From assembly GCA_016906335.1 (NCBI GenBank), contig JADEYG010000004.1:682001-746000 (forward strand): a DNA stretch of 64,000 bases. Reading direction: 5' to 3'. The notes under the pieces were generated by a model. That model ran no database searches. It was not told the DNA's origin and saw nothing but the letters and a program-made list of their open reading frames with translations. The DNA comes from Novakomyces olei. Taxonomy: Eukaryota. Of the stretch, positions 1 to 64,000 are shown piece by piece; the first letter of the stretch is position 1; each line of letters opens with the position of its first letter. The position numbers were made by a program, and so were the translations under genes.

Positions 1-1332
1 ATATCTGGAAAAAATGGTTAGTCTCACTGGTACAGCCAGCTGCAATTCTTACTATCGTTTCCATAGATTGAAGGCCCAATGCTCCGAGAGAATTTTTCAA
101 AAAGCTCAGGATCCCGCGACAGTTCCAGGAAAGAATCTTCTTCGCTGTCGGAGAATATCGGGGCTGTCTTCGAATTGCCACCGGAATCAACGTGTATTCC
201 CACCACCTGAATGTACGGTCTTCCGAGAGCGACTGCTCCGCGGGCTTTCACGTCCTTTCCCGAAGTTGTAGTGTAAATGCCTGTAATAATACATTTGGTT
301 CCAGGGGACACTGAATTAGCGAGATTGCGATCAGCACATAGAGGTATATGCCGAGGCAGTTCTCCGACAGGAATCAAGTCTGGCGGTTCTTGAAATTTCA
401 GATTTTGCTGGTCAACAAAAAAAGATTTTTCGTGGTCAATAATATAAGGATCAGGTGGGCAGTCTTTTGACTCGTTGCCTAGAACACGATTCTCACAGAA
501 CCGTGGCAATGTTATCCCGGACCAGCCTCCAGGGACATTAATGTACTTTACATGCTGGCAGCTGCGGCAAACAATAGCCACACGAGTCGCTCTTGATTGA
601 AGAGACTGGGCACCAATAACAATACCGGGAACCATGACAAGTTTACTGATCATTTCTGAGCCAAGTTGCCGGATAGATATAGGCCGGGCTGCCGAGTGCA
701 GAGTAATTTGGCATTCATGGACTTGACGCTGGTCGCCATGGATCGGGTACAGTATTTTCTTGGCACAAAACTTGGCAGCCGCCTCGAACTGAAATCATTA
801 GCATACTGTTTCGGTTCCACGATTGTTCTTTTGTATCAGGCTTAAACAGACGCCGTTGGAGTCATCGATGTCGGTTTTGTCTTGATTTCATATTTAAAGT
901 TTTGGTTTTGGTTCTTTGCTTCTGGTGGTATTTTTCCAATAATTTCACTTACCAGTCCAAGCATCTCGGCAGGCTCGTTTACAAGTCGATGTGCAAGCTC
1001 TTCATTATAATTGATTACGTGCTCAAGATCCACGTCGAGCAAAAACTGTTTTGACAGCAGGTTTTGTCGTAATTGATCTCTGTTTGTTTTGTTAGCATTC
1101 TATGTTTTCCTGGTTTGTCTTTTGTTCGTTTGCTCTCTAAAAACGATAAAAGTCTTTTATCTCGATACGATCTTCTTGCGAGTATGGCTTACCGGTAAAC
1201 ATAAACGCCGTCGATTACAAATTCCTGAATGAATTCTCTGAAATGGTCTTCGACATGTTCGTACGAGTTGTCATCTTGCTCTCCTGGCAACACGCCAGTG
1301 GCATACGTCGTCACCTCGTCCCATCCAGACAT
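1..1332 (-). CDS. MCM5: DNA replication licensing factor MCM5 (5' part, multi-exon; continues off the left edge)
   Basis: ATG at 1332 gives MSGWDEVTTYATGVLPGEQ...FIQEFVIDGVYVYR, followed by a GTAAGC intron. Later exons encode DLEHVINYNEELAHRL, the zinc finger CRSC...CPPDPY, and DQQNLKFQEPPDLIPVGELPRH...SIGPSIYGN, all typical of Mcm5/Nda4. Confidence 0.93.
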
Positions 1333-1437
1333 GGCGAACTTTTTTCAGCCGGATGCCTTTGGATAAGAGCAAGCTAGATTGGAGGGTTTGGATTTTGAAT
1401 TTTGCTTGATAATTCGTGCGGGGCCTTTGAATCGTCA

Positions 1438-1492
1438 ACGCGTTTTAATTTATTAAATTAGTCTGAATCAATACGCGACGCGTTAACGCGTC
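1438..1492. promoter_or_regulatory. MCB (ACGCGT) cluster upstream of MCM5
   Basis: ACGCGT at 1438, 1478 and 1486. The last two form the perfect palindrome GACGCGTTAACGCGTC (1477-1492). The cluster lies 100-160 bp upstream of a replication gene. Confidence 0.65.
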
Positions 1493-2138
1493 AATTTTGT
1501 ACCAAGTAATAGTAGAATAATAATATAAGTAACGTTGTGTTATCATTTTGCCATTATTTTTTAAGTAATCCGCGCGTAGCCGCTGGCGGCCTGACAATAA
1601 TATAACAAAGCAACCAATCATACTCGCCCGAGTTTTATCTGTGTTTGATCCAAGTAGACCCGCGCCTTTTTTTAAAAGTCAAGTAATCTCCAAGAATAGA
1701 GCATCACTCGAATACGTTCTTGTGCTGCAAAAGTCCCTCGGATTACTTGCAAAAATATTCGCATGAAATTATTTCAAGAATCTAGCGGCAGAGCCTCTGT
1801 TGAGCATACAATTGAGAAAGGAACGCGTATTAGGTAGATAGCTATGTTACAATTATCTTTGTTGTAGAATATTATACTATATATCATGTTTTTTTGGCCT
1901 CCGAATCACCACAGTGAAGCAAAGGTATCTTTGAGTGGATAAAGGCCCACATGGATTCCTCTCATGTTTAAATATGACAAAAAGGTACAAATTTTGGGCT
2001 CTAATATGAATAGTTTTTCTGGCTAAAGGGCAAAAGATTAACTAGAGCTTGACTTTGGTTTCATGAATTGTCATTGAAACCGTATGTCAAAGCATGTAAT
2101 CGTAGCTTGGCCTCGCTCTTATCTCTCTGCCCTCGTAC

Positions 2139-3330
2139 TTAAGCCTTTCGCGACCTTGTCGCGCCACGGCGGCTAGAGCCAGAAGTAACAGCCTTGGGGG
2201 ACTTTTCAACTTGCTCTGAGGAAGGCGCGGCAGACAATTTGCCCCTTGTTACCGCGTTCTTTACAACATTTACGCCCTTGCGCGAGTAAGTGGCCGCATA
2301 AAATCCGATAAATAAAACCAGATAACTCGAGATAATAGCACATCCAAACAAGGCCGCCTCTTCCTTGCCAAAACAGCCACCTTTGTGGGGCAGCCACGGG
2401 AAATAGGTATGAGCAAAATGAGTGTAGGTTCCAAAGTAGATGAAACCGAGATCAATAACAAATTGAATAATTTGCAAACGAGTGACCCATTGTTTCCACC
2501 AGACGCGAATACCGCGAGCCGACAAAAAGTAGTAAAAGTACATGACAACATGAACAGTCAAGTTTAGGATGATAACGACATAAGACTAGATAGTTAGTGC
2601 ATGCCCACTGGCCTTGATATATACAATAAAAGAATAAACTATTGTCTTTTTTTTATTATAATTATTATTTTTTTCTTTTACTTACAATCGAAGTATGGCC
2701 TAAAAGCTGAGTAAAGCATAGGAAAGCAGTTACACCATGGTGGTAGCAATGGAGAAACTGTAATGGCTTCTTCTTTAGAACAAGGAAAAGCGTGTCAATG
2801 AGCTCAATGTACTTTGTCAAATAATTGAGGTAATAAACAAACACGATTGGCTGAGACCAGCTTGCCTTATTGCAAATGGAGTAATAAACACCATGGCGGA
2901 CAATGATGGGAAAAATTTGCTCAAACAAAAGCACCCATAGCACGAGCGACAGCAGCGTGAGAAAAATGTTGTGAAATTGGAACAAAAAGTTGAGTTTTAG
3001 AGGTTTGAAGTTACGCATCAGTTCGCGACCTCCCAAGATGACAACATAATAGGCAGCGAGAGCAACCAGTGCCTCGGTCCAAGTCGACAGCACGGACTCG
3101 CCTGGAACGAATAAAAACGTCGAAGCGCGACTTCCAGTCAAGCGCAGCCAGAGCTCGTCAAATATGGGCCTTGTTCATTAAATATGGATCAAAAGCAAGA
3201 TATGAAGGCAATTGATACGAATTGAATTCAACGGATTGAAACAACCAGAGTTAATAGAAAACGCTTACCAGACATGGATCCCAAATGGCCGGTCAATTGT
3301 AGGAAAAGGGATGGATGAAAGTGCCGACAT
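2139..3330 (-). CDS. ELO2: Fatty acid elongase (GNS1/SUR4 ELO family), 3 exons
   Basis: ATG at 3330 gives [21 protein letters not shown]. Motifs [34 protein letters not shown] and TRLQIIQF are present. Confidence 0.9.
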
Positions 3331-4114
3331 TGCCCACACTTTGCTTATTCTTGACAATCAATTCACGTTGCTCAGATAGCTCGACGCAATGGAGGAAAAA
3401 GCCGGGAATAAATCTGGACGCGTTCCTTTTGTCGCGACCCGATGGTGTATCTCTTTTTCAGTGCGTATTTTTATGATGCTTTTATATATTTTATATACTT
3501 GCGCCTGTTTTGAACGTGTTTATGCTTATTTACAATTTTTCTTCCACCATGTTCAAAACATAAACAAATTTACTCGTCTAGAATAAAACATCGGTACTTG
3601 AACTCTTGTCACAGTAATTTTACGGAAATAAATAAATACGATTCCGTAGTGTCAGATTCGTTGCGACTTGTTTCTAGTACTAAAGACCTTGTTCGACAGC
3701 AAATATTCAAACTCCGGTAATATCTACAGATGGCTACGTGTAAAAACGAATCGCACGCCTGCTCAATAGGATTTACTTTTGGTAAAGTTCTCAAAATGTA
3801 TATGCCGATACAATCGGTCTCCTTGACAGTCGGTCAGTCACTATAATGTAAATATTTTATTCCTCTTCCGTACCTGGAAAACCCTATAAATTTGGACCAA
3901 TCCGATCTTAGCAGATAAACCTTTAGGGTTTTCTAACCGGTAAGAAGGACTGCTCATTCCATACAAAACGGCTCTTGGTCAATAATCTCTTCGATTTGGT
4001 TGAGCGTCTACTTTGAGGCAATCACAAGGCCGGGCTCTTAACTCACGAGGTCCAATTTTAATTATATCATTTGTTTCAATAGTAAACCGGTGGAATCCGG
4101 CTGGAATTTCTGAA

Positions 4115-4709
4115 ATGTCTATGTTTCGCCTACTGCCCGTAGCCACCCGGGCTTCCATGCGCATCCCTGTTCGCGCTGGCATCGCCCGTGTTAACAATTT
4201 TCATTCGTCAAGTATGAACCTTTTCAGGCGTTTAATTGCTAATTGCTCTAGCGGCACGATACTCCGAAGGCGGTTATGGCCATGACGATGCGACTGTCGA
4301 AGGATTTACGCACAAGTATGCATTTGCTTTTGAAAGAAACGAAAATCATAAAGAGCAGAAGACTTTGATTACTAACGGATATAGATACGAACAGCTCTTC
4401 CAAAATGCTGAGGATCTTTTCGAGGTTCAGCGTGGATTGAACAATGCTTTTTCTTACGATATCGTGCCTCCGCTTGAGGTCATTACCGAAGCTCTTAAGG
4501 CTGCGCGCCGCGTGAACGATTATGCTCTGGCCGTCCGTATCTTCCAGGGCTTACGCCAAAAGGTATTCAATTTCTATCTCTGTTTTTGATATACACTTAC
4601 GCAATTCTAGGTTGAGAATGCCAGCCAGTATGAAGCATACCGAAAGGAATTGCAGCCTCTTACTGACGAGCTCGGTTTGGGCAAGGATGGTGAACTTGAT
4701 TTCAAGTGA
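4115..4709 (+). CDS. COX6: Cytochrome c oxidase subunit Va/VI, 4 exons
   Basis: Arg-rich presequence, then DLFEVQRGLNNAFSYDIVP..EALKAARRVNDYALAVRIF. The last exon VENASQYEAYRKELQPLTDELGL ends at TGA 4707-4709. Confidence 0.92.
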
Positions 4710-4821
4710 AAATAAAAGATTAATTAAAAGAAAATTGTTACTTATTATGCCTACAAACAAAACTTTTATCTATCTTGGAGTCTCTTAGATTAAATTCATT
4801 AATGTTATTAGCATCATTGGG

Positions 4822-7546
4822 CTAATCAGTATTACTATTACTTTTTGAATTGAGCAAGTCTCGTATTTTTTGACCGTCTGATTTGACTTTCCATCCATGA
4901 ATTTTTGTCCTGTAATACTCTGTGTCCTGCTCCAGTTTAGGAAGCATTTCTGGCTTGAAAATTGAATCAATATCGGCAGCAATTTGTGATTCTATCATAG
5001 ACAGCACCGTATCCGTTATGCCGTGGGTACTCTCACCAAAGAATTTGCACAATACCTTGTGCAGCCTTGAAGTATCCTTCATTAGCCCCGCAATGTAAGG
5101 ACTTGGTTGTTCACTCAGTGTCCAATCAGTCTGAGCAATCAACGATTGTGAGGCAATATGCAGCCTATCACGCAAAATGTCCACGAGTTTCTCATCAATC
5201 TCGTCCTGATGAGCTTTAAACTCCTTCTCGAGCTTTGTAAACTCATTACGGGCAGTTTCCATACTTGTCTTAGAGGAATGTCTCTTAATAAAGGGTAAAA
5301 AGGCCTCCAAAATCAATTGGACCATTTCCAAGTCTAGCCAGGCTATAGCAATATGCTTTGCTACTATATTACGAAGCCCTGCAGTCTTTGTCGCCCCTGC
5401 TCCAAGGATCATTTGCCGTACACGAGAGTTATAAAGTCGTAAATGCGTACAAATAGCATGAACTATCTCTGGACAGAACCTTGCACCGCCAACAATTAGC
5501 CAACAGCCATATTTGCGAACACATTCAATCAAGTAGACTCCAGACTCGGTGATATAGAAGCTTTTCTCTCCAAAACGAATCATTGTCGACGATTCAAATT
5601 GAGCACTGTCATCTTCACTATTGTTTTGTGGCAAATCTGATAGAGGCAACCATGCGTTCGGTTCGTCATCTCGAGCCTTGCAAATCTCATCTGCCCAGAT
5701 TTGCACTTGCTTGGAGATAGTTGCAGGCTCCCACTTGTCAAACTCGAGTCTTCTAGCCTGATCCTGCATCATGAATTCACGATCGCTCATTAGTATTTGC
5801 AGTCCCATAGACGCTAAATTTGATTGAAAGGTTCCTCCCTGGCGACCGGATAATTTTTCCATCTCAGCGACAAATATACCAGCAACGGTATAAAGCTTGG
5901 AGAAATCGTGGAAGGGGTACTTTGTAATTTGAGCAGCTCTCACATTTACAATTTTGCCCAGTCTTGTTAGTGTGAGTTCTGTAACACTGGACACAAGGTC
6001 ACTCAGGATTGCTCCGACCCTAGAGTCGTCCTTAACGTCATGCTGAAAAGGTTCATCATTGTTATTGAACACAAGATCAAGAAGGATCTTGACTTGGCAC
6101 TGTAACTCATCAAGGCCAAGGTATACCCTACACATAATGTTACAAATCATATCATAAAACTCCATATTGTCCATGCGACGTAGATATTCTGCCAGTTGTT
6201 GGCTTCTTTGACTGCTCCCAGAATCGAGAGACGTTTTTACCGACTCAAGTTCACTGTCTATCGGTAAATTGTGCTTGATCATTGAGCGGAAAAATTTCTG
6301 TACCGAGTCACGATAAAGGGAAAAACAAGCCTCTGTAGAACCCATCTGTCGGAGCGACTTCAAATAGTTGCCTACCCGAGTTCTGATACTCGTAAAATCG
6401 CTGGAGTCGTTTGACAGTCGCAAGTATTCGCCAGATGAATTGCTGGATTTTTTCCTGCTCCAGGCTCCAAGTACGTCTGTCGTGCTCTTGGATTCGGAAA
6501 AAGTCTTTATATCGTCCAGTAACACATTTGCAATTGTCCTGGAGCACTCGGCAGATAGCTTAGATATACTCGTCTTTAGACTATCAAAAATTTGTTGAGT
6601 GACGGGTATTTTACCCTCTGGATCGAATTTTTGTAAAGCGTTCTTCAGTTCTCTGGACACGCTTAAAGCGCTATCAAAATCCACTTGTTCCGTAAACATT
6701 ATAAGCGTACGTAATTTGTCCCTTAATGACTGTAGGCGTTTGAGCGAAGCACTCAAAAGAGCCAAATTCTTTTTGCGGCATTTTAAACGTCCTAATTGAA
6801 GCCCTCCATGAGTTTGTATGTTTAGTATTTCATTTAGTTCCTGTCGTAAATATCGAACTCGGTCTACACAATGCCTTGCATCCTGCTCAATATCTTGCAA
6901 ATTACCAACAGTAGCGAAGAAACTGCCACTAGCCTGGTCCGTCTCTGAAATCAAATTGATCTCCACCAGATCTAAATAGTACGACAGTTTTTCTTGGAGC
7001 ATAGCGTTGTTGGCAAAGGCTTTATGGCTCCCCTTGCCATTATTCGCACCGATAATATTAGACGAATTGCTCACTACATCAAATACACGCGGGTTTTCAA
7101 GAGCGAAATCAGGTGCTTTATATATTGAGGGGATGCTTTCTAGCCCGTGTCCGCCATCAGGAGGATGCACCGTTGAGCTTTTCCGCCGGCCAACGTGTCG
7201 TCGTGGCCTGTCTGTCTTTGAAGGCAGTGTTCTATTGTGATATATCTGAAACTCTTGGCCCACATCGTGCACATAGGTCTGAAGGACTTCGGGTGAGACT
7301 GCATCTATATTCGTCAACGTGACCGGCGGGATATCGCGCTTGTTTGGTCTCGGTATTGCATCAATCCGGTATATTCCTCCAATAATAGATGACAGTGCTG
7401 CAGATTAGAATAAGTCTTATGGCTCCTTGATCGTTTCAGATCTTACCATTGCTTGCACCTAATGTACGACTGCTCTCAAGTTTGCGCTGCTCGGGCTTAT
7501 CTTTAGCGCCGCGGTCGTTGGCAATAGCCATAAACCCAGAGTTCAT
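4822..7546 (-). CDS. VPS54: GARP complex subunit Vps54
   Basis: 831-aa ORF with FALENPRVF, LQEKLSYYLDLVE and YNSRVRQMILGAGATKTAGLRNIVAKHIA. A short 5' exon is inferred from ATG 7546 with a GTAAGA...CTAATCTGCAG intron. Confidence 0.9.
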
Positions 7547-8292
7547 CGCATTATTCCTAATAAATGTTCTCATATAACCTATAAAACCGCCGCTACATTA
7601 TATACTCGAGATCACCGTCAAGGCCGCGATGAATAGAGCTATTACTTGCCAATCTAAAGATTGCTCTTCCATACAGCTTCACTGTGTTCATTTAGTATAA
7701 GTTCACATTTAATATTTACATAAGGTATGAATAACAGCACCATTACCTATTTTTAGTATATATATATATATATTAATAATAATGGCATTAATAGAGTTAG
7801 CCCTAACCCTAAATTTAAAAATATTGGTGCGCCTTTTCTTCTGTCTGCCAGCAGAGGCTTGGCAGCCGGGATTCTTCCACGCCTCTGGTCTCCAGTAGTA
7901 ACATTACTTGTACAAGTCTATGTACCGGGCGCAAGTAGACTTGGATGGCACCCCGAGCACGGGACCGTGTGCGCTCTAAAAGCCCTTACGTAATGGCGCT
8001 GAGGACAGTTTAGGATAATGGTATGATTGCCGTAGCATGTCAATTGAGCAATAATGTAGGTCCGCAAGTTGAAGTGAATGCGCTGTAGCAAAGCAAACAG
8101 CATATAATACATCGCTAATTATAAGTATAGAAATTAGATTAAGAGTTTAGCAATTTCAGGCTCAAGCGTCCGTCCGTCCCTGAATACTAATTCTTCCTTT
8201 TGTATTTGCTCGAAAATAAATAATTCTTTCCTGCAAGTGTTGGAGGGAGCTTTAATTCACATACATTCAGAGCCCTGTCACCTCCCAGCATC

Positions 8293-10209
8293 ATGGTGCC
8301 CAGAGTCCTGACGATAGCAGGATCCGACTGTGGGGGCGGTGCCGGCATTCAAGCAGACCTTAAAGTCATGACGACTTTAGGAGGTAAATTTTCATTTCTA
8401 AATATTTCGGTTTTCAGCCAGTCACTAGATTTTGCTAACAGTTTCTCCAAGTTTACGGAATGTCTGTGATAACGGCTCTGACGAGTCAGAACACGCTTGG
8501 CGTGCAAGCAATACTGCCGGTTGAGGCGCATTTCGTTGGACAGCAATTAGAGTCTGTTCTGTCTGATATTGGCTGTGATTCTGTGAAGATAGGTAATGAC
8601 TAATGACCTCTTCCATTGTGCTATTTGTGTTACCGAATTGCTTACAAAAGGCATGCTTGTTTCTGAGCGAGTTATTGACGCTGTGCACAACAAATTGCAA
8701 AAGTACAAGGTGCAAAACGTTGTGCTCGATCCTGTAAGTCAGGGAACTCCCTTTTTGTTCTTCTTATACAATCCAGGTAATGATTTCTACATCGGGCTCG
8801 TCTCTTTTGGAAGAGCGGTGTCTCCCAAAATTAGTAAATGGACTTATTTCTATGGCAAAAATAATTACCCCAAATTATCCAGAGGCTATTGAATTATTGA
8901 AAGCAACGGGCATGCCGGTCAAGGAAGTGCAAACAGTCGAAGATTTGGCAAGCGTGGCAAAACAGCTTTCAAAGCTAGGCGTGGAATGGGTTCTTTTAAA
9001 GGGTGGCCATATCGGATTCAAAGACGGCAAGGTTGCTTCGCCTGACGAAGCAGAAGTCATAAACGATATTTTAACGGACGGAATTGATCTTCACATTGTT
9101 ACTGGAAAGTACGTGAGAACCAAAAACACGCACGGCACAGGATGTTCACTTTCATGTACGACTAAAATCAGAAAAATAAAATAAATTTTTTGTTTTTGTT
9201 TTTGTTTTGCATAGATATGGTAGAGGCTAACAAATATAGCCGCCATTGCATCATACTTGGCACAGGGCAAGGATGTTTTGCAGGCCGTCAGGCTTGCCAT
9301 TGATTATACGCGACGGGCGATTGATGTAAATTTCAAAATTGGCAATGGAAATGGTCCTTTGAATCACCTTGCATTGTTGGCGCCGTCTCTTCCGTTCCCT
9401 GCGTAATTGTCTTTGTTGTCATGGCTTCATTACTAATTGTTACAGTGGCGGTTTCGTGGATTATTTGATCAACCATGACTCTGTCCGTGAACATTGGAAG
9501 AATTTTACTGGTACGTTTTGCAAATGAAATTGAATATTGTGGCCTAAATTAATACCATGTAGAACATAGGTTCATAAAAGAACTGGCCAAAGGGACGTTG
9601 CCCGTTGAGGAGTTCCGTCATTTTCTCGTTCAGGATTACCTGTATCTAAAACAATTTGCACGCGCAACTTCGCTGGCGGGATTTAAAAGTAACAGCATGA
9701 GTGATGTTGTCGCGTCTGCAAGTATTGTTTTACATATTGTATTTTTGAACCATAGCTTATCGATTTTTATGCTTACGAATACGTTTTAGGACAGGGAGAC
9801 AAATCTACACGTTGATTATTGCGCACAATTCGGGTTGACAAGGGAATTGATGGAGCATAGTGACGAATCGCTTGCTAACGCTGCATACTCTCGGTTTATC
9901 TTGGATGTTGGATTCCAGCAAGACTGGTTTGCCCTGCAAGTCGCTATGGCACCTTGCCTTATTGGCTATGGACAAGTAGCACGTACATTATTTGATGCTA
10001 GAGACACTAAGAGAGAGGGCAACATTTATTATAAATGGATCGAAAATTATGTTGCAGATGATTATGTACAGGCTGTTTTAAAGGGAAAGGCTTTACTTGA
10101 AGTTCACGCCCATTCGCAGTCATCTGAACGCATTCATGAGCTTATACGTATATTTTCTTCAGCTACAAGATATGAATCTCAATTTTGGTCAATGGGCGAC
10201 AAAGTTTGA
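8293..10209 (+). CDS. THI20: Hydroxymethylpyrimidine(-P) kinase / TenA thiaminase II fusion, multi-exon
   Basis: [47 protein letters not shown] and [10 protein letters not shown] (ThiD domain). These are followed by [16 protein letters not shown] and YYKWIENY (TenA domain). Confidence 0.93.
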
Positions 10210-10699
10210 GCCAAGTCTATACCTTATAAGTGCAGTTTTACTGATTATTAATTACGAACGACGACTCGCTACCGCTCGAAACTAGTAATTAGAAACAGCT
10301 TTTAGAGAAGATTTATGTCTTCAGAAATAGTGCTAACAGATGTTACGATTTTAATTTATTGAAATATGCATCTATTGCGTGTTCGATAGCACCGACGCTA
10401 TCGAAGCGCGCTTTCAATTATTTTAAAACAAGTCCATCTTAATTTTAGTCGTAGCCCCAGTAAAATGCGAAGTGGCGTAGCACAACTTGTTGTTTGTTAG
10501 AACTTGATTTACTATGAAAAGTGTTGAAATATGAATCTATTATCCCCTTATCATACACTCACTCACCGATAAAGACAAATCTACCATGAGTGTCAGTTGT
10601 TTGACTTGTGCCTTTACAGGATCTCACTCAAAAATACATAGTAATATACATATATATAGCCCAAGCGAACTCTCATATCCTCTGGGGGGTTCAGCTGAT

Positions 10700-13600
10700 G
10701 CAATCGTGAGTTTTTAATTCATTCAATTTTACCGTAAGAACAAATTCCAACAAGTACTTACAACAAAAAGGTTAATCCTCATTGTTATTCTCAGTATATA
10801 TATATATAACCCTAAACCTAAGTACTTACATAATTTCTTCGTCCCCTTTATATCTGTTGATATTGTTGAATAGGTTGTCCGAACGGTTAATATTAATAGT
10901 CTTGCTACAGTAAAAGACAGTGAAATTCCCCCAAGGTCAAAGGGATTCATCCATGGATATATATATTCATATCCAGAAAGTAGGTTAAAGACAGATCGTA
11001 ATAGTTTCAAATTTGGCTAAAGGAATGAGAGTATTTAGAACAGTAAATTTATAAGTTGACAGTCCATATTTCAACAATATCCTTTACAGACTACGTACTA
11101 ACTAATCTCACTAACCATAAAATAACTCAAAAAATCTCTCGAACAGGAACCACGAGGATAAGCTAAATCCAATTTTACTAGGTGCAAGTTCTGTGCAAGT
11201 TGCACTGTACTTGCATCATGTCAGGTGTGAACCATGACAAGGAATCCGCCAACTGTGATGAAGAAAAAATCGAGCCAAATAATATTGATGAAATTGAACT
11301 AAATGTCCACACCACTGGAGAACCCCTTGGTGCAATCACGGAGATAGAGAGGCAGACGGTCTATGCGAATTCGAAACGGACCCGGAATTCATGATAGCGT
11401 GCATAATTTATATGTTAAATCAGAATCCCTCCACAGCTGAAGAAGATATATTGAGCATAAATGCGACCGAATGTGGAAATATGATGAATGAGGAAATATA
11501 TGCAATGAAAGAAAATACTATTAGTTCTACCTGAAAATGCTAATGTGGTTTATAACTGATGGGTTTATAAACTTACTACAACGCTGGAATGACAGGAACT
11601 GAAAACAAGAGGCTTGCGCTATCAAAGCGTAACTCAGTGGCTGGAATTAAAGAAATTACATAGTACTCCGTCGGTAGACTTGGAACAGTAGCTAATTAAG
11701 ATACAACATTTTTTCCCTAATAAGCCAATTAAAAGTACTTCGAAAAAAAAAAAAACTAGAACATAAAATGCTGCTCTCGGACATGTTTGTCTCCTTAAAA
11801 ATATAATTAGTCATATAGCGTTAAATATTAGGCGGTTCATCCATTTTAAATTGTATCTCACATACAGGCCAAGAAATACTTTATTTTCCCCATGTGTTTC
11901 ACCTCGAAATAATTTTGGACAAATGTCTGAAACCTCTCAGCTTCTGCCTTTTGCGTTTCAATTATTAACAAATCATCAGGATAGACAATTAAAATAAGTT
12001 TCCCATTGTAATAAATTCCCCCGTCTGTAGCAAATTTGACAAGTCCACAATCTTTTAAAATCTCTTAAATTTTTAAGGTCCCAGGCACACGGTGCTTGCT
12101 TCCGTCCATAGATGCTTTTTTTTTACAATTCGCAAAATTGATCGACATCCCCATTTACGCCTTTTGGAATATTCATACAAATCTCTTTATTTAATTTCCA
12201 TGTAAAACAGTTGTGTTTACATCTAGTTGACTAATTTCGTAACTTAATTTAAATGCTAGGCTGAGCAGCCAACGTATTGTATCTACAGCAGCCACAGGAG
12301 CATGCATTTTGTCATGGTCGTAAACAAATTCTTGCTTAAAACCCTGCGCGACCAATCTGGGCCTCATATTTTATTTTCTCATCGTTTTTGCTTTTTCTTT
12401 TCGATTTTGAGCGCCCATTTGCGTTCAAGGGTTTATAATTTGGTGTTGTTTTTACAATATTCAACACGCTTTGTTTATTCATGCGGGCTAGCTCGTCGTC
12501 AGTGGCGCGATTCCAAGTTTTAATAGCTTCCGATAATTTCTTTGTTGTAGCCAGACGGCTCATCAAGACTTTTTAAAGACATGGCCTTTAGCTGTCTAAT
12601 TGTTTGTAGTTTATCCGGAGAACGGTCTTGTTAGAACATTTGTGTCAGAGTTACCTGACACACTTTGAAATATATGAAAATTCGTATTCCGTCGATAGTC
12701 ATTCAAAGTGATTCGGTGTTATTCATGTTTTCATTACTACTATTTGACATTGTTTAACTTTTGTTTCCGGAAATCTAATCATTTTTTATTTCGATTTGAT
12801 GATCATGTTTAATACAGTGCATTTGTACGTCTTCTTGAAACCAATGGTGTCTCGAAAAAATAAATTGGCTTGCCTCAGAACCGTAAAATAAACGTCTTTT
12901 ATGATTTGGCGAATAACCGATTCAAATAAAATTTATTCTTCGTTTATCCATTTTATGCGATCCGTGTGACTTGAGCAAGACTACCAAAACGTTTTTCGTC
13001 TTTAATCGTATAAGATTGATTTTCAAACACTTCGATCCGGAAGTTATTACTTCCTCTGATAGGACTTCTATTTTACAGAAAATTGAAGGTTTTACTATTT
13101 CTTCCCAAAAAACCGTGAGGCAAGTCCGACTAAAGTACTAGACATCTCGCCTCTTCCTGTATAAAGATAATTAGAGCTTGTAGTACGGGAAATTAATAAT
13201 AATGAAGCGAAACTTTAACCGAGGCACAACGTTAGAATTTTAACTATAAATACAGTTTGATAAAACACAACTAGATAACGGAAACTGAATACAAAGCTTT
13301 TTCAAACAAACACGCTCAACTTGGCTCCACAAGTTCAATACTTCTATCATTATCTTCTTTATTCGTTCAGCCATTGCCTTTTGTTGGAGGTGTACGGTAT
13401 TGTTGTAAGGTGCACTATTCCGCTTTCATTAAAAAGTTAAATCAAAGTCCTGTTATCAAAATTTCCGCTATCACCAAAATAAAACAATTTTATGGATGTG
13501 TTCTTCTGGGTTTTCTAGGGCTGAATAAAGCTTTTTATTGCATATGTGGCTGGCATTTTAATTTCCAAAAAGTAAGCAAAACAAATCTTAGAGTAATTAG

Positions 13601-13980
13601 TCATCCACTAAAAGTAAAGAATATTTGTTTCCATGTATATCATGCTCGAGCGGGCTCATTTCATTCACGAGAACTATTTTCAAAGGTTGTTCGGACTTTT
13701 CTATTGTCTGTACAAACGTTTTCGACTGAATTTGGCAGTTTCGCAAATCTCACGATTTTAATGGAATTTCGTTTTCGATTTGAGCATGTATTATTTTCTT
13801 TTCAAATAACTGTATTCATCTTCGTAAACTTAGTGACTGTTATGTTTGCGCCACAACAGCCAGCTATTATTTCCCCCAATTAAAATAAAATTAGCGATTT
13901 TCGATTCCAAAAAAAATCCCTTTGATTTTGGCATACCAAAAAATTAAACAAAAACTTGTTTTGTCCTATCGCACAACATC
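10700..13980. mobile_element. Highly decayed Ty1/copia fragments and LTR pieces (boundaries approximate)
   Basis: The minus strand at ~11830-12400 translates to RT-like SIYGRKQAP, LIVYPDDLLI and FEVKHMGKIKYFL. The plus strand near 11530 gives ENANVV..WVYK. Positions ~11610-11740 match the LTR at 16196-16457. Confidence 0.6.
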
Positions 13981-14729
13981 ACCTGCATAAAAAAAATTTG
14001 TTCATTTATATTACATTTTCTGGGACTTGAGGAGAATAGTGAAATTTATATAAGTTTATATTAATTTCCTCTTTTGTTTGGAGAGATACATTATCTTAAG
14101 CAGATAGTAACTTGACATTATAGTCCTCAACGTTCGAAAGACCTTCCACGTTATTAGTAAGATAATAATATGTAATCATAGATGTCCGCTAATAATGTTA
14201 CCGCTTATTTGAATTTTTGTTCTCAAAAGAATATATTTAATATACAATATTCAACATTTCATATACAATTTTATTAAAAAATGTTTATTGGTTGTGTACA
14301 TGAGTATAAACAAAAGCAAAGTTGCAGAAAAATAATAATACAATTTAATTTGTTTGTTTTTTAATTAATATGATATTATAAAAAAAATACATAATATGTT
14401 AAACCTATAACATTTCAAATTGTTTTATTATATAACAGAAATAAGTTTAATAAAGTTAAGAAGAAAAAACTTTTATTGAAATAAGGATTTGTGAAAATAT
14501 TTAAATATTTTATCAGTTTTATTTTTTGTTTATCTATAAGGATATTTATATTCCGTTGAGTTTGATTGGTCTTTAATTTCAAATTTGAGATGATGCATAA
14601 TAACATATACGAAAATATATCATAGTATATTATGTTATTAATAGTTTTGTTTTGAAAACTAACAACAGCTTCTGAGAATCCTGCTAATCAATGATTTACA
14701 TATTAAATGGTTTGTATTTTATATATTTT

Positions 14730-16520
14730 TATTGAAGTAGGTGGGAAATTACTGATAATAGAAACGAATTTTAACTGAGACACAAACAGTCGGTTAGAAT
14801 CTTTATTATAAATACAGCTAAATAGAACATAGATAGTTTAAGCAAATTGACTACAATATTAATTCCAACAAAAACGTTCAAACAAATTTCTACGAATTCA
14901 ATAGGTTGAGAGTCTGAGAAATACTAGCAGCACGGAAGCGACTTTCAAAGTTCATGGAAACGCGGATTTGCCGTTTCTTGCCGTCCCTAAGCTGAATTAT
15001 TTGGTCAATACCCGCAATGGAGATTGAGGCTGGGCGATATTCTTGAGACTCAAGGTCTGGCACACGTGATGCCAAACGTTACGGATGAAAGAAATATAAT
15101 CGACGATGTCAGCTACAAATCGGCATTGGCCATGCTTTTTCTCACTCTTTAAAGTAGTAATGTCCGTACTGGTTCTTGACGATATTTGTCAAAAGTCACT
15201 GACACCCAAATTATTTCTTTCCAGCATAAATGCCGTTTTCTTGGGGAAATAAATACCGTCTAATTGTCCAAGTTACCGAGACCCTTTATGGGCTACAAGC
15301 ACAAGGATTATGATAAATATCGGAGCTAAATACGAGAGTCAACAGTCTTATTTTGAGCTTACGTGAATAGCCAAAAGACCTTCATTCAGAAGAAATTTAA
15401 AAAGTACATTCTAAAACGAGAAAAAGATGGGAGTGCTCAGAAGTAAAATACGTATCTGGGAGCGTTCAAAAAATTAAATCTTGAAGAAATACAAATAACA
15501 ATTCTCGTAAGCAAAGCAAAGAAATTATAGACAGACGTTTTGGTTCAGAAATGGCGTAGACAACATCTCGCGCTCCGGCATGCAAATACTGAAAGAAAAG
15601 GGGTCATACAGAAATTAACTGCAGATTTAAAAATGGCAGCTATTTCATATGTGGTGAAAAGGGTCATTTCAAAGCTGAATGAGATAAAGTCATGAGAAAA
15701 AATAAAAGTAATAAACGAAGCGAACATTTCTATCGTGTGGCGTTTTTAAATTCCTCAGTTGACTGTAAAAACATCAGCACAAAACGGATTCTTGACTGTG
15801 GTGCGTCGCATCACATGACGGAGAAACAGCTAGCGTTTGTAAATCTTAAACGTTATTATAATAATGAGCATCGTTATGTACTTGCTGCAGGAAAAGAGAA
15901 ATTAAGAACATTGGGATATGGAAACATTTGTTTGGGTTTTTCTGAGGATAAACAAGTCTTATTAAAAAAATCTTGTGAGTACCATCGCTTGGTTTCAAAT
16001 TAATCTCTTTTGGTGCACTTGATAATGAACACATACCCGTTTTCTCACAAGAGGAATAGCAGCACTTTACGACGCAACCTGAACAAAACTGGAGACTTCA
16101 AAAAAGATAATTTGTATTTGAAGGAAATAAAAACTGTTGATTGTGCCCATAAGCAAAACGTGCTCGCATGTTTTGGTACTAGATATGACAAAAAATGTAG
16201 AAATTTAATTTGGCTTGTTGTAGAGAATAGTGTTGTATCTCCTTTTAGCTACTTTTCTAAGTCTACTGACGCTGTACTATATAGTTTCTTTGGTTCCAGC
16301 CACCGAGTTACACTTTGGTAGCGCAAGCCTCTTTGTACTCAGTTCCAGCCACTCCAGCCATTTTGACTATTCCAGCTATTCCAGCCTTTCCTCCTCTTTT
16401 CCGTAGCCAGCCTTCCTGTTCTTTTTCTGTGACGTCCAAGCTTGACATATTCCTATAAAAAATAATGATTTGGCATGAACTACTAATGCACTTAAATGAA
16501 AAATACATGACAGCTTAGTC
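14730..16520 (+). mobile_element. Degenerate 5' half of a copia element related to 32615-37127 (LTR, PBS, gag, protease)
   Basis: After an LTR-like segment and degenerate PBS (GGTTGAGAGTCTGA, ~14905), the sequence aligns with gag of the younger copy (FKVHGNADLPFL) and protease (ILDCGASHHMT). It carries many stops and frameshifts. Confidence 0.85.
16196..16457 (-). mobile_element. Solo LTR, family D (TATAGG...CTACA), TSD AAAAA
   Basis: Near-identical inverted copy at 18619-18862. It interrupts copia coding sequence, which resumes after the TSD. Confidence 0.85.
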
Positions 16521-17201
16521 GAACTTATAGAAATTTGTGTAACGTGATTGTTTGAATAAATGTTGTATTCAGTTTTCGTTAACTATCCCTGTTTTATCTA
16601 GTTGTTTTTATATTTAAAACGTAGTTGTTTATTTGGTAGCAATTTATGATTGCTAATATCGTTAGTTTATTCGTTGTGCGACTTCTCTATTTATAAGCGT
16701 TTCCCTACTTTGGCCTAGATGTATTCTTCAGAGTGATTTGGGAATGTCTCAAGAGTAGAAAAGAAGATTTGGTAAATTGGCAGCCAATCAGAATACACAT
16801 TACAACACTCTTTCTCAACCTAACTCGTTTTCTTTTTCACCTTGTTACCTTTGGAATAAATTTTTCACGCAAATAGGCAAAAACATTTTTTCCAAGCTTT
16901 TATCATAATGTCCGCAACTTATTTTGCAGTTTTAAAGTACTTCATAATAATCTGTTTACTTTTTTGTGAGCTCCCGTAATCGCCAAATTTCAATTCAAGA
17001 TGCTTCAATTTTTTCATCGGGCTTCCTTTATGAGCCTGTAATTTTGTTCTCTAATTATTTCAATATGCTCAATCTGCTTGTCGGTCTCCAATATTTCGTT
17101 TATCAACCGTTTATGGTCAGTCCAGTTTTTGTCGCAGCGTGAGCACTTGTATATTTTTCTTCGCAAGTTGAATCTGTTATAACGCTTTGCTTTGTTAATT
17201 T

Positions 17202-17389
17202 CATAGGAAAGTATATAAAGCTTGTGCAGCGGCTAATTACTAATTATAGAAATATAATTTACCGTGAGAAATGCGATGGCAAACCGGCAGACTGTAAATA
17301 GGCTTAGCTAGAATCACCATAATTAACGAAAACTGAATACAACATTTATTCCATTTAACACGTTCGAAACAAATTTACAAGATTCAACA
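17202..17389 (+). mobile_element. LTR copy of copia family B
   Basis: Reverse-complement match to 18915-19125, with a small internal deletion. Confidence 0.8.
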
Positions 17390-18618
17390 GACACACATCA
17401 CTGCGAGCTCGTTCGAATAGTTGTAGCGTGATCGTAGCCTTTGTCAAATTGTAGACTCGTAAATATTCCCCACGCATTCGTGACACGGAAGAATCGCTGG
17501 ATTTTAAGGTCATTCAATTTTCCATTCGCACATTCGTTAATTAATTTAGATAAATAGTTCATGTTTGAGGGTGAAGCTTGTTAGTGTAAGAAATTACTGA
17601 TAGTAGAAATGAAACTTTGACCGAGACAAAAACAGCCGGTTAGAATTTGAACTATAAATACAGAGCATAAATAGCTAACGCAAACTGAATACACCATTTA
17701 TTCAAACGAACACGTTCAACAAAATTCTACAAGGTCAAAAATGTTGACATGCACAAACCGATTATGCCATTGTTCAGAATTTTTTTTCTGTTGTTGTAGC
17801 TATTGTAGCTAATGCACTTTGGCAATCATTATTTTTATTGTCTCCTAAAGCTTTTTAAAGGCCTCATTTAGTTTTCTCAGTCAAAATAATGCTTCTGTTT
17901 GTTCTATCATTTTTTTTAATCAAATCTTCGGCGGTATAGCAGAAATCGATTTTTTCTAGACCTAGTTTTCGAATCGATAGCAAGTTAAATTCAAGTTCAG
18001 GAACCCAAAGTGTTGTTTTAAGTCAAGAACGACTTTTGGCTTCGGCTGAATACACTCCGTACCAAATGCTTTAGCAAGCGTTGTATCTCGAGCAGCGGTT
18101 TTTATATTAACGTTGCATGGACGCACAGTGCCTTGAAGCATTGCTTTATATAACGTCATATGTGCTGCTGCTTCGCTGTCTAGTATCCATTCATTGGATC
18201 TAATATTATAAAAAGCGCACTGAAGTGTGGTTGAACAATATTATTATCGAACTCCCATTTGCTGCAAGTTGCAGCACGATTACCAAGCTTTCCACATCTG
18301 AGGAACACATATTGTTTACTCCAACACATGTCTTCCGTATGCCCAAATATATTGCAGATGCATTAACGCGTCACGCAAGTGACAGGAGCCAAAACATTTC
18401 TTCTACCAAACTCATCTTCATATTCTTCTCTGCATATTCTTCTCTGAGAACGTTGAGACAAAAGACTCGATTCCGGCACAACTTTCAATTGCGTTAAAAC
18501 ACATTCTGGACAAAGACCTTTTTCAATTTTCCAAAGTCGCGTGGGATTTTTCAACTCGTTTCATTTTCAGACTGTTAATCTGTAGTTGTTTACATTATGA
18601 ACAGGTAGTTGTTGTTAT

Positions 18619-18862
18619 TATAGGAATATGTCAAGCTTGGACGTCACAGAAAAAGAACAGGAAGGCTGGCTACAGAAAAGAGGACGAATGGCTGGAGTGG
18701 CTGGAGTGGCTGGAACTGAGTACAAAGAGGCTTGCGCTACCAAAGTGTAACTCGGTGGCTGGAACCAAAGAAACTATATAGTACAGCGTCAGTAGACTTA
18801 GAAAAGTAGCTAAAAGGAGATACAACACTATTCTCTACAACAAGCCAAATTAAATTTCTACA
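18619..18862 (+). mobile_element. Solo LTR, family D, TSD GTTAT
   Basis: GTTAT at 18614-18618 and 18863-18867. Termini are TATAGG...CTACA. Confidence 0.88.
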
Positions 18863-19580
18863 GTTATTGCTGATTAAACTGTCATTCGACTACTCTATTT
18901 ATAGACGTTTCCGCTGTTGAATCTTGTAAGTTTGTTTCGAACGTGTTAAATGGAATAAATGTTGTATTCAATTTTCGTTAATTATAGTGATTCTAGCTAA
19001 GTCTATTTATAGTCTGCCGGTTTGCCATCGCATTCTCACGGTAAAATTTATCCCACTTCTCACGGTAAATTATATTTCTATAATTAGTAATTAGCCGCTG
19101 CACAAGCTTGATTTACTTTCCTATACTCCCTCTCAAGCTTGTAGTCGTTCGATTCTTGAATCTCCTTTCACCAGCTTTTGTTGTAAGTGTGTAAAAATCT
19201 TTTTACATAAAGGCTTTGTTAAAATATCCGCAAGTTGCTCTTTTGTAGATATATAATCGACAATCACTGTGCCGTTTTCGGTAAGATTTCGCAGAAACAT
19301 ATATCGTACATCAAGGTGCTTTAGTCGTCTCATTGGGCTTGTTTTATGTGCAATGCAAATTGCACTTTTGTTGTCGGAGCAAAGACGAATTGGAGATTCG
19401 ATTTTTAAAAGCTCCTTTGCCAGATTGTAGAGACCTAATGTATGCACAATTGCCGAACAAGCACTTATATATTCAGCCTCGCATGTCGATAAGGCAACGA
19501 CTTTTTGCTTTGTTGACATCCAGTGAACTAACGAATTACCTAAAAACAATGCCATTCCCGAAGTGGATTTTCTTTCCATT

Positions 19581-20212
19581 TGTAAGACGGTCCTTACAGC
19601 TACAAACGCTGGGGCCGGTCGTGTATAGTTCTAAATAGAAGTAAAGGAATAAATGGCACAAGAGAAACAGAAAGCGATTACTGTAAAGCTTACCAGGAGT
19701 AATATAATATATTACTCCCACTTTGAGATAATCAACCCGTGAAGGGCAAGAGGCCTTCACGGGCAACTATAAACTAAACTAAGTTGCGGAGGAGCGGATG
19801 CTCCTTCGCACTCTAAACTACTCTTCCCAAACTAACTTGAGCGAAGGTCGCGCAAGTTAGAGCGGGAAGCTCTCAACCTAAACTAGACTATGGAAATAAC
19901 TATGAATGTTCTCGCGCTAGCGGAGTGCGAAGGGTCGCACTCGCTAGCGTGCGAGAATGAGAACGGGAAGCGAGGTCCGTGCACATTGTGCATGGAGCCC
20001 CTCGCTCCCGTGGGCCAAGCTGGCTTAGTGCGCGTACCTACATGCGCACTAAGACAACTTCTACGTCCCAAGACCATCGCATTACGCGCCGACTGGTCTT
20101 GGGCCGCGTTGGCGAAGCTTGCGACGCGCGGACATGCCAAGTCCGACTACAGGCGTCGCCCCTCGCTTCCCAACGCGGTTGTCAGGAACTCGCCAAGGCG
20201 AGGATCATGACA
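19581..20212 (-). mobile_element. Solo LTR of the gypsy element at 21904-28862, TSD CCATT
   Basis: Inverted near-identical copy of 21904-22534. CCATT lies at 19576-19580 and 20213-20217. Confidence 0.95.
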
Positions 20213-21014
20213 CCATTCTATCACTTGCATAGTCAGCGTCGCGATAAACTGTCATGTTTAGTGCAACCGAATTGCTTTGGTACTCTAATCCCTTATCTTT
20301 CGTATCCCTTAAATAAGCCGTAATACATTGAACCAATTCTAGGCATTCATCTGTGGGTTTCTTTTGATATCTTGCTGCATGGGATACAGCGAAGGATATA
20401 TCTGGCCGAGTGCATCTGCTTATCCAAAGTAGCATGCCAACCCATTTTCGATAATTTTCATTGTTAATAGGTTTCCCATTCAATTCCACGTAATTCCTTA
20501 TGGGGATTCGTTTCTTAGGCAAATCATGACAATCGAATTCTTTGATTGTTTTTGTAATTGCTGCTTTTTGACTTATTTTTTAAGTTCCCAATATTTTGGT
20601 CATAACAAAATTCCATCCCAAGAAATTGATGAATTTCACCCAAGTCTTTGACCTTAAATGCTTTTTGTAATTTTTCCTTTGTTCGTCTCATTTCATTTAA
20701 ATCCTCCCCCATAATGATAATGTCATCAACGTAAATAAGCAAAAACAATTTACTTTGGGGTCTGTATAATATACAGTCTTCAACTTTCGATTCCATAAAA
20801 CAAGTTCCCATCAATACTGTGAAAAGCTTTTTGTACCAACATCTAGGGGCTTGCTTTAACCCGTAGAGCGATCTTTTCAGTTTGCACACTTTTCCTGTTC
20901 CATCGTCAAATCCTTCTGGTTGCTTCATATAGACACATTCTTCTAATTCGCCGTTCAAAAATGCAGTTGTAACATCCATCTGATGAATATTCCATTTTTG
21001 CATGGCTCCATAAG

Positions 21015-21417
21015 TGTGAGAAACTGAAAGGTCGCCGAAGTTCGAAGAACCTTCGGCGGAGCCTATCCTGCCTCTACAGGTACTGTTGCTTAAACAGCGG
21101 AGGTAGCCGCAGCAAAAAGGAGGAGAGTTCGTAGAACTCGTAAATTGAATTCTATTCTTGTATTAAAGAGAGTTAACCCGTGAAGAGAAATCTCTTCCCG
21201 GGTGCGGAACTATTTATAGAACTTTGGCGTGACTGTTGCGTGGCTGGCGAAGTCCAGCCACGCGGTGGCTGAATTGCCCAGTCGGGCCTAGTTCCACTTC
21301 GTGCGGAAGATACAGCTTCCGCACGGAACTATGAAAAGATCCTACGAACAACTATGAAAAGAACCGTTAAAAGTTCCAAAATGGAACTTTGCGAATGGAA
21401 CTTCGCGGTTCATTACA
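21015..21417 (-). mobile_element. Solo LTR (second gypsy-like family), TSD ATAAG
   Basis: TG...CA termini, ATAAG on both sides, and copia RT sequence resumes exactly afterwards. Orientation is inferred from the TATA/hairpin shared with the gypsy LTR. Confidence 0.88.
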
Positions 21418-22870
21418 ATAAGCCAGCAAAGTGCGAAGTAATTCTAAAGACATGGTCGGGGCGTATGTCGCTTGATAGTCTACTCCCTCACGCTGACCAA
21501 ATCTCTTCGCAACCAATCGTGCTCGATACTGTCCAACTTGCCCATTAACGTCTGCTTTAGTTTTAAAGACCCATCGATTTCCAATAGCATTAGCTCCCTT
21601 GGTGCATCCACTAATATCCATGTTACGGTGCGCTATATGATGTTAGCGGTCAAAATTACTCTCTCACGCTCTGTAGTAATAGAACCAATAAATTAACTAA
21701 TGAACAAGGCTGCCTCAAGCGAGCCTGTCGATAGATACTAACAAGACAAAGACAAATAGTTGTAGAACACAGTAAAACAGTTGAAAGCCCTGTCCAGCAG
21801 GGCCAGGGCCAAGGCCAAGGGCGCCTTATATAGTAACTAAAACAAAGAAAATTACCTATTTAGTCTACAAGGGAGATTAAGATAGGTCTTAATCTTTCAT
21901 ATGTGTCATGATCCTCGCCTTGGCGAGTCCCTGACAACCGCGTTGGGAAGCGAGGGGCGACGCCTGTAGTCGGACTTGGGATGTCCGCGCGTCGCGAGCT
22001 TCGCCAACGCGGCCCAAGACCAGTCGGCGCGTAATGCGATGGTCTTGGGACGTAGAAGTTGTCTTAGTGCGCATGTAGGTACGCGCACTAAGCCAGCTTG
22101 GCCCACGGGAGCGAGGGGCTCCATGCACAATGTGCACGGACCTCGCTTCCCGTTCTCATTCTCGCACGCTAGCGAGTGCGACCCTTCGCACTCCGCTAGC
22201 GCGAGAACATTCATAGTTATTTCCATAGTCTAGTTTAGGTTGAGAGCTTCCCGCTCTAACTTGCGCGACCTTCGCTCAAGTTAGTTTGGGAAGAGTAGTT
22301 TAGAGTGCGAAGGAGCATCCGCTCCTCCGCAACTTAGTTTAGTTTATAGTTGCCCGTGAAGGCCTCTTGCCCTTCACGGGTTGATTATCTCAAAGTGGGA
22401 GTAATATATTATATTACTCCTGGTAAGCTTTACAGTAATCGCTTTCTGCTTTCCTGGTCTTTCTTATTCCTTTACTTTATTTAAACTATACACGGCCGGC
22501 CTCCAGCGATTGTAGCTGTAAGGACCGTCTTACACTATAATCAACCCGTCCCGGTCGTTGAAGTTTGAAGTTTTTTGGAATTGTTTGTGTTTTATTTCCT
22601 TCGGATTCGAAAGAGTTTCGGACGTCGAGTCAAAGACGCGGTTCGGTACTTATTTTTACGGATTTTTACGGAAGTTAAAACGGTTAAAGCGTCGAGTGAA
22701 GGACGTGGATTCGAGTTTGAGAATTTTGAGTTATCGAGTGTTCCGGTGAAACACAGTTATTTTGAGTTATTGAGTATCGGCTTGGATAGTCGACGATTGA
22801 GTGAACAATTTACGAAGAACGGTTCTGGAAGAACGATTACGATTACGAGTTTTGCGGTACGAGGGACAAG

Positions 22871-23803
22871 ATGTCGCAAGAGGAGCTTAACACCTTTTTG
22901 CAATCCCTGCAAACTCAGATTGCCGAGTTGAAGGCAGAGAACGAGAAAGGGCGATCGCACATTGCGCATCTGACCCAGGAGATCGGTTCGCGAGCTAAGA
23001 GAGCTCCGACGAGTGACGGACCAGCGGTGATGAAGCCCGACGCGTTTCGTGGGGACCGCAAAATGGTCGAGAATTTTTTGGCGCAGCTTCGCCTTTACAT
23101 CATGTTGAAACCGCACGAGTTTCGCGACGAGCGTTCGAAGGTTCTGTTCGCAGCTTCGTATTTGCGGGACGCCGCATTTGCGTGGTTCGAACCACACCTT
23201 CGCAACAACGACTTCGCTTCGGTAGTACCTACTTTTGAAGCCTTTTGCGAAGCGTTGGCCGCGAATTTCGGCAAGGTCGACAGGGTGAGTCAGGCGCAAA
23301 GAGAGTTAGCCGCCTTGAGACAACGTGGATCAGCAGCATCTTATGCGAGCATTTTTCAAAGAATTGCTTCGTATTTGGATTTCAATGACAGTGCGCTGAC
23401 GTTTATGTATTATCAGGGGCTGAAGGATCGCATCAAGGATGAGCTTTCCAGGATGGACAGACCCCGCACTTTGAATGAAATGATTGAGATATCAGTTCGC
23501 GTGGATGGAAGAATATCCGACAGGCACATCGAGAGTGCAAGCCGCGGTTCCGTGAAATATTCCAACAACCGCCCGGCTGCAAACGCGAGTACAAGTTTTA
23601 CTCCTATGGATGTGGACGCGATTAGTTTAGAAAAGGAAGATGACAACCATCGCAAAAGCAACATCAAATGCTTTAACTGTGGACGCGTGGGTCATCGAGC
23701 AAGAGAATGCAAGCAGAAGAAGAAGACGTACAATCAGCAACACGTCGCTGCATTCACGCACGAATTTTCCGATTTGGGAAAAGCGAACGCCCAGGTCCAA
23801 TGA
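22871..23803 (+). CDS. gag: Gag (retrotransposon capsid + CCHC zinc knuckle)
   Basis: PDAFRGDR...FAASYLRDAAFAWF, LRQRGSAASY, QGLKDRIKDEL, PMDVDA and CFNCGRVGHRAREC. Confidence 0.95.
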   Translation: MSQEELNTFLQSLQTQIAELKAENEKGRSHIAHLTQEIGSRAKRAPTSDGPAVMKPDAFRGDRKMVENFLAQLRLYIMLKPHEFRDERSKVLFAASYLRDAAFAWFEPHLRNNDFASVVPTFEAFCEALAANFGKVDRVSQAQRELAALRQRGSAASYASIFQRIASYLDFNDSALTFMYYQGLKDRIKDELSRMDRPRTLNEMIEISVRVDGRISDRHIESASRGSVKYSNNRPAANASTSFTPMDVDAISLEKEDDNHRKSNIKCFNCGRVGHRARECKQKKKTYNQQHVAAFTHEFSDLGKANAQVQ

Positions 23804-26800
23804 AAAGGCCTGATCTGGGCAAACAACTATTTAGGCCACCAGAAGTTATGACAGTTTTTACGGAACCGGACAAAGCAAAGCATCTGACTGTCGTCGTGAA
23901 AGTCAAGACAGAGGATGGAGAGTTGAACGCGAGAGCCCTGATTGACTCAGGAGCTACCTCTAATTTTATCAGCGAGAAGCTCGCATCGCATGCTTTTATT
24001 AAGCTTACGGAGAAGAGCGAGACCGAGCCCATCAGAGTCGTTGATGGAAGGACAATCAAGTCAGGAGGTATTCGCTTTCACACCAGCGAGATGGATATAT
24101 CAATTGGCGAACATCGAGAAAGGATGACCTTCAATGTCATACCTCTTCGTGGATACGATGCTATCTTGGGCAAGCCATGGTTGGACAAGCATGAGCCTAC
24201 GATCGAATGGAGTCGCGCAAACGTCGAGTTTAAGTCGAACTACTGTTTGGCGAACTGTTTGAAGTGCAATACATTATCCGAATCCATGCAAGTCAGCGCA
24301 ACCGAATTTGCAAGATTGGCTCGTAATGGAGAATCAGGCATTTTATGTGTGTACGCAACGGACGAGCAAGATATCAAGCCTCGCGTTACATTGCCTGGGT
24401 TCTACGAGGGATATCGCGACCTATTTGAGAAGAAGAACGCGGACGTTTTGCCGAAACATCAACCTTGGGATCATGCGATACCCTTGGCCGAAAATGCAAA
24501 GCCGCCTTTTGGTCCGATCTACCCGCTCGCCGAACGCGAATTGCAAACGCTGAGAGATTATATCAAGGAAAACCTCGCTAAAGGTTTTATACGACCGTCG
24601 TCGTCGCCCGCGGGGGCGCCGATCTTATTTGTCAAAAAGAAAGATGGATCGCTTAGATTATGCGTTGACTATCGCGGTCTGAACGCAATCACTGTCAAAA
24701 ACAGATATGCATTACCGCTTATATCCGAACTTCTAGATCGCATTCGCCAAGCAACTATTTTTACGCGATTGGATCTTCGCGGTGCATATAATTTGGTTAG
24801 GATACGAAAAGGCGACGAATGGAAAACGGCCTTTCGTACGAGGTACGGCCACTACGAGTACCAAGTCATGCCGTTTGGGCTTACGAATGCCCCGGCTTCG
24901 TTTCAAGCACTCGCCAACGACACTTTGCGAGATTGCCTGGATCGATATGTTGTCGTTTACTTGGACGATATACTGATTTACTCAAATACAGAGGAAGAAC
25001 ACGTGGAGCACGTGCGCGGAGTATTGGAGAGACTTCGCAAGGCAAATTTATTTGTCAAATTGGAGAAATGCGAATTCCATACCGACACAACGGAGTTTCT
25101 TGGCTTCGTGATTTCAACGAAAGGTGTGTCGATGGAAAATACGAAGGTCAAATCGATTGAAACATGGCCCGAGCCAAAGAATGTTAAGGAGGTTATGTCG
25201 TTCCTGGGACTGGCGAACTATTACCGAAGATTCATCGCCAACTACAGCAAGATTACGGTACCTCTTACCCGGCTTTTAAAGAAGGATACAAAGTTCGTGT
25301 TTAGCGACGAATGCAGGGAGTCATTCAATGCGTTGAAGGATGCATTCTTAGGCGCACCTATTCTTGTGCACTTTGATCCACAAAAGCCGAGCTTCTTGGA
25401 AACGGACGCCTCAGATTTTGCGATAGGCGGGATCCTTTCGCAAAAGGATGAAAACGGCGACACGAGACCAATCGCATTTTACTCGCGCAAGATGACAAGC
25501 GCAGAGACGAACTACGACATTCACGACAAGGAGCTATTAGCTATTGTTGTATGTCTTCGGGAATGGAGGGTATACTTGGAGAGTCCCCTTCACAAAACCA
25601 CGATATACACGGATCATCGCAATCTTGTGTACTTTTGGACCGCGCGTGTCCTGAATAGACGGCAAATGCGCTGGTCGCAGTTACTTGCGTCTTACGATTT
25701 TGTGATCGTGTATCGTGCGGGAAAGTTTAACCACAAGGCTGACTCCTTATCGCGAAGAAGCGATTACGTTAGCAGCGAAGAGGAGGAAAAGCCAGAACGA
25801 ACAATGGTGCTTTTGGACAAATCGCAATTTGTGTTTGCGATTGAGGACAACAAAACGCTGGCACAGGATATTAAGAAATGCTACGAGAAGGACAGCATTT
25901 GCAAAAATATTATTGAGGAGTTAAAGAGCAAGCCTCGTGCTGCTCATTTGGAGAACTATACAATAGACAAGGAAGGTCTGTTAATGTTCTCGGGTGTGAT
26001 TTACATACCCAGAGACAACGATTTGCGATTATCAATCATGCAAGAATGTCATGATTCGCAGACTTCAGGTCACCCCGGACAGGCTAAGACGCTAGAGCTT
26101 GTGACAAGGAACTATTACTGGCCAAGGATGCGAAAGGACGTATTTAACTATGTGGAGTCATGCGACACTTGCGCACGAAGTAAATCATCGCATCATGCTC
26201 CCTACGGTCTATTACATTCGTTGCGAGTACCTACAAAGCCTTGGGAAAGCATTGCTATGGACTTCATTGTGAAGCTCCCGGTGTCAAGAGATGTCATCAC
26301 AGGCAAAGACTACGACTCAATTTGGGTTATAGTATGTCGCTTTACGAAGATAGGCATCTTTGTACCAATATGCGAGACCATGAGCGCGAAAGAACTAGCA
26401 TTGCTATACGCTCACAGAGTATTTGCTAACTTTGGACTGCCAGAAGAAATTATCTCAGATCGTGGATCAGTTTTCGTATCACATTTTACGAAGCATTTAC
26501 TCGCACATTGTGATATCAAGCAAAGGTTATCAACTGCGTACCATCCCCAGAGCGATGGACAAACGGAAAGGCTTAATCAGAGCCTCGAACAATATTTGAG
26601 AATTTACAGCAATTACCAACAAACGAATTGGGTAAACTTGCTACCTTTTGCACAGTTCGCATATAACAATACTGAGCAATCATCGACAAAAGCGACACCT
26701 AGTTATGCTTTGTATGGGTATCACCCCAAATGCCGTTTTACGATAGCAACAGCACGGCAATGCCCATCGGCGGACAATCGGATTGATTTTTTGAGGACAC

Positions 26801-27324
26801 TACATCGCCTTTTACAGATCGAGATCAAGCACGCCATTAGCGATCAAGCACGGTTTGCTAATACGCACCGTGTCGACAAGGATTTTGAAGTCGGCCAAAA
26901 AGTATGGCTAGTGAGAAAGAACATCAGTACCACTAGGCCAAGCGACAAGTTGGATTACAAGAAAATTGGACCTTTTACAATCTTGGAACGTATCGGTTTA
27001 CGTGCATACAAGTTGGATTTACCGAACACGATGAAAATACATCCTGTATTCCATGCTTCTTTATTGGAATCGTACAAGTCTACGTCTACGATTGTGCGAC
27101 AGCAGACAGCACCACCACCACCAATAATAATTGAGAATACACCAGAGTGGGAGGTAGAGAAAGTGTTGGACTCCAGGAAGCGAAGAAATAAATTGGAATA
27201 TTTTGTACATTGGAAGGGATACGATAGTGCTAATCGCACTTGGGAGCCGGCAGGCAATTTGACAAATTGCGACGATTTAGTGAAAGAATTTCACAGATTA
27301 CACCCGGCTAAGCCGAAGCTATGA
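23707..27324 (+). CDS. pol: Pol (protease-RT-RNase H-integrase-chromodomain), reached by -1 frameshift at ~23776-23782
   Basis: ALIDSGA, LCVDYRGLN, YLDD, ETDASD, HHCC/DDE integrase and the C-terminal chromodomain EWEVEKVLDSR...VHWKGY...TWEP. Confidence 0.96.
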   Translation: MQAEEEDVQSATRRCIHARIFRFGKSERPGPMKRPDLGKQLFRPPEVMTVFTEPDKAKHLTVVVKVKTEDGELNARALIDSGATSNFISEKLASHAFIKLTEKSETEPIRVVDGRTIKSGGIRFHTSEMDISIGEHRERMTFNVIPLRGYDAILGKPWLDKHEPTIEWSRANVEFKSNYCLANCLKCNTLSESMQVSATEFARLARNGESGILCVYATDEQDIKPRVTLPGFYEGYRDLFEKKNADVLPKHQPWDHAIPLAENAKPPFGPIYPLAERELQTLRDYIKENLAKGFIRPSSSPAGAPILFVKKKDGSLRLCVDYRGLNAITVKNRYALPLISELLDRIRQATIFTRLDLRGAYNLVRIRKGDEWKTAFRTRYGHYEYQVMPFGLTNAPASFQALANDTLRDCLDRYVVVYLDDILIYSNTEEEHVEHVRGVLERLRKANLFVKLEKCEFHTDTTEFLGFVISTKGVSMENTKVKSIETWPEPKNVKEVMSFLGLANYYRRFIANYSKITVPLTRLLKKDTKFVFSDECRESFNALKDAFLGAPILVHFDPQKPSFLETDASDFAIGGILSQKDENGDTRPIAFYSRKMTSAETNYDIHDKELLAIVVCLREWRVYLESPLHKTTIYTDHRNLVYFWTARVLNRRQMRWSQLLASYDFVIVYRAGKFNHKADSLSRRSDYVSSEEEEKPERTMVLLDKSQFVFAIEDNKTLAQDIKKCYEKDSICKNIIEELKSKPRAAHLENYTIDKEGLLMFSGVIYIPRDNDLRLSIMQECHDSQTSGHPGQAKTLELVTRNYYWPRMRKDVFNYVESCDTCARSKSSHHAPYGLLHSLRVPTKPWESIAMDFIVKLPVSRDVITGKDYDSIWVIVCRFTKIGIFVPICETMSAKELALLYAHRVFANFGLPEEIISDRGSVFVSHFTKHLLAHCDIKQRLSTAYHPQSDGQTERLNQSLEQYLRIYSNYQQTNWVNLLPFAQFAYNNTEQSSTKATPSYALYGYHPKCRFTIATARQCPSADNRIDFLRTLHRLLQIEIKHAISDQARFANTHRVDKDFEVGQKVWLVRKNISTTRPSDKLDYKKIGPFTILERIGLRAYKLDLPNTMKIHPVFHASLLESYKSTSTIVRQQTAPPPPIIIENTPEWEVEKVLDSRKRRNKLEYFVHWKGYDSANRTWEPAGNLTNCDDLVKEFHRLHPAKPKL

Positions 27325-27536
27325 TGTTTACGTTAATCGCGATACAGGTTACGTCATTCAACTCACGTAATCTTACGCAATCGCGAGACTCAACTCTTGA
27401 TTTTTGTTTACGACTGCGATATAATACACAATTCGCACTAGTTATTTATCGCTATTTGGAAATATTTTTTTGAAAATGTATAAAAAATTATTAAAATCAA
27501 AACAAGATGTATCGCATATTTGAAGAATTTTGGCGC

Positions 27537-27968
27537 TCATTCCAAGCCGCGCAAAGCCGAAATTTCCGCTTTCAGCTCTAGGACCTGCTGACGGAGCGAA
27601 TCGATTTCGCGATCTTTAGCGGCCAATGCTCTTTCAACAGCAACCCCGAGGCCCTCAGACGAATCGGTTGCCGCGCATTGGGCGACTTCTACAACGGGCG
27701 TCGCAACGCGAGGAACAGTGGAGGCCAACTTTGCCTTACGAGCGTTATCATACTTACGATACTCGCGCTCGACGATCGACCCGCGTATGCGCGAATTCAA
27801 CAGGGTCGGCGACATAAACATCGCGCCCTCGCACTTGGTTTTACGCGCCGCACACGCTAAGCAGCGACGGACGCGAGGGATGGCTGTCATGAAGAACTCA
27901 CAGCGCCTCCCCTGCGAAACACAATAGTCGCACGGCTTCTCGGACACAGTCACACGTGCAAGCGACAT
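27537..27968 (-). CDS. Retrotransposon-borne antisense ORF: Zn(II)2Cys6-pattern zinc cluster + C-terminal coiled coil
   Basis: ATG-initiated 143 aa with C-x2-C-x6-C-x12-C-x2-C-x6-C and the heptad-like tail IDSLRQQVLELKAEISAL. It sits in otherwise non-coding space between pol and the PPT. Confidence 0.75.
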   Translation of the reverse strand: MSLARVTVSEKPCDYCVSQGRRCEFFMTAIPRVRRCLACAARKTKCEGAMFMSPTLLNSRIRGSIVEREYRKYDNARKAKLASTVPRVATPVVEVAQCAATDSSEGLGVAVERALAAKDREIDSLRQQVLELKAEISALRGLE

Positions 27969-29429
27969 CGCGTTCAGAACTGTCTTTGCGAACGCGACTG
28001 GATACTATTTATCTTCGCGTTTTGCCTCTTTACCCCTCTGCAACAAAACGCGAACACCCCTTTTATTTTCCCATGCTATTCTATATGTTTATTTACGCGT
28101 TTACTGAGGAGAAAATATTATTGTGACACGCGGCAAATGAAATTAGCGTTTAGTTTGTTCGCCTTTCTATTTTTATGGAATATTTTATGTTTTGCGGGCG
28201 CGGGGACCTCGCCCAAGGGAGGGGGGGATACTGTCATGATCCTCGCCTTGGCGAGTCCCTGACAACCGCGTTGGGAAGCGAGGGGCGACGCCTGTAGTCG
28301 GACTTGGGATGTCCGCGCGTCGCGAGCTTCGCCAACGCGGCCCAAGACCAGTCGGCGCGTAATGCGATGGTCTTGGGACGTAGAAGTTGTCTTAGTGCGC
28401 ATGTAGGTACGCGCACTAAGCCAGCTTGGCCCACGGGAGCGAGGGGCTCCATGCACAATGTGCACGGACCTCGCTTCCCGTTCTCATTCTCGCACGCTAG
28501 CGAGTGCGACCCTTCGCACTCCGCTAGCGCGAGAACATTCATAGTTATTTCCATAGTCTAGTTTAGGTTGAGAGCTTCCCGCTCTAACTTGCGCGACCTT
28601 CGCTCAAGTTAGTTTGGGAAGAGTAGTTTAGAGTGCGAAGGAGCATCCGCTCCTCCGCAGCTTAGTTTAGTTTATAGTTGCCCGTGAAGGCCTCTTGCCC
28701 TTCACGGGTTGATTATCTCAAAGTGGGAGTAATATATTATATTACTCCTGGTAAGCTTTACAGTAATCGCTTTCTGCTTTCCTGGTCTTTCTTATTCCTT
28801 TACTTTATTTAAACTATACACGGCCGGCCTCCAGCGATTGTAGCTGTAAGGACCGTCTTACAATATGAGGCGCTAGCTAGCGCTGAAGATAGCGCTTTTA
28901 CATTCTTTAATTTGTTTTGTTTCACTTTATTTTGTGTTACGACTTCTATTTTTAATTAGTTCTATTTATAACTATTAGCTTCTATTTTTAGATAGCAACT
29001 TAGTTAGTTTAATTAGTTTAGTTTGATTAGTTTCTCGGGCTAAGCCCCACGGAGCGTCATAAGAATGGGACACTCCCCTCTTATGTTCGCTACGTGTAAT
29101 CAAAACTTGGTGTGCAATATTTGTGTGTTCAATTTCTAGGTTCCCTATTTTCCACGTATCCTCAACAGAGCCAGCGTGAGATCTGGCATATTCACCCTAT
29201 TGCACCTTTACGACCCCTTGGAAGTAAAGCCCCCATAACAATCCAAGCATTATTTTCTCTCATAGCGTCCAACTCTGTCTTCATCGCTGATTCCCAGTCT
29301 GACGCTTGTACGCTTTCTCTAGCCTGTTTTGTGTTGGTGGGCTCAATTATGCTGTCAATAGTAATATGTGCTCGATCGTATGGTCCTGGGGGTTGGCGTA
29401 CTCTTGTTGAGCGTCTTTTACCATCATTC

Positions 29430-29789
29430 TGTTATAACTGTGGAAATTACTCACTGTTATAACTTTTAGATTAATTAAATCTACCCTTAAACTATGGAAA
29501 ACCTTGTCCTTTTATAGACTTCAAGGCTCAGCTCTTATCTTCAAAATTTGCCAAGAGATAGGATCAAGACTTTCCTATCAATTAGTAATCAGATAGGATC
29601 AGAAGTAACCGATCAATTAGTAATCACCTTATCATTGATAAGATACAGATACCCGACCAGTGGCTTGATTTAATGATTAGTAATTAAATATTCCTCCAAA
29701 TCGGTTAAATTCCCTATTTGGAGTGAATTAATTTAATTTAATTATGTCATTTTTAATTTTATTTTTACTATCTACACTATGGCCTAACA
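29430..29789. mobile_element. Solo LTR (360 bp; TGTTA...TAACA), TSD CATTC
   Basis: CATTC at 29425-29429 and 29790-29794, with copia sequence continuous across the insertion. Confidence 0.87.
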
Positions 29790-30761
29790 CATTCGTCCAC
29801 ATAGTCCCAAGCTCCTGCGTTTCCAATTCGGGTAATTCAGGATTTTCACTTATTTCTGGACTCATATTTTCTAGAGTATCTTCAAAATTTTGTTCGGATG
29901 CATCAGTATCATTTTCCTCGTCGTTTTCCTCGTCGGTTTCAATTCGTATATTTTGCTGCGAGTCATATACACTTGGTTGTTGATTAACAGCAGAATTGCT
30001 ATTCCCAAGTACTGGAACAAATGGTGTGTTTTCAGAACTATTGATGGAAACAGACCCGTTTTTGACGGTTTTATAAAATTCGGTTTCTTTAAATATCACA
30101 TCTCTTGAAATAACAATTTTGTTCCTTGACATATTCCAAAGTCGGTAAGCTTTAGCATCAGACTGATAACCTACAAAGATGTTAGGTTCACTTCTAGCAT
30201 CAAGCTTTCTTATGCCTTTTTGTTTTTTCAACATATATGCAATTCATCCAAACACTCTTAAATGATCTAACAACGGAGGTTTTTCAAATATCATCTCATA
30301 TGGTGTTTTCTTAATTATTCTGCTTGGACTCGGGTTTTTCAAATAGACACAGGCATTGACCGCCTCATCCCATAGCTTATGTGGTGTTGTTCTTTGTTTC
30401 ATTGTAGATCTGACCCTGTCAAGAATTGTTCTATTCGCTCTTTCTGCTACACCATTTTGCTGCGGCGTATAGGGTGCAAATAATTCGTGAAAAATGCCAT
30501 TTTCATTTGTAAAGTCTTCGAGAGAATTATTGATATACTCTCCTCCATTGTCACTCCGAAATCTTTTGACCTTAATTCCAAATTGCGTGTAAATCATTTT
30601 GACCAAGTTTTGGAAGCAATTATTCACCTCGAATTTGTTATTAATTACGTTGACAAATGTGTACCCACTGTAATCATCAATAAAGGTGACAAAATACCGA
30701 CGACCAAGAGCTGATACTGGAAACGGCCCACAAACATCACTGTGCAATATTTCAAATTTGT

Positions 30762-30992
30762 GAATTGTGTAGTTGTGAGCAATTTATGATTGTTAATATT
30801 GTTAATTAATTTGTTGTTCGACTATTTATTTATAGACGTTTTCCCCATAGAGGCTTAGATGTATTTATCAGAGTAGTTTGAAAATGTGCCAAGACTAGTT
30901 TGAGAATGTGCCAAGAGTAGCTTGGGAATATGCCAAGAGTGTGATAAAAAAATTGAGTAGGTTGGCAGCCAATCAGAAAACACTTTACAACA
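30762..30992 (-). mobile_element. Family C-type LTR at a ~1.4 kb gag-protease deletion of element B
   Basis: Similar to 16620-16807 (…GGCAGCCAATCAGAA…ACAACA). Its flanks join the integrase start directly to the first gag codons. Confidence 0.7.
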
Positions 30993-31920
30993 ATCTCCGT
31001 TTCCATGAGGTTTGAAAACCACTCCCGTGCTGCTCATTTTATTCAGACTCTTAATGTGTTGAATCTTGTAAGTTTGTTTCGAACGTGTTAAATGGAATAA
31101 ATGTTGTATTCAATTTTCGTTAATTATAGTGATTCTAGCTAAGTCTATTTATAGTCTGCCGGTTTACCATCGCATTCTCACGGTAAAATTTATCCCACTT
31201 CTCACGGTAAATTATATTTCTATAATTAGTAATTAGACGCTGCACAAGCTTGATTTACTTTCCTATATCCGCCACCGTGGGTTAGCAAAATCAAAAAAAT
31301 AATTAAGTAGATTGGTAGTCAATCAAAAAACTCTCTGCGACAAGAAATGCATTAAAAATTGATTTCAGCATAAGTTTTAAATAACTAAATGAATAAAGTT
31401 TGTCAATATGTACAGTAATCAATAAGGATGTTTTTTTATTTATAGAATATGGGGAATATCATGTTGAGACAACAAGTCGCAGCAACTTGCAAACTTTCAA
31501 TTATACAGGACAAAGAGTTGAAAAAATAATATACCGGCGACCTTCTTTTCCAAAAATTTAACTAAACATTTTTTCTAATGATGCTTTAATAAACAACTAA
31601 TGGCATATTTATCCTTTGCAAATAGTTTTCCATCTAAACTGCTACCCATATATCTCATTATGAAATTCGTCAAATAAACATTTCACGTTTATCTTAAGAC
31701 GGTATCAAATTACAATTGACAGCTATTTTTGTTTCGATCTGATTTCTCAATCAGATATTTCGTCTGATTGAATATTTATGCTCTTGGACTAGCAGATTTA
31801 GGTGGCGACCATATATTAAGTCAGTCTATGTAGGCTTAAAGAAATATCATATCACGATGCAGCTCTCCTACCCATGTGTTGTACCAATAACGATACCCCA
31901 GATTTGTTACACATTTCTAG

Positions 31921-32182
31921 AATACGAATGTGTCAAACTTGGACGTCACAAAAAGAGAAAAAAATGGCTGGCTACGGAGACAAGAGGAGGAAAGGATAGA
32001 ACAGCCGTAATAGCTGGAATGGCTGAAATGGCTGGAGACTTTAAATGGCTTGCGATGTCAAAAGTATAACTCAGTGGCCGGACTTAAAAGAAATTATAGA
32101 GTATAGCGTTGGTAGAATTAGAAAAGTAGCCAAAAGAGATACAAAAATTTTCTCTAAAACAAGCCAATTGAAAGCTTCTACA
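31921..32182 (+). mobile_element. Diverged solo LTR, family D
   Basis: Aligns with 18619-18862 along its length. Flanks TCTAG/TATAG are a near-TSD. Confidence 0.75.
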
Positions 32183-32614
32183 TATAGCTCGAACTTATTG
32201 TATACCTTATTCCGGAATATACACTAATCCTCATTAAAAATTAATAGAAAAATACACCAACGGTAAATTTCTAACAATTTTGACAGGCCTAGAAATCTCT
32301 TGGGTTCACTCGGCTTCACTGTAAAATTCCAATGATTTTGTTAGAGAGTCCTCAATTTGAAGAAAAAAGAAAAAATTATAGTCAAAGTCGATGTTATATA
32401 AATTGGGCTTATTGTCAAAAATAGCCAACATTTTTTTTGGTCCTTTGGTCATTCAGAAACTAAATATGTAAGCCGCTTTATTTTAATATTACCAGATGCT
32501 TGGATTTATTGAAAATTCGAGCTCATGCTGCAGCAGTTAACGAGAAATATTAATCTGCATTAAACAGGTTTGATTATGTATGCTTTGTATCCGTGCATCA
32601 AATTCTGAGCATAT

Positions 32615-35600
32615 TGTTGAATCTATAATTTCGAACGTGTTAATTTGAAACGTGTTGTATTCAATTTCGTTGGCCAACATAGTTCTATCTAGATCTATTT
32701 ATAGTCTTCTCAATGACAGTCACAATTACCAGGGTAAACTTCATTTTTTTTTCTAAGTAATCAGCTGCTGCACAAGCTTGATATACTTTCCTATACTCCC
32801 TCTCAAGCTTGTAATGATTCAATTCTAGAGTCCCCTTTCACCAGTTTTTGTCGCAAATGTATAAAAATCTTTTTACACAAAGGCTTTGTTAAAATATCCG
32901 CAAGCTGTTCTTTTGTAGATATATAATCAACAATTACTGTGCCGTTTTCCGTTAAATTGCGCAAAAACATATATCGTACATCAAGGTGCTTTAGTCGTCT
33001 CATTGGGCTTGTTTTATGCGCAATACAAATTGCGCTTTTGTTGTCGGAGCAAACACGAATTGGAGACTCAATTTTTAAAAGCTCCTTGGCCAGGTTGTAG
33101 AGACCTAATGTATGCACAATCGCCGTACAAGCACTTATATATTCAGCCTCGCATGTCGATAACGCAACAACTTTTTGTTTTGTTGACATCCAGTGAATTA
33201 ATGAATTACCCAGAAACAATGCCATTCCCGAAGTGGATTTCCTTTCGTCTCTATCACTTGCGTAGTCGGCATCGCAATAAACTTTCATGACTGGTTCAAC
33301 CGAATTGCTTTGATATTCCAGTCCCTTGTCTTTTGTATCCCTTAAATAAGCCGTGATACATTGAACCAGTTCGAGACATTCATCTGTAGGCTTTTCTTGA
33401 TATCTTGCTGCGTGGGATACAGCGAAGGATATATCTGGCCGAGTGCATCTGCTTATCCAAAGTAGCATGCCAATCCATTTGCGGTACTTTTCATTGTTTA
33501 TAGGTTTCCCATTCAATTCCACGTAATTCCTTATGGGAATTCGTTTTTTAGGCAAGTCGTAGCAATCGAATTCTTTAATTATTTTTGTAATTGCTGCCTT
33601 CTGACTTATTTTCAAATTTCCAATTTTCTGATCATAACAAAATTCCATCCCAAGAAATTGATGAATCTCACCCAAATCTTTGACCTTAAATGCTCTTTGT
33701 AATTTTTCCTTTGTTCGTTTCATTTCATTTAAATTCTCGCCCATAATAATAATGTCATCAACATAAATAAGCAAAAATAAATTACCTTGGGAGCTGTATA
33801 GTATACAGTCTTCGACCTTCGGTTCCATAAATCCAATTTCCATTAACACTGTAAAAAGCTTTTTGTACCAACATCTAGGGGCCTGCTTTAAACCGTAGAG
33901 CGATCTTTTCAATTTGCATACTTTTCCTGTTCCGTCGTCGAATCCTTCTGGTTGTTTCATATAAACGCATTCTTCTAATTCGCCGTTTAAGAATGCAGTT
34001 GTAACATCCATCTGATGAATATTCCATTTTTGCATTGCTCCATAAGCCAGTAAAGTGCGAAATGATTCTAAGGACATGGTCGGGGCGTATGTCGCTTGAT
34101 AATCTACTCCCTCACGCTGACCAAATCCCTTTGCAACCAATCGTGCTCGGTAACGTCCAACTTCCCCATCAACATTTGCTTTAGCTTTAAAGACCCATCG
34201 ATTTCCAATGACATTAGCTCCCTCTGGCGCGTTCACTAGTACCCAAGCGTCATTTTCTTTCATTGCGTCCAATTCTGTCTTCATCGCTAATTCCCATTCT
34301 GATGCTTGCACGCTTTCTCTAGCTTGTTTCGTATTGGTAGGCTCAATTATACTGTCAATACTAATATGCGCATGATCGTATGGTCCTGGCAAACTACGTA
34401 TTCGGGTTGAGCGTCTTTTACCATCGTCGGTCCATTTAGTTCCAAGCTCCTCCGTTTGCAATTCGGATAATTCAGAATTGTCATTAATTTTTGGACTCAT
34501 ATTTTCTAGAGTATCTTCAAAACTTTGTTCCGATGCGTCCGAATAATTTTCAATTTGCTCGTCAATTTGCTCGTCAATTTGCTCGTCATTTTGCTCGTCA
34601 TTTTGCTCGTTATTTTCCTCGTTATTTTCAATTTGTATACCCTGCTGAAATTCAGACACATTTGACTGTTGCAAATTATTGACAGTAGAAATATCATTTC
34701 CAAGTGCTGGAATAAATGTTGTATTTTCAGAGCTGTTGATGGATTTATTTTCCACAGTTTCATAAAATTCTATTTCTTTAAATATTACATCCCTTGAAAC
34801 AACAATTTTGTTCCTTGACATATTCCAAAGTCGATAAGCTTTAGCATTGGATTGATACCCTACAAAGATATGGGGTTCACTTCTAGCATCCAATTTTCTT
34901 ATATCGTTATGTTTGTTCAGGACATATGCAATGCATCCAAACACTCTCAAATGATCTAATAACGGAGGCTTTCCAAATATCATCTCATATGGTGTTTTAT
35001 TAATTATTCTGCTTGGGCTCCGATTTTTCAAATACACACAGGCATTGACCGCCTCATCCCATAGCTTTTGTGGAGTCTTCCTTTGAATCATTGTAGACCT
35101 GACCCTGTCAAGAATTGTTCTATTCGCCCTTTCTGCAACTCCATTTTGCTGCGGCGTATAAGGTGCGGATTTTTCATGAACAATGCCATTTTCGTTTGTA
35201 AACTTTTCGAAAGATTTATTAATATACTCGCCTCCATTGTCACTCCGAAATCTTTTGACCTTAATTCCAAATTGCGTGTAAATCATTTTGATCAAGTTCT
35301 GAAAACAATCATTCACTTCGAATTTATTATTGATTGTGTTGACAAAAGTGTACCCACTGTTATCATCAATAAAAGTGACAAAATAACGATGACCAAGCGC
35401 TGATACTGGAAACGGCCCACAAACATCACTGTACAATAATTCAAATTTGTCGGTTGCTCTCATTCGTCCTTCTGGGAATGGCTGGCGCGCCATTTTTCCT
35501 TCAATGCAACTTTCACAACCAACGCAACTTTCACAACCAACATTTAAGTTGCTTCTATTAACTTCGTGTTGTATTTTCCCAGCACCAAGTCCTTTGGCGA

Positions 35601-37127
35601 GTTCAACCATATATCTCTCATTTAAATGCATTAATCGTTCATGCCAAAGATTTTGTCTGTCATTTTTTGTAGCATATAGTGCAAGCATCTTTTTTCTAGG
35701 GGCATAGTCAACAATTTTTGTATCAACAGGATACAAATTATTTTCTTTATCAAAGTCTCCAAGCTTTCTTCCAGTTGTGTCATAAAGTACAGCTTTGCCT
35801 TTTGTGAAATAAACCGATATATGCTCATTATCGAGTGCGCCAAGTGAGATTAAATTGAAACCAAGCGATGGTACCCACAAGACATTTTTCAATAAAACTT
35901 GGTTATCTTAGACAAATTTAAACTTATATTTCCGTATCCCAATGCTCTTAATTTTTCTTTTCCCGCAGCAAGTACAAAATGATGTTCATCACTATTATAA
36001 CGTTTTAGATTGGTGAAGGCCAATTCATTGTCCGTCATGTGCTGCGATGCTCCACAGTCAAGAATCCATTTTGTGCTGATACTTTTGGAAATACTTGAAG
36101 ACTTTATAAATGCCACACGATAGTAATGTTCAGACAATTTATTACTATCAGTTCTTCTCAAATTTTTGTCACAGTCCGCTCTGAAATGACCTTTCTCACC
36201 ACAAATAAAACAGCTGCGATTTTTGAATCTGCAGTTAGTTTCGGTATGACCCTTTTTCTTGCAATATTTGCATATCGCAACACGAGAGGCTGCCAACGCC
36301 ATTTCCGAGCTTAAGTTATCTCCATTATCTCCTAGCATTGCTTCAAGTACAATTTCTTGTACTTCTTTGAGATTAATATTCTTCGAACGCTCCCAGATAC
36401 GTATCTCACTTTTGAGCGACTCGCAACCTTTTATCATATTTAGGTATATTTGACAAACTTCTTCAGCATGTAGGTCCTTTCGCAACTCGCGTAAACTCAG
36501 GATGAGACTGTTAAATCGTGTATTCAGTTCCGCAATTTGTCCCAAACCTTGTGTATGCAGTCCATACAGTTCGCCCGTAACTTGAACGATTAAGCGGTAT
36601 CTTCTATCCAAGAAGACGGCATCAATGCTGGAGAGCAGTGATTTCGGTGTCAATGCCTTTTGACAAACATCGTCAAGGACTGGAACCGAAATTATCTCCT
36701 TAAGAGTAAGGAGAAGCATAGCCGACGTAGATTTTTAGCCGATATCGTCGGTAAAATTCCCTTCAACTGAGGCATTTGGCATCACGTGTGCCAGTCCGTA
36801 AGTCTCAAGAATTCCGCCCAATTTCGATTTCCACTGAGGATACTCGATCAAGTTAGTCAACCTTGGAATAACCAGGAACGGCAAATCTCCATTTCCATGA
36901 GGTTTGAAAACCACTCCCGTGCTGCTCATGTTTCAGACTCTTAATCTGTTGAATCTATAATTTCGAACGTGTTAATTTGAAACGTGTTGTATTCAATTTC
37001 GTTGGCCAACATAGTTCTATCTAGATCTATTTATAGTCTTCTCAATGACAGTCACAATTACCAGGGTAAACTTCATTTTTTTTTCTAAGTAATCAGCTGC
37101 TGCACAAGCTTGATATACTTTCCTATA
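32615..37127 (-). mobile_element. Young Ty1/copia element A with identical 181-bp LTRs
   Basis: LTRs at 32615-32795 and 36947-37127, TSD CATAT, PBS 36936-36946, PPT GAGAGGGAG. Confidence 0.96.
32803..36929 (-). pseudogene. Copia gag-pol polyprotein with one in-frame TAA (36735-36737) and a 1-nt frameshift (~35908)
   Basis: Two CCHC knuckles, WILDCGASQHM, integrase, RT (YVDD) and RNase H (ADILTK), split over three ORFs. Confidence 0.88.
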
Positions 37128-38146
37128 CATATCATATTGCCGAAATTATTAGTACAACTACAAAGGACTTCATGATGATTTGTAAATTTCAAATTTGGAG
37201 AATTGTCAAAATTCGACTCTTTTATTCACTTATCCCCTCTTATAGCTGCCTCCAAAAAGAGAAGCATCGCATATACAACAATGATACCGTTGCCACTAAA
37301 TAATGGAAGCCCTTTCTGGTGGTTATCGAAGTTCAAATTAATTAATTATTTGCAGTGATGCGCAAAATTTTTACGAAACACATTAAGGTCAAGATGTTAA
37401 AATGAAAAAAAGCAGCTTTCTCACATTCTAAATTTGTTTTATGGCAGCTTAATTCTTTATCCTCACCAAGCCATGATGGCAGAAAATAATAAGCTATTTT
37501 GCTTAAGCAAAACTTTAAAAACTCAACATATGAAAAACAACAACACCAAAAACATCTAAACAATAATTCACATCAGGATGAGCATTAGCTGCAAAGAATT
37601 AGACGCAAGTGCAAATTTATTTACCAAGAATTGAAGGCAAATTAATAATTTTGGTTTTCGCAGACGTTGAGCACGTCTATTTACATACTGGAGGTTGTAC
37701 TGCAGAAAAAGTCAGCATAAGAAACGTAGCCGACTGTAATCAGTTCAAAGGCTAATGATTGAGTTTTTCATAGACGGGCTCCCTAAAACAGTTGCTTTTA
37801 TTGATATCTAAAATTAATTATTGTCGCCTGTTATAGACTTTCTCCCCTCATCATCTCGGCCTTCATTTAGCAGCACATAGATACATTGAACGTTATATTA
37901 TACCAGACGACTGTTGACTCTAATAGCATTTTAGCTTTGTGGAAGCCATCAGACTACTGTTGTAGATTTTGTTTTGTTCTATCTTTTCGAAACTTTTCCC
38001 AAATAGAATGCTAAACCAAAAGCGTTTGGCGATATTAAGTGCTGATAATTTTTTTAAAACGCCCTGCATATTGGACGCGAATTTCCCAAAATTTCGACGC
38101 AAGAAACTACCTAAATTGTAATTAGACTTTTAAGGGCAAAAATGGG

Positions 38147-38535
<389 letters not shown>

Positions 38536-39831
38536 CATGAAATCCTTCTATTCACGCCTCGTAAGAGCTGAACTGCCATTAGAGTTTGTATTTGACATAG
38601 TAAACGGTGTTTGAAGGAAGTTTTGATTCTTTCAACAGTAAATCCCTTTGCCGTCTCCAAATTAAAGTAGACGCAGAAGACAATTAATTAGCGATCAATG
38701 ACTGCTAAGCTTGTACGTTCAGACAGGTTACTAATGGGCATTGCTGCGAGCTTAGATGATGATTGTGCACTGACTTCGATCTGATATTTTTTAAACTCAG
38801 TCTTATGATATAAATTAGCGTATTAATGTAGCATCAAATTTATTTGACAAAGCGACTGAAAAGGTATGAAAAAGTCCTGAAATCTCTAAGTGTTAACAAG
38901 TGTTTTGCAAGATAGAATTCCTGCGCGCAACGCTAAAAATCAAAGCCCAATAGGCAAGTTCTCGGAGATGGTATTTAACGATACTGTGTTGTGCGTATTT
39001 GAGAAGAATGATATATCCATTAATTTAGACATTCATTACAGATAATATTTATGCTCATAGTTTTCATTTATCAAGTCAAGACGTTTGCTCTTTTATTTTT
39101 ATGAGTGGGCCACATGTTTGTAGTACATATTAGATTATCCTTATATAGACTAAACCAGGACCAAATTTGTGATCTAAATTGAAAGTAGCATACGATGATT
39201 GTTTGTTGGATTGAGCAAAACAAATATAGCATGAAATACACAGTCGCGCGTTTAAATCGTGATTTTGTGTGTTCAATCAAATGTCATGCTACTTATTTCC
39301 GGCTTGACACGTATTTTTAATGGTCTGTTACAACCGACACAATGTTTATTCCTGGATGGAGTTTCGAAAAGATTAGAATATAATAAACACAATATTTATA
39401 TGAACTGAGTTAGCGTATAGCAAACAGTATAGCAGTTAAAGCTCTATGGATTTCCTTTCTCAATTTATATTTATAAGTATCTCCGAGAGATGATTGCTCG
39501 CTGTCTGGCCGGAGATAGTGTAAGAATTCCTCAAGTCCCAATAAATGACCAAGATAATCGTGGACAATTTATTGGCATCTCTGTTGCCTGGCGCTTATAG
39601 CCGCACTTAAAAAACCAATTTGCAATATCGATGCTTCTAATGAATCACTCGATTAGTCGAGACTTAGCCTACTCATAAAAGGAATCAGATTTTCTCAAAA
39701 AATAAAGCAGCTTTATAACCCGTAGTCGATCTAAATAACTAGGACTCCCATGCTCATCAATAGACTTAAAGTGTCTCCGTGCTTCCCACATTAGAAGGAA
39801 TTTACTTGTTTCTGCTATGAGCGTGTCCTTT

Positions 39832-40152
39832 TCAGAGGTCCAGCAAGGCCTTCACCGTGTACGCGACTTCTTCGTACGGATGAGATTGCATCAAAGCCCA
39901 AACTACGGAACGAACTTTATCGATATCCCCTTCAATTATCATCTCGACGCGAACCTCTTCCACGTATTCCGGGGTTTCCGCCGTTCCGATATGAGGATTA
40001 GAATCGTTCAGTGGTTGAAATTGCCCAGTCCCTTTCGATTGAAAGCATGCATGGATATATTTGTTGAATCGGCCAGCGCCAGCTTCAAAGCATGCCCCTT
40101 TGCATTTCTCTGCATCGGCTACGGGGCAGTAAAACACCAATTCGTATTTCAT
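39832..40152 (-). CDS. Stand-alone NIF3/YqfO PII-like (CutA-like) domain protein
   Basis: YELVFYCP...AGAG...Y..CF...GTGQF.P...NPHIG...VEEVRVE...HPYEEVAY. The ORF is intronless. Confidence 0.85.
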   Translation of the reverse strand: MKYELVFYCPVADAEKCKGACFEAGAGRFNKYIHACFQSKGTGQFQPLNDSNPHIGTAETPEYVEEVRVEMIIEGDIDKVRSVVWALMQSHPYEEVAYTVKALLDL

Positions 40153-40457
40153 TGTTCGATATCGTGTTTAGCGAAAGTAAATCGAATTTTGGTTTCCGGT
40201 GTGTCGCATCGCAGATTATAATTTATTATCTATTTACTTAATCGGGTTGTGTACGCGAGATTTTATGACATAATCAGTTGAGTAGTAGCCAATGTTTATC
40301 TCGGGGATATTGTATGTGTAATGTTATGGCTATTAGTATAATTTGCGGCATCAAGTCGAATTGAGGGGAAGAAGGACAAAAATTTGTCGAAAAGATCCAC
40401 GCCCTTCTCAATAATTTAGTCGGACCAACATCCTTTAAATTTTTTTTAGCTACTCAT

Positions 40458-42526
40458 ATGGTTTTGGGCAAAGGCAAAAATTCGAATTCTGCTGGGTCAG
40501 CTGATGTAAACCTGGAAAAAGGCACGGACAAAATGACCAAAGATGGACAACATCTGACGGTCTTGGGGGAGGAGGGCAAAGGAAAGCCAGGCTTGAGTCA
40601 AACTTTGGGGGGAATGCAGCCATCTTTAAATATCGCGTGTGGGCCGATATTGTATTATAATGATATCGTGGACGAAAAAGTTGACGAGAAAGTTTTGTTT
40701 TATTGGACTGGTCACGCAGTAATAGTGACAAATGATAGTAAATCTAATTATGACCCCGCGCCGCGCTTGCGTCTGACAACATCCCAAGAAAATGCTGGCG
40801 ACAGCTGGACTGTGTCTGCCAATAAATTTTACGCCGAGCGTGGTTATACCTTTTGGCGATTTGAGTTGCGTGTCCAACAGCAAGACGACAAGGATACAAG
40901 AGTCGTCTATACCCTGAATGAGTCACCGGTGCAGCTCGATTTTTTCGTTTCTGCTCATAATCAAGCATTTCGCATGGTATTCCATACCTGTAATGGCTAT
41001 TCTTTGGGAACGCCGCTTGAAGAGTTTGGAGGTATATCCGGTGGCCTTTGGTACGATGTGCTTGAGAAGCACCGCACACACAATTGGCATCTTCTGCTTG
41101 GTGGTGGGGATCAAAGTAAGCTAAAACAATACTATTTAAAATTGAATATTGACCTTATGTTAGTTTACTGCGATGCGGTCGGCCAAAAATGCGAGTCTTT
41201 CAAAGAATGGATGAGCATGAAGGACCTTTGGCATAAGCAGCGTATGGAAATGTCAGACAAGCTTCGCAATGATTTGGAAGACTTTTATCTTCACCATTAT
41301 TTATGGTGGTTTAGCCAGGGTGATTTTAGCCGCGCAATTGCCAGAATCCCAAGTATGTTGTCTCTTAGGAAGTAAGAGAATTTAACTAATTTCGTTAGGC
41401 GTCAATATCGCGGATGATCATGATTATATCGATGGTTTTGGTTCTTACAATGACCACTTTATGAAAAGCCCAGTTTTTAGCGGGCTTGGCATGATAGGCT
41501 TCAAATACTACCTGTTGTTCCAGCAGGGATGCGCTGTTCACGAACCGGTTTTTTCCTCGGTTGTCCTTGGTCCTAAACCAGGACCTTATATCAAGGAAAA
41601 ATCGCGCAATGTAATCAGTAGTTTGGGAGATGGCGCCATGCTTTTTGCTTTTGATAATCGAACCGAGCGTACTCGTTATCAAGTTAATTATGAAGAGACA
41701 TACGACATCTTGATTTCAGAGCTGAGAGATCGAATGGCTGCACAGCCTTCCCCTGTAGAGCACCTTATTGTTCTGTTGGCTATCCCTATCGCTTATCCTC
41801 GTCTTGTGTGGCTGGAGGAGCTTTTGACGAGCCGAATAATGGACCCTATCAAGCTTATCGGTAAAACAGGAGCGCTTGGACACATGCTTAACGATTTTGA
41901 TTTTGGTGTTGAAGTTCTTGATGACCTTGATGACCATTGGACATCGAAACATCATAAGAAAGAGCGCAATCGTTTCCTTCTTCTTTTGCAGGAGTTTTCA
42001 AGGGCAATGGGGGTGCGTATTACTATTATTAGTGGCGACGTGCATTTGGCAGCAGTTAGCAGGTTTGCCTCCAATAGCAAGCAAGACTTGGCCCCCTACG
42101 AGGATCCTCGTTATATTGTGAATGTAAGTATCGAAACTATGCCTTGCTTTAGCAGATCTAATTCAATAGCTCGTATCGTCTGCAATTGTCAATGCTCCAC
42201 CTCCAAGTGCGGTTACGTCGTTGTTGAGCAAGCGAAACAAAGTGCATCACCTTGACTCTTATACGGACGAGACTTTGATCCCTTTGTTCGAAACGGATGT
42301 TAACGATGATAGTATGCCAAACAAAGGTTTGCTGCAGGCTAGAAGAAACTGGGCAGCCATTGCAATGCGCTCAACTGCTCATGATTCTCAAGAGAGTGGA
42401 GAAGCGAAGGCTTTGGAACTTATACTTAATGTTGAGATTGACCAGCGTGATCCCGGTAAAGGTACGAGACAGTATCCTTACACTGTTCCCGCTCTCACGT
42501 TGAACAAACTTGGTAAAGGAAGCTGA
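40458..42526 (+). CDS. PhoD-like metallophosphatase family protein, multi-exon
   Basis: FHTCNGYS, LLGGGDQ-VYCD, DDHDYIDGFGSY, FDNRTER, LDDLDDHW and ISGDVHLAA. GT-AG introns link the ORF pieces. Confidence 0.85.
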
Positions 42527-43009
42527 TTCGGTACCTATTTGATGTAGAATAATGTATGGTTATGTGTTCAATTCGTTTATTGTGACGAATAATCAAATTT
42601 TTGTACAATAATGAAGCCATTCTGGCGTTTGTGTATCCGCGAAATAAATTAGAGTACTATAGGTTCAAGGAAGAAAGCCATCATTGAAATTCGAGGATCA
42701 ACAAACGCCTAGGCAACAATTAGACAAAAGACCTCGGGCTGTGCTGCTAGTATTATTCATTTAATAATAGTAAACAAGTAACTGGCAATTTACTATATTT
42801 CTGCTTTATCCTCCCACAGCGCAGTTGTGTGCTGTGTGTTTATTATTTATGATGTGCACAAGTAATGGATAGATGCTTATTTTTCGCATCAAGTTACGTA
42901 CGTATAAAATCGAAAAATATAGAGAAAAGGGGGCAACATAGGAACCAGGCCAGGTGGGGAATTTAAATATCCGCTGGAAAACGTCGCGTTTTTCCTGTTT
43001 GTTGCTCCA

Positions 43010-45554
43010 ATGTCAACGCGGCTGGCTATTCAAGAATGCTACCGCAAGCTGGAGCGGCAGCAGGAAATGCTGCGAGGAGCACAGGCTATGCGGCAGAGTA
43101 CGGATAATCCAACATATCAGCAAACTATTGATATCACTATTCGTGAAGCTCAGCGTAACATTGACTACTTGGAGGAAAAACTTCATAGCTTGGAACTTAA
43201 GGAACAGCGAACTGGACGAGTGAACCCTTCCAGCCCAGTCTTGCAACTTTCGCCCTCAGGCACGGACGAGATTGATCAGTCCTCTGGCTCCTCACTATCT
43301 TCAAATTTAACCGCGGCTTCCTACCCAAAAGCTGTATCACCTGTGAAGGGATACAGAATTGCTCGTAAAGAAGCGCCCCCGCCGCCACCAAAGGATGATT
43401 TAAATGTTGCACGCGGCACTAATGCAAAGAACGTGGAGAGAAAGGGCTCAACTTCACCGAGACAGAACCTTTCTAAACTAGGTATGTTTGATAGTTGCTT
43501 TTGTTTTGCGACAAATTATTTGTTTTTTTATTATCATTCGCTATAGAATTGTCAACTGATATCATTGAACAGACCTTGTCAAGTATGATGCTCCGTTAAC
43601 GACCGCACGTATATCGTTGATGCTACAGCAGCTCGAGTTTAAGCTTCACGTGGAGAAACAGTACAAGAATGGCATTGATAAAATGGCCAAATTGTATGCA
43701 CGTGAGGGTGACAGGCGCAGTATCGCGGATGCAGAAAATAAGCGGCTTGAGAGCAGTCAGAAAATACAGCTTTTGAAGCAGGCCCTAAAAAGATATACTG
43801 ATTTGCACGTTGGATTTGACGATGAGGACGATATGGGCGATGATCAAAGTATCACTGCCCCAAATATTCGGCGACCTTTGAGTGGCAAGCTGGTCATTCG
43901 AGTACATGCAGTTCGAGATGTAGAACACGCGTCTTCCACGCGATTTTCACGTGGCTCCGAAACGTTTGTAACCATAAAAATCGAGGATGTTTTGCGTGGA
44001 AAGTCGAAGATTAGTCGATCAGACCGTTGGTCAGAGGACTTTGAAATCGATGTTGACAAGGCAAATGAAGTTGAATTTACTGTTTATGATCGACAGAACG
44101 ATAAACACGTACCGGTCGGTATGCTATGGATTCGCATATCCGACGTTGCTGAGGAGGTTCGTCGGCGGAAAGTTGAGCAAGAAATTGCCAGCACTGGGTG
44201 GATAAGTGCAGATCGAATGAATGGTAATTCAGCTGGTGTAGTAGGCCATAACCGTGGAGCGTCAACAGATGCTAGCAAGCAAAATGCTTATCCGCAGACC
44301 AGCTCTAGATTTCCTTTCAGTCATGATCCGTCCCTTGTGCAGCCAAACGAGATACCAGCTTCTTCGGGCGTGCAGGCATGGTTTTCGCTAGAGCCAGCAG
44401 GCCAAATTCTTTTGTCATTAGACCTAGTTCGTACAAAAGGTGGTAAGCGCATGCACGAAACGGGAGGTCTTGGCCGTCAGGGTGCTATACGGCAGCGCAA
44501 GGGCGATGTTCACGAGAAGCACGGTCACAAATTTGTGCAGCAGCAGTTTTACCAGATTATGCGCTGTGCCCTGTGTGGAGAGTTTCTAAAAAATGCAGCC
44601 GGTTATCAGTGTGAAGATTGCAAGTATACCTGCCACAAGAAATGTTACCCAAAAGTCGTTACAAAGTGTATTAGCAAGGCGAGTGATGAGACTGATCCGG
44701 ATGAGGAGCAACTTAATCATCGAATTCCACATCGGTTTGAACCGCTTACCAACATAGGGGCTAATTGGTGTTGTCATTGTGGCTACATATTGCCCTTAGG
44801 TAAAAAGAATGCCAGAAAATGTATTGAATGCGGTGTCACCTGTCATGCCCAATGTATGCACTTGGTACCCGATTTCTGTGGTATGTCGATGGAGATGGCA
44901 AATCAAATATTATCTGAAATAAGATCCACAAAAAGACAGCGTGCAAGTATTACAGAAAAGGGTCGACAGACTCAGACTTTGGCCGGGAGACGCAAAGATC
45001 TACCTACTCCAGGAGCAGGGCAACGGTCTCCGCAGAGCGATAAGTTTGTTGAAGAAAGTTTAGCAGACCAATCCAAACCGGAAGCAAAGCGATTCCCGTC
45101 GACGGGAGATTTAACCACCGCGAGTTCGCTGCCTCCCATACCGGGCCTTGATTCACAGCAGCGTCCAGGCGAAAAAGCGGTTAATGATGGTATGGAGAGG
45201 GTTGAGAGAGGAAAAGCAAGGCCTGGAGATCAAGTATCTACTCCTCTCGCCGGTGCCGCGCTGCCATCCCCTATTTCCAAATTCAAAGATGACTCACTGC
45301 TTGATACAGAGGCTGGTGGAATAAGGCAAGATCATCAGGTTCGATCTGATGAGAATTTTTATCCTCCTTTGGCAAAACAGCAGCAGCAGCAGCAGCAGCA
45401 ACAACAAGTTGATTTCAGAAAGGACGTGCCCCGATCACCCAATAAGGCTCTAGAGCCCGTCAAATACCAGCGTGGACTTCCTGAAGTTCCTTCTGGAAAT
45501 CAGCAGGTTCGGCAACAGCAGCAGCCTCCGCTACGGAAAGATCATGAAATCAAT

Positions 45555-45589
<35 letters not shown>

Positions 45590-46882
45590 AAAGCAATATC
45601 AACAGCAGCAGTTGCAGTTGCAACAGCAAAATATGTACAAGATCCCGGAACCAATTGATATGAATGAACAGGGCGCGTATGTGCCTAAGAAACAAGAAAG
45701 GCAAATAGACTCAGATGCAGTTTCGCATGATCAGTTAAGATTACAGGTACGAGACTTGCAGCCTGGATCACAGCGGCCTCTTCGGCAATTGCAAACTCAG
45801 CAAGACAATACAGCCATTGTGGAGCAACGAAAGCCCATGAAAAGAATTGGATTGGATGATTTCAATTTCCTTGCAGTGCTTGGGAAGGGTAACTTTGGAA
45901 AGGTTATGCTGGCAGAGTATAGGAATAATAGGAAGCTTTATGCTATAAAAGTCTTGAAGAAAGATTTTATTCTGGATCATGAAGAGGTTGAAAGCACAAA
46001 GTCAGAGAAAAGAGTATTTCTTGTCGCAAACAAGGAAAGGCACCCATTCTTGATTAATCTTCATTCTGCCTTTCAAACAGAAACACGCATATATTTTGTC
46101 ATGGAGTATGTGAGAGGTGGAGATCTTATGCTCCACATCCAGCGCCAGCAGTTTAATTTGAAGCGTGCACAATTTTATGCTGCGGAGGTTTGCCTGGCAC
46201 TAAAATATTTTCATGAGAATGGGATAATTTATCGCGATTTGAAATTAGACAATATTCTGCTAAGTCCAGATGGGCACGTTAAAATCGCAGATTACGGTTT
46301 ATGTAAAGAGGATATGTGGTTTGGGAATACTACAACTACGTTTTGTGGCACTCCAGAGTTTATGGCTCCTGAGGTAATTATTATCCTAGATTTGAAAATA
46401 AATACTAACAAACGTAGATTTTACTGGAGCAGAAGTACACTCGCGCTGTCGATTGGTGGGCATTCGGTGTACTTATTTACCAAATGCTTCTTGGGCAGTC
46501 GCCTTTTAGAGGTGACGATGATGAGGAGATATTTGAAGCTATTCTGTCAGATGTGCCCCTGTATCCTATCCATATGCCGAAAGACTCGATATCGATATTG
46601 GAACGTTTGCTTGTGCGTGAACCAGAAAAAAGATTGGGTTCAGGTTCTTCTGACGCTTTGGAAGTCATGGCGCATCCATTTTTTAAGAATATAAATTGGG
46701 AAGATATTTTGCATAAACGCGTGCAACCACCATTTGTGCCTACACTATCAAGCGAAACCGATGTCAGTAATTTTGATTCAGAATTTACAAAGGAGAAACC
46801 AGAATTGACCCCGGTTCAGTCAGTTTTGACTGAAGCAATGCAAGAGCAGTTTAGAGGATTTTCAGTTTTTTGCGGAGACTGA
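43010..46882 (+). CDS. PKC1: Fungal protein kinase C (HR1-HR1-C2-C1-C1-kinase), 3 exons, polyQ linker
   Basis: HR1 repeats, pseudosubstrate [12 protein letters not shown], two C1 domains, [29 protein letters not shown] and the tail QEQFRGFS. Confidence 0.96.
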
Positions 46883-47706
46883 GCGAGTCAAATATTTCTT
46901 TTTCGTACTAGAGGATTTTCTGATTACGCGCAAATAATGGTCATTCTAGTGTTACACCTCTTTTATTTTTATTTTTTATTTTTTGGTTTTTTTTCCTTTT
47001 CCTTTTATTTTTAAATATAAAATGCAAACACACAAAGTTATTACTCCACAGGAGCTTGGCATTAGTGAGTTGTTCCGTTTACTTTTTGGGAGGAGTGAGT
47101 GTTCCGTAATGGTTATTCCGAGCACCAAATATAAATTAGTCGAAATTTATAGCGAGTACATTGAAATTATAATATCATTAATTAGTCTATGGTCTACGAG
47201 AGCCACTACACCAAAATTAAGTTCACATGTTTGCTGAGTCTCATTTACAAGTTTCTAATTCATCTCAAATCATTTTTACATTCTTGCATAAGCGTCGCTG
47301 ATGCTGAATGAGAATCTATGGAAAAATAAAATTGCAAACTTCATTGTTTGCGTGTTACTAGATCAATGGCTAGTGAACAATCAACGCCAATAAGATTTAT
47401 ATGCACTTTGTTAAGGCTCACCATCGAAGCAAGCAAAATTATACTTTAACAAAACTGATGTTCAATCTAGATACGATGATGATTAGTAACGCTTAAACAC
47501 AAATTATTAAGGGCTCTAGAGCAATATGATTCCTGGTTTCCAAAAAATAAAAACCTTTTTTTTTGGCCAATATCGTATCTAAAAATCAAAAAATAAATGG
47601 ATAAATGTTCAAATTACTCATTGATCCAATTTTTCAAACCCTCCCAAAATAAAACCCAAAAGCGCAATCGTTAAATGATTATATAAAGTCCACTGTACAT
47701 TATGTT

Positions 47707-49961
47707 CTATTTATACATGCCCTTAATCCAGGTCCGCATGTCGCGATCAGGCTGAGACTTGTCCCGCTTCCGCTTCACTGACACTCGGCCTGTAGGAGGT
47801 AAAGATTTTGCCTTATTGCAAGCTGCTTCTGATTCCAAAGACACTTTGGTTGATTCATGCAAAGCTTCCCGGATAGCTTGACGATTTAGACATTCATCAA
47901 TGTGTGTATTTACAGCAACAGAGTCTAATTGTAATGTACTACCACACATGGGGCAAGCCTGACGACTACTGTCACCCTGTGGTTTGTCACAACGGCTGTA
48001 GACGATGCCGGTGTCTAGTCCATTTGCCTCTCGCCGCGGACAATTCAAAAAAGCATTCCAAGCCGGAGAGAGCGCGTAATCACGAGGTGCCAAATGTGTC
48101 AGCCGTAGCCCAATTAGCCGAATCTTTATCGGCATTTCCTTGTCCAGTAGAGGCAGTGCATACCGCACGAGCTCTTCAGCACTGCTCACCACACGTCCAC
48201 CGGGAATTACACGTTGACGTGTGATTACCTCAAAAGTATCGCGTTTTAGTTTGAGATTCAGTGTGCGTCCAGCAACGTTTGCGTGCTTACAGTCAGCTTC
48301 TACTTCAGCCGCAATACGCCAGAGCTGTTTTTCAATGTCAACGCGCTGCGAAAGCGGATTTGAAAGCGTGGACTCGCTACCAATCGACTTTCTCACATGC
48401 TCAGCAGCCGGACGTACACTAACGGAACCCAGGCCGAGTGAAACATCGAGCAAAAAATCAAATATTTTGCCATTTCCCAAGAGCTCACGTAAAACGGCTC
48501 TCTGAGGATAAATGTCGCCGCAATTTGTGACACCAAGGACAGATAACTGGCGTTCTAGTACGCGTCCAATACCACCCACTTTACGAACAGGCAAGGTATG
48601 AATAAAAGCTAGAATAGCACTCCGCTCGGCCGGAAGTGCATACTGGCCATTAGGCTTACGGACATTAGAGCATATTTTAGCTAATCGTGTATTGCAGGCA
48701 ATACCACAGCTCACAGACAGTCCTGTAAGCTGCTTAATACGTTCACGCATCTCTTGTACCACGTCTTCAGCATTCGCTTTGTGTGCCTGCACATAATCTG
48801 TAATATCGAGAAAGGCTTCATCTAAACTGGATGCATAAAACCGCTCGTCAAACTGTGCAAATATCGAGCGCACCGCCTCAGCAACCGCCGAGTATTTCTT
48901 GAAATCTGGTCGCACCAGAACCAGTTGAGGGCAGAGCCGACGAGCAATAAAGGACGGCATTGCACTTCGAACACCATAAGTACGTGCTACATAATTCGCA
49001 GTGCAAAGCACTCCTGCACCCACACCAACCGGCAATAAACGCAGTTCTGGACGCTCTAGTTCCTCCACAGCTGCGTAAAACGCATCACAGTCACAGTGCA
49101 CAATGATGCGCGACAGGTCACGCGTCGTCTCTCGTGCACTTATATCCTTATCGATCTGCTCTGCGTGTAAACTGAGCTCACTTGAATCTAGCTGTTCAAG
49201 CGCTTGAAGGGTCTGCTCAATTCGCGTCGTGAGCTCTGCATTGCGCCGTTTTTCATTGCTAAAAAATTTACTCCCCTATTGTATTAGAATGAGAAATATG
49301 AGATTCTTGATTCCCGATGCAATAAACCAAACAACGAGACTGGACAAAGACTGGAAACTATAATCAAATTTGAAAAATCAAACTTGAAAAATCAAATTTG
49401 AAAAAAAATAACCCAAGAAATTAAAAATGGAAATCTCTGAAACAGAATCAACCATGGACGAGCGCAATTACCTCGCTAGCCTCGTAGATTATGCGGTTAA
49501 CGCGCTCTTGATCAACACTATCGAGTTAGAAAGATCAATTTTCGACCAAAGTTTATTCTATGAATATGATACCCATTCAGTCCCGATTTATGAGTCGAAG
49601 GACCAGCAAGGCGCCGTCGTAACGCTTCTTCTGCGGTAGTAGTGCATTCTGTTCCTTCCTCTATGTCTCTAGAATCCACAGAGTATGTGACTGATTTGCT
49701 ATTTGAACCTTTATCTGATCCGTCTGGACAACTTTTACCAAAACTGTCCTTGTGGTCTCTAAACGTTTGATAGTTTTGCTCATTATTCGGTGGTAATTCT
49801 TCAGAGGCGTCGCCATTTTGATCAAAACTAGCGCTGGACTCTATTGTTTCTGATCGTGCAGCGACTGTTTCGAGGAATGCCCATTCTCTCTGACTCAGGG
49901 GACCATCTGTTTCATCCTCAACCGCGTCTCCAAAATCGTCCGTCGCGGTTTGTGCAGACAT
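47707..49961 (-). CDS. POLK: Y-family DNA polymerase kappa (DinB), 3 exons
   Basis: LAGPSTHKSGL / VDQERVNRIIYEASE / GSKFF, then HCDCDAFYAAVE, SLDEAFLD and a C-terminal UBZ (CPMC...HIDECL). Confidence 0.92.
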
Positions 49962-50221
49962 ACTGACACAGGCATTGCCTTGGATCGCGCCAGTTCAATT
50001 AATTTGTCACGATTTGGCTAATGTCATTATTGTTACTTGTGAAATGGAAAGTGCGCGTAACAGTCAGTATTTGGCAATATATACTATTATATGTATGAAA
50101 TAAATCTACGATAAATACATATTAAATACACAATAATTCTGCAATAATTTTGCAATAAACACAAATAATATGATTATTATAACGACGATGGCAATACACA
50201 ATAATTGCGCGTTCTAACGGC

Positions 50222-51373
50222 ATGGACTCACCGCCAAATCGCAGCTTTTACGCGTCCGCTGCAAGTAGTTTCTCAGAGAGACAGAAACCTGCTGCCAAAC
50301 AATTTAGTCGCACATTTCATCAGAATGATGTCACTGATTTTGCACCGACGACACCGTCATCTCAACGATTTGACGATGCGGGACTGACCCTGCCGATTGC
50401 GCGAACAGCGAGTCCTTCAATCTCGGAACGGTTTACTCCGCCTTCACAAAAGAGTCTGTCTCGGAAGCAACAGACGCCACCGTCTTCAGGGCGACGGCGC
50501 GAAAGCAGTAGCGTGGGGTCAACCCCGACAGGGCATTGGCAACACCCGCAATTAGAAGCAGTCACGTTACGCGCACGAGCTCCGGGTCGTAATGCTCATA
50601 CATTTCGGCGGTTTTTTTTGAATGCTACTGCATTTTTAACTGTTCGATATTTTTCTCCTTTTTTTTCCGTATTGTAAGTTTAATGTATCCGTTTTTCATT
50701 GAATGCTAGCTGTGCTTTGGTGCTCATTTTAGTATCCTTATTCTGGGATTGGGTTCTGGGTCAAGATTTCATTAGGGAGCGATTAAACTCTTTCTTGGAA
50801 TTAACTTTTAATCAAATTAGGATTTTTGTCATTTTGTTTTATATTTTCTTTCCTTGTCGTTTGAACAGTTTCATTGTATTTATTGATCTGCTCAAATCTA
50901 TGTATTAATTTAGTCTAACAACCAGATCACAAAATCGAAATGTTGTTTTTTACGCTCGGCTGCTACGGGCCTTCATTTTTGTTGTTCTCTTTTGGAATGC
51001 AGCGGAAGCTTTATGGAAGTTTTGTCGGCCCTCAAATCAGCTCGATGATATTGTAATGACTCCTGAACAACGGCGGCTTGCTGCATTACCTCTATCTGCC
51101 AATGAGGAGAAGGGAACAGACAAAAGTGCTTTGCGAATTACGCCGCCTCGATATAGTCCTAATGTGGTAGTTCGAGAACGTGCAAGTCCTGGTGCATCGC
51201 CATTATCGCGTTCGCTTTCCGTGAGCAGTCTTGGCCCTGGATCTCCGACGGCGGAAAAGCTATTGCGCATTAAGAGCGGCAGCAATAGCGCGAGTGGCAG
51301 CCCGTTGTCTTTGCAGGTCGGGAGCACATGGGCTCTTCAAAAGAGTTTCAGCTCATCTGAGAAAGGTGCCTAA
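50222..51373 (+). CDS. Pom34-like nuclear pore membrane protein, spliced
   Basis: TPTGHWQHPQL, two hydrophobic segments across an intron, DDIVMTPEQRRL and a Ser/Pro-rich tail. Confidence 0.7.
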
Positions 51374-51960
51374 CTCATATTTCTTGGGGTAACGAATAAA
51401 CATATTTTAAAATTGAATGTACTCATGTTATGACTATCATTGGACGTATTACTGATATTTACCCCTTACGATTTAACCCGTAGAATGGATCGTAAACAAA
51501 ATCTTTTTAACCCTGTACCGGCAGTTTATAATTACACGCCGTTTTGGTCTTGTGTTTATCTGCGACTTCGTGAAAACGGAGTATTCTTAAAGCATTGGTG
51601 TTGTGTCATCACAATTCCAATCAGGGCGACTTGTTCATCCCAATAAAAGGTGAATCCAAATGCGCGAACTGTACATTTCGCACCTGTGCAATCCGTTTTA
51701 TATCATACAATTCACGTTGACATATATTAACGTAAATTTGCTATATAATTACTGTTAGGATTAGGGTTAATATACTGCGTGATGGAGAAGAACACTTTAT
51801 AATAAACATGCTCGCTCTACCCAGTTATCCTAATCACAGGGAACCTTTTCAAAAAGGACCTGAAAATGCAGCAGGACTGTACTCAAAAACAGTGCAAATC
51901 AATGCTGGTATTCATTCATAATTAAACTAACAAAACAATTACGCCTGTGTGCGAAAAGGA

Positions 51961-52986
51961 TTACAGCACCCGTGCAACAATAATAAATGTAGTTCCAAAA
52001 TTACACCTCTCAAACCGTTCGATTTCAATACCCGGATAGGCGCGTACAACACCTTCAATATCGCGGTTCCACGTACATCCATATTTTGCCCTGTGTCGAG
52101 TCGTGTATGCGTCTAGAACACGATTTATGATCGACCATGTCGACCTTCCGTGTTCCAATAACACGAGCTTTCCGCCCGGTTTGGCCAGCCGTGCCATTTG
52201 CTCCAGCGCCCGAGAACAATCAGGGAACGAGCAGAGACCCATAGTGTCAACTACGGCATCGTACCTCTTCTAATCCCGATGAGTCAAGAGGCGCTGCAAT
52301 GAACCGAATTTTACACGCTGAGCAGTGGGAATCTGTTCACTTCGTGATTGTACGCACTTCAACATCTGCTCTGAGCCATCAACCAATGTGAGGTCCTTTA
52401 GTCGCCCAAACTTGTAAAACTCCAAATTCCTACCCGTGCCTGCTGCGACATCCACCACAGACCCCTAAACGTTAGAATACTAAAGTGTCAAGAGTCGACA
52501 AAGCATTTAAAACATTCGACCCAAAACCAAAAAGAAATTCGTCAAAATTGCGATTTTCAAAATTTACCTCCAAAGATTGAACCAGGTTTTCCCGCAGACG
52601 CGTCCAACCCATTAGCCATTCGTCGAATCTGACACAAGCGTCAAACGACGAAGCATTGGCGTCATATATTTGTGTAACTTTGCTTTGGTCATAAGCCGCA
52701 GCCTCAATCTGCTCTGCTTCCTCAAAAGTCTTTACATCTTTCCAAGTCCGACTAATGATATAGGAGGCATAAGTCGCAAAACTGCCACCCATAACTAAAA
52801 GTAACACCAAACCCAGACGTGAGCGTTGAACTGGCTGCTCCGTCTTTAAGGCTGTATTCGGCGCACTACTTTGGGCGCCGAAGGACGTTGAGCAAAATGG
52901 CGTTTAAGCGCTTCCGCTGAGCTCGAATGAGATCTTTTCAAGATCGGTTGCGCCGTTACAGCCAAACGTCGCCGCCAACCCTTCAT
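51961..52986 (-). CDS. OMS1: OMS1-like mitochondrial SAM-dependent methyltransferase (reading frame apparently disrupted; 5' end uncertain)
   Basis: TM helix, YDANASSFD, VDVAAGTGRNLEFY, YDAVVDTMGLCS, KPGGKLVLLEHGRS and GCTWNRDI. Confidence 0.75.
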
Positions 52987-55901
52987 TTCAGGTTAAAACA
53001 TGCGCAATATATTATTTGCGTCTGCTCGAAGATATTATAGACTAATAGAAATAATGTGCTCGTATTAATAAGGACCATCCAGTACCGCGGTACGCGGTAG
53101 CAGTGTCTTGCCATTATATTATATTATTTGAAATAATCACTGTCGTTAATGGATAATTCTGTCTATACTTTACTTACTGAAATCTCCTCTAAATTCTACA
53201 TTGTCCCTCTACAAGATATATATAATATATATCCCTGACAGCCGCCTCTGAGCCTTGGGGGACCTTTAACATTCTTTTCTACAGTCAGATAGATAATATC
53301 AGCCGTTGGAACTTCAACATAACTTAAATAATTCAACAAAATGTACTGGGAAAAGCAGGAAAGTAATTAGAAAACTAAATAAAGCCAGCGTGTTATTTAC
53401 TGCAGCAAATGTATATCAAGCGCACAATTATGTACTATTGCAATATGAATATATAAATAAATAATAAATCCAAATCCAAATCCAAATCAATTGATTTCTC
53501 GTGACGGATCCGCGAGACTTTTGGCCCAAAGCCGTGCAAAGTCGCTCGTAGTCGACTTTTGCGCGGTATTTTCCCTCATACGTCAATGTTTTAAAAAGTA
53601 TTTTGCCTTTTTGTGCAACACAATAGAGAAGGCATTCCAATGTGGCGCGGGCAAAATGCGAACTTAGGGTTAAGGTGCTCTAGGGCTTGGCAAGATTGAA
53701 ATGTCTTTTCATCTAGCACTTCTCCGCCTTAATTACTGCATTATAGTTTGTTCTGGCTCTGGTTCTGGTTCTGGTTCTTTTTTTTTCATGTTTTTGATTA
53801 TGCTTCTATTTTTGCTTTTTATTGTTTTTGATCTCGGGAGTCAATGTTTTTTGCGCGCGCGAAAAATTATATTTGCAGTTTCACAAAGATTCAGTTTGAA
53901 CCTCATACACGTTATATCAGGCTTAGATTGAGCTTATCTAAATGCTTACTCTATGAAACATTACCTCTTCCTCGTAACTTATTGACTTGTTTTCTGTGTT
54001 CTCTTAATTTCAAACATTTTTTTCTCAATATTTTTATTTTCACGGCCATTTTTAATGTTCTAAATACTAGGCTTTCAACTCTATTTATTGCTAGTAATGT
54101 CCTTTTTCTGTTGTCACTTTCTTACTTTTGAAAGGTCTTGGTTTGACTGAGGTCCCGATTCAAACTCTCGGCCTGTATTTAGCCTTCTATAATGCTGTTT
54201 GCTAAAATTGGGCAATACTTCGCAACAGTCAGTCTTCGTGCTCCCTGGCTATATTTGAATTTGCAGAACGTTTTCAGACTTTTGAGAAAATTTTCAAAAT
54301 GAAATCTTAAGATGTTATGGTTATCAATATTTTACTTTAATCAGAAGGAAAGCTTTGTTTTTGTTGTAGCTTGCTGAATGCTCTGATATATTTTCATTGA
54401 CAATAACATACGGTTGACTTTCTGGATGTACATTGTATATGTCGTTTAGCATCGTTGTTGTAAAATCTCGATTCAACATATATATGCTTTGCTAATGGCT
54501 CTCGCGAAAGATAAGCGAAAATAATGTACTCATAGGCATTCAGAAATTGTTCTTTTTTGAAAGCCGTGATTTCAGAACACCAATGCAATTACTGCTGATT
54601 TGTAACCGAGATAGACGACGAAGTTGGCTTGCTTTTCACGCTCAAAGAATAGATTAGAAGGGTAATGGCTTGAGACTGCTTTCTAGTCCAGGTTGTTCTC
54701 TTTCTTTTGCCTTGTGTTATACCTTGCTGTAAGTGTTCTGGTTTTCTGCCGCCTGTGTGGGCTTTTTGGGATGCGTCCTTGGAACAAAGCGTAAATTCCA
54801 GCGGAACTTCTAGATTGTATGCTGCAAACGAACATTGAAGCAGTGCATGTGTCTACTGATTTGAGCAGCACTTTTAATAAGGGCGGCACTATGCAATGGA
54901 GAGGCCGTGCTGGCGTCGTCATTGACCTGGCCCAGGACGAGTACCTGTTTAGTCGTTGGGCTTCCAGGATTGCTACTTTTTGGCTAGATTACACAAAGCC
55001 CGTTATTTGCTTGAATGCGCTTGAAGATGTGCACTATGCGATCTATTGAGGCGCCTCGTACATGCGGAACGCTTTGGGGACTTCAGTTATGCATGCATGC
55101 ATGCTTGGCTCTTGATGTCGAGGCGAACCACGGAGCAACGGAAGGTAAGAAGGTGTTTACAATGTTAAGCCCGTGACGCGTGACGTAATTAATTGTATTG
55201 ACTGTTTATTTGATTATTTTGGGCAAAGACTTATTGTCGAGTACTAAGCAACAGGTGGACAGAGGCGGACAAACTTGATTATCGTATTTTGTGTTGCTAC
55301 TTTTTGGACAGCAGTAATATAGAAAGATGTGTTGAAATCAAATCTATCATATAGCGACGATATATGTGTCCAACAGACGGGAATTTGCCCGCCTTATTGT
55401 CTTTTGGAGGCCTGCTACTTCGTGCCATCTGCATCATCCACAGACAATGAAGTCCGAATTGGCCCGGCCCCCAGCGTAACTTAGGCAGATGGTACTTGGC
55501 AGAAAAGTATGGTTTAGGGCTTATGACGCTTATACGGTAGCGTTGCTATGACGACTGAAACGGGAAACGTATTCTTGAAAACCGCGTTATCCACCACGTA
55601 TGTGTCAAGGGTTTTCTTTCTGGCGTAAAATATATAAAGCGGCTGCTTCGCGTACTTCTTCCTGACCAAAAACAAAGCAGAGGGCCACAATAACCTCGAG
55701 TTATCACGACTCTTAGAGGGCGTTTCACAGCATGACGCGTCTATAAAACGCTTTCAATATCTTTCTTTCTACTTCAGGTCTTTAATTCACGGCTGTGTGT
55801 TAAAGACGACTTCTGAACGCGTTTTTTTTCTTTTTCTTTCACTATTTTACGCGTTGATCACTTTGAATGTTCTTTACCTTATGGCCTCTTTTTCATTTTA
55901 T

Positions 55902-58900
55902 CTCAAATTGTCGGGCGTTCAATTAGTTTGATCAGTGCTCTATATGATGCTGTGTATTTCATGCTAGTTTCACCTCCATAGCCTCACGTGACCGCGTTTT
56001 GTCTGCTTATTTCATGTTTTCACCTTACCGTCGGTGACTCTGTGATGCTTGATTACATGAAAACTTGAGACACTGGGCTCCTTGAAATCGCTGTTATGAG
56101 ACTGCTTTGCTACTAGTTGCTTAATAGTTTTGTTTGCTTGTTTCTCGTTTCTTTGATCGGATCTGTGCTCTCTATGATGCTGTGTATCTAAATCATGCTA
56201 GTTTCACCTTCATAGCCTCACGTGACCGCGTTTTGTCTTCTTAGTTCATGTTTTCAACCTTACCGTGACTCTATGATGCTTGCTTACATGAAAATTGGAG
56301 AAACTGGGCTCCTTTGAAACGCTGTTATGAGTCTGCTTTGCTATTGGTTGCTTGATTTGCTTGCTTGGTTTTTAACGCTTTGTCAATTTGTGGCTTGACC
56401 AAAGCCAACCGAGCTGATAAATGGTGTATTGTGCCATGATATGCTGGTTTTCTTTCTTTCTTTCTCTCTTTCTTTCTTTTGTCTTTTAAGAACACCAAAA
56501 GGTTTGGGTCAAGGATGGTTTTTATCAGGTTCATGCGAATGGTGGCTTTGATGCCATTGCATTGCAACGACCAAAACGGTATGTTTCCTATAAATAACAA
56601 AAAGTAGAAGAAAAAACAAAAAGCAACGAATGTCTGAATAAAAAAACAAGCCGAAAAGGCAAAACACAAAAATCAACATAACAATATAACAATATAAAGA
56701 AAAAAACAAGAAAGCCAAAAAAGCAAAGAAGCGAAAAAGCGAAAAAGCAAAAAAGCAATAGAGTAAAAAAAGCATAAAAGCAAAGGAGCAAAAAAGAAGA
56801 TGAGCAAAAAAGAAGATGAGCAAAAAAGCAAAGGAGCAAAAAAGCAGATGAGCAGATGAGCAAAAACGCAGATGAGCAGATGAGCAAAAACGCAAAAAAG
56901 CAAATAAGCAAATAAGCAAAAGAGCAAAGGAGCAAAAAAGCAGATGAGCAAAAAAGCAGATGAGCAAAAATAAGAACTAAAACTAAAGGGAACAGGGGGA
57001 CAAAAACACAAAGAACCAAAATGAAATTGCAAGGAAAGAAGCCGAAGAGCAAAAAAGCAAAGCGAAAAAGCAATAGAGTGAAAAAAGTAAAAAGCAAAAA
57101 AGAAAATAAGAAAAGAAGCAAAAAGCAGATGAGCAGAAAAGCAGATGAGCAGATGAGCAAAAAAGCAAAGCGAAAAAGCAATAGAGTAAAAAAAGTAAAA
57201 AGCATAAAAGAAAAGAAGCAAAAAAATAAAAACGCAAAACAAAAAACTAAAAAACTAAAAACTAGAAAACAAAGAAGAACACACAAAAACAAAACAAAAT
57301 CAACAAAATCAACAAAAAAAAATAAAAAGAAACCAGATTGTCTGAATAACAAAACAAAACCAAAACGCAAAAGTAATAACAAACAACCCAACAAAAAAAA
57401 ACTCAAATTGTCGGGCGTTCCTTTAGTTTGATCAGTATCTATATGATGCTGTGTATTTCATGCTTCATAGCCTCACGTGACCGCGTTTTGGCTGCTTAGC
57501 TCATGTTTTCGACCTTACCGTGACTCTATGATGCTTGCTTACATGAAATCTTGAGACTCTGGGCTCCTTGAAATCGCTGTTATGAGTCTGCTCTGCTATT
57601 GGTTGCTTGGTTTGCTTGTTGGTTTTTGTCGCTTTGTCGATTTGTGGCTTGACCAAAGCCAACCGAGCTGATAAATGGTGTATTGTGACATGATATGCTG
57701 GTTTTCTTTCTTTCTCTCTTTCTTTCTTTCTTTTGTCTTTTAAGAACACCAAAAGGTTTGGGTCAAGGATGGTTTTTATCAGGTTCATGCGAATGGTGGC
57801 TTTGATGCCATTGCCTTGCAGCGACCAAAACGGTATGTTTCCTATGAGTAACAAAAAATAGAAGAAAAAACAAAAAGCAACGAATGTCTGAATAAAAAAA
57901 AACAAGCCGAAAAGGCAAAACCCAAAAACACAAAGAAAAAAAAAGAAAACAAAAAAAAACAATATAAACAAAAAAACCAAAAAACCAAAAAAGAAAAAAG
58001 AAAAAAAAAGCAAAAAAAGCAAAAAACCAAAAAACCAAAAAACCAAAATACCAAAATACCAAAATACCAAAATACCAAAAAAGAAAAAAGAAAAAACCGC
58101 AAAAAAAGCAAAAACAAAAAACCAAAAAAACAAAAAAACAAAAAAACAAAAAAACAAAAAAACAAAAAAACAAAAAACAAAAAAACAAAAAAACAAAAAA
58201 ACAAAAAAACAAAAAACAAAAAAACAAAAAACCAAAAAAACAAAAAAGCCCAACGAAAACAAAAATCTTTCTGATTAATGAAACTAAAATAAACTTAAAC
58301 ACAAAAAATAATAAAAAAATAAAAAAAACAAATGTCTGAATAACAAACCCAAAAACAAAAGCGGGTCTGTTTTTACGAGAACAAAAACAAAAACAAAACT
58401 GAATGTCTGGTTTACAAATCAAAACAAACCCTAAAAATAAACAAAAATAAACAAAATAGGAAAAAGGAAAAAGAAAAGCAACAAAAAGCAACGATTGTCT
58501 GTCTGATTTTACAAAAAAAAGAACTGAATGTCTGAATTACCAAAACAAAAGCACCAAGAGGTTTTGTTTGACAAATTGTTTTTTCGAGATCATGCGGATG
58601 CTCGGCTTCGATGCCATTGTCGTTTCACGCGGCGAAATTGGTATGTTTCTTTTTTTAATAACAAGACAAAAAAAAGGATAATGCCTGTAGAAAAAAGACG
58701 AAAATCACGCACATCGGGAGACAACAAAACAATTACTTCAACGAAATTCGAAAACAAATTCAGCCAAAATGCACTTCATAAAGGTGCATTTTTGTTTCTC
58801 TGTCGTTGTGTGTGTGTGTTGTTTTTTTGTTTTTTTGTTTTTTTGTTTTTTTTGTTTTTTTTTTTGTTTTTTTTTTGTTTCGAGTTCTTATTTTACCTTT

Positions 58901-60514
58901 TAAGGTTTGTTCTTTTTTTAAATCCCATGCTTCTAGCCTTGTGTATGTGGTACGTTTAGCTGTGTTTATTTTGTTTTGAATTTTTCTCTACAAGGTAGGT
59001 CAGCGGTGATATTTGTCGATCGTCGCTGGCCGGGGGAGTGTTGTAACCAAACACCCCTCTCACTAGAAAAGTTGCAAACTGGCCAACTTTTCTGGAGAGA
59101 GCGATTTTTGGTTTCTCTGATGACACTAAAAACTAGAAATCGTTAGAAATAATGGTTTTTCTATGTTTTTTCTTGTGCTTGTTTATTTGGTTTGCTCTTG
59201 TATTTCTATTTCTAAAATGAGGCTTTGAAAGATATTGTACAAGCTGAGCCAAATTCAGATATCGAAAAATACAAAAATACAAAAATACAAAAATACAAAA
59301 ATACAAAAATACAAAAATACAAAAATACAAAAATACAAAAATACAAAAATACAAAAATACAAAAATACAAAAATACAAAAATACAAAAATACAAAAATAC
59401 AAAAATACAAAAATACAAAAATACAAAAATACAAAAATACAAAAATACAAAAATACAAAAATACAAAAATACAAAAATACAAAAATACAAAAATACAAAA
59501 AAAAAAATACAAAAATACAAAAATACAAAAATACAAAAATACAAAAATACAAAAATACAAAAATACAAAAATACAAAAATACAAAAATACAAAAATACAA
59601 AAATACAAAAATACAAAAATACAAAAATACAAAAATACAAAAATACAAAAATACAAAAATACAAAAATACAAAAATACAAAAATACAAAAATACAAAAAT
59701 ACAAAAATACAAAAATACAAAAATACAAAAATACAAAAATACAAAAATACAAAAATACAAAAATTCAAAAATTCAAAAAATCAACAAATTGCTCACTCGT
59801 GATCATGCGGATGCTTGGGTTTGATGCTTAAAGGCGGCGAAATGGGCATATTTCTTTTTTTTTTAAATAAACGACGAATAAAAAAAGATAATGCCTGTAG
59901 AAAAAAGACAAAAATCCCACACATCAAAAGACAACAAAAACAATTACTTCAACGAAATTCAAAAACAAATTCAGGCAAACTACAGTTCATAAAAACGCAA
60001 CTTTTTCTCTGGCGTTGTGTTGTTATTTTTTTTTTTTTTATTATTTTTTTTTTAATTTTTTTTTTTTTTTTTTGGTTTCAGTTCTTTTTTTACTTCCGAA
60101 GATTTGCTCTTTTTTAAATTCCATGCTTCTAGCCTTGTGCATGTGGTACTTTCATCTGTGTTTTGATTTTGTCTTTTGTTTTGGATTTTTCTTCACGATT
60201 TTGTTTCTATGTTGATTTGTTTCTTTTAAATATACAAGGTAGGTCAGCGGCGACATTTGTCGATCATCGCTGGCAGGGGAGTGTTGTGACCAAACACCCC
60301 TCTCACTAGAAAAGTTGCAAACTGGCCAACTTTTCTGGAGAGAGCGATTTTTGATTTCTCTGATGACACTAAAAAGCTATGGATCGTTAGAAATAATGGT
60401 TTTTTTATGTTTCTTCTTGTGCTAGTTTATTTGGTTTGCTCTTATATTTCTGTTTCTAAAATGAGGCTTTGAAACAAAGATATTAGTACAAGCTGAGCCA
60501 AATTCAGATATCGA
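55902..60514 (+). repeat. Tandem segmental duplications separated by A-rich low-complexity tracts
   Basis: Unit X at ~55902, ~56153 and ~57402. Unit Y follows X at ~56377-56672 and ~57631-57930. Unit Z+W lies at ~58570-59264 and ~59784-60514. Confidence 0.9.
59265..59762. repeat. (AAAAATAC)n 8-bp tandem array, about 60 copies
   Basis: Direct inspection; one A-run interruption near 59500. Confidence 0.98.
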
Positions 60515-61507
60515 TGGATATCCAGAAGACAGAAGGCGAAACTAAAAGCATTGTCTGCTCGCTTGTTACTCTGCGCTTGTTAATCTGCGATTTTGGTCCT
60601 CTTGAAAATGAAAATTTATCATAACCGAACAATGAATGCTATTTTTGGCAACGTTGCTGCTTTTGCTAAAGAGTCATATGATTCAGAGTGAAGATTTTTT
60701 CGCAATCCCGTTCTTTTATACATTATACAAAAATAAAATAAAAAATAAACTCGGCTTCAATGATTATTGTTGGTGTTCGATATATATTCAATCTACAATT
60801 GAGTATTTTCAACGCCAGCAAAGACAAGAAAGAGCCTTGTACTTTTTAAAGGACCCCGTATGGGTGAGAGGCAACGCCAACATATCTGTTGAAATATGAA
60901 CCTATTAAACCCTCATACTGCTTTCGTTTATCTTTTCCAAATTCAGACACATCGGGTATATTAGAGAAGAATGCACATGATGATTTATGTCATATTGCTG
61001 CTGGCTGGCTTGAAGATCGATGCACATGATGTGTGGCATAAGCCGGGACCAAAACATGCTTGAAAATAATTGATGGTAAGAGGTCTATTTGCCTGATATA
61101 TTTGGGTTTCAGGCACGTTAAATTAATAGAGCCTTCGAGAATATTAAGACTGAAAAATCAAGGTGTTTCAGTTCAACAATGAGATTTGATACGATGCTAT
61201 GAATGCTTCGTGAAGGGATATGCTGTTTTTAGGGTGCGCGGTTTTTAAAATTTATTTTAATTTTTATTCTAGGCTTGTCAATCTACGAAACATATCATCA
61301 ACTATGGGTATCAAATGAGATAATTGAAAATTATAAGCTGCGATGTTCTTGATGGTGATGGACAGAATTATTTTGGTCTTAGTCGCCTGATAGATCAGAG
61401 ATATCTTGTGGACAGTTTTAACTTATCACCTTATTCAACTCTGTTCGCATACGCTTGCGTGGATAGTTTCACAGGTCTCTTGTGTTTGTTTGATGGTCTG
61501 TTTCGAG

Positions 61508-63910
61508 TTAATAAAAATACCCATTCTCCTGCATGACTTCCCGAAATATACGTCGACAAGGAATCCGCGCTCGCAGCCGAGCGCAAAGCAGAAAATGTCC
61601 ACTTAATTTTCGATGCAGCGAATATGTTTCTTCCGGAGGCGGTGCAATACGCAGACGCAGCATTGTCGGAATAAGTGCCTTTACACGTTCAGTGATAGTC
61701 TGTCCTGCAAAGTCGTATAATTCAGGGGCATCATGTCGAAAAGGTTCGCCCAAAGTCATGATAGATTGAACATGTGCATTAACCATAGCCTTTAATTTGT
61801 TGCATTAGTTTTAATTGCGAAAAATACCCAATTTTACTTACAATACTCTCTCCGCCAGTCAAGTAACCCAATTGTAACGAGTAATCTCGTACCGCTTCCA
61901 CATCACTACGTGCCGCTGCCAATAGCACACCAATATAATTTTCAATAAATTCAGGGTTGAACGCACGCGCGGCTCCAAAATCAAGTAAATTAATCTATTG
62001 TTAGTTGCAGACAACCACATTAAATCTTACCCTGTTATTTTTATTGTCGTAGAGAAAATTAGTCCAATTGGGATCGGTCTGCATGAATTTGAATTCTATT
62101 ATTTCCCTAAGACAAAGACGCATAAGATTCCCACCAATCTGTTTGTCAGTATTATTCTTAACAATTAAAGCAAATGCAAACAGACTTTATTAATATACTC
62201 TTCTGAAAATAGTAAATAACAAACAATAATTAAAATGAATTTGAACTTTAAGATTTGCAAATTTGAATACACCGCAGACAAAGAGGCGTAGCAAATAATG
62301 AATAATAAGTTTACAAATAGTTTATAAAAATAAAATCAAATATTCTTATAAAGCATAGACAAAGAAAGAACAAATAATTAAATCAAACGGGCACAGGCAT
62401 GAATAAAAAATCAAAGGATTAAATAAATAAAATCTCTCACCCAGTCACGCTCCGCCTGACTAGCATGCTCTAGTTTGCCGACATCAATACCATTGGCCCA
62501 GTCCATGCAAAGAACCTGCGGCCCTGATGCCTGCCTGTGGACAATAGGAACATGAAAATGGGTATCATTAGACAATAGTTGCCGATAACGATCGGCACTT
62601 TCAGCCTCACGGACATAATCCGTTTCGTGTCGCAATTCTACTCGAGCTGAAGCAATTGTGCGATCCAGAAAAAGCCCACGAGGTAAAACACGTGCGGCCG
62701 TGAGCAAAAGACCCAAGTTATCCAAATCTGCATCTATAGAATTGGCCACACCTGGATACTGCACTTTTACAGCTACCAAAGTTCCGTCCAAAAGTCGTGC
62801 ACGGTGGACTTGGCCGATGGAAGCAGCGGCTACTGGGACACTGTCAAAATCTTCAAAAATACCGTCTCTCCAATCGGCTCCCAGGTTTGCCCGCATAACC
62901 TGCTCAAGCTGCCACGCCGGCATGTAATGTGCCGAGTCCTGTACCCGAGAGAGCACCTGTTGAATTGCTGGTGGAAGCACCTTGGCATCTTGAAAACTGA
63001 TCATTTGACCCAATTTAAGAGCAGCTCCCCTCATACGTGACAACTTATCCACCAAGCGATCCATATTGCGTCCACTCATAAATACACTGCCCACAGGTTG
63101 ATTGTTTCCTCCTTGGTGTCCTTCGCCGAAAGCCGCACGCCGAACAGACTCGGAGATGGCTCCCGCTCCGAGGCCGACAGCCAATCCACCATAATGCCAA
63201 AGTCGTGAAAATCGGGATGCCGGTACTTTAGACGATGAAATTAAAGGTTTTCGCAGCGGTTCATTAGGATCTGTCTCTGATAAATGAGTGCTCTCTGTGG
63301 AAGGAGGATTGTCATCAAGTGCTGTCGGGTTCAGTGTTGCTGTGCTTTGTAAAGAACCATTTTCCGTACTGCCAATGCTTTCGGGTCGCGGTAATCTGCT
63401 ATCATGTGGAATAAAAGTGGCATCATTAGATGGGCCGTTTGGTGTATTTGAATTATTATCTAAAATTTCGTTTAAACCGTCCGGGTTTGTTGGCTTTGCC
63501 AGTCCGGCTTTTTCAACTTCGCATTTTTCGCCCGCCTCAACAGCAGATTTATCCAATTGCACCGGATCCTGTTGTATTTGCACAGACCCTTCTGTGTCTA
63601 ATGACACCGTTTCCGGAGCCGATGTTAAAGGAGAGGGCGAAAAAGATGTTGTTGGTGTCGCATCGGCGCCAGCACGATTAGAAGCAATATCTTTGTTGCC
63701 TGCTATGGATTCAATATTTGCGTTATGTGTGCGTGGCCGTGATTCTTGCTGCTTTGCAGCACTGTAATTCTCGCAGCTTTGCTTTGCTATTTTGTACACT
63801 GTCGATTGTGATCCACGTACGGCTGCATTGTCTGCAGAAATTGCGGCTGCACGCGCAATTACCGCTCCAGCGGCCGCCGCTACTCGCACCAGATCGTACA
63901 CCCTACTCAT
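61508..63910 (-). CDS. COQ8: ABC1/COQ8 atypical kinase, multi-exon
   Basis: [61 protein letters not shown] and [15 protein letters not shown]. Confidence 0.95.
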
Positions 63911-64000
63911 GCGCTTTTGTCGCTTTACGTACAATCGCTAAATTTAATAAAATGGCATCCAATATGCGCACGGACCCCGTGAGTATATTTGTAGCTCGTT

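Follow-up and report, generated by a model that had tools for sequence, protein, structure and literature searches.

The question raised by this locus is whether a retrotransposon of a fungus carries, on the strand opposite to its own genes, a gene for a DNA-binding regulator. LTR retrotransposons are usually viewed as gag-pol machines that rely on the transcription factors of their host, and an element with a factor of its own would depart from this picture. The window, that is, the whole stretch of DNA that was analysed, comprises 64,000 nt of Novakomyces olei (contig JADEYG010000004.1 of assembly GCA_016906335.1, positions 682,001–746,000 of the forward strand), and the coordinates given here refer to it. 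Besides the retrotransposon, the window contains genes for an HR1-C2-C1-kinase protein, Vps54, MCM and ABC1; the HR1-C2-C1-kinase layout is typical of fungal Pkc1. The original prediction was that a gypsy-type element in the window carries an antisense gene of the Zn(II)2Cys6 type. According to the analysis, this open reading frame (ORF) looks like a real accessory gene, encoding a Zn2Cys6-like protein with a coiled coil.

The host of the ORF is a complete Ty3/gypsy chromovirus at 21904–28862, with a pair of LTRs, a duplicated target site, and reading frames of gag and pol that are both open. Five identical bases, ATATG, flank it at 21899–21903 on the 5′ side and at 28863–28867 on the 3′ side. 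The 5′ LTR (21904–22534, plus strand) and the 3′ LTR (28232–28862, plus strand) are both 631 bp long, begin with TG and end with CA, and show one difference, at LTR position 429. The gag gene (22871–23803, plus strand) encodes a Ty3 capsid and a CCHC knuckle, with Pfam matches to Ty3_capsid (E 1.1e-15), Retrotrans_gag (E 1.1e-12) and zf-CCHC (E 1.2e-7). It overlaps with pol (23707–27324, plus strand), which lies in the −1 frame and comprises, by its Pfam matches, protease, RT, RNase H, integrase, SH3 and chromodomain (RVT_1, E 3.4e-37; RT_RNaseH, 6.7e-37; Integrase_H2C2, 1.5e-23; Chromo, 4.5e-16). The polypurine tract AAGGGAGGGGGGGA (28215–28228, plus strand) is located 3 bases ahead of the 3′ LTR. 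In addition, there is an inverted solo LTR of the same family at 19581–20212 (minus strand), with about 97.5% identity to the LTRs of the element and a 5-bp duplication, CCATT, on both flanks. The element is young and intact: since its LTRs show only 1 difference in 631 bp, its target duplication is present and its gag and pol are open, the antisense ORF sits in a recently active copy.

The antisense ORF occupies 27537–27968 on the minus strand, between the stop codon of pol (27324) and the polypurine tract. Its frame runs from an ATG over 143 codons to a stop. Its end converges with that of pol across a spacer of 212 bp with 31.6% GC (27325–27536), and on the other side its ATG is separated from the 3′ LTR by 263 bp (27969–28231, 43.7% GC), of which 27969–28214 is a putative promoter and 5′ UTR on the minus strand; both the AT-rich convergent spacer and the roughly 260 bp of upstream space had been described correctly. 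With 57.2% GC (GC3 0.62), the ORF forms a GC island between AT-rich spacers, and its GC content is higher than that of gag-pol and that of the host genes in the window. Neither an upstream exon nor a decayed acidic tail was found around it in any frame, and there is no other copy of it within the 64-kb window.

The cysteines of the ORF are C13, C16, C23, C36, C39 and C46, arranged as CDYC-x6-C-x12-CLAC-x6-C, that is, as a six-cysteine motif C-x2-C-x6-C-x12-C-x2-C-x6-C at aa 13–46 (27831–27932, minus strand), which is unique in the window. The spacing rule of Zn(II)2Cys6 clusters is C-x2-C-x6-C-x5-12-C-x2-C-x6-8-C, and the ORF, with intervals of x2, x6, x12, x2 and x6, has the spacing of PF00172. 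Its first half-site is CVSQGRRC and its second is CAARKTKC. In Gal4, the basic residues that contact CGG are located in the first half-site, whereas the basic loop of the window ORF is in the second. The cluster is followed by a basic stretch, with 8 basic residues in aa 57–80, and by a C-terminal heptad helix at aa 104–142 (27543–27659, minus strand), which is presumed to be a dimerisation coiled coil; it has four heptads, whose a/d positions, as read from the sequence, are L115/I122/V129/I136 and L125/L132/L139. In the proposed layout of the protein, a Zn2Cys6-like cluster at aa 13–46 would be followed by a basic helix at about aa 54–84 and a four-heptad coiled coil at aa 104–142.

A first alternative is that nothing but chance is at work, that is to say, that the ORF is an open frame in GC-rich filler with a coincidental cysteine pattern. 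An ATG-started ORF of at least 143 aa appeared in 35 of 2000 simulations of 27325–28231, and the GC-rich core of 432 nt was open in 244 of 2000 (12%), so that the length of the ORF on its own is weak evidence, and to this extent the simulations favour a chance frame. It is the cysteine motif, rather than ORF length, that makes the ORF non-random: when all six frames of the 64-kb window are read, the strict Zn2Cys6 spacing is found once, and 200 order-2 Markov simulations of the window do not contain it at all.

Another point that would fit a chance frame is that the window ORF alone is an orphan by sequence. Pfam Zn_clus gives it 15.5 bits (E 0.019), which does not reach the gathering cut-off of 21 bits, and the alignment covers only aa 36–48, the second half-site, which is placed on profile positions 3–15 in the first half of Zn_clus. 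Since the basic xxRKxKC loop lies in the second half-site, Pfam maps the halves in swapped order, and the unusual position of the basic loop, which the original prediction had pointed out, is borne out by this. A word-indexed protein search with the ORF at near lengths returned 37 candidates, none of them at E ≤0.01, and the search of the PDB sequences with the single ORF gave one irrelevant match (E 1.4). In the ESM Atlas, the top score was 0.77, under the level where a match is more than a lead, and a metagenome scan with the ORF yielded 433 pattern matches, none of which was confirmed. The sole match of phmmer among 1.84 billion representative proteins was P0001, and no true relative was found there. 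P0001 is a tandem-repeat protein of 1198 aa; its cysteines are unaligned with those of the ORF, and it was judged spurious.

When the integrase-chromodomain part of pol was used as the query of a metagenome scan, 553 relatives were confirmed, and 78 chromovirus loci (395 kb in total), with an integrase identity of 37–51% to the window element, were retrieved; viral contigs searched with the integrase part gave none. In these 395 kb, the strict motif occurs six times (L002, L060, L068, L070, L072 and L074), and all six matches are antisense to pol and lie 266–371 bp beyond the pol match. An HMM built on these six antisense ORFs adds L001 at 2e-20, which brings the carriers to 7 of 78 loci. A relaxed motif scan of the 78 loci and the window returned the seven carriers, the window ORF, one Copia gag with two CCHC knuckles, and nothing else. 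The seven carrier ORFs are 166–201 aa long and have a common MP-type start and a basic N-terminus; their cysteine pattern is C-x2-C-x6-9-C-x8-C-x2-C-x6-9-C, and the cluster is followed by a coiled coil (RLxKQ ... MLRRGL-SLDELD) and then by an acidic tail. Antisense ORFs were also seen at L067, where the ORF is Cys-rich with a different spacing, and at L076, where it has three Cys. At least 700 bp of sequence follow the pol match in 45 of the 78 loci. This group includes five of the seven carriers, and in the remaining two the sequence after pol amounts to 629 and 679 bp. In many non-carriers pol is followed, after a short gap, directly by gag, with no room for an antisense gene.

Among the carriers, L072 and L074 are nearly the same in gag-pol (99.2% identity over 5.4 kb) and on the LTR side (99.9%), and their antisense ORFs share only 58% of their residues. 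For these ORFs, dN is 0.38 and dS is 1.35 (near saturation), which gives a dN/dS of about 0.28, a value that belongs to this single pair of relatives. It indicates that the antisense gene is constrained in the relatives. Moreover, judging from the divergence within an otherwise nearly identical pair, the antisense gene seems to be exchanged between elements as a cassette.

As for the relation between the window ORF and this family, all six of its cysteines fall on columns that are invariant among the related antisense ORFs, its end (...ALRGLE) is aligned to the RRGL position of the family, and, like the family, it is placed antisense in a chromovirus, after pol and before the 3′ LTR. The window ORF was not recovered by the six-sequence family HMM at E up to 10. 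The 26-sequence A3 HMM gives it 4.8 bits, a score that was reached by 12 of 1000 full shuffles and by 258 of 1000 shuffles in which the cysteines were fixed. In hhalign, the probability between the window ORF and the family was 28.6% (P 6e-4), and BLASTP of the window ORF against that of L060, a single pair, gave an E of 3e-4. On these scores, the sequence similarity between the window ORF and the family is no greater than the cysteines alone give. There are also differences between them: the spacer between the half-sites has 12 residues in the window ORF and 8–9 in the family, the linker of the window ORF is long, and the acidic tail, the MLRRGL-SLDELD motif and the C-terminal FW...GGT motif of the family are absent from it. 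Since shuffles with fixed cysteines match the HMM score, the case for homology is made by position, strand, architecture and the pol tree and is not shown by sequence; by these four features, the window ORF is probably homologous to the family.

The integrase tree was built from the best tblastn segment of each locus, of at least 380 aa, which gave 64 rows; 15 loci, L076 included, were dropped. In a quick IQ-TREE tree of these 64 rows, the window element, the seven carriers and L067 form a set of nine rows with an SH-aLRT of 97, and the other 55 rows are outside. A careful tree was then made of 28 hand-chosen rows, in which each tight cluster was represented once and from which near-duplicates and the three longest branches (L003, L046 and L064) were excluded. 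It separates the window element and seven rows with an antisense Cys-rich ORF from 20 non-carriers, of which 15 have at least 700 bp of downstream sequence, by a split supported at 99/97. FastTree recovered the set in three of four runs, with support of 0.98–0.996, while the run omitting L067 placed the window element beside L012, L015 and L019, which are without the ORF, with support of 0.80. By these trees, the window element belongs to the integrase lineage of the carriers. Since the integrase tree is unrooted, a single gain and a single loss of the antisense gene fit it equally.

The distribution in the tree bears on two of the explanations. With regard to a chance frame, an ORF of the same kind, in the same slot and on the same strand, is present in 8 of 8 rows on the window side and in 0 of 20 across the 99/97 split, and together with the motif that no simulated window produced, this makes a coincidental pattern already unlikely, with only a slight chance left to it. 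The other explanation is a recent capture, by the element, of that end of a host Zn2Cys6 transcription factor gene which encodes DNA binding. Two points speak for it: fungal genomes contain many Zn2Cys6 genes, and the ORF is richer in GC than gag-pol and the host genes. Against it, phmmer found no host-like relative among the 1.84 billion representatives, and the slot is filled in related elements by a gene of this kind, which argues for an old carriage over a recent capture; this is the least probable explanation of all.

What kind of protein the family encodes was addressed by profile and fold comparisons. A profile search with alignment A1, whose profile includes the window ORF, found 27 database proteins of 101–226 aa, mostly unnamed metagenome proteins. 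The named members are SS1G_06438 of Sclerotinia sclerotiorum, two proteins of Hirsutella rhossiliensis and one of Hymenoscyphus albidus, and the UniRef name of SS1G_06438 contains "Zn(2)-C6 fungal-ty". Against the PDB sequences, the A1 profile matches PUT3 (E 0.0041 and 0.011), LEU3, HAP1, CYP1, GAL4, AlcR and LAC9; Zn2Cys6 proteins are 12 of the 60 PDB matches listed, and the remainder are coiled coils. Across alignment A4, Zn_clus is the commonest Pfam family among the matches listed, with 9 of 27 members at E up to 0.1 (best 2.1e-4), and the next family is matched by 2 of 27. Every family member for which a Zn_clus score was seen is below 21 bits, and DUF3716 is not among the best 25 of 34 Pfam families for this alignment.

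With the A4 alignment, AlphaFold models the window protein at a pLDDT of 78.9 (77–92 in the cluster region), with helices at residues 14–19 and 37–42 (pLDDT 77–92) and at 104–139 (pLDDT >90). Solved Zn2Cys6 domains have two short helices, one after each C-x2-C. The third helix of the model agrees with the heptad tail, which, like the basic stretch before it, was as the original prediction had it. In the single-sequence AlphaFold model, the pLDDT is 56.8, and only the C-terminal helix is confident (>90). Foldseek with the A4 model returned no match at E ≤0.001, the best E being 0.27. Among the 17 Foldseek matches listed, 15 are named Zn2Cys6 domains (from Pho7, Leu3, Ppr1, Gal4, Hap1, AlcR and Put3), one is a coiled coil and one is a CBF3 chain, which we take to be Cep3, a Zn2Cys6 protein. 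The superposition with Ppr1 gives 1.6 Å over 34 residues at a Z of 2.4, and every Z is below 4. The prediction of a homodimer from two copies scored 0.32, with a control at 0.16. Profile and fold comparisons thus agree weakly on Gal4/Put3-type domains, and the AlphaFold model may recall a memorised cysteine pattern. In this respect the original assignment holds in part: relatives in the same slot and weak profile and fold matches, with Zn2Cys6 domains at the top of the Foldseek matches, speak for a Zn2Cys6-type gene, but the Zn_clus score of the ORF stays below the cut-off, and the Foldseek E and Z values are those of weak matches.

The likeness to Gal4, Put3 and Ppr1, the Zn(II)2Cys6 factors of PF00172, consists of six cysteines in canonical spacing followed by a coiled coil. 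Unlike these factors, the window ORF has only 143 aa and lacks a middle homology region, it belongs to a retrotransposon instead of the host, its basic loop is in the second half-site, and its score is under the Pfam gathering cut-off. As the window element and its relatives have a gene of this kind in the same slot, these elements probably bring a DNA-binding factor of their own.

The signals around the ORF were examined with regard to where such a gene might be transcribed and where its product might bind. On the minus strand, there is a TATA-like TAAAAATA at −207 and an ATAAATA at −44 relative to the ATG, and an AATAAT is found 45 nt past the stop of the ORF. In L070, a terminal direct repeat, which is taken as the 3′ LTR, starts about 55 nt upstream of the ATG of the antisense ORF, and this layout would be compatible with a start of transcription on the antisense face of the LTR. 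In three raw RNA runs labelled as the same species, 0 reads, sense or antisense, map to 26000–28870, which is no test of expression. Four perfect hairpin palindromes lie inside the LTR, in its 3′ copy at 28392–28421, 28502–28521, 28681–28708 and 28726–28748 (10 seed hits against 0.16 expected; 0 of 300 simulations). Pairs of the CGG-Nx-CCG type are not enriched in the LTR, with 6 observed against 13.6 expected, and a CGG-N11-CCG at 28299 and a CGG-N10-CCG at 28465 are within chance.

From these data the following mechanism may be proposed. The promoter of the minus strand would lie within the 263-bp spacer or on the antisense face of the 3′ LTR, and the transcript made from it would terminate in the AT-rich stretch behind pol. 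Like Gal4 and Put3, the protein would form dimers by means of its coiled coil, and it would bind paired DNA sites, the most likely target being the LTR of the element itself, so that sense transcription would be tuned. Since the long acidic tail of the relatives is missing here, we lean towards repression and not activation; for the short, tail-less form, a repressing or occluding role of the latency type would be favoured. The reading we prefer takes the ORF for a genuine accessory gene, whose product would be a Zn2Cys6-like dimeric DNA-binding protein that most likely acts on the LTR of the element and leans towards being a repressor, and we would put its probability at about 0.45, somewhat short of even odds.

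A different role can also be considered for a real protein, which would not be a transcription factor of the LTR; it would guide integration to certain DNA sites together with the chromodomain integrase, bind the RNA or cDNA of the element, or counteract silencing by the host. Such a role is conceivable but doubtful. It would agree with the lack of an excess of CGG pairs in the LTR and with the retention of this kind of gene across the branch of elements, and the L072/L074 cassette, at 58% against 99.2% for gag-pol, would fit an interface that is in conflict with a variable partner in the host or adapts to it; on the other hand, a cluster followed by a coiled coil is the architecture of dimeric DNA binders of the Gal4/Put3 type, and nothing points to RNA binding or to contact with the integrase.

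It could also be supposed that the antisense RNA is the functional product, serving copy-number control or silencing, and that the window ORF is decaying or incidental. This is distinctly improbable. The ORF is indeed short and tail-less, shows no sequence similarity to the family beyond the cysteines and is only mildly unusual in length, and the protein and metagenome searches found no relatives of it; but the element has LTRs with 1 difference in 631 positions, and in it the ATG, the six cysteines and the heptad helix of the ORF are all preserved, the full motif arose in 0 of 200 simulations, and the proteins of relatives evolve at a dN/dS of 0.28.

The preferred reading, that of a small dimeric DNA-binding protein acting on the LTR, has an analogue outside fungi. 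HBZ of HTLV-1 is an antisense bZIP factor transcribed from the 3′ LTR. The likeness is one of analogy only: in both cases, an antisense gene at the 3′ end encodes a small dimerising factor of the DNA-binding type, which here is predicted from sequence. The differences are that HBZ has a bZIP fold, another host and a true retrovirus as its carrier. A more far-reaching form of the preferred reading would make the fungal chromovirus branch a group of "complex" retroelements with an antisense Gal4-like dimeric factor that is expressed from the side of the 3′ LTR, evolves fast and is swapped as a cassette, occurs in long forms with an acidic tail and in short tail-less ones acting as repressor or latency switch of the LTR, and would be the counterpart of HBZ; taken as a whole, this is fairly unlikely. 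Antisense retroviral genes are discussed in the available part of one publication (PMC11963269), and a preprint proposes, in the portion at hand, that host zinc-cluster factors were past regulators of Ty5 LTRs (10.1101/2025.04.25.647736), which shows that the subject is a current one.

Antisense genes in the same slot have been described in other retrotransposons. In plants, the available sections of two papers report aORF-3R genes antisense between pol and the 3′ LTR in maize Grande, rice RIRE2 and Silene Retand (with a TRP28 domain), which are conserved within families and for which a regulatory role in binding DNA is suspected but unproven (PMC7264820, PMC11963269). As far as these sections go, the plant genes resemble the window ORF in slot and orientation, but they encode unrelated proteins (TRP28 and others), belong to non-chromoviral elements and lie in much longer regions between pol and the LTR. 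Closer to the present case is brtn, which two papers, in their accessible text, describe for the Boty-like elements of Botrytis and Sclerotinia as an antisense gene located after pol and before the 3′ LTR (PMC7264820, PMC8365987). Within the excerpts of the sources, the likeness extends from the antisense slot to the element, a fungal chromovirus with gag, RT, IN and chromodomain (PMC7264820, PMC8365987, PMC4227169). A possible link with the Boty-like elements is also given by SS1G_06438 of Sclerotinia sclerotiorum, a member of the family described here; that SS1G_06438 is brtn itself is a guess, and the antisense ORF family (A3) is probably brtn-like. The statement in the original prediction that chromoviruses encode only Gag and Pol overlooked brtn of the Boty-like elements, as it appears in those parts of the literature (PMC7264820, PMC8365987), and since there is this published precedent, an antisense gene in this slot is less new than was first assumed. 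The literature search, whose reach did not extend to the original description of brtn, found no zinc-cluster protein tied to an antisense ORF of a retrotransposon. In summary, the window ORF is a short, divergent form of a known kind of antisense-slot gene.

The window element is a young and intact copy with a short ORF, which could be expressed and assayed on its own LTR, and the question is therefore directly testable. It bears on the whole class of antisense-slot genes, that is, brtn in fungi and the genes of Grande, RIRE2 and Retand in plants, so far as the available text of the sources describes them (PMC7264820, PMC11963269). If the reading is true, expression, latency or targeting could be set by the element itself, through a sequence-specific DNA-binding factor that it brings along, and such elements would be a ready source of new regulators for their hosts.

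The antisense regions of two metagenome elements, L072 (5300-6209) and L074 (5412-6340), both of which carry the six-cysteine, coiled-coil antisense ORF between pol and the 3′ LTR, were compared with each other. In pairwise comparison, the two elements share 99.2% identity across gag-pol and 99.9% identity in the LTR sides, and the residue identity of their antisense ORFs is only 58%, with a dN/dS of 0.28 for the pair at a dS near saturation. From these sequences, it looks as if the antisense ORF is a cassette that has been exchanged through recombination.

The same slot is also occupied by antisense ORFs of different construction. In L067, the cysteines of the minus-strand ORF (6144-6971) are spaced C-x2-C-x12-C ... 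C-x2-C-x6-C, and its tail is very acidic. The L076 ORF (1193-1624, minus strand) combines a coiled coil with a single C-x2-C-x7-C half-site, and its tail is acidic too. No Pfam match was obtained for either ORF at E values up to 0.01. In many related metagenome contigs, a sense gag ORF lies within a few hundred bases 3′ of pol, and this arrangement was seen downstream of the pol match in L004, L007, L008, L010, L015 and L019. Such contigs are elements in tandem or assembled as circles, and they leave no space for an accessory gene.

As for the LTR of the Novakomyces olei gypsy element, it contains four hairpin palindromes, all of them perfect and with an arm length of 8-11 nt, located in the 3′ LTR at window 28392-28421, 28502-28521, 28681-28708 and 28726-28748 and at equivalent places in the 5′ LTR. 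Ten palindrome seeds were seen against 0.16 expected, and none of 300 simulations gave as many; the palindromes might act as protein sites or fold as hairpins in RNA. Directly 3′ of the 5′ LTR (window 22535-22563, CTATAATCAACCCGTCCCGG...), a tRNA-type primer-binding start with TGG was not obvious by eye.

Elsewhere in the window, two neighbouring ORFs (40458-42255) align to consecutive segments of the same PhoD-like phosphatase profile, and are probably a single gene split by an intron or a frame break. In a second Copia element (32803-36719, minus strand), the gag and pol reading frames are both long and open, with matches to RVT_2 (2e-72), rve and CCHC. Minus-strand fragments of Copia-type reverse transcriptase (RVT_2) and integrase SH3 flank the gypsy element at 20205-21621 and 29728-30234, which suggests that the gypsy element and a solo LTR of its family are nested inside an older Copia element. 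This solo LTR (19581-20212, inverted, about 97.5% identity) has its own 5-bp duplication, CCATT; thus, the gypsy family has inserted here at least twice.
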